In this document: positions 1 to 51,565 of the stretch, piece by piece
Layout: the number at the start of each line of letters is the position of its first letter
Numbering within the stretch: position 1 is the stretch's first letter
Origin: Candidatus Thorarchaeota archaeon SMTZ1-45
GTDB lineage: Archaea; Asgardarchaeota; Thorarchaeia; Thorarchaeales; Thorarchaeaceae
Reading direction: 5' to 3'
Assembly: GCA_001563335.1 (NCBI GenBank)
Contig: LRSL01000047.1
Location: forward strand, 1 to 51,565
Length of the DNA stretch: 51,565 bases
Position numbers and translations under genes: made by a program
Notes under the pieces: generated by a model
Told to the model about the DNA's origin: nothing
Seen by the model: the letters and a program-made list of their open reading frames with translations, nothing else
Databases searched by the model: none

Positions 1-703
1 TCGACGACCGCCTTCGCCACTGGTGGTCCTCCGTAGATCATTAGATTTCACCCTTACCTACGGAATACCGTCGCCGTCTCCCGTCCCCAAGTAATGCGGT
101 ATCCCTACCAGACCGACCGTTGAGCGACCGGATTTAAGCAGGGACCTACAGAACCGGCTACGAACGCTTTAAGCTCAATAATTATGGACACCACTCGAAG
201 AGCTGGTTTTACCGCGGCGGCTGGCACCAGCCTTGCCCTCTCCTTTCTAGCGGTCCACCTTACGGATCCGCCACAGATGGAGTTATCCCCCATCACTCGG
301 CTTGGCCCACTCGCGCTTTCGCGCATTGGTGAGGTTTCGTAACTGCTGCGCCCCGTGGGGCTAGGGCCCTTATCTCAGTGCCCTTCTCCGGGCCACGACT
401 TACATCGCCCGTTCGGGTCATAACCTAAGTGGGCAGTTACCCCACTTACAAGTATGATCCGGTGCCGTCCCGTCCTGTGGCGAAATATCCAACATACCTA
501 GGACACTCATTTCAGAGCAACATCATTTCCAGAACGATGCTCTTATGACGGATTACCGCCAGTTTCCCGGCGTTGTCCGAATCCACAGGGTAGGTTAACG
601 ACACTACTGAGCCGTTCGCGACGGACTCGGATGCGAGCCCGTTCCACTTGCATGTCTTAACCCCAAGCCGATAGCAGTGCCCTCTAGCAGGATCAACTAG
701 AGT
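1..703 (-). rRNA. rrs: 16S rRNA, 5' ~700 nt (gene continues off the left edge)
   Basis: Reverse complement contains universal SSU motifs: 5' end ACTCTAGTTGATCCTGCTAGA, ACGGGGCGCAGCAG, GTGCCAGCCGCCGCGGTAA and GGTGAAATC...CACCAGTGGCGAAGGCG. Archaeal type. Confidence 0.98.
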
Positions 704-734
704 TGTGCCCTCTAGCAGGATCAACTAGAGTTGT
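677..734. repeat. Perfect 28-bp tandem duplication of the 16S 5' end
   Basis: GTGCCCTCTAGCAGGATCAACTAGAGTT at 677-704 and 705-732. Confidence 0.97.
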
Positions 735-1055
735 CCTAATCATACACGGTTAGCAAGGTGTGACTGGAGTAGTAGTCAGTCTCCGTGTACAATGTTTACA
801 CACTTTGAACTATGATTGCTTGATGAAGTACAGGCGTAACGGGGCTAGCAGAGATGGCTTACCCAATTAATGCCTGCACACTGTTGAGCGTATCTTAGAC
901 CTGAGGGCATTCTGACACTCCCTGTGCCAGTCTATCTCACGTCCGCATCTTGTCGTCGTGTCTGGAAATCACCAACCATCATCGCTTGGCATTCGCCGAC
1001 AGCATCCGGCCTGACACCGTATGACACGAAAGCAAACCCCCCCGCGAAGAGTTCG

Positions 1056-1070
1056 AATAAAAAGCTTTCC
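1056..1070 (-). promoter_or_regulatory. Probable 16S rRNA promoter (BRE+TATA), giving a ~330-nt 5' leader
   Basis: Minus strand GGAAAGC-TTTTTATT, followed by a GC-richer structured leader down to the 16S 5' end. Confidence 0.6.
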
Positions 1071-1159
1071 AAGGGGCGACATTGATGGTGTAAAATTGAC
1101 CAAATTCCAATGATTTCTAGCATTGGCACGGAATGTTGTCATGTTCTGATAAGAAAAAA

Positions 1160-1246
1160 GGTGATGGAAGAGCGGGGACATGCCCCGCTATTCACAGCGG
1201 TTCAGGATCTCCTGTCCGCTTCCTGCAGTTGTCGGCGGCTTCCATC
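1160..1246 (-). ncRNA. Candidate ~85-nt tRNA-like structured ncRNA of unknown class
   Basis: TTTATATT about 22 nt upstream; terminal stem GATGGAAG/CTTCCATC; internal stems CAGG/CCTG and AGCGGGG/CCCCGCT; 3' ACC then a T6 tract. Confidence 0.6.
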
Positions 1247-1297
1247 TAAGATAATATTGGGTTCTTTGAATATAAAGTAATGATGAACGAATTGTCA

Positions 1298-1370
1298 GGA
1301 TGAATCGTCTAGTAAATTCATTCTCAGAATATGTCATAGATTCATCCAAAAGCCATAGATGATTCATCCA
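1298..1370. promoter_or_regulatory. Three copies of GATTCATCC (putative operator)
   Basis: GGATGAATC at 1298-1306 (inverted), GATTCATCCA at 1339-1348 and 1361-1370, just upstream of a TTAATAA TATA-like box. Confidence 0.55.
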
Positions 1371-1417
1371 TTGTTAATAAGACCAAAAACCGACGAGAGT
1401 ATGGTAGGCGTCACCAA

Positions 1418-2059
1418 ATGCAAGCGGATTTACTTTCATTAATCAGATTGGATCTAATCTTCGAGTCCATTAGTGGACTTATTGCATTGATTGTAACCAT
1501 CTATGCGACAAAGGCATACAATTTGACTGGACAAAAGAGGCTCTCAGACCTATCTACAGGGTTTCTTGTCCTATCGATTGGAATGTTTGGAAGGGTTGTT
1601 GGAACATGGTACTTCATAGTACAGTTTGGATTAGATGGCGATTCAGGAAATCTGGTAATTTCGATTGTAACGATTGCTTATGGTGCTTCGAGGATAATGG
1701 CCTATGTTCTATTTCTGATTGCAACTAGACCTCCTCGCTATCGTGAGTCAATAAATGGAAACAATATGACTGGAGTAAGTCTACTCTTAGCCACGATACT
1801 TGTGGACCAATCATTGGAAGTAGTAGCAATACTTGTCTTGGTTGGAGTAGTCATTCAGGCAATAATCAATTATTCATCCTCACGAAGCAGATACGCACTC
1901 TATGTCTTGGTTGGATTCTTCTTCATTCTACTGAGTCATATCCAAGTGGCTCAGACTTTGATAAATCCAGGCATGTATTTGATGAGTCAGTTTTCACAGT
2001 TGATTGGATTCTTGTCATTTCTGGTCTTGCTTTATAGGACAGGCAAGGAAAATGAGTAG
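1418..2059 (+). CDS. Polytopic membrane protein (6-7 TM, internal 3-TM repeat; DUF7521-like)
   Basis: 213-aa ORF with hydrophobic helices and a repeated TM-(K/N)xY-x-R-x-L-x-GF unit. Confidence 0.8.
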   Translation: MQADLLSLIRLDLIFESISGLIALIVTIYATKAYNLTGQKRLSDLSTGFLVLSIGMFGRVVGTWYFIVQFGLDGDSGNLVISIVTIAYGASRIMAYVLFLIATRPPRYRESINGNNMTGVSLLLATILVDQSLEVVAILVLVGVVIQAIINYSSSRSRYALYVLVGFFFILLSHIQVAQTLINPGMYLMSQFSQLIGFLSFLVLLYRTGKENE

Positions 2060-2345
2060 AAAACGGGCCTATCGCTCAAAAATGCGCATCTTAGCTGATA
2101 TGATGCGTGCCATCCAAGGTGAAGGCGAGGAAGGTGCAGGCCCAACAAAGATACTCTATGCTGCAAACCTGTCTCACGACAGATTGACCCAGTATCTCGA
2201 TGAATTAATCGAGAAAGAACTCATTAAAGAAGCAAATCCAGAGAGTGATAGCAGGGTATATTTCCTCACTGAGAAGGGAAGAGAGTTCCTAAGAGAGTTC
2301 GTGAGAATTGAACGGTTCTCAGAAGCGTTTGGTATTGAAGTTTAG
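2052..2345 (+). CDS. Winged-helix DNA-binding protein (HTH_45/COG3432-like)
   Basis: RSKMRILAD...GPTKILYAANLS...YFLTEKG pattern; ATG at 2052 overlaps the end of the upstream gene. Confidence 0.85.
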   Translation: MSRKRAYRSKMRILADMMRAIQGEGEEGAGPTKILYAANLSHDRLTQYLDELIEKELIKEANPESDSRVYFLTEKGREFLREFVRIERFSEAFGIEV

Positions 2346-2389
2346 TAGACAAGGTTTTAAGATTCATCAAGTGGTGAGTCTTCTGAAAT

Positions 2390-2466
2390 GGGCCGGTAGA
2401 TCAGACTGGTAGATCGTCTGATTCGCATTCAGAAGGTCGCGAGTTCAAATCTCGCCCGGTCCACCA
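2390..2466 (+). tRNA. tRNA-Ala(CGC)
   Basis: Full cloverleaf GGGCCGG...TCTGA-TT-CGC-AT-TCAGA...TTCAAAT...CCGGTCC-A-CCA, with the G3:U70 Ala identity pair. Confidence 0.98.
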
Positions 2467-3701
2467 TCATCCTTTTTGATTTTGATTAGTGAAAGCATCA
2501 CCAGAGCAATTAGTGTGACTATAATCGAGTATAGAAAGGCAAATGGAGGTGCAATATCCCAAAGATATCCAATGATGATACCAGCAGGTAATGCAGTAAT
2601 TCCTACAGCCATCTGGAAAGCTCCGATTATGCTTGCTCTTCGTTCTTCTTCCACCAAGTCAGCTACGAGAGTTGTCTGAACTGGATCAAGCGCACCATTC
2701 ATCAGTCCAAAGGTCAGAAATAATGGGATTATCAATAGACCAAATGACACTGCTAACTCAAATATTAGATACCCCCAAGCTGCAGTGACAAGCAAGAGAA
2801 AGAATGCAACAATCAGTATAGGTTTTCGACCAACTCTGTCTGAGAGTCTTCCAAAGGGATATGCACTTCCTGCATAAACTGCAGTGAAAAGCATATAGAG
2901 AAGAGTCTGTTGATGAGGTTGATCGAACCCATAGTTGCCTGCATACAGAAGGAGGAGTGAGTAGCTGAATGCAGCAAATGCAATCAGGAGCGAAGCTATC
3001 AAGAAGATCTTCAGGTTTCTATTAAGACCCCGAAAACTAATGCCTTTGAAGACATCCTTTCCTCGTTTCTCTTTAATCAATACTGAAATCACAATGATAG
3101 AACCTATGGTTGGGATGGCTGCAAGAAGTATGATACCTAGATAACCAAGGAAATCGAAGAGAAACAAAGTAAGCAGGAGGGTGATAAATGTACCAAAGAG
3201 AGCACCAGCAGTATCAAGAGTCCTGAGAATACCAAAAGCTCGTCCTCTTTTTGATTCTGCTGCATGTCCTGCAACAATTGCATCCCTTGGAGGACCTCGC
3301 ATTTTGCCAAGACGGTCAATAGATTTCCAGAATATCAGTTGCAATTTGGAGGACAGTAGAGCCGCTAATACAAAGCCAATTCGGGAGAACATAGACAGGG
3401 AATATCCTAGTGTAATGAATGCCTTTCTCTTTCCAGTTCGGTCTGAGGCGTAGCCAGCAGCTAGTTTTGAAACAGATGTGACTGTAAGAGCAAGACTATC
3501 GATTATCTGAATTTGACCTGCGGTGAATCCTAGCTGCTTCTCTAGGAAAGTTGGCCATATTGGAGCAATCATATCGGAACCAGCATCATTCAGAAACGAG
3601 GCAGTTCCGAACACGTAGGCTGGGTCTCTCAGAGTTCCATCTTCAGCGCCTGTCTGTTCATCTATCACAGGTCCCACAACCCAAGATTCTATTGAAATCA
3701 C
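2445..3701 (-). CDS. MFS transporter
   Basis: About 12 TM; motif A GYASDRTGKRK and GRLSDRVGRKP. Confidence 0.92.
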   Translation of the reverse strand: MISIESWVVGPVIDEQTGAEDGTLRDPAYVFGTASFLNDAGSDMIAPIWPTFLEKQLGFTAGQIQIIDSLALTVTSVSKLAAGYASDRTGKRKAFITLGYSLSMFSRIGFVLAALLSSKLQLIFWKSIDRLGKMRGPPRDAIVAGHAAESKRGRAFGILRTLDTAGALFGTFITLLLTLFLFDFLGYLGIILLAAIPTIGSIIVISVLIKEKRGKDVFKGISFRGLNRNLKIFLIASLLIAFAAFSYSLLLLYAGNYGFDQPHQQTLLYMLFTAVYAGSAYPFGRLSDRVGRKPILIVAFFLLLVTAAWGYLIFELAVSFGLLIIPLFLTFGLMNGALDPVQTTLVADLVEEERRASIIGAFQMAVGITALPAGIIIGYLWDIAPPFAFLYSIIVTLIALVMLSLIKIKKDDGGPGEI

Positions 3702-3759
3702 GGATTAATATTCTAATTGGATTCCTAGTCCTATGCAAAGTCATTTTACTGAAACCAAC

Positions 3760-4167
3760 ATGGACACAGACATGGTCGATGTTTTACGAAAAGAGGTTCC
3801 ATATGGGTTTGATGAAGCAGTAAAGAGAGTCGAAGATGCATGCGTGAGTGAGGGGTTTGGCCTGCAGCTCACAAAAGGTGTTCATGACATTTTCAAACAG
3901 AAGCTTGGCATTGATGACTATCCCAAATACACTGCAATCCTTGTGTGCAACCCACACCTAGCAAAGAGAGCTCTTGACATCTCAAAGGACATGGGTACAA
4001 TCTTTCCTTGCAGCTTCACAGTCTATGAAGAGAATGGAAAGGTCATGGTTGCGCATACTTCAATCATGAGGATTGGTGTTGAGGTTGGTCTTGCCTCAAA
4101 AGAGGATATGGAAGATTTGATTGAAGAAACTGGAAAACGTATTAGAAAGGTATGGGATAAAATCTAG
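3760..4167 (+). CDS. DUF302 family protein
   Basis: ILVCNPHLAKRAL...GTIFPCSFTVYE motif; start uncertain. Confidence 0.85.
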   Translation: MDTDMVDVLRKEVPYGFDEAVKRVEDACVSEGFGLQLTKGVHDIFKQKLGIDDYPKYTAILVCNPHLAKRALDISKDMGTIFPCSFTVYEENGKVMVAHTSIMRIGVEVGLASKEDMEDLIEETGKRIRKVWDKI

Positions 4168-4211
4168 AGAGATTCGAAAGCTTCACAAGAGTGCATCACT
4201 CCAGAAAAGTC

Positions 4212-4973
4212 ATGAAAGAGCAGATACGTGAGCAGTGGGATACCAACGCTGATGCTTTCGTGGACCTCATTGGTGGAGAGGGAACACCTCACCATAAAAA
4301 AATCTTGAATCCATGTGTCGAGAGACTGCTCGGAAATGTCAAGGATAAAACTCTCCTTGATGCAGGGTGTGGAGATGGATATCTCTCAAGGTACTATGCC
4401 AAGAAGGGAGCTATAGTCACTGGCGTGGACATATCTCCAAAGCTGATAGATGTTGCAAGGAAACCCGGTTCAGATATTGATTACAAGATTGCAGACATCT
4501 GCAATCTTGAAGACCTTCAAAACAACTCCTTTGATCTAGTGCTGTCAAATCTGGTGCTTCTGAACATTCCATGTCTTAACGAAGCCATCAAAGAGTTTCA
4601 TCGCGTGCTAAAACCTGATGGAGTTCTAATATTCTCAATTGTTCATCCAGCATTCAATTTCTATGGACCTGGCTCTTGGCAGATGGGGGAGAAAGATCCG
4701 AAGACCAATAGACGGCAAGGTATCTATTTCAAAGTGGACCATTATTTTGAAGAGAAGGAGTACCAGCGATATTGGAAGACACGACAAGGTGAAGATTTTC
4801 CTGCACCAATCAGTTTCTTTCACAGAACCTTGTCTACGTATCTGAACACTCTATCCAGCGCAGGGTTTCACTTGATAGAGTTTGTCGAGCCTGAACCCAT
4901 GGATGACGATCTATTCTTTGATCGGGAAAGACGTATTCCGTTCTTTGCTGTACTAAAAGCAAGAAAGATGTAG
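4212..4973 (+). CDS. Class I SAM-dependent methyltransferase
   Basis: LLDAGCGDG motif I, GVDIS, RVLKPDG. Confidence 0.92.
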   Translation: MKEQIREQWDTNADAFVDLIGGEGTPHHKKILNPCVERLLGNVKDKTLLDAGCGDGYLSRYYAKKGAIVTGVDISPKLIDVARKPGSDIDYKIADICNLEDLQNNSFDLVLSNLVLLNIPCLNEAIKEFHRVLKPDGVLIFSIVHPAFNFYGPGSWQMGEKDPKTNRRQGIYFKVDHYFEEKEYQRYWKTRQGEDFPAPISFFHRTLSTYLNTLSSAGFHLIEFVEPEPMDDDLFFDRERRIPFFAVLKARKM

Positions 4974-5032
4974 AGTTGCCATGCCTAAACCCTTTTTCGA
5001 TGTAATAGTTGGCAGTGGGATAGGTGAAGCTT

Positions 5033-5473
5033 GTGAGTGATGAGTCTGAACCAAGGTATTACCCTGTGAGATTAATATGGACAGGTGGCAAGAGTGGTAA
5101 TCTCCTTGTTGAAGGAAAAGCAACAATCAGGACAGGAGTACCATCAGGTGGGCCAGAAGAAGCTATGTTTCACTCTCCTGAAGATCTATTTGTTGCATCA
5201 GCCGCTATGTGTTACATGAATGGATTTGTGGAATTCACACGCAAAATGCGAGTCGATTTCACATCATTCGAATGTGACGCTGTAGGCACCCTAGAGAAGG
5301 TGGGGAGAAGCTTTGAAGTCACAAAAATAGATATGATAGCTAAGGTGAAGATTAGTTCTGAAGACATCAATAAGAGGATTGATCGTGCACTAGAGCTAGC
5401 TGCAAAGTACTGCTTCATTGGGAACAGCATGAAATGTCCAATTACTCACGAAACTTTGGTCAAGGTTGAGTGA
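5033..5473 (+). CDS. OsmC/Ohr family protein (paralog 1)
   Basis: SPEDLFVASAAMC and KYCFIGNSM, both conserved Cys present. Confidence 0.88.
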   Translation: MSDESEPRYYPVRLIWTGGKSGNLLVEGKATIRTGVPSGGPEEAMFHSPEDLFVASAAMCYMNGFVEFTRKMRVDFTSFECDAVGTLEKVGRSFEVTKIDMIAKVKISSEDINKRIDRALELAAKYCFIGNSMKCPITHETLVKVE

Positions 5474-5524
5474 CCCAACCAAACGCTTTTCATAAATTAG
5501 AAACACAAAAAGCAGGTGACATAG

Positions 5525-5959
5525 ATGAACGATGATTCGCATGAGTACACAGTAAAGGTAGATTGGACACATGACCGAGTTGGAAACTTGTCTGTTGAGG
5601 GCAAACCAACAATTCAAGTTTCATCACCGCCTGAGTTTGAGGGTCCTGAAGGAATAATCTCGCCTGAGGATCTATTCGTTGCAGCTGCGACATCATGCTT
5701 AATGACCACATTTGTGACTTTTACCAAGAGGATGCGTTTTGATTTCAAGTCATTCTCGTGTGTGGGACATGGCAAGCTTGAGCGGGTTGACAAGGGTTTC
5801 CAATTTACTAAACTACTCCTTAAAACCAATGTAGAGGTTGAGTCAGAAGATCTTAAGCCTAAGGCTGAGAGAGCACTGGAGCTAGCTGGAAAATACTGTC
5901 TGGTTTCTAACAGTATGAAATGTCCTACCGAACATGAGAACACTGTCATTGTTGTATAG
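5525..5959 (+). CDS. OsmC/Ohr family protein (paralog 2)
   Basis: SPPEFEGP..SPEDLFVAAATSC and KYCLVSNSM. Confidence 0.9.
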   Translation: MNDDSHEYTVKVDWTHDRVGNLSVEGKPTIQVSSPPEFEGPEGIISPEDLFVAAATSCLMTTFVTFTKRMRFDFKSFSCVGHGKLERVDKGFQFTKLLLKTNVEVESEDLKPKAERALELAGKYCLVSNSMKCPTEHENTVIVV

Positions 5960-5997
5960 ATGAAACGATTTCAATGACTACGATTGTCCACACATTG

Positions 5998-8463
5998 CTA
6001 CTCTTTTGATGGTGGAAGAATGTAAATCACATTCTGAGTTTCAGGGAGAGTCACTTCTATGAACCTTTCATCCTTTGGTTCACCGAAGCTGATTTTTTCA
6101 ACACCATGCATCGCTTGAAGGTCCCTAGTCCAAGGTTTCAGGTTCTCAGAGATATATGCTTCAGGAAGTCCTTGTCTAAGAGAAAGACCATTCTCACGCT
6201 TGAACTTCCAAAAACCTGAGTTTGTTTGCAGCAATAGTTCGGTATGTTCAGTGAGCGGCGAGTTCCATGTTTTCTCAGGAGAGGGATAGCTATGTCTGTG
6301 AACTCCTTTCGCATCGTAGAGTTCACGATAAATCTTGTCAGTGATGAAAGGAGTCATCGGAGCCAGAGCTCTTGTTATGACCTTCAATACTTCATGTAGC
6401 GTAAACCAAGCTGACTTCTGCTCCTCTTCTGTGAATGCACCATCTGAATTGAACGACCTGCCTTTAATCATCTCTAACACATGGTCTGCGAAGAAGTTCC
6501 ATGTGAATCCACGAATATCAATGGCGGGTTTATGGAAATCAAGCAAGTTACACTCTGGCACAATCCGTTCTACTAGGGCATTTGTTTCTGCAAGTATCCA
6601 CTGGTCAACTTGAGTCAGCTCCTTGAATGGGAGGGGGTCAGGGATTGGAAACATCGAGATGAACCGGGCAACATTATAGAGCTTGGTCATGAACTTCGAT
6701 AGACCTGCTAGACGGTCTTCTGAGAATCGAACATCGCTCCCGAGACCAGCCTCTAGAGCGCCGTAGATTCGCATCGCATCAGCACCGTATTTCTCCACAA
6801 ATGGCATTGGTGGAGGTGAGTTACCCTTCGACTTGCTCATAGCTTCTCCCTTGTCATCTACCACATGTCCAGAAACCCAGATCTCGCTGAAGGCGGGCTT
6901 CCCAGTCAGTTGTAATGTCCGGAGTAAAGAGTAGTAAAGCCATGTTCTAACAATGTCCTTTCCCTGTGGTCGCATGACATTACTGAAAGCTTTCCTGAAG
7001 AGCTGGTCATTATACATATACCCAACTGCTTGCATGCCACTTATTGAGGAGTCCATCCATGTGTCAAAGGTCCTCTCCTCGCTGACAAAGCCCTCCTCGG
7101 CACCGCATTCTGTACATTTCACAAACGGAGGGTCCTCCCGCCAAGGTTGATAATACCTTGGCTCATCAGTCAATTCTGGGACTAGAGGTTTGTTGCAAGA
7201 TTTACAGTACCATATTGGTATCTCAGTCCCATAATATCTCCTCCTGCTCACAGGCCAGTCCACTGTCACTCTGTTGAGCCAGTCAATGAGGATTTGCCTG
7301 TGAAAATCAGGGTAGAACGGCGTATCAGCCGCAATCTTGAGGAGATCCTCGACAAAGTCAACCTGCTTCAGATAATATTCATCCATTGCAATGAACTCAA
7401 TAGGAGTGCGACTACGCCAACATTGTGGCACTCTTTGAATGGTGTCTTCTTGTTTGAAAAGAAGCTTCTTGTCCTTAAGGTCATCAATCATTTTCATTCG
7501 AGCATCTTCGATCTTCATGCCAGCATATTGTCCAGCAGCCTCGGTCATAGTACCATTAGTCGCTACCGCAGCGATTGGTGTAAGCGCATGGTCGCGAAAA
7601 GCCATGACATCAGCCTGGTCTCCATAGCTGCACACCATCAATGCTCCAGTTCCAAACTCCATTTGTGCTGTGGTGCTTGGAATTATAGGAACTTCTAAGT
7701 CAAAGAGAGGCACTCTCGCATGCTTTCCATGGTAAGACTTGTATCGCTCGTCATCTGGATGAACGAACACTGCACCACAGGCGCATAGCAGCTCAGGTCT
7801 CGTAGTTGCGATCTCAAGAGGCTCTAGTCCTTCCACCTTGAAATACAGATAATGCAATTTTGTGGGACGTTCCTTATACTCTACCTCAGCATCAGCAATT
7901 GTGGTTCCGCATTCAAAACACCAGTTGTTGGGACGATAATCACTGTAGACTAGACCCTTGTTCCAGATTTCTATGAATGTTGCTTGTGTCACAGCTCGGT
8001 AACTTGGACTATCTGTCCGATAGCTGCCCTCATCCTCATAGGTGTTGAAGGCAATGCCAAGTCTCCTGAAGCCATTTAATGCAATCTTCTCATCTTCATC
8101 GAGACGTTCCTTGCATAGGCGGAGGAATTCCTCTCTCGGAGTTTCATGCATATGAATTCCAAGTTCTTTCTCAACTCGAACCTCAACTGGAAGACCATTT
8201 CGGTCAATTCCAAGGGGAAAATTCACCTCAAGACCTTGCATTCGTCTATAGCGAGCTATTGTGTCAATCTGAGAATAGTGAATTACTTGACCTACATGCA
8301 TTGGTCCTGAAAGATAAGGGGGAGGCGTGTCCACCGTATAGATGGTCTTACCGGAGTCCATATTGAACTCATAGGTATCCTCATTCGCCCACGTTTCGAG
8401 GAGCTCAGCCTCTGCCACGGGCTTCCAGCGTTTAGACTTAATTTTCGGTTCTATCTTAGACAA
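5998..8463 (-). CDS. valS: Valyl-tRNA synthetase
   Basis: DTPPPYLSGPMHVGQ (HIGH), IATTRPE, DWPVSRRRYYG, AMSKSKGN (KMSKS); probable TTG start at 8463. Confidence 0.95.
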   Translation of the reverse strand: MSKIEPKIKSKRWKPVAEAELLETWANEDTYEFNMDSGKTIYTVDTPPPYLSGPMHVGQVIHYSQIDTIARYRRMQGLEVNFPLGIDRNGLPVEVRVEKELGIHMHETPREEFLRLCKERLDEDEKIALNGFRRLGIAFNTYEDEGSYRTDSPSYRAVTQATFIEIWNKGLVYSDYRPNNWCFECGTTIADAEVEYKERPTKLHYLYFKVEGLEPLEIATTRPELLCACGAVFVHPDDERYKSYHGKHARVPLFDLEVPIIPSTTAQMEFGTGALMVCSYGDQADVMAFRDHALTPIAAVATNGTMTEAAGQYAGMKIEDARMKMIDDLKDKKLLFKQEDTIQRVPQCWRSRTPIEFIAMDEYYLKQVDFVEDLLKIAADTPFYPDFHRQILIDWLNRVTVDWPVSRRRYYGTEIPIWYCKSCNKPLVPELTDEPRYYQPWREDPPFVKCTECGAEEGFVSEERTFDTWMDSSISGMQAVGYMYNDQLFRKAFSNVMRPQGKDIVRTWLYYSLLRTLQLTGKPAFSEIWVSGHVVDDKGEAMSKSKGNSPPPMPFVEKYGADAMRIYGALEAGLGSDVRFSEDRLAGLSKFMTKLYNVARFISMFPIPDPLPFKELTQVDQWILAETNALVERIVPECNLLDFHKPAIDIRGFTWNFFADHVLEMIKGRSFNSDGAFTEEEQKSAWFTLHEVLKVITRALAPMTPFITDKIYRELYDAKGVHRHSYPSPEKTWNSPLTEHTELLLQTNSGFWKFKRENGLSLRQGLPEAYISENLKPWTRDLQAMHGVEKISFGEPKDERFIEVTLPETQNVIYILPPSKE

Positions 8464-8705
8464 AAGGATCAGTCTCCTTGATGTCAGCAAGGGTCGGCAC
8501 TTGCCGCATAAACTCGACAAAGTGATTTGACCTTTAAGAGTTATGGCCAAAGAAAACTAACCAGACCTAACGACGCAGTCATATCTGGTTACGTCAATCT
8601 ATGCACGATATAGGTGCCCAGGGAGAACGAGTTTTGAGGAGTGTGATGCAATTTTGAGAACGTTCAATTGTGATGGTTTTGATGGAAATGCACAATTTGG
8701 CGCGC

Positions 8706-8759
8706 TAGACCAGGTTTAGACGCATTTTGGGGTGGTCGAAAATTCGTCAAACTGGTCTA
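8706..8759. repeat. Imperfect inverted repeat in the valS/pyrH divergent intergenic region
   Basis: TAGACCAGGTTTAGACG...CGTCAAACTGGTCTA. Confidence 0.55.
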
Positions 8760-8826
8760 TTCAAGAAAGCTTCATTAATAGTGTCCAATAGAAGAACCTG
8801 TTCGTAAGTGCTTCAGGGGACATACT

Positions 8827-9519
8827 ATGAGAGCCGTACTCAAAATCGGAGGTTCACTCCTCTATGATGATGACGGTCAAGTTCGCATTGACCGACTAAG
8901 AGAGTACGCTGAATCAATCAAGTCCTTAGTCAAAGATGGGCATTCATTGGTTGTTGTGGTTGGTGGTGGAAAACCAGCACGCATCTTCATTAATGCAGCT
9001 AGAGAGCTTGGTGCAAACGAGGCTCAGTGTGACTGGCTTGGAATTAAACTGGCTAGGAATAATGCTGAGTTGCTCTGTGCAGCTCTTGGTGATTATGCAT
9101 ACCCTAAGATAATCGACGACTATGATGAACTAGAAGTAGCAGTCAATCTTAGCAAGGTCGTATTAATGGGGGGTATGGTGCCAGGTCAATCAACTAATGC
9201 AGTAGCTGCAGCTTCTGCAGAACTGATACATGCAGACATGCTATTCAATGCAACTAATGTTGATGGTGTTTATGACCGCAACCCAGAGGAAAAGGGTGCT
9301 AAAAAACTGGACAGTGTTGATGTCTCTAAGTTGAGAGAGATTTTGTCCTCTGAGGGTACCAAAGCAGGACAATACAACCTATTTGATCCAGTCGCAATTG
9401 GGATTGTTGAACGATCACATATTCCTACTGTGATATTCAACGGGAACAACACAAAGAACCTAGAAAAGGCTTTCAACAAAGAGAAGATTGGAACCCAAAT
9501 TATGCACAACACGAAATGA
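8827..9519 (+). CDS. pyrH: UMP kinase
   Basis: VLKIGGS, VVGGGKPAR, GGMVPGQSTNAVAA, ATNVDGVY (archaeal type). Confidence 0.96.
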   Translation: MRAVLKIGGSLLYDDDGQVRIDRLREYAESIKSLVKDGHSLVVVVGGGKPARIFINAARELGANEAQCDWLGIKLARNNAELLCAALGDYAYPKIIDDYDELEVAVNLSKVVLMGGMVPGQSTNAVAAASAELIHADMLFNATNVDGVYDRNPEEKGAKKLDSVDVSKLREILSSEGTKAGQYNLFDPVAIGIVERSHIPTVIFNGNNTKNLEKAFNKEKIGTQIMHNTK

Positions 9520-9541
9520 TGAAACAAGAGGCGAGAATAAG

Positions 9542-9832
9542 TTGAAGAGGTTGCTCGAGAAAGTATTTGCATCCCGCGCACAGACACGCGTTGTCCAACA
9601 CTTCCTAGACCGTCCAAAAGAGTTCTTTAATCTGAGCCGATTAGCAAAGGAAACTGGACTTGCTCATTCAACAATTCACCGCGTGATGCAACCTCTTGTT
9701 GACATGGGGCTTGTGAAAGAGATTAAAGCTGGGCAACAGATTCGGTTGTTCATTCTTGAAACAGAGGATGACCGGTCTAAGATAATATCAGAGTTCTATG
9801 CTAAAATCAAACCTCATCTTGAAACCAGCTGA
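9542..9832 (+). CDS. Winged-helix transcriptional regulator
   Basis: FNLSRLAKETGLAHSTIHRVM HTH; probable TTG start. Confidence 0.8.
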   Translation: MKRLLEKVFASRAQTRVVQHFLDRPKEFFNLSRLAKETGLAHSTIHRVMQPLVDMGLVKEIKAGQQIRLFILETEDDRSKIISEFYAKIKPHLETS

Positions 9833-9907
9833 GATAGAACTCGAGCATGTTTGTTCATTGATTCTGCCAAAACGGCTATATTGAGATAGAATCTTCTTGC
9901 AGAGTGT

Positions 9908-10027
9908 GCCGAGATAGCCAAGCCCGGTCAACGGCGATGGACTCAAGATCAATCACAAGTCGCCAGACTCTGAGGAGAAATCCATTCTCGTAGGAGTTCA
10001 TGGGTTCGAATCCCATTCTCGGCACCA
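9908..10027 (+). tRNA. tRNA-Leu(CAA) with 32-nt intron at 37/38 (9948-9979)
   Basis: GCCGAGA/TCTCGGC acceptor, ATGGA-CT-CAA-G[intron]A-TCCAT, long variable arm, encoded CCA, near-canonical BHB. Confidence 0.95.
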
Positions 10028-10069
10028 TTTTAATGAGATTCTATATATAGACACTAAGGCAATCAGCAT

Positions 10070-10528
10070 CTATTTTCTTATGCGAACAATCTTAGCACCG
10101 GTATCCTTCACGATTTCTTCAGATTTGATTCTAAGGAGATGTCGATCAGTCCCTCCACCACCAATCACCTCAGTCATTTCCATAACTCTTGGATCAATGA
10201 GGACTATAGCGTTCTTGATGGCTATGGGGGGTGTCCCGCCAACCTCGAATCCCGTCAAGTCAAATGCCTCCTCAGGTGATGCAAGTTTAGGTGGTAGAAT
10301 CCCAATTGCTTTTCCAATCCTTTTGGAGCTTGCACGATCAGTTCCATTAACAATGGCGAGAACCACTTCATCCTTAGCTAGAAATACCACAGTCTTGATG
10401 AATCGCTTAGGTGGGACACCTAGTTCATTGGAAGCAGCTTCAACGGAATGAACACGACCCCTCATCGTGAGTATCTCAGCCTCGATGTTGTTTTCATCGA
10501 TGTAGTTCTGTAAATCATTGTTGTCCAA
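10070..10528 (-). CDS. YbaK/EbsC (ProX-like) aminoacyl-tRNA deacylase family
   Basis: FIKTVVF, TGFEVGGTPP, GGGG motifs. Confidence 0.9.
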   Translation of the reverse strand: MDNNDLQNYIDENNIEAEILTMRGRVHSVEAASNELGVPPKRFIKTVVFLAKDEVVLAIVNGTDRASSKRIGKAIGILPPKLASPEEAFDLTGFEVGGTPPIAIKNAIVLIDPRVMEMTEVIGGGGTDRHLLRIKSEEIVKDTGAKIVRIRK

Positions 10529-10587
10529 AATTTATCACTTCCATTTGCCTTGATATGCAACGTTGTTTGAGAAAAAGAGTTTGGTAC

Positions 10588-10704
10588 TCACGTTGCTTCC
10601 AACGCGAGTACTTCGGCTAGAGAGAGTTTGTTACAATCTCTGGTGATACTATTCTGAACCTCATGATCTGAGGACGAGTCTGCGGATTTATCAGAGTGGA
10701 TCAT
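10588..10704 (-). CDS. Small peptide 3 (38 aa, MIHSDKSADSSSDHEVQNSITRDCNKLSLAEVLALEAT)
   Basis: ATG 6 nt after the peptide 2 stop, with GAGGT SD-like motif. Confidence 0.45.
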   Translation of the reverse strand: MIHSDKSADSSSDHEVQNSITRDCNKLSLAEVLALEAT

Positions 10705-10710
10705 CTGAGT

Positions 10711-10824
10711 CTACCTCAGGAAGGATGTCCTGTAAACTTCAGTCCGTACTTGTGATTTCGATCTATGAAGTTCCTTCAAGTCCGGTTCAATACTGAGTTC
10801 TTTCCTAAGTTTCGCGAGTGCCAT
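10711..10824 (-). CDS. Small peptide 2 (37 aa, MALAKLRKELSIEPDLKELHRSKSQVRTEVYRTSFLR)
   Basis: GGAGGT SD-like motif upstream; ATG 4 nt after the peptide 1 stop. Confidence 0.65.
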   Translation of the reverse strand: MALAKLRKELSIEPDLKELHRSKSQVRTEVYRTSFLR

Positions 10825-10828
10825 TGGA

Positions 10829-10933
10829 TTACCTCCGGTAGGTGTATGCATAGGCTAGAGCATCAGTAGACATGACCTTCATCTTATTGTTCTTCAGCAC
10901 AGATGTGTTTAGTGAGTTAGTTGCTAGAGCCAT
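10829..10933 (-). CDS. Small peptide 1 (34 aa, MALATNSLNTSVLKNNKMKVMSTDALAYAYTYRR)
   Basis: First ATG downstream of a TATATATA box (~10966-10973). Confidence 0.6.
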   Translation of the reverse strand: MALATNSLNTSVLKNNKMKVMSTDALAYAYTYRR

Positions 10934-11003
10934 GATATTTCACAAGAGATACTGCTCAGATTTAGTATATATACCGAAGCCACGTATAGGGGTCACAGGA
11001 CGA

Positions 11004-11020
11004 AGTCACATGATGTGACT
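11004..11020. promoter_or_regulatory. Perfect palindrome AGTCACAT-G-ATGTGACT (putative transcription-factor site)
   Basis: About 30 bp upstream of the peptide-operon TATA box; extra GTCACA half-site at 10992. Confidence 0.5.
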
Positions 11021-11050
11021 ATCAAAAAGGGTCAAGAGTATCAGTTCAGT

Positions 11051-12766
11051 CTATTTCTTAATGATTCTCATCAGTTTCTTCAAGGGGTAAGTATTGATGA
11101 CATCGTCAGGAGTCAACCATCCACGGCGAGCTTGGTATACTCCAAATCGCATGTAATCAAGCTCTGAAATTCTATGTGCATCCGTATTTATTGCAATTTT
11201 CAGACCAATCTTAGTTGCAGCACGTAGATTACCAGCGTTTAGATCTAGTCTTTGTGGATGGGCATTTAGCTCCATGATTACGTTGTGCTTCTGAGCTGTT
11301 TCAAACACGCTCTCCAAATTAATTTCAAATTCAGACCTTTTCCCGATTAGACGACCGGTAGGATGTCCGAGGATGTGGACATACTTATTCTCCAGAGCAG
11401 TACAAACTCTTTCTGTCATGATTTCCTTTGTGTCTTTCATCCTACTATGAATCGAACCAGTTACAATATCTAGTTGGGATAGAACATCATCTTCTATATC
11501 TAGACCACCATCTGCTAGTATGTCTACTTCTGCACCTTTGAGTATCTTCATCTTCCAGCGGCCCGATGCGTTAAGCTCATCAATCTCATCAATCCGTTTC
11601 AATAGACGACTCTCATCCATACCATTTGCGATAGTGAGACTCTGGGTATGGTCTGATACACAATAGTACTCGTACTCAAGCGCTTGAGCTGTGTTCAGCA
11701 TCTCTTCGATTGTATTTTTGCCATCAGATTGGTCTGTGTGACTATGAAGGTCTCCACGAATGTCGCTCATCGAAACTAAAGTGGGAATCTTTTTTTTCTG
11801 AGCTGCTTCAATCTCGCCTTTGTCCTCTCTCAGTTCTGGGGGTATCCATTGAAGTCCAAGTGCCTTATAGACACCCTCTTCATCATCACCGGCGATTTTC
11901 TTCTCATTCTTGAAAAGACCATATTCATTCAGGCGCAATCCCATCTTTTGAGCGATTGACCGCAATTTGACATTGTGGTCCACACTCCCGGTAAAATATT
12001 GAAGCCCAGCTCCAAAACTTTCACTCGGTAATACTCTGAGGTCTACTTGTAGACCAGATTCCAGTCGTATTGATGACTTTGTAGGACCTTGAGCGATGAC
12101 GGTGGCCACACCTTCAAATTTTACAAACTCCTCCATCACAGTTTTAGGGTCTGTTGCATCTAACAAGAAGTCAATATCACCAATGGTTTCTCTTCGGCGC
12201 CGAGTGGAACCAGCGATGGTGAGTTGTTTTACGACTTTTAGTTTGCGTAGCTTCTTTTCAATTTGCTCAGCCACAGAGATCGCATCAGAGAGAAGAGTTC
12301 GCTCTAATCCAGCGCGTACAATCTGAATGCCCTCAATAATCTGCTTCTGTGTTTTTTCGCCAAGGCCCGGTAGACTAGAGAGCTTCCCTTGGTTGGCGGC
12401 TTTTTCAAGAGATTCAATGTCTGTCACACCTAATTTCTCATACACAAGTTTGATTGTCTTTGGACCAACACCAGGTATCGAGTCCAATTCAAGAACATTA
12501 ACTGGAACACGTGTTCTAAGCTCATTAAGAATTCTCACTTCACCAGTTTCAAGATATGTTTTGATAACATCTGCAAGACTCTTACCAATACCTGGAATGT
12601 CCATCAGAGCCCCTCGTTTTGCCACAGATTCAACATCCTCCCCGAGGGATGTTATAGACCTCACGCCACGATAATATGCAAGGTGCTTAAACCGGTCCTT
12701 GCCCTCAATTTCCAAAAGTAGACCAATTTCTTGTAGAACGCGAGCCACTTCAGCATTTCTAGTCAT
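11051..12766 (-). CDS. polX: DNA polymerase X with C-terminal PHP domain
   Basis: HhH motifs, AGSTRR..GDIDF, QVDLR, QYFTGS; PHP motifs DLHSHT, DH and NTDAH. Confidence 0.96.
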   Translation of the reverse strand: MTRNAEVARVLQEIGLLLEIEGKDRFKHLAYYRGVRSITSLGEDVESVAKRGALMDIPGIGKSLADVIKTYLETGEVRILNELRTRVPVNVLELDSIPGVGPKTIKLVYEKLGVTDIESLEKAANQGKLSSLPGLGEKTQKQIIEGIQIVRAGLERTLLSDAISVAEQIEKKLRKLKVVKQLTIAGSTRRRRETIGDIDFLLDATDPKTVMEEFVKFEGVATVIAQGPTKSSIRLESGLQVDLRVLPSESFGAGLQYFTGSVDHNVKLRSIAQKMGLRLNEYGLFKNEKKIAGDDEEGVYKALGLQWIPPELREDKGEIEAAQKKKIPTLVSMSDIRGDLHSHTDQSDGKNTIEEMLNTAQALEYEYYCVSDHTQSLTIANGMDESRLLKRIDEIDELNASGRWKMKILKGAEVDILADGGLDIEDDVLSQLDIVTGSIHSRMKDTKEIMTERVCTALENKYVHILGHPTGRLIGKRSEFEINLESVFETAQKHNVIMELNAHPQRLDLNAGNLRAATKIGLKIAINTDAHRISELDYMRFGVYQARRGWLTPDDVINTYPLKKLMRIIKK

Positions 12767-12777
12767 TTGTTAGCCTC

Positions 12778-13791
12778 CTATTCATAATCATAAGGATCAA
12801 TTGATCTTACTGCATTTCTAACCGACACAATATTCTCTTGTGGCGTATCAATGGTGATGACGCATCCTGGGGTAATAATCAGACGTTCCAGACCAGCCTT
12901 ATCGATTGCTTCGAGTACCTGCTTTTCAGCTTGTTCAGGGCTTTCAGTCCTAAACACTCCATTATGATCAATCCCACCTAGAACTGCTCCTCGAAATCGT
13001 TTCTTGCCTTGCTTTAGAGAGAGTGAAGAGCTTTGGTCTTCCCAGTTTATGCCATCAACTCCCGGAGTATTTGCAATCTTATCAAACCGGATTTCTTCAT
13101 TCTCTTCTCGAGCATGTAGATGTAAGACAATGAATTTCGCTTTCCCTCTGAGGTTTTTGATTATCTCTAGATCATATGGGTAGACAAACTCTTTGTATTG
13201 ACTATTGGTGACTGAAGATTGTGTGGAGTGCTGAGAAGCCAAGAAGATGCCATCAGCTCCTGCATCTATGGTCGCTCTAGCGAAGTCAATCATTACATCA
13301 GTGATTATATCAAGTGCACCTTTCAATATCTCAGGATGCTCATCAGCGTATTTGTTGAAGCTCTTATCAGAGATTTTGTCAGCGACCATTGCAGAATCGA
13401 ATACTGTAGCCATTGTGGGCACTACACCTTCTGCATATTTTTGGATCAGCTCAACTGCACGGATTTGTTTACCAAGTTCACCTGCGTTCACATCAAGAGG
13501 TTCTAGAGTTTCCCAGTCGCTCGCATTGTTGATAGCTGCGTTGGTCAAAGTCGTCGATCCAGTCACCTCACCATCATAGGTTGCAGTGCAACCAAAGTCA
13601 ATACATGGAAAATGGCCAAAGAAAGATATCTTCATTAAATCATGGTCTAGTAGTCTGTGGAAGTCAATCTCAGCTTTAGCCAGACCCTCAGGAGTCCTAT
13701 CTTGTTCAGGATGATGTTTCCAGAGAGAGATTGGAATCCGTTCCCCTAAGTTGCCAAGGAAAGATTCCTTAATCAAATCAAATTTCGACAT
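12778..13791 (-). CDS. Uroporphyrinogen decarboxylase superfamily protein (URO-D/MtaA-like)
   Basis: AGADGIFLA, LHLH, GGID, IITPGC motifs. Confidence 0.85.
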   Translation of the reverse strand: MSKFDLIKESFLGNLGERIPISLWKHHPEQDRTPEGLAKAEIDFHRLLDHDLMKISFFGHFPCIDFGCTATYDGEVTGSTTLTNAAINNASDWETLEPLDVNAGELGKQIRAVELIQKYAEGVVPTMATVFDSAMVADKISDKSFNKYADEHPEILKGALDIITDVMIDFARATIDAGADGIFLASQHSTQSSVTNSQYKEFVYPYDLEIIKNLRGKAKFIVLHLHAREENEEIRFDKIANTPGVDGINWEDQSSSLSLKQGKKRFRGAVLGGIDHNGVFRTESPEQAEKQVLEAIDKAGLERLIITPGCVITIDTPQENIVSVRNAVRSIDPYDYE

Positions 13792-13919
13792 AACAGGTCT
13801 ACCTGTGGAGCTAGGAATAATGAGGCTTTCGAAGGGACCAACAAGGTTTATCGCCATCAAACATAAGAGCAGAATACATCCAGACGTTCAAGTCCGATTC
13901 AGTATCGGGAGGAGGTCCT

Positions 13920-15113
13920 TTGTCAGAACTGACTGCTCTATTCGATCCGGAGGCAATCCTTAGTCTGGATGGCATCGACGAGTTAGACAGAATGAGGGCA
14001 GAACCCAATCCATACTGGAATCGAGCACGACTAGAGGTCACTTGGAACCTTCCTGTGATGTCGGGATTGCTCAAGAGCCCAAGGATATCGGTTCAGCCTA
14101 TGCGTCGTGCTACACGTGAGGAACTTCTTTTATTCCACGACCCTTCATATATTGAAACGCTCGAACTCTTCGGAAATATGGGTACAGCGTTCTCCGCTCG
14201 TTTTGGGTTGGATACTAATGAGTGTCCAATCTTCCCAGGTGTTGACCAATATGCGAGCTATATTGTTGGTGGAACCATTGACGCAGTGATGGGGGTTGCT
14301 GATGGCAAGTTCGAAGACGCTGTATCGTTCTTTGGAGGCCTTCATCATGCGCTAGAGAGCCAAGCGGCAGGCTTCTGTTACTATAATGATTGTGTGGTTG
14401 CAATAAAGAAGTACCAGCAAAAATATCCAGGAAAGAAGGTGCTCTATCTTGATACTGATGCCCATCATGGAGATGGTGTTCAGCATGCATTCTATCATGA
14501 CCCAAATGTCCTGACCATTTCGCTTCACGAGCTGAGTATGGGATTCTTTCCTGGAACAGGCAGAGTTGAAGAGGTTGGTATTGGCGAGGGAAAGGGGTAC
14601 TCGGTCAATATTCCACTGCCACCTCTCACAGACGATGTTGAATGGTGGCGAGCATTTGAGGATGTTGTCGTGCCGATCTGGCTAGCGTATAAACCGGATT
14701 TTGTGTTCTGGGAGGTGGGCGCAGATGGATACATGAATGACCCGCTCACAGACTTGATGTTGACTTATGATACATATCAACGAACATCCAAGACCGTTCG
14801 TCAGCTTGTTCACTTAGGAACCAGAAAGTTGGTTGTAACAGGAGGTGGTGGGTACAACGCTGTGGCGGCTGCCAAGATTTGGACTATCATATTGGCAGAC
14901 ATCGCAGACATTGCATTGCCACCGACAATTCCAGCTGAGTGGATAGAGCTGTGTCATAAACATGGTTTCCAAGTAAAGAGAGGGGGATGGACCAGCAGAC
15001 CTTTCAGAATGCCCAGTGACCAGTATCCGAAAATACGTCGAGCAGTGGATGATACAATAGAGAAAGTAAAGAGTCTTGTTTTTCCAACCTTTGGCTTGGA
15101 AGATCAGATTTAG
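13920..15113 (+). CDS. Zn-dependent HDAC/AcuC-family deacetylase
   Basis: GGLHHA..AGFCYYND, DTDAHHGDG, GADG..DPL, GGGGY. Confidence 0.95.
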   Translation: MSELTALFDPEAILSLDGIDELDRMRAEPNPYWNRARLEVTWNLPVMSGLLKSPRISVQPMRRATREELLLFHDPSYIETLELFGNMGTAFSARFGLDTNECPIFPGVDQYASYIVGGTIDAVMGVADGKFEDAVSFFGGLHHALESQAAGFCYYNDCVVAIKKYQQKYPGKKVLYLDTDAHHGDGVQHAFYHDPNVLTISLHELSMGFFPGTGRVEEVGIGEGKGYSVNIPLPPLTDDVEWWRAFEDVVVPIWLAYKPDFVFWEVGADGYMNDPLTDLMLTYDTYQRTSKTVRQLVHLGTRKLVVTGGGGYNAVAAAKIWTIILADIADIALPPTIPAEWIELCHKHGFQVKRGGWTSRPFRMPSDQYPKIRRAVDDTIEKVKSLVFPTFGLEDQI

Positions 15114-15745
15114 CCAAGACGTAATCTAGCAAGTACACACCTATGTTCGGTTTCATCTAGATAGCTATCATAGATCTCAAATGATTGAAACTCGATTGAA
15201 ATCTCCTTCTCTGTGAAATAATGATGAGGAATTCCACTTTCCCATCCTTGTTGCGGAACATAGGTTCCCTCCTCCACTTTGACAAGTTTCCAATCATTCT
15301 TTTCATTCAGAGGAGCAGGTTTCAATACTGGAAAAGTAACAAAGAGGATACCACCTGGTTTCAGAACTCTCTCAATCTCACTGATTGTCTTTTTGATATC
15401 CTTCATCAGATTGTGATGTATAACTTGAACCGAAATAACTGCATCAAAGAAGTTATTATCATAGGGAAATGGGTCCTCCATCTTATGCTCGCAGAGATTA
15501 GCGTGTAGAGATTCATCTTTGAGCCATTCTCGAGCCATGCTGAGCGCTTTCGGAGAGGCATCGAAACCGTACACATCAAAACCTAGATGCGTGAGATACA
15601 CAACATGTCGACCCGACCCACAGCCAAGATCAAGAATTCGTGAACCATTATTTTCCTGTATTAGTTTCACAACTCTTTCCATGTCTGAGTGAGGGTCAGT
15701 AAATACCCGACCTCTTTCTGCGAAGATTTTATCCCAAGCTGGCAT
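15110..15745 (-). CDS. Class I SAM-dependent methyltransferase
   Basis: ILDLGCGSGRH, RVLKPGG. Confidence 0.92.
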   Translation of the reverse strand: MPAWDKIFAERGRVFTDPHSDMERVVKLIQENNGSRILDLGCGSGRHVVYLTHLGFDVYGFDASPKALSMAREWLKDESLHANLCEHKMEDPFPYDNNFFDAVISVQVIHHNLMKDIKKTISEIERVLKPGGILFVTFPVLKPAPLNEKNDWKLVKVEEGTYVPQQGWESGIPHHYFTEKEISIEFQSFEIYDSYLDETEHRCVLARLRLG

Positions 15746-15846
15746 CAGTGTTCATAATCAACATTCTATAGCTGATATGGATTGCGGCTTGTTGGTCGGT
15801 TGAAATAAAAGAGGGAGTTAGACATTACTTTGTTCACATTCCCAAG

Positions 15847-17610
15847 GTGGACATAGACTTGAACATAAGACGTAGACACTTAGTATTCATTCTTGGCTTA
15901 ATCATCATGTTTTCGGGGACCGTGTTAGCAGCAAGCGTGCAGAGTGGGTTCGGTTCAATAGCTGTCACAGAGGTTGATTTTCAGGCAGCTGATGGGTCTA
16001 TGATTCATAGCACACTTCAGAAACCCAATTATGCAACTGACACTGACCCATTACCAGGCGTAGTTGTGATTCATGGCTCACAACAGAACAAAGAGTGGTT
16101 GATGGCATTTGGTATTGAAATTGCACGACGTGGATTTGTGGTTCTTACAATCGATGCGAATGGTCATGGTAATTCTGAGCCAGGATCAGGTAGTGGAACA
16201 GCAGCGTTGGATTATATCGCATCCTTAGATTTTGTTGATGGTACACAGATTGGCCTAATAGGCCACAGCATGGGGGGTGGTATCGCATGGGCTGCTATAA
16301 ACGAGTCTAGTGTCTATGTACGGGCTTTGGTTCTTGTTGGTTCTGGGTTTTGGCTAGAAACGCCATATATACCGAACACTCTTTTGGCAACAGGCAACTT
16401 TGATTCTCTGTCCAGTTATCCTCATAATCTCACATTATTGGAGCCATACTTCAACGTGACAGGCGTGGTGCCAGATACAACCTACGGTGATTTTGCTAAC
16501 AACACTGCGAGGAGAGCTGTGTTTCCATCGACTAATCACCTGTTTGAAACTATTGATCCAGTAATTGTCAGCGAGAGTGCTGAATGGATGAAGAACAGCC
16601 TGAAGGGAGGGATTGAGGATGAGCACTGGATAGTGAGTACGAGTCTTCTGTATCCATTTTGGTTGGCTGGCGGACTCTTCGGATTGATTGGAGCTCTGCT
16701 TACGATTTTCCCATTAATCGTAATTCTGCTTGATACACCCCTCTTCTCGGAGCTGAAAGGGGAACCAAAAGACGAACCAGCCACCAGAAAGTCATTCTAT
16801 GGATATGGGTTGATTCTAGGACTAATTGGCATCATAACATTCTTCCCATTTCTTGCAGTTGGTCTTCTATTAACAGTAGTAATCCCCTTCCCAACGTTTT
16901 ATGGATTATCTGTGGTATCATGGATATTGGGGAGTGGACTTGTCGCGTTACTGGCTCTTTTTGTTATCTTACGTTCACGGAGAAAAAGAGCCACGCACGA
17001 TGAAACAACAAACATGAGTATTGAAGAGTCAGTTCAAACAGTAAGGGGTCTGCTTGGAACAGGAGACAAGAAACCTGTCCCGTATTTGTTAAAGACTCTC
17101 GTACTAACCATTATTCTGTTCGGTTGGTTGTACTTGCTGACTTTATTGGTCGATTTTGGACTTGTCTTGGATTTGAGATGCTTCCTTCCTGGACTCCATG
17201 ACCTTACATTGGGACAGGCAAGATTAGTACCTCTCTATTTTGTGGTATTTCTAGTGTACACATTGGTTGACGGAGCCTGGTTGACAGGTGTTATGTTGCC
17301 AGAGAGCTCTGGGACATGGGCAAAGGTTCAGTTGAATTGGACCATGAAATCAGTATTCATCAAGACTATTCCTTATCTCATTCTGATTGCGTACGAATTC
17401 CTTGGAGGATACTTGGCAGGGGCACCTGTTGTTCCGCGCACCATTGGTTACTCTTGGTTGTTCTTCTACGCATTCGCACCATGGTTTGCAATATGTACTG
17501 TCATCACCATGTTTGCCTATCGCGTGACTGGTAATCGTTGGCTCGGAGCTATGATCAATTCTATTCTGTGTGCGTGGCTTCTTGCATCGATATTAGGCTT
17601 GAGTTGGTAG
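15847..17610 (+). CDS. Membrane-anchored alpha/beta hydrolase with C-terminal multi-TM domain
   Basis: N-terminal TM/signal, VVIHG, GHSMGG nucleophile elbow, about 8 C-terminal TM helices. Confidence 0.88.
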   Translation: MDIDLNIRRRHLVFILGLIIMFSGTVLAASVQSGFGSIAVTEVDFQAADGSMIHSTLQKPNYATDTDPLPGVVVIHGSQQNKEWLMAFGIEIARRGFVVLTIDANGHGNSEPGSGSGTAALDYIASLDFVDGTQIGLIGHSMGGGIAWAAINESSVYVRALVLVGSGFWLETPYIPNTLLATGNFDSLSSYPHNLTLLEPYFNVTGVVPDTTYGDFANNTARRAVFPSTNHLFETIDPVIVSESAEWMKNSLKGGIEDEHWIVSTSLLYPFWLAGGLFGLIGALLTIFPLIVILLDTPLFSELKGEPKDEPATRKSFYGYGLILGLIGIITFFPFLAVGLLLTVVIPFPTFYGLSVVSWILGSGLVALLALFVILRSRRKRATHDETTNMSIEESVQTVRGLLGTGDKKPVPYLLKTLVLTIILFGWLYLLTLLVDFGLVLDLRCFLPGLHDLTLGQARLVPLYFVVFLVYTLVDGAWLTGVMLPESSGTWAKVQLNWTMKSVFIKTIPYLILIAYEFLGGYLAGAPVVPRTIGYSWLFFYAFAPWFAICTVITMFAYRVTGNRWLGAMINSILCAWLLASILGLSW

Positions 17611-17648
17611 AATGTAACAAGACTGAAGGACCATTTGGAGTCCTTCTG

Positions 17649-18548
17649 TCACCTCTTTTTCGGATTTGAGAATAACCACTCAATTAATCCCGTACCATGT
17701 ACCTCTAATTCATCGCACTGATGGGTAGCCATTTCTTCAAAGAGTTCTGTTGTTCCTCCTTCAAATTCACGTGTAAATCTAACATAGCTCGTTGGAGAAA
17801 TAAGAGAAGACCTCAAAGTATAGCTGCTTCCATCCTTTCCATAGACCTTTGTCAACGCACCAATCGGAAGATTGGATTGTTTCTCATGATAGATGGTGTC
17901 AAGGTCGACTTGAATGACAGGAACATGATTACTGGCTGTGCTAATTCCACCTGAGGGGTGCAACTCACCATCTACAGTGTCAAGACGAAGACCTATGGAT
18001 AACTCATTGAACTGCGCATGAAGCGCAAACCATCTTTCAATATGCCAGTTTCGAAATCCCCAACTCTTGTCACGCTCTCCAAGTCCACTAAACTCCAAAA
18101 TCTCACCATCAGCTAGTTGGATCTTTCCTCTTACTTCTCCCGACTGTTCGAAGTGACCAGCCCATGAAGTGCCACTTCCCTGACCAAAATCGTAAGCTGG
18201 AAATCGACCAGTCCATCGGATGTTGGCGTTGAGATTCCTTCCCTTGTATTTGAGTATCCACTCCTTGAAAGGTTCAACAACCTTGTATGAGAGAACTCCG
18301 TTTGAGAGTGACTTATGGAAGTCGTGCGGCACTTCACCATCAGGTTCTACAAAATATACTTCTCGCTGATCATTGTAGAAAAGCGCGAAGACAAATTCCC
18401 TCTTTGATATATTTGGAAGAAGACCGATAGTTGAGAATCCTGAGATACCTACACTAAGATCAACCCAGTTGAAATAATAGCTCTCGCGCCATGCAGGATG
18501 TTTAGTTGGTTCGTGTGCATATTCATCAGCATCAACGAGCTCACCCAT
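17649..18548 (-). CDS. Beta-barrel protein (DUF7064/7065-like; AttH/tocopherol cyclase-like fold)
   Basis: WRESYYFNW, HFEQSG..G, GERDKSWG.R.W motifs. Confidence 0.75.
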   Translation of the reverse strand: MGELVDADEYAHEPTKHPAWRESYYFNWVDLSVGISGFSTIGLLPNISKREFVFALFYNDQREVYFVEPDGEVPHDFHKSLSNGVLSYKVVEPFKEWILKYKGRNLNANIRWTGRFPAYDFGQGSGTSWAGHFEQSGEVRGKIQLADGEILEFSGLGERDKSWGFRNWHIERWFALHAQFNELSIGLRLDTVDGELHPSGGISTASNHVPVIQVDLDTIYHEKQSNLPIGALTKVYGKDGSSYTLRSSLISPTSYVRFTREFEGGTTELFEEMATHQCDELEVHGTGLIEWLFSNPKKR

Positions 18549-18557
18549 CTTGATCAC

Positions 18558-19730
18558 CTATTCAGGTAATAGGTAAAGGGTTGGGTCTTCCTCCATTTCA
18601 TCATCGAACCGACCAAATCTGATGAAAGCTGGATCAGCATCATTTTCCATGAAGAATGGCACATATTCATCTATCACTGATTGCGAGATGTTCCAGTCAA
18701 TCTTGTCTGTGATATTTACTCTATCTGTATATCGAGCAAAGCCTCTCCAGTAAGCTACCGCACCGGCAAGCATGAGTTTTTTCTTGTCCCAGTCTGCGAA
18801 TTTCATATAGAGCTCTGAGAGAGCTGCCTCTGCTGCCTCTGCATATGCAGGCAACTCGTCAAGTCCTAGGGGAGCAACTTTTGCTCCTCGTTCTGTATAA
18901 GCTGCAATATTGGTGACAAGATTCGAGTAATCTCCAGGTTCAATATTCATTGTACCAATATCATTGAATTTGGCTGATGCACCCTTAATCGTCATAGCCA
19001 CACCCAACTTTGCGGATGGTAATTTTGCCTCAGTATCGGACCATGGTAGCCAGAGATGACCTCTCCCATCATGTAGTCTGGTGAACTCTGTCAAGACAAG
19101 AATCTCATCATTTGAGAATGGATATGGTCCGTGGTCTATAAGCTTCGCACGTGCCTCACATTCGTCCATAAACGCATAGAGTTCGACCTGCCCCATGATA
19201 CGCCTGATTTTCTTAACTTGTTCAGTGTTAACAGACTCAAGATTGTCTTTTATCCAGCTCAGAGTATCTTCACTAAAAGCAAGATTCTTTCTCTCAGAAC
19301 TCGCAACAGTCGGTTCTCCTGTATTGAAATAATTGATGCCTAACCTATACCATTGGTTAAGCATCCACTGCCATTCTTTCTGCTTTTCCTCATCCTCGTG
19401 TCTTGGATCATTATTACATTTGTCGAAGACAATCCCCATGCGTCCAAGAGAATAATAGAGCCAGAGATAGGTGATGGAGAGCGCGTGTATCTCAGATAGC
19501 AGAGTCTTACTCTGTTTCGCAAGATCTTCTGGAGTTATTTTTGACCAGACATGGTTCATCACATCGTAAAGATTGTAGTAAGTATGATAGCATGATACTG
19601 AGATGTACTCGTTTGTCGGAAATATTTCAGACTCGAGAAGCCCACGTTCAGCCAAAATATCTGAAAAGGTGTCAGAGATATGTTTTATCATCCTGTTCGT
19701 GTCGCCTATGTCCAATGTTTGCACTCTCAT
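18558..19730 (-). CDS. Uncharacterised 391-aa protein (candidate substrate-binding subunit of a split dikinase)
   Basis: Long ORF; motif DECEAR...DHGPY; divergent from the PEP-utiliser genes. Confidence 0.8.
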   Translation of the reverse strand: MRVQTLDIGDTNRMIKHISDTFSDILAERGLLESEIFPTNEYISVSCYHTYYNLYDVMNHVWSKITPEDLAKQSKTLLSEIHALSITYLWLYYSLGRMGIVFDKCNNDPRHEDEEKQKEWQWMLNQWYRLGINYFNTGEPTVASSERKNLAFSEDTLSWIKDNLESVNTEQVKKIRRIMGQVELYAFMDECEARAKLIDHGPYPFSNDEILVLTEFTRLHDGRGHLWLPWSDTEAKLPSAKLGVAMTIKGASAKFNDIGTMNIEPGDYSNLVTNIAAYTERGAKVAPLGLDELPAYAEAAEAALSELYMKFADWDKKKLMLAGAVAYWRGFARYTDRVNITDKIDWNISQSVIDEYVPFFMENDADPAFIRFGRFDDEMEEDPTLYLLPE

Positions 19731-19858
19731 CAAAGGTCAATATTCGATTCTAAATCGGAGTCCACGTAGAAGTGGGTATTAAGCATTTCAGAATGCTAAC
19801 GCGAAGCTTTTTACATACTAATTAAGTCACGCTGAGAAGGCTGTGGACGGATGATAAT

Positions 19859-20209
19859 TTGAGAGAAGTTGCAAGAGGTCTTATTTCATTGAAACTCTCT
19901 GCTGAGGGGGAGCTTAGATATATCACTACTATGAGGGAGGTGATTGAGCTACTAAAGGAGGGAGCTGATGGCAAAATAGTCCTCGTGAATGATGGTGGCA
20001 CGACATTTCTTGCACCAGTTCTTTCAAAACTTGCAGGGGTGGTGTGTATAACTGGAGCTCTTGGGTCACATTTAGCTATTGTCACAAGGGAGTTTGAAAT
20101 ACCCGCACTTATGGGCACTAAAATTGAGAGTCCTGAAGAGTTAGACAGAAAAAACGTGATGATTCAACCCGATGAAGGAATCACAGGGGTATTATTTATC
20201 ACGGAGTGA
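19859..20209 (+). CDS. Stand-alone PEP-utilising enzyme mobile (phospho-His swivel) domain
   Basis: GALGSHLAIVTREFEIPA matches the GxxxSHxAIxxRExGIPA signature. Confidence 0.9.
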   Translation: MREVARGLISLKLSAEGELRYITTMREVIELLKEGADGKIVLVNDGGTTFLAPVLSKLAGVVCITGALGSHLAIVTREFEIPALMGTKIESPEELDRKNVMIQPDEGITGVLFITE

Positions 20210-21198
20210 GTGATTGCTTGAAAATGGTTCATACTCTTGAGATGATTCAACCAGATGAAGTTGAAACTCACGGAGGAAAAGCTGTAAATCTAGGAAAACT
20301 TGCGCAAAGTGGTTTTCTGATTCCGAGAGGCTTTTCGATTTCCACTGACGCGTTTACTCAAATGGTAGAGAGTAGCCATGATTTGATTAATTTCCTGAAA
20401 AAGGTGGACGATTCAGAAGATTTTGAAGAAATCTTAGAGATTTCTGAAAATCTGCAAAGGCTAATAGAAGAGTACCAAGTGCCAAAAAGACTGGAGTCTG
20501 AGATATCGCTTGGTATCCAAAACCTCAAAGAACTGAGCGTGAGTAGTGAGCTTGGTTTTGCTATACGATCGTCAGCAACGATAGAAGATCATAGCGACGT
20601 TTCGTTCGCAGGACAGGCAGAAAGCTACCTCTGTGTAAAAAAACACTCAGAAATAATCGAGTTTGTGAAGAAAGTATGGCAGTCTGCATTCTCTGAGCGT
20701 GCCATAGTCTATCTAAAAGCAAAGGCAATTCCAATTAGGCAGTTGAAGGTAGCAGTTGTTGTTCAGGAAATGATTCCTGCAGAAATTTCAGGAGTAATGT
20801 TTACAGCAAATGTCGTCAACAATAATGCGGATGAGCTTTTAATCAATGCAACATGGGGCTTAGGTGACTGTCTTGTTTCAGGAAAAATCGTGCCTGACAC
20901 CTATGTCTTGACAAAGAGCCCATTCAGTGTGATTCAACGTACTGTGGGTGAAAAAGAACTAACATCAAAGCTAGAAATGAATCAACTAGTCCTGATAGAA
21001 ACTCCAAAGGATAGACAGTCAAAATACACGCTTGATGATGAAACTCTGTTCGATATCGCAGAGATTGGACTAAAGATTGAGAATGTGATGGAGTGCCCAC
21101 AGGATATCGAGTGGTGTATCAAACCAGATGGTGTTCTAGTAATCCTTCAGTCAAGGCCAATTACTACACTTAGCGTGCCTTCATCTCATAAAGAGTGA
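20206..21198 (+). CDS. Stand-alone PEP/pyruvate-binding (PPDK_N, ATP-grasp) domain protein
   Basis: GGKAVNL, IRSSATIED..SFAGQ, VQEM, WGLG..LVSG, DIEW, LQSRPIT; no C-terminal domain. Confidence 0.93.
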   Translation: MSDCLKMVHTLEMIQPDEVETHGGKAVNLGKLAQSGFLIPRGFSISTDAFTQMVESSHDLINFLKKVDDSEDFEEILEISENLQRLIEEYQVPKRLESEISLGIQNLKELSVSSELGFAIRSSATIEDHSDVSFAGQAESYLCVKKHSEIIEFVKKVWQSAFSERAIVYLKAKAIPIRQLKVAVVVQEMIPAEISGVMFTANVVNNNADELLINATWGLGDCLVSGKIVPDTYVLTKSPFSVIQRTVGEKELTSKLEMNQLVLIETPKDRQSKYTLDDETLFDIAEIGLKIENVMECPQDIEWCIKPDGVLVILQSRPITTLSVPSSHKE

Positions 21199-21463
21199 CA
21201 CCAGGGTTAACGGTAATTGCATGTTCAGGGCAAATTGTAACACACTTCATGCAACCAGTGCATTTTGAAAGCCAAATGGCGTCAATCCTCCAGACCTCTG
21301 GATTGTGGGGATCTGGATGGTCCTCAAGTGTCGGATGCATCAAAAAGACAGCTGGGTCACAGATGAGTAGGCACTTTCTACATTCACGAGGGTCAGTGCT
21401 TGCACCTGAGTGACACTTTGAGTAGTCAATTGTGATTTTTGTCTTCTTTACCATACTAGTCAC
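21170..21463 (-). CDS. Small ferredoxin-like 4Fe-4S protein
   Basis: C-x10-CxxCxxxC and CxxCxxCxxxCP. Confidence 0.85.
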   Translation of the reverse strand: MTSMVKKTKITIDYSKCHSGASTDPRECRKCLLICDPAVFLMHPTLEDHPDPHNPEVWRIDAIWLSKCTGCMKCVTICPEHAITVNPGVTLYEMKAR

Positions 21464-21464
21464 C

Positions 21465-22340
21465 TCAGTATTTTCCAGCCTGTCCTTGAACAGATTCTCT
21501 TGGAATCAAATTGAGAGCGTCATGCTTGCATGCGTGTCGACAAACTCCACAACCGAAGCATTTGTCCAAATCAACAATCACTCTGTTCACTGATGGCAAG
21601 TATCTTAGCGCATTGAACTGACACATCCTTACACAGGACTTACAGCCTTGGCACTTATCGATGTCAATATCAATCAGGTACTCAGCCTTGTATACTGTAC
21701 GTAGGCCAAAGTCATTCCTAAGACGCAGTCCGCCGCATTCTGGAGTTTCGCAGGAGCAAATCGCATTGATATAAGGAACTGGTTGGAACCAGACAGATGC
21801 AACATAACCTCTCTCATTCTGTTCTTGCAGGGCCTGAATAGCCTCTTCACGATCGAGTTTGTACTTCACATCCTCAGGAATGTATCGAGTATGTTTCTCA
21901 ATCACTTCGGAGAGTTGCCCAAAGTTGATGCAGACAGCGTCTTTAACTCCCCTTTGCATCCATCTACATACACAGTAGTTCTTAATGATTGGCTCAGCAG
22001 CCAGATTTCCCATGATGTGTTGAGCGTCCTCTAATGGGATGACTTGTCCAAAGTGACCATCAGCTCTCACTGGATTCCTATTCTTCTTCTCGCTTTGGAT
22101 TTGCCCTTCAACAACTTTGCGGATGACACGACCGATAATGGGCATTTGCATCTTGTAGCCCAAACCGATTGAGTTGAAACCCATAATTTTTCGGATGAAG
22201 AGGGTTTCCATATTCTTCCATTGCTCGTCCAGGTATTCTCTGGCGTTGTACTCATCTGCTAGCTCATCCTTGTACAGTCTAGCGTTTTCATACCATTTGC
22301 CGCCATCGCCGTGTTTGAAGCACCACTCGCACATTACCAT
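21465..22340 (-). CDS. 4Fe-4S dicluster-domain protein with Cys-rich N-terminal region
   Basis: CEWC, CVCR, AICSC..C, plus two C-terminal CxxCxxCxxxC motifs. Confidence 0.88.
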   Translation of the reverse strand: MVMCEWCFKHGDGGKWYENARLYKDELADEYNAREYLDEQWKNMETLFIRKIMGFNSIGLGYKMQMPIIGRVIRKVVEGQIQSEKKNRNPVRADGHFGQVIPLEDAQHIMGNLAAEPIIKNYCVCRWMQRGVKDAVCINFGQLSEVIEKHTRYIPEDVKYKLDREEAIQALQEQNERGYVASVWFQPVPYINAICSCETPECGGLRLRNDFGLRTVYKAEYLIDIDIDKCQGCKSCVRMCQFNALRYLPSVNRVIVDLDKCFGCGVCRHACKHDALNLIPRESVQGQAGKY

Positions 22341-22519
22341 CGCCTATTTCTTTGTAGTCTATCTCGACTCGAGATGCGATATTTAAAAATCCCGTATTTA
22401 ACTAACAAGAATTCGGAAAAAGTTCGTTCTGGAGGGAAAAAGCAATTCGTATCAAGAAGGCTTTTTTTCACAGAGTGTAGAATTGGAATTTAGTTTCTCA
22501 AGTTGGCTGTGTGTGCACA

Positions 22520-24619
22520 ATGATTAGACTGATGGGTGTTCTGACCATAGGAGGCGTACCTATCAAGTTTAAGAGCTCAATGGAAGCCGAGGGGGAACTA
22601 ATTCTTGGACCATTGATTGAAGCTACCAAAGCACTGAGCGATATAATGGGTAGTGGTGAAGTCAGGCGACTAGCGTTTAAAGACAACACACTGATTGTCA
22701 CTGAAACAACAAAGGGATTTACTGTGGTAGCCCTGGTGAGCAAAGCAGAGGACTACATGGACAGTCTCCTTCGTGTGATTGCAGAGAAGATAGACGAGTC
22801 CGAAATTCAATTTGCTGACGGATCTGTAAATGAATTGCAGAAGATTATCGTTGAACGGATTCTTAATCCCTATGTCAGAGACCACATTGAAGTTTCGTTT
22901 CCTGATGCGCTTTCAAATACTTGGAATCCAGTCTATGAGGTATTAAAGAACCATGATCAATTTGCTGAGATAATCCAAGAAGTCGATGACCTGCTAGCTA
23001 GACCAGAGTCTGAAAAGAGATGGACCCAATTCAGGAAAGAGTCCAAAGGATCATTGAATGATGCATTAGCCCATGCTCTGAGAGGAGAGTTCGATAAAGC
23101 ATGTGCAATTGCATTGGATAATGAAGGGGTAGTAGCAGGAATATTTAGTATAAAGATGGGTGCTTTGGCACATTCGATGACCAAAGCAATCCCCCCAACT
23201 CTGGCAGAGTTGAGAAAAACAGCTGCAACATTATCTGATGATCATCTTTTCACTGATTTTGTAAAGATACTGGTGGGGTCTGTGGCGGGGGAGGTCATTC
23301 CTGCAGACTATTCTCGTGTCTTCAGAGAGTCAATGAGTCATTTTGAGTTCATTGACGATGATGATCACCTTATGCTTGGTTTTCTCTTCCTTGACCCTCG
23401 AGTGGTGGACTATCCAGAATTTTCTGAGAGTCTTCTTGAGCTATACAGAGGAAAATCAGAGGTCTATTGTTCATTTATTGAAGCAATTCAAGATCGAAAC
23501 AACATTTTCGCTAAACTGTATTCCATAACAAGTTATGATGGATTTAAGGAAGAACTTGGTTTGTATAAGGCTCAGATATCAAATATTCTTGGAAGTATAA
23601 CATGGGTGACAAATGAAGAATTGATGTGGGAGTTGCAGAAGGAGGAGAAAGGAATTGAGATTGGAATCACAGCTTCACTTAGGTTGCAGAACTATATTGC
23701 AGTACTTATAGCTTTGACTGAATCACCAGTCTTGTCGATTGGCGAAAGGAAAGAATTTCTTGAAGAGGTTCTCATGCTATATCGTGATTATTTTAGAGCG
23801 TTGATGACGACAAATATCCCTCTTTTCGCGTACACATTAGATAGTGTTTTTCAGAGTGTTGGTGTTGCCCATGCAGAGTATTATTTCCTGTCCACTGGCG
23901 ATGCAAGGAACCAACATATTCGTCGAACTATAGAATTCTTAGGAGATATTTATGAGACAATGGTCGAAGAGTGGCCAAAGGCTCGTGTTCGCTTCTCACT
24001 CTTTGTTGTGACCAATTCAATATCTCCTGTTCTCGCACGAGCTGGAGAACTCCCAGAAACCGAGATTCGATTAATGTATGCAGCAATGCAACTTCTTGAC
24101 GTGAACACAATTGATGCAACACAAATCACCCGGCCTACCACTTACGCCACATATCTGGGAAATACAAATACTTCACTCACTGCCCTAGCTTCAAGACTGC
24201 TAAAAGGTGAGGTTCGTGAAAAAGTCCTCAAAGATTGTGTGGATGTTGCGTTGGATGTGCAGGAATGGTTCTTGTCATTTGGTGAAGTGATACGGGATGA
24301 TGCAATGTCTGCAAGTTATCATGCATCCTTGATTGCAGATACGGTGGATGTAGGTGAGTTAAGAAAGATTCTTGACAGAGTTATTGACTTGAACAGAATC
24401 ATAGTGCAGGACCCAACCAAATTCGATTATGAGCTGGCAATGATGTCTGTCCCTCTTATGGATCTCTTATCCAATTCATGGAGGAGATTGGCTGATGAGA
24501 AGTATCTTAGGGTGGCAAAGAGCACATATGATTCGGCCATTTCAGCTTGGAAAAAGTATGGATTCCATGAGAAGGCGGAGAATTTCAAGAAGTCGTTCAG
24601 TCATTCCTTAGAGTCCTAA
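22520..24619 (+). CDS. Longin-like N-terminal domain fused to a large alpha-helical region
   Basis: N-terminus MIRLMGVLTIGGVPI...LGPLIEATKALS...VRRLAF..TLIV...FTVVALV fits the longin bb-a-bbb-a pattern. Confidence 0.65.
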   Translation: MIRLMGVLTIGGVPIKFKSSMEAEGELILGPLIEATKALSDIMGSGEVRRLAFKDNTLIVTETTKGFTVVALVSKAEDYMDSLLRVIAEKIDESEIQFADGSVNELQKIIVERILNPYVRDHIEVSFPDALSNTWNPVYEVLKNHDQFAEIIQEVDDLLARPESEKRWTQFRKESKGSLNDALAHALRGEFDKACAIALDNEGVVAGIFSIKMGALAHSMTKAIPPTLAELRKTAATLSDDHLFTDFVKILVGSVAGEVIPADYSRVFRESMSHFEFIDDDDHLMLGFLFLDPRVVDYPEFSESLLELYRGKSEVYCSFIEAIQDRNNIFAKLYSITSYDGFKEELGLYKAQISNILGSITWVTNEELMWELQKEEKGIEIGITASLRLQNYIAVLIALTESPVLSIGERKEFLEEVLMLYRDYFRALMTTNIPLFAYTLDSVFQSVGVAHAEYYFLSTGDARNQHIRRTIEFLGDIYETMVEEWPKARVRFSLFVVTNSISPVLARAGELPETEIRLMYAAMQLLDVNTIDATQITRPTTYATYLGNTNTSLTALASRLLKGEVREKVLKDCVDVALDVQEWFLSFGEVIRDDAMSASYHASLIADTVDVGELRKILDRVIDLNRIIVQDPTKFDYELAMMSVPLMDLLSNSWRRLADEKYLRVAKSTYDSAISAWKKYGFHEKAENFKKSFSHSLES

Positions 24620-25471
24620 TAGATGAGTAGTAACATCCCAGAGTTGTTTCTGAAGTTCAGTATCATATGAGGTTTCTGAGGTTTCAACAATCTCCTTCTT
24701 GGCAAAACACTTCCCGGTCACACCTTCAACATCAGGTGATGCCGCTACATAGACTGGGGTTTCAGCGCCTTCTTTAGCACTGAGCTGGAAAGGTTTCATC
24801 ATCCCAAACATGATTCGAGACATCATACTACCAGTGTTGCGACCAAGATTAGTAGCCACAAAGCCAGGGAGAACCACATTAACCGCTACACCTGTATCTT
24901 TCAAACGGTGAGCCAGCTCGTAGGTATGCATGACAACCATGAGCTTTGTATTTCTATAGACGTTCATGGATTTGTAGGATGACTCACTCTGTAAATCATC
25001 CAAATCTAATTTCGCTGATTTATGGAGTCCGGAGGAGAGATTAATCACTCTGGAGGAGGCAGTCTTTTTCAACAAAGGCAGAAGTTCGTGTGTGAGAAGA
25101 AATGGTGCAAGATAGTTTACAGCAAATGTCATCTCGAATCCTTCAGCAGTCACCTGTCGTTTATTGAAGACAGCTCCCGCATTATTCACAAGGACATCTA
25201 GTCGATCATACCTGTTCATAAATTCTAGAGCGAACCTCCGGATCGAATCCATTGAGCACATGTCACAAATCATTAGGTCCACAGAGTCATTTCCGCTCTG
25301 TTGGATGATTTCAGAACGAGCATTTTCGCCCCTTTCCTTGTTTCGAACAACCATGACAACTTTAGAACCCATTTCTGCTAGTGCTAACGCTGTTTCTTTT
25401 CCAATACCGGAATTGCTACCAGTAACAATACAAACTTTGTCCTTCAAGGTCAGCTCTCCAAGATGATGCAT
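24608..25471 (-). CDS. Short-chain dehydrogenase/reductase (retinol dehydrogenase-like)
   Basis: TGSNSGIG, VLVNNAG, YRNTK (YxxxK). Confidence 0.93.
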   Translation of the reverse strand: MHHLGELTLKDKVCIVTGSNSGIGKETALALAEMGSKVVMVVRNKERGENARSEIIQQSGNDSVDLMICDMCSMDSIRRFALEFMNRYDRLDVLVNNAGAVFNKRQVTAEGFEMTFAVNYLAPFLLTHELLPLLKKTASSRVINLSSGLHKSAKLDLDDLQSESSYKSMNVYRNTKLMVVMHTYELAHRLKDTGVAVNVVLPGFVATNLGRNTGSMMSRIMFGMMKPFQLSAKEGAETPVYVAASPDVEGVTGKCFAKKEIVETSETSYDTELQKQLWDVTTHLLGL

Positions 25472-25535
25472 AATAGCTTGTAGAAATCTGAGTGAGTGAC
25501 TACCTTCATTAAGATGTGGGTATGCCTGGTGGTCT

Positions 25536-26006
25536 ATGTTTCTTGTTGAGAACATTGTTGGCTACCTAGCCTGGGCAAACACTTCAATCTGGAAGATAGT
25601 GGAAACTCTCAGTGATGATGAGTTTGAACGATCTCTTGCAGAGAATGTAGGTAGTATTCAAAGAAGGTATATTCATCTGGCTGAGGACTCTTGGGAGTGG
25701 TATCATGATTGGCATGGAGATCACCCTCAAGAGCCCGATTTCTATAATATGACAAGAGGTGAGCTCTATCAGTTCATTTCTGACTATATGGACAAATGGC
25801 AAACTGCAATTGTAGAGAGGAATATCGAAGAATTCACGGATGAACGAGCAGGAAAAGTGGTCGTGATGACCATAGATGAGATATTATTCCATTTGGTGAA
25901 CCATTTCACATACCATAGAGGACAGATTGCTATGGGTTTGAAGATACTTGGAAAAGAGGTTCCTATGACTGATTATGTTCCCTACAGATTCTCTGTGATC
26001 CAATAG
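25536..26006 (+). CDS. DinB family protein
   Basis: YLAWAN, SIQRRYIHL, HLVNHFTYHRGQI. Confidence 0.9.
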   Translation: MFLVENIVGYLAWANTSIWKIVETLSDDEFERSLAENVGSIQRRYIHLAEDSWEWYHDWHGDHPQEPDFYNMTRGELYQFISDYMDKWQTAIVERNIEEFTDERAGKVVVMTIDEILFHLVNHFTYHRGQIAMGLKILGKEVPMTDYVPYRFSVIQ

Positions 26007-26103
26007 ACGAAATTGGTGGACTAAATAAGGTAAATATTGGTACGTATAACTTAGGTTCTCCTATATGAGAATTCGTTGATTTGTAATAGGGTGAAAGATT
26101 GAA

Positions 26104-26550
26104 TCAGTAAGTGATTCCATGTTCAACATAGTATTTCATAAGAGTGAGTGCTTCACCCCAACCAGCAGCACATTCCAGTAGGGCAGCCCGACCAGATGGT
26201 GTATCATGATAGCCATACTCTCTTAGCCGAACAATCGTCCCTTCTTCGACTGGTTCAAAGTCAATCTCGATAGTTGTTGCATAAGTTGGATTATCAGAAT
26301 ACCATTGAAACACGAAACGTTCAGGTCGCCTAGCCTCCAGCACCGGACACTTTGCTTCAGCCGTATATTTATCTGGACCCCAATCTTTCCAACGAAGCGT
26401 TATGCTACCACCAGCTCTAGCATCAACCTCTGATCCAATAGTGAACCACGCATCCAAACCTTCAGCAGTGGTCAGAGCATCGTAGACCTCTTCTGGTTTA
26501 GCTCGGACTAATGTGTTCTGCTTGATCTCAGCATCAATCAGTTTAGTCAT
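26104..26550 (-). CDS. SRPBCC/Aha1 (START-fold) domain protein
   Basis: AKPEEVYDALT..LDAWF...GWGEALTLMK. Confidence 0.9.
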   Translation of the reverse strand: MTKLIDAEIKQNTLVRAKPEEVYDALTTAEGLDAWFTIGSEVDARAGGSITLRWKDWGPDKYTAEAKCPVLEARRPERFVFQWYSDNPTYATTIEIDFEPVEEGTIVRLREYGYHDTPSGRAALLECAAGWGEALTLMKYYVEHGITY

Positions 26551-26636
26551 GCAATCTCACCATGTTTATTCTTAACTATAGTTATACTATTTGTTATAAA
26601 AAAACCTTCTGTAACAGACCCAAAATGGGTTTTGAA

Positions 26637-27575
26637 TCAAGAATCAAGTGGTTCCGTTGCAGGCTCATCTGCTGTTTTGTCTGGTGCTTCATTTGTTGAT
26701 GTTTTTCTTGCAATCACAGGTTTCTCTACCTCGCCCGCGGCGAGTCCTCGTGCAAACCGTTGAATGAAACCAACAGACCTTCTCTGTGACGCTTCATTCA
26801 AAAAGACAACAGGCATTATGAAAGCCATTATTAACAGCGGAATTCCGAGAGTCCACAAAGAACCAAAAAGAAGTTTGTCTGCTGTTAGTGTTACACCATA
26901 GACTATGACTGGAGTGATAAAGTGGGCACTGATCATCGCTATTGGAAATGAGAATAGGGAATATCCTCCAAGCATACTACTATACCATCGACCAACGCCT
27001 TCTGTGTCGGGGCATTGACGTGCATTTAATTGTCCCTCTTTGAGATGCGTTACTATTCCAGCATCATTGAGGATCCAAGTCGGAACAAAAAATGCCAAGG
27101 CGATAGGCATGATTATGAGAGCACCCATTAAAGTTACGCTTAATGAAACTAGATATGATTCATCAGGAAGAAGAGCGTCATATGGAGCAACAATTAGTCC
27201 CCTAATGAGCCCTACGACTAAGCCTGATGAACTGACACTAAAAAGTGCAGGAGCGACACTCCTACGAATCATTCGGTAGCCTCCAAAATCTTGGCCAATA
27301 TCCATGATACTGAAATTGTAGGTTGCGGATTTTATTATTCTGCTGCTTGTGAGGAAAAGAGCAGCAAGGGGAAGTGTAATGATGTAATATTCTATCGCAA
27401 TGATGGGGATGGCTATTCCAAGGATGATCAAGATGTCTGTAAAGAGCGAGCCTTCGATAAACGGAAAAAATTCGAAAGATGGGAGTATTGACGTCACTTG
27501 GTAAAAGACGTATATCGAAAACGCTATGCCTCCAATGGAGAAGATAGTTGGAAACACAAACCTTGCCTTACCCAT
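26637..27575 (-). CDS. Hypothetical multi-pass membrane protein
   Basis: 312-aa ORF, about 6 TM. Confidence 0.75.
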   Translation of the reverse strand: MGKARFVFPTIFSIGGIAFSIYVFYQVTSILPSFEFFPFIEGSLFTDILIILGIAIPIIAIEYYIITLPLAALFLTSSRIIKSATYNFSIMDIGQDFGGYRMIRRSVAPALFSVSSSGLVVGLIRGLIVAPYDALLPDESYLVSLSVTLMGALIIMPIALAFFVPTWILNDAGIVTHLKEGQLNARQCPDTEGVGRWYSSMLGGYSLFSFPIAMISAHFITPVIVYGVTLTADKLLFGSLWTLGIPLLIMAFIMPVVFLNEASQRRSVGFIQRFARGLAAGEVEKPVIARKTSTNEAPDKTADEPATEPLDS

Positions 27576-27684
27576 TTTAAATCAAAACTCCGTGTCATTC
27601 ATCCTATATAACTCAACTTGGTGATATTTAGATTGTATTCAGACGAAGAGGTTTAAATCACACTCTGCAAAGTATCATGAAGCG

Positions 27685-28476
27685 ATGGCGCTTCCAATAG
27701 GTTCGAACTCGAGCAGATTTGTGGCTTTTGTGGCTGTTTTTACAGCAATGATTGCAGTTTTGGATGCAATTCCCACGATACCCACGTTCTATGCTGGAAT
27801 TTGGGACAGCTGGCCGTTCTTGTTGAGTCCTATTGTTGGAATCTTATTGGGACCCTACATAGGGGCCTTATCTGTGGGATTGGGCTGTTTCTTGGGACAT
27901 ATGATATACTTCCGAGACCCTACTGAGCTTCTATTCATGTTGGGATTGCCTCTGGGAGCAGCTATGGCAGGTTTTGTATATCAGCAAAGATGGCGTCCAG
28001 TTTTTGGAATCTATACTGCAATGCTTCTTGGATACTTCATTTATCCGGTTTCGTGGGAACTACCGCTATGGGGAATTTGGGATGTGCTTGTTGGATATGG
28101 TGTATTACTGATCTACACTTTAGCAACATCACGCGGTGTTTGGTCGGACACAAGTGAATGGCATAAGTTGCTGTTACTCCTATTCAGCAGTGCAATTGCT
28201 CTGGAAGCAGATATCCTGTTTCGAATCTTTGTACTAGTCCCAGGGCAAACATACTGGTTCTTCTACGGATGGACACCCAACGAACTTTATTACATATGGT
28301 TGGGTGCGGGATTCATTACACCAATCAAGGTTGTATTAGCGTGTATAGTTGCTGTGACTCTAGGTCGGCAATTGTTGCGAGTTCTTGAACAACATGGAGA
28401 TTCAATAATAGTGGATGATACTGGCGCACAACCAAGCTATACTTCAGCAAGAGTCGAGTCTGAAGATGTATCATGA
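27685..28476 (+). CDS. ECF transporter S-component-like membrane protein
   Basis: VAFVAVFTAM...SPIVGILLGPYIGA pattern. Confidence 0.7.
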   Translation: MALPIGSNSSRFVAFVAVFTAMIAVLDAIPTIPTFYAGIWDSWPFLLSPIVGILLGPYIGALSVGLGCFLGHMIYFRDPTELLFMLGLPLGAAMAGFVYQQRWRPVFGIYTAMLLGYFIYPVSWELPLWGIWDVLVGYGVLLIYTLATSRGVWSDTSEWHKLLLLLFSSAIALEADILFRIFVLVPGQTYWFFYGWTPNELYYIWLGAGFITPIKVVLACIVAVTLGRQLLRVLEQHGDSIIVDDTGAQPSYTSARVESEDVS

Positions 28477-28697
28477 CGTCGCATCGGGAACCAACCAGCC
28501 CAAGAGAGTGTGAGGAAGACAATGAGTGAAATAATAGCCCATGAACCGTAAGTAACTAGCTCATATAATGGATAGTTGGTTGATATTCCTATCATAGGGA
28601 GAAGATAGAGATCGATAATGACCCATGCAACGAACAGAGAGATTGCAGCAGCTGTTCCAATGATCCGTCTTGGATTGTCAGTATTCAGATCCATTAT
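28437..28697 (-). CDS. Small 2-TM membrane protein
   Basis: Two hydrophobic helices; convergent overlap with the neighbouring gene. Confidence 0.6.
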   Translation of the reverse strand: MMDLNTDNPRRIIGTAAAISLFVAWVIIDLYLLPMIGISTNYPLYELVTYGSWAIISLIVFLTLSWAGWFPMRRHDTSSDSTLAEV

Positions 28698-28951
28698 TCT
28701 CACTGATAGAATTGCAAGATGTGGGGGTTTTCTATGTTGTCCTATGAGCTATTTACTGTGGAATAGAACCTCAGGATATCTAGCGAAGGTCCATCAAAGA
28801 GGATAGATATAATTCCATTGAGATGCTCATTAAAGAGTGTCAACCAAGAGAATTCGATGAGAGAAGAGTTCTTCTATTGAAAGGAAATTCGAACAGTTAA
28901 TCGCACCACAAATAAGATATTAAAATTCAGTATTTTTGTATCGATTCTTAC

Positions 28952-29242
28952 ATGGAGATTGAAGATATGCCAATACGTTTCATTTCAAGATTATCAGATT
29001 ATGACAAAAAGCATCTTGGTTTCATTGTCCCAAAGTATGTGATGAATTTTTATCAACTCAAGCCTGGGCGATATAAAGGAGGCGTCAGTCTGTCACATGG
29101 GGATGTCACTAGCTGCGGAATAAGTCTCACTAAGTTCAGACACACTCTTCGGGGAAGACTACCTCCAAATGTTGGAAAGAAGGGTGCAATCTCAGAGGTA
29201 TGGATTTATCGTGATACCTGGATTGCGCCTAAAGAAAAATAA
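28952..29242 (+). CDS. Hypothetical basic protein (AbrB-like beta pattern)
   Basis: GFIVPKYVMNFYQLKPG resembles the AbrB IPKxxRxxLgLkpG motif; TATA-like ATATTAAA upstream. Confidence 0.55.
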   Translation: MEIEDMPIRFISRLSDYDKKHLGFIVPKYVMNFYQLKPGRYKGGVSLSHGDVTSCGISLTKFRHTLRGRLPPNVGKKGAISEVWIYRDTWIAPKEK

Positions 29243-29259
29243 CGAATTATTTAGCTTTG

Positions 29260-29305
29260 AAAATTAAAAACAGGAAGAGAGAAGCCCTTTTGGGCACTCT
29301 CTTTC
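29260..29305 (-). terminator. Hairpin plus U-tract terminator after acs
   Basis: Minus strand GAAAGAGAGTGCCC-AAAA-GGGCTTCTCTCTTC then TGTTTTTAATTTT. Confidence 0.6.
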
Positions 29306-29312
29306 GGCTATA

Positions 29313-31313
29313 CTATTTGATTCGTTCTCTGACCAGAGTTTCAACGACTGTCGGATCAGCTAAGGTTGTGACATCACCAAGGTCCTCAATCTGACCAGCA
29401 GCAATGCGCTTTAGGATTCGACGCATAATCTTACCTGAACGGGTCTTAGGTAGTGCATCAGCCCACTGTATCTTCTCTGGAGTGGCGATTGGACCTACAT
29501 CAGCACGAACATGATTCCTTAGCTCGAGCTTTAGTGCGTCGGTCTTCTCTACACCCATCTTCAGAGTGACAAAGCAGTAGATGCTTTCACCTTTGATTTC
29601 ATGGGGGAATCCAACCACGGCACACTCTGCCACTGCAGGATGCTTGACCAGAGAGGATTCGATCTCGGCAGTACCTAGTCTGTGGCCAGAAACCTTCAGA
29701 ACGTCATCAAGGCGACCCATAACAAAGTAGTAACCATCCTTGTTGAAACGGGAACCATCACCAGTGTAGTACATTGGATCTCCATTATCAGGGTTCTTAA
29801 ACTGGACCCAATAGGTATCAACAAATCGCTTATGGTCACCATAAACTGTCCTCATGAGACCAGGCCAAGGTTTCTTCATGCAGAGATACCCACCCTCATT
29901 CGCTCCAACTGGGACACCATCCTCTGCTACAATCACTGGATCGACTCCAAAGTAAGGAAATGTACATGACCCAGGGATGGTGGGCGTTGCACCAGGTAGC
30001 GGAGTAAGTATAACGCCGCCAGTTTCGGTTTGCCAGTAGGTGTCAACAATCGGACACTTTTCCTTTCCAATCATCTTGTGGTACCAAATCCAAGCTTCAG
30101 GATTGATTGGCTCACCGACAGTACCAAGCAAGTTCAAGGATGAGAGGTCATGCTTAAAAACTGGCTCATCACCGAATCTCATCAGTGCGCGGATAGCTGT
30201 TGGAGCAGTATAGAACTGATTGACTTTCCACTTCTCGACTTCAAGCCAAAAGCGGTCGTTGTCAGGATAAGTAGGTACAGACTCAAACATCATTGTAGTT
30301 GCTCCAGCTGAGAGAGGACCATACACAATGTAGGAGTGCCCTGTAATCCAACCGATGTCAGCTGTACACCAATAGACATCACCCTCATGCCAATCAAAGA
30401 TGTGCTTGAAGGTGTGGGTCGTGTAAGTCATGTATCCACCAGTTGTGTGAAGCACACCCTTTGGTTTACCAGTTGAACCGGATGTGTATAGAATGAACAA
30501 TGGGTCCTCTGCATTCACCCACTCGGGCTCGCACTTGTCATCAACTTTCTCGTATTCCTCATGGTACCAGAAATCTCTCCCCTCGGTCCACGGAACATCA
30601 ATCCCGACTCTCTTGACAACAAGAACCTTCTCGACCATTGAGAGGCCTTCAACTGCTGTATCGGCCCCAGCTTTCTGTGGAATAGTCTTGCCAGATCGGA
30701 AATAACCATCAGCTGTGACAAGTAACTTACCCTCACAGTCTAGGATTCTGTCTTTGACAGAGTCAGCGCTGAAGCCACCAAAAACAATACTGTGTACAGC
30801 ACCAATCCTGACACATGCAAGCATGATGATTGCAAGCTCGGGAATCATGGGGAGATACATAGTAATCCTATCGCCTTTCTTTACGCCGAGGTTCTTCAGA
30901 ACATTTGCTGCTTTGTTGACCTCGCTAAGGAGCTCACTGTAAGTGTAAGTCTTTGACTCCTCGAGGGGTTCTCCTTGCCATATCAGAGCAATCTGGTCAC
31001 CCTTACCTGCCTCGACATGCTTGTCAAGACAGTTGTAAGCCATATTGGTTACACCGTCTTTGAACCAGGAAAACCGAATATTTTTGACGTCTTCCCACTC
31101 AAATCCCTTGGTTGGCTCTTTCTTCCAATAACAAAGTTCCTTGGCTGCTTTGAGCCAGAATTCATCAGGATTTTCGACAGACTCCTTCCAGATCTTCATT
31201 CGCTCATCGTGGCCCTTAACATAAGCCTTGTCTACGAAGCTCTTTGGGGGGTCGAACCGCCTTTCTTCCTGGCTATAAACTGAAATCTTCTTCTCTTCTG
31301 ACAAGTATGTCAC
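29313..31313 (-). CDS. acs: AMP-forming acetyl-CoA synthetase
   Basis: YTSGSTGKPKG, TADIGWITGH, DTYWQTETG, PKTRSGKIMRR. Confidence 0.97.
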   Translation of the reverse strand: MTYLSEEKKISVYSQEERRFDPPKSFVDKAYVKGHDERMKIWKESVENPDEFWLKAAKELCYWKKEPTKGFEWEDVKNIRFSWFKDGVTNMAYNCLDKHVEAGKGDQIALIWQGEPLEESKTYTYSELLSEVNKAANVLKNLGVKKGDRITMYLPMIPELAIIMLACVRIGAVHSIVFGGFSADSVKDRILDCEGKLLVTADGYFRSGKTIPQKAGADTAVEGLSMVEKVLVVKRVGIDVPWTEGRDFWYHEEYEKVDDKCEPEWVNAEDPLFILYTSGSTGKPKGVLHTTGGYMTYTTHTFKHIFDWHEGDVYWCTADIGWITGHSYIVYGPLSAGATTMMFESVPTYPDNDRFWLEVEKWKVNQFYTAPTAIRALMRFGDEPVFKHDLSSLNLLGTVGEPINPEAWIWYHKMIGKEKCPIVDTYWQTETGGVILTPLPGATPTIPGSCTFPYFGVDPVIVAEDGVPVGANEGGYLCMKKPWPGLMRTVYGDHKRFVDTYWVQFKNPDNGDPMYYTGDGSRFNKDGYYFVMGRLDDVLKVSGHRLGTAEIESSLVKHPAVAECAVVGFPHEIKGESIYCFVTLKMGVEKTDALKLELRNHVRADVGPIATPEKIQWADALPKTRSGKIMRRILKRIAAGQIEDLGDVTTLADPTVVETLVRERIK

Positions 31314-31488
31314 CTAATGTTGTCAATATGATGGCCGACGAGCAAAATATAGACTATATGAAGCTTGTCAAATATCACGTAGTTTCATGAAATAAGGGCA
31401 CAACATAGAACACTCATAAAGTAACTAGAAAAGTGGAAAAGAGAGGAATGAGGTCAAGGAGAAACCCTCGACCTCTGTTTTCAACCGA

Positions 31489-32766
31489 TTATTTACTCCG
31501 TTTGGATTTCAAGACCAGTGTGAACAAGACTGCTATAATGGCAAGTACTCCAGTCACAATAAAGGCCATGAAGTAGGAGTCAGTTATATCAACGATAGGA
31601 CCAGCTACGAATGCGCCAGTGATTCCAGCAATTCCGTATGCTGTGAACATCACACCATAGTTCTTACCAACATTCTTGCTTCCAAAGAAATCTGCAGTGG
31701 CTGATGGGAATAATGCAAAATTGCCGCCGAAGCAGAAACCAATCAATGAAGCAATACCCATTACTGCAACCCAGCTGATGCTGATTGTAGACATCCATGC
31801 AAAGGCAAACATTCCCAAGGCGAGCACTATGAACATCAGAATCATGGTATTCTCACGACCTAATTTGTCAGATGTGGCACCCCAGACAATTCTTCCTGCA
31901 GCATTGAGTAAGCTCATGACCCCTACTATCACAACAGCATCAGCTGTAGCATCAATTGCCAGAGCAGCTGTCTTGACATTGCCCAGTGTCATTAGGCCTG
32001 CAGTTGCTGCAAACACAAACATTAGCCAGAGGAGCCAAAAGGTAGATGTCCGAATCATTTGACCCGGCATCATCCCAGTACCAGCACCATCAGCTATGGT
32101 TGAGGGAGGTGTATAACCAGCAGGAAGCCACCCCTCAGGGGGATTTGTGAGAAGTTGGGATCCAAACACAACAAGTATGAGGTAAACAATACCGAGTATC
32201 AGCATAGGCATTCCAATATTAGCGGTGGTTGGTACATTGTAGATGTTCAACAAGAACTGTTCAACATATCCAAACACCAAAGCACCAGCACCAAAACCAG
32301 CAACAGCAATACCAGTGATTGTCCCTTTTTTATCTGGGAACCATTTGACCAGAGCTGCAATTGGACAGACATATGCAAAACCGATACCCGCTCCACCAAT
32401 TATACCATAAGTGATGATGAGGTAGATTGTACCTAGAAGTGCATCAGACCCTGCGATTTGATCAACAAAGAACGCAAGAATATAACCTACACCTAAAAGG
32501 ATACCACCAACTGTAGCAACCTTTCTAGGACCAACACGGTCCTGCCATCTTCCTGCAAATATCATGAATAATGCGAACGAAGCCAATCCGGCTGCAAATG
32601 GCAACTGTGAATAGAGAGAGGGCCAGAGATATACACCAACAGGGGGACTTCCTCCATTCAGAGCAGTCTGGAAGAAGGACCATGCGTATATCGAACCTAA
32701 GCACAGTTGTACAATAAGCGCACCGAGAATAACAAGGTTCCTGTTACCAATTTTCTCATCAGACAT
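31489..32766 (-). CDS. OFA (oxalate:formate antiporter)-family MFS transporter
   Basis: GSIYAWS, KWFPDKKG..TG...GFGAG, FG.KN.G.NYG. Confidence 0.92.
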   Translation of the reverse strand: MSDEKIGNRNLVILGALIVQLCLGSIYAWSFFQTALNGGSPPVGVYLWPSLYSQLPFAAGLASFALFMIFAGRWQDRVGPRKVATVGGILLGVGYILAFFVDQIAGSDALLGTIYLIITYGIIGGAGIGFAYVCPIAALVKWFPDKKGTITGIAVAGFGAGALVFGYVEQFLLNIYNVPTTANIGMPMLILGIVYLILVVFGSQLLTNPPEGWLPAGYTPPSTIADGAGTGMMPGQMIRTSTFWLLWLMFVFAATAGLMTLGNVKTAALAIDATADAVVIVGVMSLLNAAGRIVWGATSDKLGRENTMILMFIVLALGMFAFAWMSTISISWVAVMGIASLIGFCFGGNFALFPSATADFFGSKNVGKNYGVMFTAYGIAGITGAFVAGPIVDITDSYFMAFIVTGVLAIIAVLFTLVLKSKRSK

Positions 32767-32922
32767 AATCAAATTCACCCGTCACAATGTCAGGTTTTGA
32801 GCGGCTGGCGGGACCTACCCCACTAAAAGCCTTCCGAATTGTCATATATTGAATTAAGTCACTAGCAAATGCCTATATGCAACTTCCTTATCGAAGGAGC
32901 CATTGAGAAGAGGTAATCTGCA

Positions 32923-34809
32923 ATGAGTAAGAGTGATTGGACTCAAACATACAAGAAAAAGGTCGTTAATGCTTCAAAGGCAATCAAGAAGATTAAACGT
33001 GGTGCAAGAATCTTCTTGGGGACAGGTTGTGGAGTTCCATATCATCTTGTCCAGGAACTAGCAAAAAATGCTGATCAAATGGCGGACAATGAAATTGTTC
33101 ATCTTCTGACTCTTGGGGATACACCATCAGCTGATCCAATGTTTCAAAACCAATTTCGACATAACACGTTTTTCGTTAGTTCAAACATCCGAGAAGCAGT
33201 TTCCGAGGGGCGAGCAGATTACACTCCGATGATGCTCTCTGACATTCCGCAACTTTTCAGGCAAAAGAGAATGCCCCTTGATGTGGCAATGATTCAAATC
33301 AGTCCTCCGGATCGTAATGGATACAGCTCCTTAGGCATCTCTGTAGACATCACAAAATCTGCAGCTGAAAGTGCGGATGTTGTCATTGCACAGGTAAATG
33401 AGAAGATGCCAGTCACTCATGGTGACTCATTCATAGATGTTCGAGATATTGATTATTTAGTTCCCTATAATGAGCCATTGAGGGAATTTGAGGCTGCTGA
33501 GATCGATGATACAATCGACAAAATAGGTCGCTATGTAGCCAGAATTGTTGAGAATGAATCAACACTAGAGCTTGGAATAGGTGCGTTGCCTCAATCTGTG
33601 TGCAACAATCTATTGGAAACGGGAGTACAAGATCTTGGAATACACACAGAGATGTTTAGTGACAGTTTGATTCAACTCATTGAACAGGGTGTTGTCACAA
33701 ACAAGAAAAAGTCGATTCATCGAGGAAAGGTGATTGCAAGCTTTGCTATGGGTTCAGAGAAACTCTACACCTATATCGACGACAATCCAATGTTTCAGTT
33801 TCATGATACAGCATATGTGAATGACCCCTATGTCATCGGGCAGAACAAAAAGATGATAGCTATAAACTCAGCTCTAGAGGTAGATCTCACCGGACAGGTT
33901 TGCGCAGACTCTATTGGACACAGATTCTATAGTGGTATTGGAGGGCAGGTTGACTTTATTCGTGGTGCGAAGAGGTCTCAGGGGGGAAAAGCTGTAATCT
34001 GCATGCTCTCCACAGCAATGGATGGGGAAGTTTCGCGAATCGTGCCGCGCTTGAGTGAGGGCGCGGGAGTTGTTACCACCCGTGGAGATGTGGATGTTGT
34101 CATCACAGAGTTTGGTCTTGCAAATCTACATGGAAAGAGTATTCGAGAGCGTGTTCTGTCACTCATTGCCATTGCACATCCCAAATTCAGAAACGATTTA
34201 CTGGAGGCCGCTAAGAAGATGCATTATGTCTTCGAGGACCAGGTTCCATTCCTTGTTCAAGGGACATACTTCGCCTCAGAGTATGAGGTGCAAGAAAATT
34301 TCAAGACTGCAGAGGGGTCAATTGGAGTTCAGTTTAGGTTGATTAGACCAGATGATGCTGATAGAATCAAGGAGCTTTTCTATGACTTGAGTGAAGAGAG
34401 CATCTACTTCCGATTTCTCACCCCACTGAAAACATTGCGTCGACAGACATTGCAGGATTTCTATAATGTTGACCAAGCAATTGACATCAGCGTAGTGGCG
34501 GTTGTGAAGTCTGGTGAAGAGGGAGAAACTGAGAAGATTATTGGTGCTGGAAGATACCTCTTGAACAGGAGTACAAATGAGGCAGAGTTCGCTCTTCTTG
34601 TACAGGATGAATACCAAGGCATAGGAATCGGTACATTCCTGTTGAATCATCTCATGAGGATTGCCAAGAGTAAAGGAGTTGAGGCGTTCATTGCTTATGT
34701 ACATCCTCAAAATCAGCCAATGATTCGATTCATTCATAAAACCGGGAAGGTTGTTGAGAGCAAGCTTTCGATACAGGATGATGAGTATCTCTTTCGACTC
34801 AAACTGTGA
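32923..34809 (+). CDS. Acetyl-CoA hydrolase/4-hydroxybutyrate CoA-transferase fused to a C-terminal GNAT
   Basis: LGIGALP, GIHTEMF (catalytic Glu), SGIGGQVDF; GNAT SIYFRF..EFALLVQDEYQGIGIGT. Confidence 0.92.
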   Translation: MSKSDWTQTYKKKVVNASKAIKKIKRGARIFLGTGCGVPYHLVQELAKNADQMADNEIVHLLTLGDTPSADPMFQNQFRHNTFFVSSNIREAVSEGRADYTPMMLSDIPQLFRQKRMPLDVAMIQISPPDRNGYSSLGISVDITKSAAESADVVIAQVNEKMPVTHGDSFIDVRDIDYLVPYNEPLREFEAAEIDDTIDKIGRYVARIVENESTLELGIGALPQSVCNNLLETGVQDLGIHTEMFSDSLIQLIEQGVVTNKKKSIHRGKVIASFAMGSEKLYTYIDDNPMFQFHDTAYVNDPYVIGQNKKMIAINSALEVDLTGQVCADSIGHRFYSGIGGQVDFIRGAKRSQGGKAVICMLSTAMDGEVSRIVPRLSEGAGVVTTRGDVDVVITEFGLANLHGKSIRERVLSLIAIAHPKFRNDLLEAAKKMHYVFEDQVPFLVQGTYFASEYEVQENFKTAEGSIGVQFRLIRPDDADRIKELFYDLSEESIYFRFLTPLKTLRRQTLQDFYNVDQAIDISVVAVVKSGEEGETEKIIGAGRYLLNRSTNEAEFALLVQDEYQGIGIGTFLLNHLMRIAKSKGVEAFIAYVHPQNQPMIRFIHKTGKVVESKLSIQDDEYLFRLKL

Positions 34810-34874
34810 GTTTTGCACAGCTCACTAAACTCAAAGGCAGGCTTATAGAACTGTGTTTCTGAGTGTGTTGGAAT

Positions 34875-36083
34875 ATGGCCAATATCCTTCTCAAAACCGG
34901 GACTCTGATTGTTGGTGATGGTAGGACTCTGGATGATACAGCAGTCTTAATCAAGAGTGGTATAGTTTCTGAAGTTGGCCAGGATCTGAAAAGAGAATCT
35001 GAGATGGAGGTTCTTGATTATTCAGACCGAGTCGTAATGCCGGGGATTATTGATACTCATGTTCATGTGGGGTATGATGGTATCGCAGCAGATCCCGATG
35101 AGGTCAGACTGCTCACTGACGAATTCCTCTCAATTCGTGGGGGTGTTGTCGTTGAACGTCTTCTTAACCATGGGATCACTACTGCAGGGGATGCCGCTTC
35201 AAGAGGGAATATTTCTTTTGCAGTGAGAGAAGCAATCGAGAAGGGGATTGTAAATGGTCCAAGACTTCTAGTGTGTGGTCGAATGATATCAATCACTGGA
35301 GGCAGAGACCCAATGTCGGGATATAGTGAAGCTAATGGTGTTGATGACGTAAGACGTGCGGTCAGAGAAGAGATTGCACGTGGGATACACTTCATCAAAC
35401 TCGCATCCACTGGTGCAATATCTGCTATGCATACTGAGAGCATGAGCCCTCAATTCAATCTTGATGAATTACAAGCTGCCGCTGAGGAAACTCATAAGGT
35501 TGGAAAGATGGCACACGCTCATGCATATGGGGATGTTGGAATAAGGAATACAATTCTTTCTGGAGTAGATGTTCTTGTTCATGGACATCCCTTGAATAGA
35601 GAGAACATTGACCTGATGAAGGAACATGGGACTATGTATATGCCAACTATTGTGACCTACTACGAATCGCAGCTCCATCATGATGATGGTGACTTGCCTG
35701 AGTATATGGTTCGAAAAGAGAAAGAGATCTACCCACTCATAGAAGAAGGGGTCAAGAATGCTGTAACTGCTGGGTTGAAGATGGTCCTTGGGTCAGACTC
35801 AGGAATGCCATATACACCATTTGGACCTTCATCTATGGAGGAGATGGAGCTGATGGTGAGAATTGGTGGACTGCCTGAAATGGATGCCATTGTCGCAGGA
35901 ACTCTGAATGCTGCAAAGGCACTTAAGATCGAGTCACAGATAGGAACCATCGAGCCTGGCAAATCTGCGGATTTGCTGGTTCTTGCTCCAGGAAAGAATC
36001 CATTGAAGGACATTAGACTCCTTCAGAGTCCTGAATCTATTGAACGAGTGATTCTCAAAGGGAAAACTGTAATCGAACATTAG
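34875..36083 (+). CDS. Amidohydrolase family (Xaa-Pro dipeptidase-like)
   Basis: PGIIDTHVH, IKL, AHAHA, HG, GSDSG. Confidence 0.9.
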   Translation: MANILLKTGTLIVGDGRTLDDTAVLIKSGIVSEVGQDLKRESEMEVLDYSDRVVMPGIIDTHVHVGYDGIAADPDEVRLLTDEFLSIRGGVVVERLLNHGITTAGDAASRGNISFAVREAIEKGIVNGPRLLVCGRMISITGGRDPMSGYSEANGVDDVRRAVREEIARGIHFIKLASTGAISAMHTESMSPQFNLDELQAAAEETHKVGKMAHAHAYGDVGIRNTILSGVDVLVHGHPLNRENIDLMKEHGTMYMPTIVTYYESQLHHDDGDLPEYMVRKEKEIYPLIEEGVKNAVTAGLKMVLGSDSGMPYTPFGPSSMEEMELMVRIGGLPEMDAIVAGTLNAAKALKIESQIGTIEPGKSADLLVLAPGKNPLKDIRLLQSPESIERVILKGKTVIEH

Positions 36084-36901
36084 ATGTAAGTGTGACGAAT
36101 CTGGGCAGGGCGTCCATTAACATGGATTGTTTCAAGAAATGTTGACATAGAGTCATTCGGAAAGTCGTATCCCTGGTCAAGAATTTCCTGCTTTAGAGTT
36201 TTAAATACCTCAAGTATAGTTTCGAATCTTGGATCATCTAGAGCATTACAGAATAGCTTGTAGTTTTCATCAGACATGTCCATTTGCTTCACATGAGGAG
36301 TCCACCACTTTAGAGGCGGAGTCCATGATTTCTGTATTGTAAACCACAGATTAACTGCTGCTACAACTGCGCGGAAGACATTCAATCTTGAGTCATATTT
36401 GAAGCCCCGTCGTTGATTGATATCTGCGTAGCCAAGAGCACCAAGGAGTGTGCAGTACTTATTCTTGAGACGGTCAAGATGCTCCTCTTCTGGATATCTA
36501 GCAAGTTTTTTCCTCCATTCCTCAAGTTTTCCAGTTGGGTCGTGTATAACGACTCCTTCAACATATGGAGAGTGGTCCATGTCCAAGGGAGAGTCTATCT
36601 GCTGTCTGAACCATGCATCAGATATTGGGGAGAAGTCAATTACAAGTTTTCGAGGGGCAACGGATTCATCAAATTCTAACCAAAGTGTATCTTTCAATTC
36701 AAGACTATCATAGTACTCTTCGGTGACATAGATCAGAGCATCCCAATCAGTGGTCGGCGCACCAAATCCAGTGGCTCGACTCCCCCATATCATCACTCCA
36801 AGCACATGCGGTTCTTTTACAAGTTCTTCAAGACGTTCTCGGACCATATCGTCATCTATCTCTTCAATGCTTTTAACAACAGAAATCTGATTCTCACTCA
36901 C
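36080..36901 (-). CDS. Pol-beta-like nucleotidyltransferase domain protein (DUF4037-like C-terminus)
   Basis: WGSRATG....TDWD NTase motif; PPLKW; probable GTG start at 36901. Confidence 0.8.
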   Translation of the reverse strand: MSENQISVVKSIEEIDDDMVRERLEELVKEPHVLGVMIWGSRATGFGAPTTDWDALIYVTEEYYDSLELKDTLWLEFDESVAPRKLVIDFSPISDAWFRQQIDSPLDMDHSPYVEGVVIHDPTGKLEEWRKKLARYPEEEHLDRLKNKYCTLLGALGYADINQRRGFKYDSRLNVFRAVVAAVNLWFTIQKSWTPPLKWWTPHVKQMDMSDENYKLFCNALDDPRFETILEVFKTLKQEILDQGYDFPNDSMSTFLETIHVNGRPAQIRHTYI

Positions 36902-36967
36902 TAGATATCGCCTGTCAGGGTTGCAGCAGCCAGCTGCATTAAAGCATAATTGTTTACGCGAGAAAGA

Positions 36968-37085
36968 GTGAAGGCGCCACACCGCCGGGAAGCGGAAACG
37001 ACAGACACTAGAATTTGTGATTAGGGACCGTGGCGCTCAACGCATTTGAGTCCAGCTCAGGTCTGATAAGCACCTAGAATTTTGA
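36968..37085. ncRNA. Candidate structured RNA (strand unresolved)
   Basis: GC-rich stretch; GCGCCAC/GTGGCGC enclosing CCGC/GCGG; CTCAA/TTGAG; AGGT/ACCT; CTAGAATTT twice. Confidence 0.4.
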
Positions 37086-37118
37086 CGAGGTTAAATTGTA
37101 AATATCTAACAAGATACT

Positions 37119-37310
37119 ATGACAGATACTAAGATATTGTCCTTTGTGAAACAGTTCACAAAGGAGCAGCTTCGAGCCATTGATTCAGTCCTTCGTATCC
37201 TTGACCCAGATGAGTATCGAGACTATCATGATCAGTTCGGAATATGCAATGCTCCAGACCGCATTGAGCTGTTGAGAAGTGAGATTCGTGCGGCTCTTAG
37301 GAAATCTTAA
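37119..37310 (+). CDS. Small hypothetical protein (63 aa)
   Basis: ATG start, amphipathic helical composition, TATA-like element upstream. Confidence 0.65.
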   Translation: MTDTKILSFVKQFTKEQLRAIDSVLRILDPDEYRDYHDQFGICNAPDRIELLRSEIRAALRKS

Positions 37311-37361
37311 CGACTTCTTCTACGATGACAAGACTGGTCTAAATGTCAGCCTGAACTTGGT

Positions 37362-37613
37362 TTAAGCCAAGACAAAAGCCGGTGGAAACAGAATGAAATA
37401 CTCGACGACAATAGAAAGGACAATCCCACCTAAGATGAGCCCCTTCCCTCTTTTTGGATTGACATCAGTAAACCAGAGTATTGCACCAATGAGTACTACA
37501 ATGACCCCCGAAATCTGACCGATGAAAATTAGAAAGTCCCAGATCTCAGCGAGATATGCACCTATCATCTGTGCAAAGTTTTGAAGTGGAGTCTGCAATA
37601 GTAGATGATCCAT
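37362..37613 (-). CDS. Small 2-TM membrane protein
   Basis: Two TM helices separated by NPKRGK. Confidence 0.7.
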   Translation of the reverse strand: MDHLLLQTPLQNFAQMIGAYLAEIWDFLIFIGQISGVIVVLIGAILWFTDVNPKRGKGLILGGIVLSIVVEYFILFPPAFVLA

Positions 37614-37654
37614 TCTCTCAACTCAGCACAGAGTTCTCATGTTTAGATTTAAGG

Positions 37655-38113
37655 TCATAGAGATACTTCGCTTGAGAAAACTAATACTCCATAGAACTTA
37701 CGTGCATTAGTAGTTAGCAACGCCAAGATTTCAGCTATCGCAAAGAGTTCAATGAGAGAAAACAAGATAGCAGAGTATGGTGGGTAGAAGATAAGCATCA
37801 AAATCGTAGTTGGAGCTAATAAAAGAATAACCATACTTGCTGCAATTCCATATCGCCAACCATTCAGACTCCTCCCCCATACCCATTTCACAGTTAGTAT
37901 GTCTAATGTTCCTATGACAAAGAAGATTGAAGGTGGTGCAATAGCCATAACATCAAGTCCCGGCACATACGGACGATTGGTAAAATAAACAAAAATCATC
38001 CAGTTGAAGATAATAAGGAGCATACCTCTGATAGCTTGGAGTAAAACACCTAATATGACTCCATCTGATCTTGCATGACGATTCCGAAACACTTTTTCAG
38101 AGAAATCCCTCAA
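37655..38113 (-). CDS. 4-TM hypothetical membrane protein
   Basis: Hydrophobic ORF. Confidence 0.65.
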   Translation of the reverse strand: MRDFSEKVFRNRHARSDGVILGVLLQAIRGMLLIIFNWMIFVYFTNRPYVPGLDVMAIAPPSIFFVIGTLDILTVKWVWGRSLNGWRYGIAASMVILLLAPTTILMLIFYPPYSAILFSLIELFAIAEILALLTTNARKFYGVLVFSSEVSL

Positions 38114-38185
38114 TCTCTTTTCACTGTCATTAGTATGAGGTTTAGATTTTCTAAATTCCGGTCAAGAATTAAAATAGATGAGTAA

Positions 38186-38292
38186 TGGTGGGCCCGGCGT
38201 GAGTTCCAGCGAAGGTGCAGACACCAAAGCATTTGAACACGCGACCCCCGCCTTATCAGAGCGGTGCTATAACCAGTCTAAGCCACGGGCCC
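38186..38292 (-). tRNA. tRNA-Ile(GAT) with 29-nt non-canonical intron at 59/60 (38203-38231)
   Basis: GGGCCCG acceptor, CCGCT-CT-GAT-AA-GGCGG; T-loop TTCAAA^T split by an intron forming a strict BHB; encoded CCA. Confidence 0.95.
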
Positions 38293-38584
38293 ATGAGCAA
38301 GAGTTGCTGGTGTGGTCCGGATAAAAAGATTATGACTGTGCTAGTTTCAGAATTGCTCTACAATATCTCAAGGTTCAGAAAGTGTTTAGTGTCAGTTTTA
38401 TTGGACAACTTACATGAAAAAGCTAGTCATTACTGGTTTTCTGGTCATTCTTGTTATTATTGTTGGATTATTATTCCTGTTAGGAAGTGTCAACTAGGAA
38501 ATCGATGATACTTTTAATGGTAAGGGGAATACAATTCATCTTTGGAGAATTTTACCATACATTTAGTGAAAATGGGAAGCGTCC

Positions 38585-39478
38585 TCACAATACTTCAGGA
38601 ATAATTTTCCTGATGAAATCCAGAGATTCTCTCGCTTCATCCATAGATAGTTCAAAGATGATTGGACCATCAAAGTTGTCTTTAACTAACTCTCGTAGAA
38701 ATTCACGTAACAATTTCTCGCCCATTATTCCTCGACCAAGAGGCACATGATCCTCATGAACAACTGTAACATCATCAGCTCTAGCAGCATCCTGTAGATG
38801 AATCTCTATGATTCGATCTTTGTGTGTTGCATAGAAGTCCATGACTGGCTCAGTGCCACTCATCTGTGCCAACAGGTGTGCAGTATCGAAACAGATGCTA
38901 GTGTCTAAATCGTCAACTACCTCTCGCAGGATATGATAGGGAAAATCCACATTCTCAATAGCCAATTCGCGGGGGTTGATTTCTGTTCTACTGACTATAT
39001 CTTCAACGCTTGCAGCTGCAAATCCAGCTAATAGTTGCCGAATCAAACGAATCAGATTTGAGTCATAATTTTGGTTTGAGAAGTAAGCAGCCATATCACC
39101 TGATGTATGTAATACATAAGCTTCTGGCTCAAGAGGTTTAGCAAGTTCAATTGATTCAATGATACTGTCAACACTACCTTTTCTCACATGTTCGTTGAAA
39201 GAAGCCAGTTCTAAGGACCAAAAAGGGAGATGTACAGTGTAGGAATGACCTAGTTCATCTTTTAGGTCTATCAGTTGATTGATTGATTCCGGTGTGATTG
39301 AGCCTGGAACTATGTATTTCGCATCCATTGTGATTTCTATAACTGAGTAGGAATCCAACATAGCCTCTCTTACAGTGTCGGGAACATTAAGACGCGAGAA
39401 GTCAGGAACACCATCGACCACTACTTTTTGAGCCACTTCAAGAAATTCTAGAGCTGTTGTACCAAACCTTAGAGACAT
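38585..39478 (-). CDS. AP endonuclease 2/xylose isomerase-like TIM barrel (CbiR-like)
   Basis: RFGTT N-terminus, YTVHLP, LAIEN, CFDTAH, EIHLQD, DH, IIFE. Confidence 0.8.
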   Translation of the reverse strand: MSLRFGTTALEFLEVAQKVVVDGVPDFSRLNVPDTVREAMLDSYSVIEITMDAKYIVPGSITPESINQLIDLKDELGHSYTVHLPFWSLELASFNEHVRKGSVDSIIESIELAKPLEPEAYVLHTSGDMAAYFSNQNYDSNLIRLIRQLLAGFAAASVEDIVSRTEINPRELAIENVDFPYHILREVVDDLDTSICFDTAHLLAQMSGTEPVMDFYATHKDRIIEIHLQDAARADDVTVVHEDHVPLGRGIMGEKLLREFLRELVKDNFDGPIIFELSMDEARESLDFIRKIIPEVL

Positions 39479-39575
39479 AAATTAGGCATCTCCATTCTGT
39501 TCTCATAGAAACCCTCCCGATAAACTGTGTCATGCTATGAAAGACATATACGTTGGTTAATCATCCATGAGGTAG

Positions 39576-40262
39576 GTGACACTATTGGCAATTACGATCC
39601 GATACTTGGCACACGCAAGTTTCCAAATCAAGACTGAAGACCAGAATATCTACATAGACCCTTCCACGAAAAACACAGGTCTGAAGAAGGATGCTTTTGA
39701 GCCAGCTGACCTGATATTGGTCACACATGGACATCAGGACCACTTTGACAAGGACTTAATCAAGAAAATTCGCAAAATGGGAAGTCCTGTTATTGCTCCT
39801 CTGAACCTCAAAAAGGAGATCAAGGGAGGGATAGTATGGGATTTGAGCCCAGGTCAGTTCATGAAGATGATAACAAGCGATGGAACAATCTGGGCTACAG
39901 AGGCATATAATGTGAAGAGATTCCGACCAAATGGAGAACCATTCCATCCCAAAGGATTTGGTGTGGGATTTCTCCTCAAGATTGGTGAGAAGAGAATCTA
40001 TCATGCAGGGGACACTGATTTGATTCCAGAAATGGAGAAACTTGTAGATGTTGGGGTTGACGTAGCGCTACTCCCAAGCGGAGATACATACACCATGGAT
40101 ATCAATGAGGCGGCAGAGGCGGTATTGACCATCAAACCAAAGATTGCAATCCCGATGCATCTGAAAGGTGCAGACCCGATAGCCTTCAAAGAGAAAGTAG
40201 AATCCCAATCGGATACTAAAGTTGTCATTCTTAGCGAAGGAGAAGAATATACACTGGAATAG
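39576..40262 (+). CDS. Metallo-beta-lactamase fold hydrolase
   Basis: THGHQDHFD, YHAGDT, IPMH. Confidence 0.92.
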   Translation: MTLLAITIRYLAHASFQIKTEDQNIYIDPSTKNTGLKKDAFEPADLILVTHGHQDHFDKDLIKKIRKMGSPVIAPLNLKKEIKGGIVWDLSPGQFMKMITSDGTIWATEAYNVKRFRPNGEPFHPKGFGVGFLLKIGEKRIYHAGDTDLIPEMEKLVDVGVDVALLPSGDTYTMDINEAAEAVLTIKPKIAIPMHLKGADPIAFKEKVESQSDTKVVILSEGEEYTLE

Positions 40263-40267
40263 AAATG

Positions 40268-40299
40268 AAAAAATGAGCAGGTAGCTGAGCTACCTGTTC
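40268..40299 (-). terminator. Hairpin plus U-tract terminator after the cyclophilin gene
   Basis: Minus strand GAACAGGTAGCTCAGCTACCTGCTC-ATTTTTT. Confidence 0.6.
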
Positions 40300-40318
40300 C
40301 TTCCAAACTTGTTCTGAT

Positions 40319-40795
40319 TTACATTTTTTGAAGTATATGAGATTCTATGGTCGGGTCCATTTCAAGAACTTCGACCTTAATCATTTTGTCACCCTGACGA
40401 ATACTCTTGACAACGTCTAATCCTTCAATGGTCTTTCCAAAGACGGTATGTTTCCCATCAAGGTGTTTGGTTTGTTCTCTGGTTAATACAATGAAAAATT
40501 GACTACCTCCAGTATTTCTTCCAGAGTGCGCCATCGAGAAGGAGCCAGGTTCATGTCTTTGTCTTGGACCATCGGTTTCACATGGTATGCGATATCCAGG
40601 ACCACCAGTCCCATTGCCTATAGGACAGCCACCTTGAATGACAAACTCAGGTATGACTCTGTGAAAAGTCAGTCCATCGTAGTATCCGCTCTGTGCTAGA
40701 GTCACGAAGTTCTTGACCGTGTTTATCGCGTCATCACTCCATAGTTCTCCAATGATGTCGCCACGGTTTGTCTGTATCTTGATTTTTGTTGGCAA
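40319..40795 (-). CDS. Cyclophilin-type peptidyl-prolyl isomerase
   Basis: FHRVIPEFVIQGGCP, SMAH.G.NTGGSQFFI, HLDGKHTVFG. Confidence 0.96.
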   Translation of the reverse strand: MPTKIKIQTNRGDIIGELWSDDAINTVKNFVTLAQSGYYDGLTFHRVIPEFVIQGGCPIGNGTGGPGYRIPCETDGPRQRHEPGSFSMAHSGRNTGGSQFFIVLTREQTKHLDGKHTVFGKTIEGLDVVKSIRQGDKMIKVEVLEMDPTIESHILQKM

Positions 40796-40894
40796 AATTC
40801 AGTCGCCTCTGTATTTCGCTCGTTCTTACCTTCTTAGCAGTTCCGGAAGATGCGATATTCATTATAGTGAGGCCTATCTGCTTATTAGCGATTC

Positions 40895-42121
40895 TTGAGC
40901 TTCTTGGATGAGCAAATGACTATCGAGAAGGAGTACACTGAAGGGAGAACTACATTCCTGAGTGCAGATGTAGACCATTATAGTGGAGATAAGAAGCAAC
41001 CGACTACAAGCTTGCCTGTATTCTATAATCCAAGAATGCAGCTAAACAGAGACCTCTCTGTACTCTTTCTAACAGTTTACATGGATAGACATCCAGTTGA
41101 GTTGATGTGTGAACCATTGACAGGTTCTGGTGTAAGGACTCTTAGGTATCTCAATGAGTGCCCAAGTGACTTCTATGCGATAATGTGTGATACGAACCCA
41201 CTAGCTGTGGATATAGCACAACGAAATGTTGAAGCTCTTGGATTCAACAATCGAGCGAAAGTAATCCATGGTGATGCCAAACTATTGTTAATGACTGAAT
41301 CGAGAGAGAAGCGTTTTGACTTTGTAGATGTGGATCCATTTGGGACACCAACCCCCTACATCTATGCGGCTGTACAGTCTATGAGCCCAAAGGGGGGACT
41401 GTTAGCAGCAACTGCAACCGATATGCCAGTTCTCTGTGGAGTGCATCCCAATATTGCATTACGAAGATATGGGGGGTTTTCTGCTAGAACACCATTCACA
41501 CATGAGATTGCGGTTAGGCTTCTAAATGGTTTCATCTACAGTATTGCTGGTTCTAATGATTGCTCCATTGAACCACTTGCTGTGGTGAGTACCGATCACT
41601 ATGTTAGGACATGGGTGAGGATTGACAATGATAGAGCAGAGGCAAACCAACAAGCTAGAGAGATGGGGACCATAGTATATTGTACAGGATGTATGCACTC
41701 GATGGTGATACCGCTCCTTTCCAAATTACTGAACGTTGATTTTGACCACAAAAGAGAGGGTTGTACTGGGACATTGCACTTGGCGGGACCTCTATGGATT
41801 GGAGCTTTATTTCAAAATCAATATCTTATTGACGCAATCAATTTACTTGCTAAGGATGAGAGTCAAACATATCATCGAAGAGTGTCAGGTATACTTGAGA
41901 AGATGTTGGAAGAGTCTATTCTTACAAGCAGACCATATATCGACCTTCATGCGTTGTGTGACCTTTACAACTTAACACCCCCAAAGACAAGAATCATCAT
42001 ACAGGGCCTGAAAGACCAAGGATTTGAGGTTTCGAGAACTCATTTCAAGCCCACAGCAATAAGGACAACTGCATCTGTGAACGAAGTAATGCAGATTATA
42101 CTCAACTACCAAATGAGGTGA
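40895..42121 (+). CDS. trm1: tRNA (guanine-26,N2)-dimethyltransferase
   Basis: PVFYNPRMQLNRD, GSGVR.LRY, DVDPFGTP, GPLWIG, SRTHF. Confidence 0.94.
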   Translation: MSFLDEQMTIEKEYTEGRTTFLSADVDHYSGDKKQPTTSLPVFYNPRMQLNRDLSVLFLTVYMDRHPVELMCEPLTGSGVRTLRYLNECPSDFYAIMCDTNPLAVDIAQRNVEALGFNNRAKVIHGDAKLLLMTESREKRFDFVDVDPFGTPTPYIYAAVQSMSPKGGLLAATATDMPVLCGVHPNIALRRYGGFSARTPFTHEIAVRLLNGFIYSIAGSNDCSIEPLAVVSTDHYVRTWVRIDNDRAEANQQAREMGTIVYCTGCMHSMVIPLLSKLLNVDFDHKREGCTGTLHLAGPLWIGALFQNQYLIDAINLLAKDESQTYHRRVSGILEKMLEESILTSRPYIDLHALCDLYNLTPPKTRIIIQGLKDQGFEVSRTHFKPTAIRTTASVNEVMQIILNYQMR

Positions 42122-42128
42122 CAATGCA

Positions 42129-42755
42129 ATGGGGCGACCACGAGGTGGACAAAGAGAACGAAAGAAAGAGCATTATTATAGAGCAGCTAAGAGAGAAGGG
42201 TATCGAAGTCGGTCTGCCTACAAACTAAAACAAATTGTAAAAAAGCAGAAACTCCTTCTAGGTGTTGATCGAGTAGTTGAACTCTGTTGCAGTCCAGGGG
42301 GATGGACTCAGGTTCTAAAAGAGCTGGATAGCAGTCTCCAAATTGTAGCAGTTGATTTAGATATGATGCCTCCTCTAGAGGGGGTCAAGTTCATCCAGGG
42401 GGATATACTCGATGAAAAAGTGATTGAGAGAATTGAATCTCTTACTGGAGGAGCTGTAGATCTTGTTCTCTCAGACTGTTCTCCGAAAGTGACAGGGCAC
42501 TGGGATTTGGATGTAGCAAGACAGTTATCGCTTGTAGAGGGAACCATCAATATCGCATACCGATTACTTGGAAACAAAGGAAAGGTTCTGGCTAAGGTTT
42601 TCCAAGGTTCTGGATTTCAAGAATTTCTTCAGTCTGTCAAAAAGAGATTCAACTCTGTGAAACTAATCAAACCGGATGCGTCACGAAAAACTAGTGCTGA
42701 GATCTATCTTCTTGCAATTGGGCCCCGTGGAAGAAACCCCCAAGAAAGTTCTTAA
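42129..42755 (+). CDS. rlmE: 23S rRNA Um2552 methyltransferase
   Basis: YRSRSAYKL, SPGGW, VLSD, KVFQG, KPDASRKTSAEIY. Confidence 0.95.
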   Translation: MGRPRGGQRERKKEHYYRAAKREGYRSRSAYKLKQIVKKQKLLLGVDRVVELCCSPGGWTQVLKELDSSLQIVAVDLDMMPPLEGVKFIQGDILDEKVIERIESLTGGAVDLVLSDCSPKVTGHWDLDVARQLSLVEGTINIAYRLLGNKGKVLAKVFQGSGFQEFLQSVKKRFNSVKLIKPDASRKTSAEIYLLAIGPRGRNPQESS

Positions 42756-43111
42756 CTAGTAGCCTTGCCCAGGTCAGCGCCCAGCCATTCCTCAAGCTCT
42801 CTACATGTGACTGGAGAGTCTGGCTGTCTGATTCCGCATCTGCCAATCTTCAGGCAATGGAAACATGGGCAACCGTTCATATCGGATAGACCACCGGGCT
42901 CAGCATCGTCAACAGCTGGAGTTTTTATGATATATCTTTCTTTTTCGAGTTCTTGTTTCTGCATTATTCGTCCCTCAGACATCAATGTGTCGATTATTTT
43001 TGTTATCTCTTGAGAGTCGATTCCCAGCCTATCCATGAGTTCCCCGATGAGCAGACCATTCTCACCTGCGTCACGCAGAGCGTTCAGGATCTGGTCGGTA
43101 TCATCGTTCAT
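42752..43111 (-). CDS. tfeB: TFE-beta / RPC34-like protein (wHTH + 4Fe-4S)
   Basis: N-terminal wHTH; C-terminal PCFHC...C......SPVTC..LEEWL cluster motif. Confidence 0.85.
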   Translation of the reverse strand: MNDDTDQILNALRDAGENGLLIGELMDRLGIDSQEITKIIDTLMSEGRIMQKQELEKERYIIKTPAVDDAEPGGLSDMNGCPCFHCLKIGRCGIRQPDSPVTCRELEEWLGADLGKATS

Positions 43112-43241
43112 TGAAATGACCTTGAATAGACATCTGGCAACATAAGACGAACTACACGAAATGATATTTAACTATCGGAAGAGGCTAGCCAATATCGTCA
43201 AATATCGTATCTAATCAAACATGATTGTACATCTTTGTACA

Positions 43242-43478
43242 TTAGTTTTTCTTAAGATAGAGCATCTGACCAATCAATTTTGATGTGTCAATATCACTTT
43301 TTGGACGTACAGCCACATAGGGCTCTTTCACAGGTCCAAAGACATCAATGATGACACCAACTTCTTTTGCTTTCTTATCAAGAACGATTGACCGAGAACC
43401 GACTGGTGGTGTTTTTTCTGTGCGTAGAATGATTGATCCACGCTTTGAAATATGCAGAACAGTTCCTAGTCGTCTCAA
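43242..43478 (-). CDS. gar1: H/ACA RNP protein Gar1
   Basis: LGTVLHIS...VGVIIDVFGPVKEPY. Confidence 0.92.
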   Translation of the reverse strand: MRRLGTVLHISKRGSIILRTEKTPPVGSRSIVLDKKAKEVGVIIDVFGPVKEPYVAVRPKSDIDTSKLIGQMLYLKKN

Positions 43479-43495
43479 TAGGTCACACACTCAGA

Positions 43496-43852
43496 TTATT
43501 TTCGGCGTTTTTTCTTTCCCTTTTTCTTCATTTCAGCAGCCATACGAGCTGACTCTCGTTGAGCTACTGCTCTTCGAACACCTTTGGCAAGCATGAGCAG
43601 TACCCGTTTCTTTTTGTGATTCTCAGGATTTGATACAAGTATGTAGCCGCTTTTATCAGAGTAACCACGAGGGTATTGTTTGTCTAGCTCACTCTCGTAT
43701 TCAAAGCCTGACGACTCAGCAGCCATCTCAAGAATCTTCAAGGTAACATTTGATGCTGCCAAATTGCTTGGAACTTTACGACCCTGCAACCTTGTGAGGT
43801 TCTTTTCAAAATATGCAGGCCAGAAAATAAGCATCCCATCGTGTTTTCTCAT
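43496..43852 (-). CDS. srp19: Signal recognition particle 19 kDa protein
   Basis: IFWPAYF..NLTRLQGRKVP...KQYPR; probable start MRKHDG. Confidence 0.9.
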   Translation of the reverse strand: MRKHDGMLIFWPAYFEKNLTRLQGRKVPSNLAASNVTLKILEMAAESSGFEYESELDKQYPRGYSDKSGYILVSNPENHKKKRVLLMLAKGVRRAVAQRESARMAAEMKKKGKKKRRK

Positions 43853-44011
43853 TCTGTATAGCTTCCAAGTTATGTACATTTTTTCCAGTTTTGTTGCTCT
43901 TTTTACCTTTCGCATCTGAGGACATGGTATGGGGTGAATTCCTATAAAATGAAGAACTTGATAAGCCGGTAAGATAGCCACCTAATAACGGAACTAGAGG
44001 ATGAAAGATAT

Positions 44012-44485
44012 TTGACCAGAAAGAGCAAGGATGTCTATTTTGCAGAGATTGCAGATTTGGTGTCTTCACGTAGTACTTGTATGAGAAATCAGGTAGGCGC
44101 AGTCATCGTAAAAGATTCGCAGATTCTTAGCACAGGATATAATGGTGCTCCAAAGAAATTGCCTCATTGTGAAGATGTGGGATGCATTAGAGAAGAGCTT
44201 GGTGTGAAGCCTGGAGAGCGCCATGAGTTATGTAGGGGGTTGCATGCTGAGCAGAACGCCATTATTCAGGCAGCCTTTCATGGAGTCAGTGTGAATGGAG
44301 CTAAGGTATATTGTACAACTCGACCTTGTAGCATTTGTACTAAGATGTTAATCAACGCAGGTATCCATGAGATCATCTACATTGAGGAGTATGAAGATGA
44401 GCTTGCAGCACAGCTTGTGAAGGAGGCACACCTTAATCTTCGTCGAGTTGAAATTGCAAGGAAGTACGGAAGAAATTCAAAATAG
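44012..44485 (+). CDS. dCMP deaminase (ComEB-like)
   Basis: RSTC..QVGAVIV, TGYNG, HAEQNAI, PCSIC. Confidence 0.93.
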
Positions 44486-44560
44486 CTCTTCTATCAGTCG
44501 TTCATCTGGAAAGGTTAAAGAAGAAGATTGGTTCGTTCCAGCCTAAGTGGGTGTCCTCAT

Positions 44561-45475
44561 ATGGGAGAACTTCAGAATCTAATCAGCATTCATGACCTCG
44601 ATAGGAAGATGATAGATCATATACTTGACACCGCCTCCAAGATGGAGTCAGTTGCGGTGAAGAGAAGCAAAGATTTAGATTCGAAGATCATGGCGGTCCT
44701 GTTTTTTGAGCCATCTACTCGCACGCGTCTTTCTTTTGAGAGTGCAATGCTAAGGCTTGGAGGAAGTGTTCTTGGTTTTGCAGAGGCAGGGGTATCAAGT
44801 GCAGGAGGAAAGGGTGAAACTCTAGCTGATACAATTAAGACAGTGGAAAGATATGCAGATGTCATTGTCATTCGTCATCCATTAGATGGCTCTGCAAGAG
44901 TTGCTGCAGAATTTTCCAGTATTCCTGTGATTAACGCAGGAAGTGGTTCTGAGGAACATCCAACCCAGGCTTTACTGGATTTGTATTCAATCCGTAAGAT
45001 GAAAGGAAAAATTGATGGACTCTCAATATCGCTATGTGGAGACCTGAAGTATGGGCGTACAGTCCACTCGTTGGGCATGGGACTTTGCCATTACGATGTT
45101 AAAATCAAACTTGCTGCACCACAAGCACTCAGGATGAAACCTGCAATCATTGAACAGATGAAGAGGTCTGGTGTCGATGTGGTGGAAGTAGAAACTGTAG
45201 AAGAAGCTGTGAAAGATGTAGACGTAATCTACACCACTCGTATCCAAAAGGAACGTTTTCCAGATGTTCGAGAATACGATAAGGTCAAAGATAGATTTCG
45301 AATCACTACAATTGATCTAGATTTGATGCGCGAGGATGCAATTATACTACATCCACTTCCAAGAGTAGATGAACTTGATGCTCAGATTGATGATACACCG
45401 CATGCGAAATACTTTGATCAGGTATACAATGGAGTAATATTGCGGATGGCTGTGTTGAAACTAATCCTTGGCTAG
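44561..45475 (+). CDS. pyrB: Aspartate carbamoyltransferase catalytic subunit
   Basis: FFEPSTRTRLSF, HPTQALLD, GDLKYGRTVHS, HPLPR. Confidence 0.97.
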   Translation: MGELQNLISIHDLDRKMIDHILDTASKMESVAVKRSKDLDSKIMAVLFFEPSTRTRLSFESAMLRLGGSVLGFAEAGVSSAGGKGETLADTIKTVERYADVIVIRHPLDGSARVAAEFSSIPVINAGSGSEEHPTQALLDLYSIRKMKGKIDGLSISLCGDLKYGRTVHSLGMGLCHYDVKIKLAAPQALRMKPAIIEQMKRSGVDVVEVETVEEAVKDVDVIYTTRIQKERFPDVREYDKVKDRFRITTIDLDLMREDAIILHPLPRVDELDAQIDDTPHAKYFDQVYNGVILRMAVLKLILG

Positions 45476-46197
45476 GTCGGCTCTATTCCTCTCAGCTCAC
45501 GTGTCAATGTTTCAACAGACCCGGCCTTACGAACCGCCAGAGGGATTCGCATCTGCTCAGACAGCTCCAAGGCAAGCCGATCCACTTCTGAGATACCATG
45601 GAGAATCACGAGGGATGGTTTGAACTCTTGCGACTTGATGGCAATCATTGGCGCTCGACCTGTGTTGACACTAGTGAATATCAGACACCTTTCTGTGGTG
45701 GCTCCGAAGAGCTTCAGGAATGCATCACTGCTCAGCTCCTTCACTGCTCGTTCCACATCAACCAAAGTGTAGCCAAAGATTTCCCTATCCAGTAGCTTTT
45801 CTCCCGACTTAATGGTACATTTCAAACGTTTACAGAACTCTTTTGCTGTAATTGGCGATGAAAAATCACTCATTGCCAACACAATATTGAGGTCAACAAG
45901 ACTGACATCCATAAGTCTAACAAATGCAGCTACAACTTGACCACCACTTCGTTCATCTAGAGTCAGTAAAGCCATGACAAATCGTTGAATTGTTGAAGTG
46001 CCTGGAGATTTTCTTCTTCCAGACTCGTAATCGCTAATCACGCTTGGACTGATACCTAGAAAGTCTGCAAGGGTTATCTGTGGTAATCTGAAGCGTTCCC
46101 TCCAGATTCTCATGGTCTGTCCTGGATGGTCTGATAATGCAATTTCACCAGCAATGCGACGAGCAAGACGCTCCCGGACAGACGATTGATACGACAT
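45472..46197 (-). CDS. Archaeal XRE-family transcriptional regulator (COG1709-like)
   Basis: IAGEIALSD.PG..MRIWRE..SPSVISDYESGRRKSPG; TGRAPMIAIK. Confidence 0.9.
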   Translation of the reverse strand: MSYQSSVRERLARRIAGEIALSDHPGQTMRIWRERFRLPQITLADFLGISPSVISDYESGRRKSPGTSTIQRFVMALLTLDERSGGQVVAAFVRLMDVSLVDLNIVLAMSDFSSPITAKEFCKRLKCTIKSGEKLLDREIFGYTLVDVERAVKELSSDAFLKLFGATTERCLIFTSVNTGRAPMIAIKSQEFKPSLVILHGISEVDRLALELSEQMRIPLAVRKAGSVETLTRELRGIEPT

Positions 46198-46307
46198 TGA
46201 ACGAATTTCCAAGTGATATGAACATAAGGATTTCGACTATTGACGATGTTTAGATTTCTCGGCAAATATGAGGGGGTGATTCATGTTGTAATAAATGAAA
46301 GAACTAA

Positions 46308-46414
46308 TGGTGGGCCGGCCCGGATTTGAACCGGGGATCCCCTGGATTTTTGCTGGTAGACATCAGTCTACAAGACCCAAACCAGGAATCATAGCCAAGC
46401 TAGACCACCGACCC
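46308..46414 (-). tRNA. tRNA-Pro(TGG) with 29-nt intron at 37/38 (46347-46375)
   Basis: CCTGG-TT-TGG-G[intron]T-CCAGG; BHB helix TTTG/CAAA; encoded CCA. Confidence 0.95.
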
Positions 46415-46462
46415 ATGTGTGGGTGTGTGCCCCCAACTCTCGTTATAAGAATATCTCTGGAT

Positions 46463-48166
46463 TCATTGAAATATCTCAAGGATGACTCCTTGGTATGATT
46501 CAAGATAAAGATTGGAATCTCTGAGGGGATTGGAGTCTGGAAATGTGGAATACAGTAGGGCAAATTTCTCTTGAGCTACACTGGTCTGAAACGGTTTGTT
46601 AGAGAAGTTCAGCCAAATCTGTACTGATTGTTCATTGTGTGTGCGTTGATAAGAGAGGCAATTCCCAAGTAGAAATCGAGGTGATAAGAATAAAGAACCA
46701 GAGTGAAGAGCAGGAATTTTCTTTCGGAGCTGCAAAAGAGCTTTGTAGCAGTTCAGTAGTGAGGTGGGGTCAGATTCTTCAGATTCCACATTGATTGTTT
46801 CGTGGCCTGGACTTATTGGTAACCAAGGTTCCAAATGATCAGAGCAGAAACCTGCATTCGGTGATGGAGTCCATTGCATTGGAGTTCTGCAATTATCGCG
46901 ATTGAGTGAGAATGAACCATTTCTTGTTAGTAGCTTAACTAGAGGCTGAGGAATCCAACTAAATTTTTGTCCTATGGGGTCCTGAGAAGTATTAAGTGAA
47001 AGTCTATGATTTGACATTCCAATTTCTTCACCATAATAAATGAAAGGAACACCTCTTGCTGTAAATTGTAAGGTAGCATTGAGTTTTGCTTTGTTGATAT
47101 CATTACCTAATTTGGTGATTCTTCGCATCTGGTCGTGGTTTGAGAATACTAATGTTGGAGTGTATGGTTCGGGAAAGAATTGTTCATACCTACCAATTAA
47201 TTTGTGAAGGTGAATGGCGTCAAGAGCCACATTTAGCGACTGGAACTGGAATGTCAAATGAAGACCGTTGGTTTCGGTTTCATTTTTCTGCTCTCCACAG
47301 TATTTCTTTAATATATCAAGAGATGCTGTAATTTCTCCAACCAAGAATCGTTCAGGGTCTGAATATTCGTCAGCCACACTTCGGAGTTCCTTCACAAATT
47401 CAAAGTTGTCAGGGTGATTCATGGTGTGGATTTTATTCTGGAAAAAGCTCTTGTCATCTTCTTCAGATGGGAAGTACTTCCAAGCAAATGGGTTGTTACG
47501 AAAGTCCTGATCTTCAAATATTGTATTTATGATATCCAAACGAAAACCATCGACTCCTTTTTCCAGCCAAAACCGAACCGTATCAAACATCTCCTGCCTA
47601 ACTTCAGGATTACGATAATTCAGGTCTGGTTGAAAGGGTAGGAACTGTGCCCAGTACCATTGATCGGTTTGTTTGTCATAATGCCATCCGGAGCCTCCTA
47701 CAATTGCTTTCCAGTTGTTAGGAGGTTTCTTGCCTTCTGATTTTATTCCATCACGCCAGATATACCAATCTCGTTTCGGATTATCTTTGCTTGATCTTGA
47801 CTCGATGAACCATGGATGTTTTTCACTAGTGTGGTTGAGGACTAAATCAAAAACAACGTACATCTCTCGATTGTGAGTTTCCTGAATGAGTTTCTCACAG
47901 TCGTTCATTGTTCCATATTCAGATGCAATACTGCGGTAGTCACTGACATCATAACCATGGTCTGCTTGAGGGCTTGAAAAGAAAGGAGAGAGCCAGATTG
48001 TTTCAACACCTAGATTCAGTAGATAATCCAGCTTTGAGATAATACCAGGAATGTCTCCTATTCCATTTCCAGTGGTATCTTTGAAGCTTCGTGGGTAAAT
48101 CTGGTACACTGTGGTCTTTTTCCACCACGATAGGTTGCTAGGAGTTGACCTTGACAAAGTGGACAC
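46463..48166 (-). CDS. GH13 alpha-glucosidase / oligo-1,6-glucosidase
   Basis: YQIYPRSF, DLVLNHTS, GFRLD, VGE, SNHD, YYGEEIGM, RTPMQW. Confidence 0.96.
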   Translation of the reverse strand: MSTLSRSTPSNLSWWKKTTVYQIYPRSFKDTTGNGIGDIPGIISKLDYLLNLGVETIWLSPFFSSPQADHGYDVSDYRSIASEYGTMNDCEKLIQETHNREMYVVFDLVLNHTSEKHPWFIESRSSKDNPKRDWYIWRDGIKSEGKKPPNNWKAIVGGSGWHYDKQTDQWYWAQFLPFQPDLNYRNPEVRQEMFDTVRFWLEKGVDGFRLDIINTIFEDQDFRNNPFAWKYFPSEEDDKSFFQNKIHTMNHPDNFEFVKELRSVADEYSDPERFLVGEITASLDILKKYCGEQKNETETNGLHLTFQFQSLNVALDAIHLHKLIGRYEQFFPEPYTPTLVFSNHDQMRRITKLGNDINKAKLNATLQFTARGVPFIYYGEEIGMSNHRLSLNTSQDPIGQKFSWIPQPLVKLLTRNGSFSLNRDNCRTPMQWTPSPNAGFCSDHLEPWLPISPGHETINVESEESDPTSLLNCYKALLQLRKKIPALHSGSLFLSPRFLLGNCLSYQRTHNEQSVQIWLNFSNKPFQTSVAQEKFALLYSTFPDSNPLRDSNLYLESYQGVILEIFQ

Positions 48167-48279
48167 CCTTGAGGACTGGAGGGCAACCTCCTTTTTTCTA
48201 TTCTCACTTCAAGCATTTACGATGTGCTAAAAATTTGTCAGTCATGAATAAGGTCTTAACAGCTAAGTAGAATTTGATA

Positions 48280-48501
48280 ATGAGTAAGATGAGTCTACTT
48301 GGACCAGATGATTTCGACTTGGACAGAAAGGATCGAAAAAAGAAACTTGCAAAGGATCTAGCCCCTTCAGTTGCTAAGGAGATAGAAAAATGGCTAGATA
48401 GGGAAGATGACCCTGAGGCTTTCAGAAGAGTTTCAGAAATTGTGGGTCCAGAAGAAGCAGCTCGTTTGTTTGCAAAACGTCGCAGATTGGGGGAAGATTG
48501 A
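48280..48501 (+). CDS. Small charged hypothetical protein
   Basis: About 73-aa helical, charged ORF. Confidence 0.6.
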   Translation: MSKMSLLGPDDFDLDRKDRKKKLAKDLAPSVAKEIEKWLDREDDPEAFRRVSEIVGPEEAARLFAKRRRLGED

Positions 48502-48543
48502 AATCAGGGGACTTTCTACTCGAAGATTAATGAAGGGACTACA

Positions 48544-48912
48544 GTGACCACTGGAGAATATGAGATAGAAGAACAGACAGAACAAAGTAACATCAGAACA
48601 TCGCTAGCTTTCATCCGAACCATTGATGCTGAGAAAAGAACACATCTTGCAGAACTTCGTACTGGAATAGGAATAATGACAATACCGATGTCCCTATTGA
48701 CAATCCTGATTGCGACATCAAATAGTTATTCGATCGGTGAGGTCTTGGGATACATGGTGGCTCTAGTTGCAAGTATAATATTTCTATTCTTAATCGGTGG
48801 TCATCTCGTATTTTCATCTCTTCGAAAGATACGTGGGGATAATGTTCTCCGAAATAGATGTGATGACTTATCCTGCCTAATTGCAGAGTTTAATGACCAT
48901 AATCACGATTAG
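48544..48912 (+). CDS. DUF202-like small membrane protein
   Basis: SNIRTSLA..RT..AEKRTHLAELRTGI followed by 2 TM. Confidence 0.7.
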   Translation: MTTGEYEIEEQTEQSNIRTSLAFIRTIDAEKRTHLAELRTGIGIMTIPMSLLTILIATSNSYSIGEVLGYMVALVASIIFLFLIGGHLVFSSLRKIRGDNVLRNRCDDLSCLIAEFNDHNHD

Positions 48913-49002
48913 AATAGGTGAATCCTTGGCTGTGTTGCGTCGTAAACAAGTCATATAGATATGCTCTTTGTCTGTTGACTCAAATCAATTGAGGATGCAG
49001 AT

Positions 49003-49311
49003 ATGAAAGGAAGAGTGAAGATTACCGTAATCAAGACGTTTTCGCCAGAGGAGGTTTTCGGACACGAAATTCTGCGGGACGGTAAGCCAATCCAGGCCTG
49101 CAGCTATGAGGTGGGAGAAGAGTTCATCATGGACCATCACCTCAATAGACCCAAAGAGTTCTGTGGACAGGCGTGGCATGATCTCTATAATACTCTGATG
49201 ATATATTACTATGGCGGGGATTATGACTATCCTGAGCCTGGTGTAACTTACCAACCGTGTAGTGATGGGATAAGACCAGTCATCTTCAAAATAGAGAAAA
49301 TGAGGGAATAA
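49003..49311 (+). CDS. TIGR04076-like protein
   Basis: VKITVIK, C..YEVGEEF, FCGQAW, CSDGIRPVIFKIE. Confidence 0.85.
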   Translation: MKGRVKITVIKTFSPEEVFGHEILRDGKPIQACSYEVGEEFIMDHHLNRPKEFCGQAWHDLYNTLMIYYYGGDYDYPEPGVTYQPCSDGIRPVIFKIEKMRE

Positions 49312-49346
49312 ATAGTAGAAAATAAAGTCCAAGGCGGGATTCGATT

Positions 49347-49676
49347 TCATATTTGATTATTATATCGACCAGTGGGTTCAGTTCTCTGGCTAGTTCTGAT
49401 ATAGTCTATCACAGCCCAATACCATATTGCAAAAAAGACGATCATTAGGTAGTATCCGAATATGAGAAGAGTTCCACAAATAGCAATACCGATACCAGTC
49501 ACTGTTGTTTTAGCCCAAGATTTCTGTAGCCATACTGGTAGGCTTGTACAAAGAGATATTATTCCAAAAGCTATCACGAAGATTCCAAAAAGAGGAAGGA
49601 AAGTATATGGTTCTGTTATTGCAAGGTAATATATCTGAATACCACCATAGATTTGTAAAAGCCCTACTAGAACCAT
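49347..49676 (-). CDS. Hypothetical membrane protein
   Basis: 3-4 TM ORF; start uncertain. Confidence 0.6.
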   Translation of the reverse strand: MVLVGLLQIYGGIQIYYLAITEPYTFLPLFGIFVIAFGIISLCTSLPVWLQKSWAKTTVTGIGIAICGTLLIFGYYLMIVFFAIWYWAVIDYIRTSQRTEPTGRYNNQI

Positions 49677-49842
49677 TAAGATGGTAGCGTTCTTGACTCC
49701 TGAAGGCTTTACAATTTCACTCAGCGATGTTCCCTCAATTCGTTGTTTTCATCATCTTTTGTCTGAGGTCCTTGATAGTTTTTGCTACTTATGGTGGTTT
49801 GAAAATGGTTCAGACGGATGTTCGATAGATAGTAAGAGAAGG

Positions 49843-49912
49843 TGGAGCCCCAGGCGGGATTTGAATTCGCGCTCCATGGCGCAGACGTCCAGGGAGTCCC
49901 GCGGCCTCCTCC
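49843..49912 (-). pseudogene. Orphan 3' half of a tRNA (probably Thr; U73) with 32-nt intron at 53/54 (49866-49897)
   Basis: GGAGG-AGGCC-GCGGG[intron]TTCAAAT-CCCGC-CTGGGGC-T-CCA; no D-arm or 5' acceptor strand adjacent. Confidence 0.8.
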
Positions 49913-50009
49913 CTGAGGAGATACCACCATAATAGAGTGTGTAAAGTCAGAGATTTTATTATCTCTGCATGCTATCATCGATATATCACGGGAATAGGGA
50001 GTATTAGAT

Positions 50010-50750
50010 ATGCTTGATTATGATAGTGTGTCTGGCAAAGCCAAGTCGAGAGAACAAATCAGAATGCAGTTGATCATTGGTTCCATAGGGATTCCATTAC
50101 TGATTGTGTCAACATACTTGATGAGTTTCATTTTTTCTTTTGGTTCGTACAGTGATTACCGGACTATTTCCCGTATATTTAGCTACTACGCGAACATCAC
50201 TGGAGTAACAGGTGCAGCATTTACGCTAGTGGGGACTATCGGTATCCTTCAGAGAAACAGAAGTAGTCTGGCTTGGATTTTTGCTGGGGTGTACATTATT
50301 GGATGGATTTGGAGATTTGCATTTAGTCACGTGATTTTTCCAGGATTGTTTGCAATTGAGGGAATTGACTCTATCTTAGCTATAAGTGTTGTTTCCAATA
50401 TCTATGGTTACTCATTGATTGCTGTTTCTTTCTATGCTTGGTGGAGCATTCACAATGTTGTCGCAAATCGCTCTGTGTACTTTTCATATCTTTTTCTATA
50501 TACGACAGGGAGTGTTATTGCATATCTTGTAGGAGGACTGCTCTTTGGTTTTGGAGTTCATGTTATTTATAGTCCTGAGGAGTCATTTATGCTTGGAATG
50601 CCCAGTCTTATAATGACCACTTTGGAGTATCTTGTTCTCTTTCTATTCTTTATCAGTCAGCTGTTTGACTCTCGTAAAGATTCTAGAGATACCATTTTAC
50701 AAGACCTGGGGGAGTCAATTGGATTCCAGCACTCGCCACCTATGCTTTAG
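50010..50750 (+). CDS. Hypothetical multi-pass membrane protein
   Basis: 246 aa, about 6 TM; lies between the two tRNA 3'-end repeats. Confidence 0.75.
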   Translation: MLDYDSVSGKAKSREQIRMQLIIGSIGIPLLIVSTYLMSFIFSFGSYSDYRTISRIFSYYANITGVTGAAFTLVGTIGILQRNRSSLAWIFAGVYIIGWIWRFAFSHVIFPGLFAIEGIDSILAISVVSNIYGYSLIAVSFYAWWSIHNVVANRSVYFSYLFLYTTGSVIAYLVGGLLFGFGVHVIYSPEESFMLGMPSLIMTTLEYLVLFLFFISQLFDSRKDSRDTILQDLGESIGFQHSPPML

Positions 50751-50808
50751 GTTAATTCGACGATTGATATCAAGGACTGCTCAACAGGAGATCTGAGAAG
50801 CAGGAAAA

Positions 50809-50831
50809 GTGGAGCCCCAAGCGGGATTTGA
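50809..50831 (-). repeat. Second copy of the tRNA 3' end (att-like direct repeat)
   Basis: GTGGAGCCCCAAGCGGGATTTGA vs GTGGAGCCCCAGGCGGGATTTGA at 49842-49864 (22/23 identical). Confidence 0.85.
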
Positions 50832-51314
50832 TATGTGTTTTAGGTTACTTGTGCAGATGAGGTATTGAATACTAAAAGTTACGAAATTTGATTCTGGCGA
50901 CTTTAGAATGAAACAGGTACAAGAGTTCCATTCTGATCAACTGCCATAATCAAGTCATGTCCAGTAGATAGAATAGGAAAGTGAATTTCAATATTTAGAG
51001 ATTTTATCAACACCAATCCATTGGTTTTTTGTCCAAAACTAGCTGAATCCAATCCATATATTGAAGCACCTGTTTTATTTTCTGCTGAGTTACTGTGTTA
51101 ATATATTCAGTAGCAATAGCTGCTTTTTTCCAATAAGTAACGTATCGATAATCCCAGCAGACAGAAAGCGGCAATTGCAGGGGAAAGATTTCCTCTCTCT
51201 TCTATATTAGGATGATATTTCGACTAATTCCACGTTTAATCAAACATTTGCAATTAATGTTTCGGAGTTTAGACTCGAATCTAGAATTTGCGAAACAATT
51301 CATAGCGATAAGCT

Positions 51315-51565
51315 TCATCGTTTCTTGAGTTTCAATGCAATTAGTATGATGACAATAGCCATTAGTCCACTGATTCCTAGATATATTAGAATGTCAGGAG
51401 AATCCACTGCTGTAGGTGTTGTAGGTGCTGTAGTTGATATAGTTGCTTTTCCTTGGACTGAAACATTGAATGACTCAAGCATGAGCCCCTCCCCCCCACT
51501 ACAGATTTCAAATCCAGCTTCTACATCATGCAAATACCATGTTGAGTTGAGATATCCCCTACTTA
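51315..51565 (-). CDS. C-terminal part of a cell-surface protein (Thr/Pro linker, TM anchor, basic tail); start is off-window
   Basis: GFEICSGGEGL..ESFNV, TISTTAPTTPT, TM helix, KLKKR. Confidence 0.7.
   Translation of the reverse strand, partial: SRGYLNSTWYLHDVEAGFEICSGGEGLMLESFNVSVQGKATISTTAPTTPTAVDSPDILIYLGISGLMAIVIILIALKLKKR

Follow-up and report, generated by a model that had tools for sequence, protein, structure and literature searches.

A candidate three-cistron microprotein operon with a palindromic operator in Thorarchaeia

What is encoded in the 522 nt that separate the tRNA_edit/YbaK-like gene (10070-10528) from the PolX gene (11051-12766) of Candidatus Thorarchaeota archaeon SMTZ1-45? 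The gap lies in a window of 51,565 nt, the whole stretch of DNA analysed here, and its flanking genes take their names from Pfam. Three minus-strand ATG ORFs tile it. The initial annotation read them as a regulated microprotein cassette with its own promoter and palindromic operator, and comparisons of the ORFs and SD motifs, of the codons, and of the palindrome now support that reading. Judged from sequence, the three ORFs almost certainly form a coding operon. Belief is more finely balanced for the fuller interpretation, in which 10569-11020 would be an autonomous, vertically inherited three-cistron microprotein operon whose peptides are made together and act as an intracellular complex. The case for the genes, their selection, the operator, the hairpin, and the fusions is comparative throughout, and the genomes compared are related and not independent; what we infer from them is that the unit is transcribed, which factor binds it, that a complex forms, and what it targets.

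Along the minus strand of 10569-11020 the elements follow one another in the order palindrome, half-site, TATA box, pep1, SD motif, pep2, SD motif, pep3, hairpin, and T-tract. The first cistron, pep1 (10829-10933, minus strand), encodes 34 residues (MALATNSLNTSVLKNNKMKVMSTDALAYAYTYRR) and has no SD motif. The second, pep2 (10711-10824, minus strand), encodes 37 residues starting at MALAK (MALAKLRKELSIEPDLKELHRSKSQVRTEVYRTSFLR); it is of the EPDL subtype and belongs to the same family as pep1. (An alternative upstream ATG at 10851 would yield a 46-residue version.) The third, pep3 (10588-10704, minus strand), encodes 38 residues (MIHSDKSADSSSDHEVQNSITRDCNKLSLAEVLALEAT), is acidic, and continues in the frame of pep2 after one stop codon. 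Reading of the ORFs thus confirms the three lengths, and the intervening gaps of 4 and 6 nt, that had been proposed. Also present as claimed are the SD-like motifs inside the preceding Arg-stop ends: GGAGGT (10831-10836, minus strand), formed by the last Arg codons and stop of pep1, for pep2; and GAGGT (10713-10717, minus strand), overlapping the Arg-TAG end of pep2, for pep3. Gaps below 10 nt, an SD motif for each downstream start, one promoter, and one hairpin with a T-tract are together what would be expected of a translationally coupled polycistronic operon.

Sequence comparison indicates that purifying selection acts on all three ORFs. Pooled over four syntenic species, in-frame dN/dS is 0.38 for pep1, 0.23 for pep2, and 0.37 for pep3. 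The shifted frames give 0.70-1.84 overall (1.10 and 1.47 for pep1; 0.88 and 1.84 for pep3) and contain 2-16 stops. This contrast, 0.23-0.38 against 0.70-1.84, is the codon-level conservation expected of genes, and the third codon position is the most variable position in the cassette ORFs. Orthologues and paralogues of pep1 remain open, with indels in multiples of 3 nt; pep2 has orthologues in two related genomes (G013 and G004), and pep3 is kept at the syntenic loci of three (G013, G004, and G005). Open frames and SD spacing, conservation of which had been named as a check on the annotation, are both found in relatives. (The 30 loci from relatives are the best-scoring ones, not a random sample.) Selection on the peptides is not the whole account. 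In the first ~15 codons of pep1 conservation extends to synonymous sites, which means that a function at the RNA or DNA level is superimposed on coding there. Moreover, because synonymous changes in the C-terminal part of pep3 are compensatory, some of the conservation there is explicable by an RNA hairpin alone.

The pep1 and pep2 peptides form one family of basic, ~30-residue proteins with the C-terminal motif (S/T)T(D/E)A(L/I)xxAYxYRR; their paralogy, first suspected from similar ends, is borne out by a common profile. Conserved ends flank a variable middle part. Mean net charge is +5.2 for pep1 and +5.4 for pep2, and -1.9 for pep3. The SMTZ1-45 genome holds 13-15 copies of the family, 13 of them detected at E<0.01 among 111,149 stop-to-stop frames; pep2 paralogues include those at C30 and C80. 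Against these many relatives of pep1 and pep2, clear paralogues of pep3 in the same genome number only two, one at C15 and a divergent one at C86.

The family is present in all 27 other genomes of the genus. Profile matches occur in 24/24 genus genomes, versus 0/16 genomes of other families, and a class-wide profile search at E<=1e-5 finds them in 62 of 87 genomes and 11 of 17 genera. Three genera have a profile score of 0, yet in them divergent family peptides can still be located at +87 from the palindrome. Family loci number ~500 in all. The peptide motif is also kept at loci without detectable nucleotide similarity. A search of 1.84 billion representative proteins returned 37 matches, all of 29-72 residues. 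The peptides show no sequence relation to any described family: Pfam and NCBIfam give nothing better than E = 0.09 for 13 peptides, nor better than E = 0.26 for the fused forms and pep3; profile searches of the PDB with two family alignments give 0 matches at E<=1; and the ESM Atlas yields no usable match. A literature search on Asgard small proteins and microproteins and on Thorarchaeota RiPPs found no paper on such peptides. As far as its text goes, a deep-sea small-protein preprint (10.64898/2025.12.15.694180) names Asgard archaea only in its reference list; its supplements might list such ORFs.

How might the cassette be controlled? The TATA box TATATATA (10966-10973, minus strand) forms, with a BRE-like GTGGCTTCGG, an element spanning 10966-10981. 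Archaeal TATA-to-start spacing would place the transcript start ~10-12 nt before the pep1 ATG. Farther upstream lie a third half-site, TGTGACC (10991-10997, minus strand), and then a perfect 7-N3-7 palindrome of 17 bp, AGTCACATCATGTGACT (AGTCACA-N3-TGTGACT; 11004-11020, unstranded), 87 nt upstream of the pep1 ATG. The box and the palindrome, like the downstream CTCTTTTTCTC tract, had been listed in the initial annotation, and all three are there. In the 3.54-Mb genome the exact palindrome has four copies, each before a paralogous pep1 gene, which goes beyond chance. A genome-wide scan for AGTCACA-N3-TGTGACT, suggested along with the annotation, returns the paralogous promoters and one further conserved site, nothing else.

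Comparison beyond this genome points the same way. The 16-mer AGTCACANNNTGTGAC occurs in 28/28 genus genomes, with one match in total to the backward control pattern, and the palindrome is found in 76 of 87 class genomes, with the control pattern almost silent. At every one of 26 distinct type-A loci the palindrome starts exactly at -87 from the pep1 ATG, its arms conserved and its spacer variable. The TGTGACC half-site lines up in paralogues and orthologues alike, and its columns show 90-100% identity in 26 loci. The GGCTTCGGTATATATAC sequence is identical in the four paralogous promoters of the SMTZ1-45 genome and 90-100% conserved in the 26 loci, and the promoter together with the first 45 coding nt of pep1 is 90-100% identical across loci. 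On these grounds the palindrome is very probably a functional operator.

The palindrome also adjoins a gene for an HTH_45 winged-helix protein (C1, 21237-21671), lying ~30 nt after that gene and in the promoter of a bactofilin-like gene. The HTH_45 gene is single-copy in 79 of 87 class genomes, and the arrangement of HTH_45 gene, palindrome, and bactofilin-like gene recurs in another genus. Where places were compared, the HTH_45 gene is at most 51 nt from a listed palindrome in at least 15 genomes; in at least 12 genus genomes, no exact palindrome is among the matches listed on the contig carrying it. The HTH_45 protein is a tentative candidate for the factor that binds the palindrome, with the balance slightly against it, the assignment being one of gene adjacency only.

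These features suggest a mechanism. The SMTZ1-45 genome would carry about five such cassettes at fixed chromosomal positions. Each would have a strong BRE/TATA promoter under a transcription factor that binds the palindrome and the third TGTGACC half-site just upstream of the promoter; the best candidate would be the single-copy HTH_45 protein, whose gene is ~30 nt from the same palindrome elsewhere. The mRNA would be almost leaderless, with the pep1 start used without an SD motif and the pep2 and pep3 starts coupled through the SD motifs in the Arg-stop ends of the preceding cistrons. Transcription would end at the T-tract, behind a conserved hairpin that holds the pep3 stop codon. The three peptides would most likely be made together on one signal. 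In pep1 and pep2, strongly basic (mean net charge +5), the C-terminal (S/T)T(D/E)A(L/I)xxAYxYRR may form an amphipathic helix; pep3, acidic and with a short hydrophobic C-terminal helix, would act together with pep2. Presumably the peptides form a small intracellular complex whose binding target is anionic or grooved, be it nucleic acid, the ribosome, or a protein. A possible protein target is the co-regulated bactofilin-like polymer.

Evidence for SD use comes from the genome as a whole. SD-like pentamers stand upstream of 13.7% of long ORFs, versus 2.6% at a control position. A search for the rest of the 16S rRNA, with its anti-SD sequence, found nothing, so SD use is established statistically. 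Sixteen pep3 genes were identified in the loci examined, among ~37 cassette rows, and many cassettes thus consist of pep1 and pep2 without pep3. In 15 of these 16 loci pep3 directly continues the frame of pep2; 13 of 16 have an AGG-stop, two codons, and then a same-frame start codon. The pep3 C-terminus reads EVLALEAT. Natural fusions of pep2 with pep3 are found in metagenomic relatives: they make up 5 of the 37 representative-protein matches, with Q replacing the stop, and a further protein search found 12 fused or related clusters. Because the two form a single chain in some relatives, pep3 appears to work together with pep2, and sequence evidence makes that partnership rather likely.

The genomic context speaks for vertical inheritance. 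Cassette loci fall into five syntenic contexts common to several species; in one of these contexts the gene directly downstream is for an MFS_3 'secretion effector' transporter. One member of the genus, G002, has no cassette between PolX and YbaK and can therefore do without it there; no duplication is visible at the empty site. Viral contigs give 0 matches to the promoter pattern. Mobile-element or viral cargo was rejected in view of the five shared contexts and the 0 viral matches, with the qualification that presence at one site does vary. Leader peptides for ybaK were rejected as well: only 5 of the 27 other genus genomes have a YbaK orthologue, and in two of these another gene intervenes.

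Structure prediction and motif inspection, like the other tests, point to no particular target. AlphaFold2 (AF2) models pep1 as a single helix over residues 6-32 (pLDDT 73), and the fused pep2-pep3 form reaches pLDDT 60; these models, of low to moderate confidence, show no compact fold. Prediction of a complex between pep2 and pep3 scored 0.01, against a mark of 0.32, and speaks neither for nor against their partnership. The PIP box consensus is Q-x-x-(L/I/M)-x-x-(F/Y)-(F/Y), usually near the C-terminus. Inspection of two alignments discarded a PCNA-interacting PIP box: there is no Gln, and the aromatics stand at +4/+6 or +4/+5 from L/I, not at +3/+4. Tails of the L/I/M-Y-R pattern dock into pockets of the 20S alpha-ring. 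Some family members resemble them, since 11 of 57 end in L/I/M-Y-R (HbYX-type), as do 8 of 18 pep2 peptides preceding a pep3. In contrast, most members lack the penultimate Tyr, and the pep2-pep3 fusion buries the tail. The peptides of the window itself end in YRR (pep1), FLR (pep2), and EAT (pep3). The HbYX motif is described as a hydrophobic-Tyr-any residue C-terminal tail of proteasome activators (PMC11142061, PMC10349882). With no hydrophobic-Tyr-X end on any of the window's three peptides, an HbYX-tailed activator or competitor of the proteasome was rejected, and they lack the tail that would have fitted a 'protease adaptor', a role proposed at the outset beside degron decoy, ribosome modulator, and precursor.

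Could the locus make something other than three separate peptides? It might be a non-coding RNA or regulatory DNA with incidental ORFs, or a feature of the opposite strand. The identity of the promoter and first 45 coding nt, synonymous sites included, is in keeping with this, as are the hairpin covariation described below and a SNORD50-like match (E = 0.008, plus strand). However, dN/dS and freedom from stops set the true frames apart from the shifted ones, and the peptide motif persists where nucleotide similarity is not detectable, making this a very improbable reading. Neither opposite-strand candidate survived: a 48-residue antisense ORF (10872-11018) keeps an ATG at no more than 2 of 26 loci, with stops interrupting it at many, and a C/D-box sRNA (plus strand, 10635-10701) scores 25.7 bits against an Rfam gathering threshold of 42 and falls within pep3, in the part of the cassette that orthologues conserve least. 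Alternatively, ribosomes might read through the pep2 stop, with the pep2-pep3 fusion as the main product and separate pep2 and pep3 as minor forms; the locus would then be an operon for two proteins, switched by a leaky stop. That pep3 shares the frame of pep2 past just one stop codon in 15 of 16 loci fits, as does TAG at 13 of these 15 stops (versus 36% TAG among long ORFs); relatives with a CAG-type Q at the site encode the fused chain. These counts overstate the signal, because the loci share ancestry. Moreover, TAG, TAA, and TGA all occur at the site, TAG-A is the commonest normal TAG context in the SMTZ1-45 genome, and 13 of 16 loci offer a start codon with a well-spaced SD motif two codons past the stop. 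Pyrrolysine recoding of the pep2 TAG was rejected, neither PylS nor PylD exceeding its cut-off (best PylS_Cterm 19.6 bits against 178; PylD 19.8 against 150; genome 88% complete). Read-through as the main route is thus improbable.

If three peptides are made, what are they for? A role as RiPP or peptide-derived cofactor precursors, with the Tyr-rich AYxYRR C-terminus as core and the enzyme encoded elsewhere, draws on the scattered, multi-copy family with small ORFs in tandem, and by analogy on a strictly conserved aromatic C-terminal motif that recalls crosslink motifs; 4.7 kb separate the C86 cassette from a radical SAM gene. Yet no maturase of the radical SAM/SPASM, YcaO, LanM, ATP-grasp, P450, or similar kind, no peptidase, and no ABC exporter adjoins any locus, whether among 78 ORFs within ~6 kb of eight SMTZ1-45 loci or among 48 ORFs within 1.5 kb of 20 loci of relatives, which upholds the original remark that no modifying enzyme is adjacent. 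Cys is found in 0 of 57 pep1/pep2 sequences, the conserved ends and variable middle are not a leader-plus-variable-core layout, and the natural fusion would bury the supposed core within a chain. With no adjoining maturase, leader/core layout, or Cys, the locus was not assigned to RiPP gene clusters nor its peptides to RiPP precursors, and the precursor reading is unlikely. Somewhat less probable are leaderless cationic antimicrobial or signalling peptides (archaeocin-like), with pep3 as neutralising or immunity partner and a nearby transporter for export. The cationic charge of pep1 and pep2, the anionic charge of pep3, the helical prediction, the tandem small cistrons, and the downstream MFS_3 gene would suit them. 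That gene is found at only one of five positions, however, and no ABC transporter or immunity gene is near the loci; the peptides are very hydrophilic, without the hydrophobic face typical of membrane-active peptides and without a signal or leader; and their sequences are strongly conserved class-wide, not diversified. A toxin-antitoxin-like or addiction module, in which acidic pep3 would be the antidote to a harmful basic peptide (pep1, pep2, or both), is a shade less credible again. It would account for oppositely charged, translationally coupled partners, for an operator that tightly controls the promoter, and for the multi-copy unit. But many cassettes have no pep3 (16 in ~37 rows), the positions are syntenic and vertically inherited rather than mobile, the operator seems to be that of a separate host regulator with the bactofilin-like gene also under its control, and a toxin fused to its antidote in one chain would be unusual. 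An intracellular binder, rather than a precursor or toxin, is the preferred reading of the cassette peptides, held with evenly divided confidence.

Several known systems share some of these traits. Small proteins of Methanosarcina mazei bind glutamine synthetase or GlnK/AmtB. Like such regulators, the cassette peptides are below 50 residues, unannotated, without an enzyme domain, served by their own regulated promoter, and presumed to bind a larger partner; unlike them, they come as three cistrons in one operon, in 13-15 copies per genome, and throughout a class. The alpha/beta-type SASPs of Bacillus are small, abundant proteins that bind DNA and are encoded by a multigene family with a single regulator of its own. 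The cassettes recall them in their scattered paralogous small-protein genes, in promoters so nearly identical that they suggest a single regulon, and in a stem-loop that closes the mRNA at its 3' end. SASPs, however, are of 60-70 residues, monocistronic, bacterial, and DNA-binding, whereas the cassette peptides have ~30 residues and come from polycistronic units, and only their charge prompts the guess that they bind nucleic acids. Aureocin A70 is a leaderless bacteriocin operon of four ~30-residue cationic peptides; tandem cistrons and leaderless cationic peptides of that size are shared, but the aureocin peptides are hydrophobic and accompanied by transporter and immunity genes, whereas those of the cassette are hydrophilic and have no such genes near. 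Prochlorosins are RiPP precursors with many copies spread over the genome and a single enzyme, encoded at a distance, that acts on them. Many small paralogous ORFs across the genome with a conserved segment are common to both; the cassette differs in having no Cys, no leader with a hypervariable core, and no candidate maturase near any locus.

A bolder reading, a long shot, is an ancient regulon of a single HTH_45 factor, common to all Thorarchaeia. The bactofilin-like cytoskeletal gene would be the factor's other conserved target, and the three microproteins would act in stoichiometric amounts to modulate that polymer or its cell-shape or stress programme; pep2 and pep3 would serve as two chains, or as one through a leaky stop, with the pep3 stop locked in an mRNA hairpin. 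If so, the archaea most closely related to eukaryotes would possess a microprotein system that is new and specific to their lineage, and if the bactofilin-like link holds, microproteins would be tied to the kind of cytoskeleton-like machinery that draws research to Asgard archaea. The whole class carries a conserved, multi-copy, specifically regulated set of ~30-residue proteins that is nameless in databases, small ORFs being almost never annotated in metagenome-assembled Asgard genomes. The system offers experimental handles: a 17-bp operator with a candidate regulator; peptides that can be synthesised chemically; and a natural fusion that pairs pep2 with pep3.

At the 3' end of the cassette, finally, the RNA hairpin (10584-10611, minus strand; 12 bp, GAAG loop) has a folding energy of -19.3 kcal/mol (z = -3.27) and carries the pep3 stop TGA (10588-10590) in its 3' arm. 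The T-rich tract CTCTTTTTCTC (10569-10579, minus strand) follows, and a run of T5-7 stands 3' of the hairpin in most of the 16 aligned loci. A scan of 10300-11300 for bacterial-type intrinsic terminators, in which a U-run starts 0-2 nt past a GC-rich hairpin, gave 0 sites; the T-run begins 8 nt after the stem, and the hairpin is therefore not called by such a scan. The T-tract is probably an archaeal oligo-T stop, with which these data are compatible. Over the 16 loci, 85.4% of cells are paired, versus 23-47% in slid controls; four pairs have changed in a compensatory manner, and none of 500 shuffles scores as high in covariation. This is a clear example of a stretch that is read twice, as a protein C-terminus and as an RNA hairpin enclosing the stop codon.

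The 522-nt gap between a tRNA_edit/YbaK-like gene (window 10070-10528) and the PolX gene (11051-12766; gene names are those of Pfam) holds three consecutive minus-strand ATG ORFs: pep1 (10829-10933; 34 aa); pep2 (10711-10824; 37 aa); and pep3 (10588-10704; 38 aa). The spacing is 4 nt between pep1 and pep2 and 6 nt between pep2 and pep3, and the Arg-stop ends of pep1 and pep2 are overlapped by the SD-like motifs GGAGGT and GAGGT, respectively. Upstream of pep1 lie a TATATATA box (10966-10973) and a perfect palindrome, AGTCACATCATGTGACT (11004-11020); downstream of pep3 lies CTCTTTTTCTC (10569-10579). From these elements, all of which are present, the initial annotation had proposed a hidden regulated operon of three small peptides. 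ORF conservation, dN/dS, and the operator together indicate that this operon is real. It had no earlier name, and no earlier description of the cassette was found in the openly accessible literature. Operons of this kind, with translationally coupled small-protein cistrons and a dedicated operator, are known. What is new is the peptide family; its distribution across an Asgard class, Thorarchaeia; a stop codon within a conserved hairpin; a pep2-pep3 pair that is split or fused; and an operator common to the cassette and a bactofilin-like gene.

Evidence for coding comes from relatives. A cassette occupies the same PolX/YbaK position in three other genomes of the genus (G013, G004, and G005); in another, G002, PolX adjoins YbaK and the cassette is absent, and just 5 of the 27 other genus genomes carry a YbaK orthologue. 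Codon-level conservation was evaluated as pooled Nei-Gojobori dN/dS over the syntenic species, a small sample of 3-4 sequences of ~35 codons. In-frame ratios run from 0.23 to 0.38, versus 0.70-1.84 in shifted frames: pep1, 0.38 versus 1.10 and 1.47; pep2, 0.23 versus 0.70 and 0.99; and pep3, 0.37 versus 0.88 and 1.84. The shifted frames contain 14 and 7 stops (pep1), 2 and 14 (pep2), and 6 and 16 (pep3). Despite the small sample, all three ORFs agree in direction. The third codon position is the most variable, and the peptide motif persists at loci without nucleotide similarity.

Two other candidates were rejected: an opposite-strand 48-aa ORF, which begins with ATG in just 2 of 26 loci and is frequently stop-interrupted; and a plus-strand C/D-box match, weak at 25.7 bits (gathering score, 42) and situated where conservation is lowest. 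Over its first ~15 codons (10889-10933, minus strand), pep1 is 80-100% identical in nucleotides, third positions included, and likewise in 25 other loci, unlike the remainder of pep1, where synonymous change is free. An RNA- or DNA-level constraint of some kind evidently overlaps the pep1 ORF start.

The window's own genome (G000; a 3.54-Mb, 88%-complete assembly) holds further copies. DNA searches located three more of the promoter-plus-pep1 segment (81-88% identity; contigs C86, C92, and C83) and two of the pep2 segment (75-81%; contigs C30 and C80). In the four-copy pep1 alignment, the ~110 nt 5' of the ATG are more conserved than the ORF, which is kept open through 3-nt indels; similarity ends at the stop codon. 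Among 111,149 stop-to-stop frames of 18-120 codons, the peptide profile finds 13 members at eight loci (E<0.01), beyond which lie two weaker family members, with a TTG start or third in a row. The family pattern comprises MA(L/F)xK, a basic variable middle, and (S/T)T(D/E)A(L/I)xxAYxYR(R). Because pep1 and pep2 have this pattern in common, their suspected paralogy is supported. At G000:C92:9880-10030 and G000:C83:800-940, additional GGTCACA/TGTGACC half-sites lie between pep1 and the next peptide, where they might form a second operator or promoter inside the cassette.

The peptide profile matches 24 of 24 same-genus genomes, with 5-12 open matches apiece, and none of 16 genomes of the phylum that lie outside the family. 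A 57-sequence profile matches 62 of 87 class genomes at E<=1e-5 (among them the window's own and all 27 other genus genomes) and 11 of the 17 genera of the class; both counts are lower bounds, because in each of three zero-scoring genera divergent peptides that fit the pattern lie 87 nt downstream of the palindrome. One of these three also has a pep3-like end, GEILNLEAT. Among 1.84 billion representative proteins, the profile has 37 hits, all of 29-72 aa; those looked up are from metagenome assemblies and carry neither name nor Pfam domain. The peptides had no match in profile searches of Pfam, NCBIfam, and PDB or in the ESM Atlas.

Across species, cassettes occupy about five fixed positions: after a desulfoferrodoxin gene; after PolX (as in the window, and in at least six further species); upstream of an MFS_3 transporter; beside a peroxiredoxin gene, in divergent orientation (a variant whose first peptide differs); and close to a methyltransferase (a variant that has a GTTTG-N5-CAAAC palindrome beside its TATA box). 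A search of viral contigs for the promoter pattern gave no hit. The cassettes are old, vertically inherited paralogues, not mobile cargo. Oxidative-stress genes make up two of the five neighbours, which is suggestive at most. The initial annotation had remarked that no modifying enzyme adjoins the cassette; at the loci examined in this genome and its relatives, no maturase, peptidase, or ABC exporter does.

The variants have their own promoter elements. A three-peptide form (MYRMNL.. / MELDK.. / MSKNNK..DVLLWEAT) occurs at four loci (L011, G000:C15:677-1006, minus strand; L022; L029; and L033), with a different operator, GTTTG-N5-CAAAC, abutting the TATA box. The form divergent from the peroxiredoxin gene (L012, G000:C76:16260-16484; L017; L020; L032; and L038) has a conserved 35-aa first ORF, MAD..NESFAKRG..RTLDSLYYD(F/Y)ARIK, then a MALAKTD-type peptide, and a TGTAAT-N3-ATTACA palindrome close to the TATA region. 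At G000:C30:6760-7060 (L009), a lone pep2-type gene with a TTG start has five TTGGCA/TGCCAA copies around its TATA box and is divergent from a gene whose 364-aa protein contains two winged-helix domains; repeats and protein are possibly a separate regulator-operator pair.

The palindrome starts exactly 87 nt 5' of the ATG in 26 distinct loci with a MAL(T/A)TN-type first peptide (28 rows, including two duplicates). Of these rows, 24 match it exactly and four differ from it at one position; none of nine rows of other cassette types contains it. Across the 26 loci, the arms are invariant and the 3-nt spacer is variable. Column identity rises at -88 from 35-50% to 90-100%, and remains high across a third half-site, through the BRE/TATA region and the presumed start site, to ~45 nt into the ORF. 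The palindrome 16-mer occurs in 28 of 28 genus genomes (control hits, 1) and in 76 of 87 class genomes (several hundred hits, versus ~13 for controls).

The genome-wide scan proposed initially recovered the cassette promoters and one other near-perfect copy, with a similar promoter, before a bactofilin-like gene (G000:C1:20878-21671; L013 4878-6672, minus strand). The order there is a 145-aa HTH_45 winged-helix gene; ~30 nt; the palindrome AGTCACAAATTGTGAC; TGTGGCC; TATATAC; and the 417-aa bactofilin-like gene. The palindrome-to-TATA distance is about one helical turn shorter than in the cassette promoter. The HTH_45 gene occurs once per genome in 79 of 87 class genomes and lies 51 nt or less from a palindrome in at least 15 genomes; among the matches listed, a dozen genus genomes show no exact palindrome on the HTH_45 contig. 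The whole arrangement is present in other genera too, and a palindrome precedes the bactofilin-like gene even in a second family of the order. Given this conservation and the HTH_45 adjacency, we take the palindrome to be a real factor-binding site, for which the HTH_45 protein would be the best candidate factor.

Pep3 is conserved, and all 16 pep3 genes in the loci examined end in (D/E)(E/D)VLxxEAT; the window's own genome has three (contigs C47, C15, and C86, the last divergent). The last eight pep3 codons, the TGA, and the next four bases make up a 12-bp hairpin with a GAAG loop (10584-10611; dG -19.3 kcal/mol; z = -3.27). Over 16 loci, 85.4% of cells are paired, versus 23-47% with a slid partner; four pairs show both-side changes (12 cells), and 0 of 500 shuffles attain the covariation score. 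Some compensating changes are synonymous codon changes, and one accompanies a TGA-to-TAG switch. Therefore, the end of pep3 serves as coding sequence and, at once, as a structured RNA. Some 8 nt past the hairpin lies a T5-7 run. It is compatible with the oligo-T stops of archaeal transcription; a scan for bacterial-type terminators found no sites, the run being too distant from the stem.

In 15 of the 16 loci, pep3 directly extends the pep2 frame past the pep2 stop, and in 13 exactly two codons separate that stop from the ATG/GTG start of pep3. Among the 37 database hits, five join pep2 and pep3 in one chain of ~70 aa, with Gln at the stop position and then the same two codons; one fusion has ten further close relatives. 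Natural fusion of this kind speaks for joint action of pep2 and pep3. These fused chains, with Gln in place of the stop, also leave room for read-through of the pep2 stop as the source of a pep2-pep3 fusion. Of the 15 in-frame stops, including window 10711-10713, 13 are TAG, one is TAA, and one is TGA; the genome-wide TAG share is 36%. Against read-through, each of the three stop codons is found at this position, the SD and start codon of pep3 are preserved, the TAG-A context is ordinary in the genome, and pyrrolysine genes were looked for in the 88%-complete own genome and not found.

Mean net charges are +5.2 for pep1, +5.4 for pep2, and -1.9 for pep3, and none of 57 pep1/pep2 peptides contains Cys. 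AF2 models pep1 as a single helix (residues 6-32; pLDDT 73, peaking over the conserved C-terminus), and a natural fusion (pLDDT 60) as a disordered linker between helices that cover just the STDAI..AYF segment and the LTEVLALE end. The A-L/I-x-x-A-Y pattern lines up small and aromatic residues along a single face of the helix, the arrangement expected of a peptide that docks on a partner. Eleven of the 57 family members have an L/I/M-Y-R tail, which is the HbYX pattern seen in proteasome activators; the window's own pep1, pep2, and pep3 lack this tail. We give roughly even chances to the peptides binding a cellular target as an intracellular, co-regulated complex; the remainder is shared by rival readings as a RiPP precursor, a secreted peptide, a read-through fusion, a toxin-antidote pair, or a non-coding element.

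Elsewhere on the contig, cmscan finds a partial archaeal SSU rRNA (5' 682 positions) at the edge (window 1-703, minus strand), which marks the window as archaeal; a whole-genome search with the same Rfam family gave 0 matches, in disagreement with that fragment, and the remainder of the rRNA is missing from the assembly. The genome also contains profilin and WD40 genes, in keeping with an Asgard archaeon. Between a wHTH gene (9488-9832) and the YbaK-like gene, Rfam finds a tRNA (9908-10024, plus strand; 45.6 bits) that ARAGORN does not report; its 117-nt length suggests an intron-containing archaeal tRNA.
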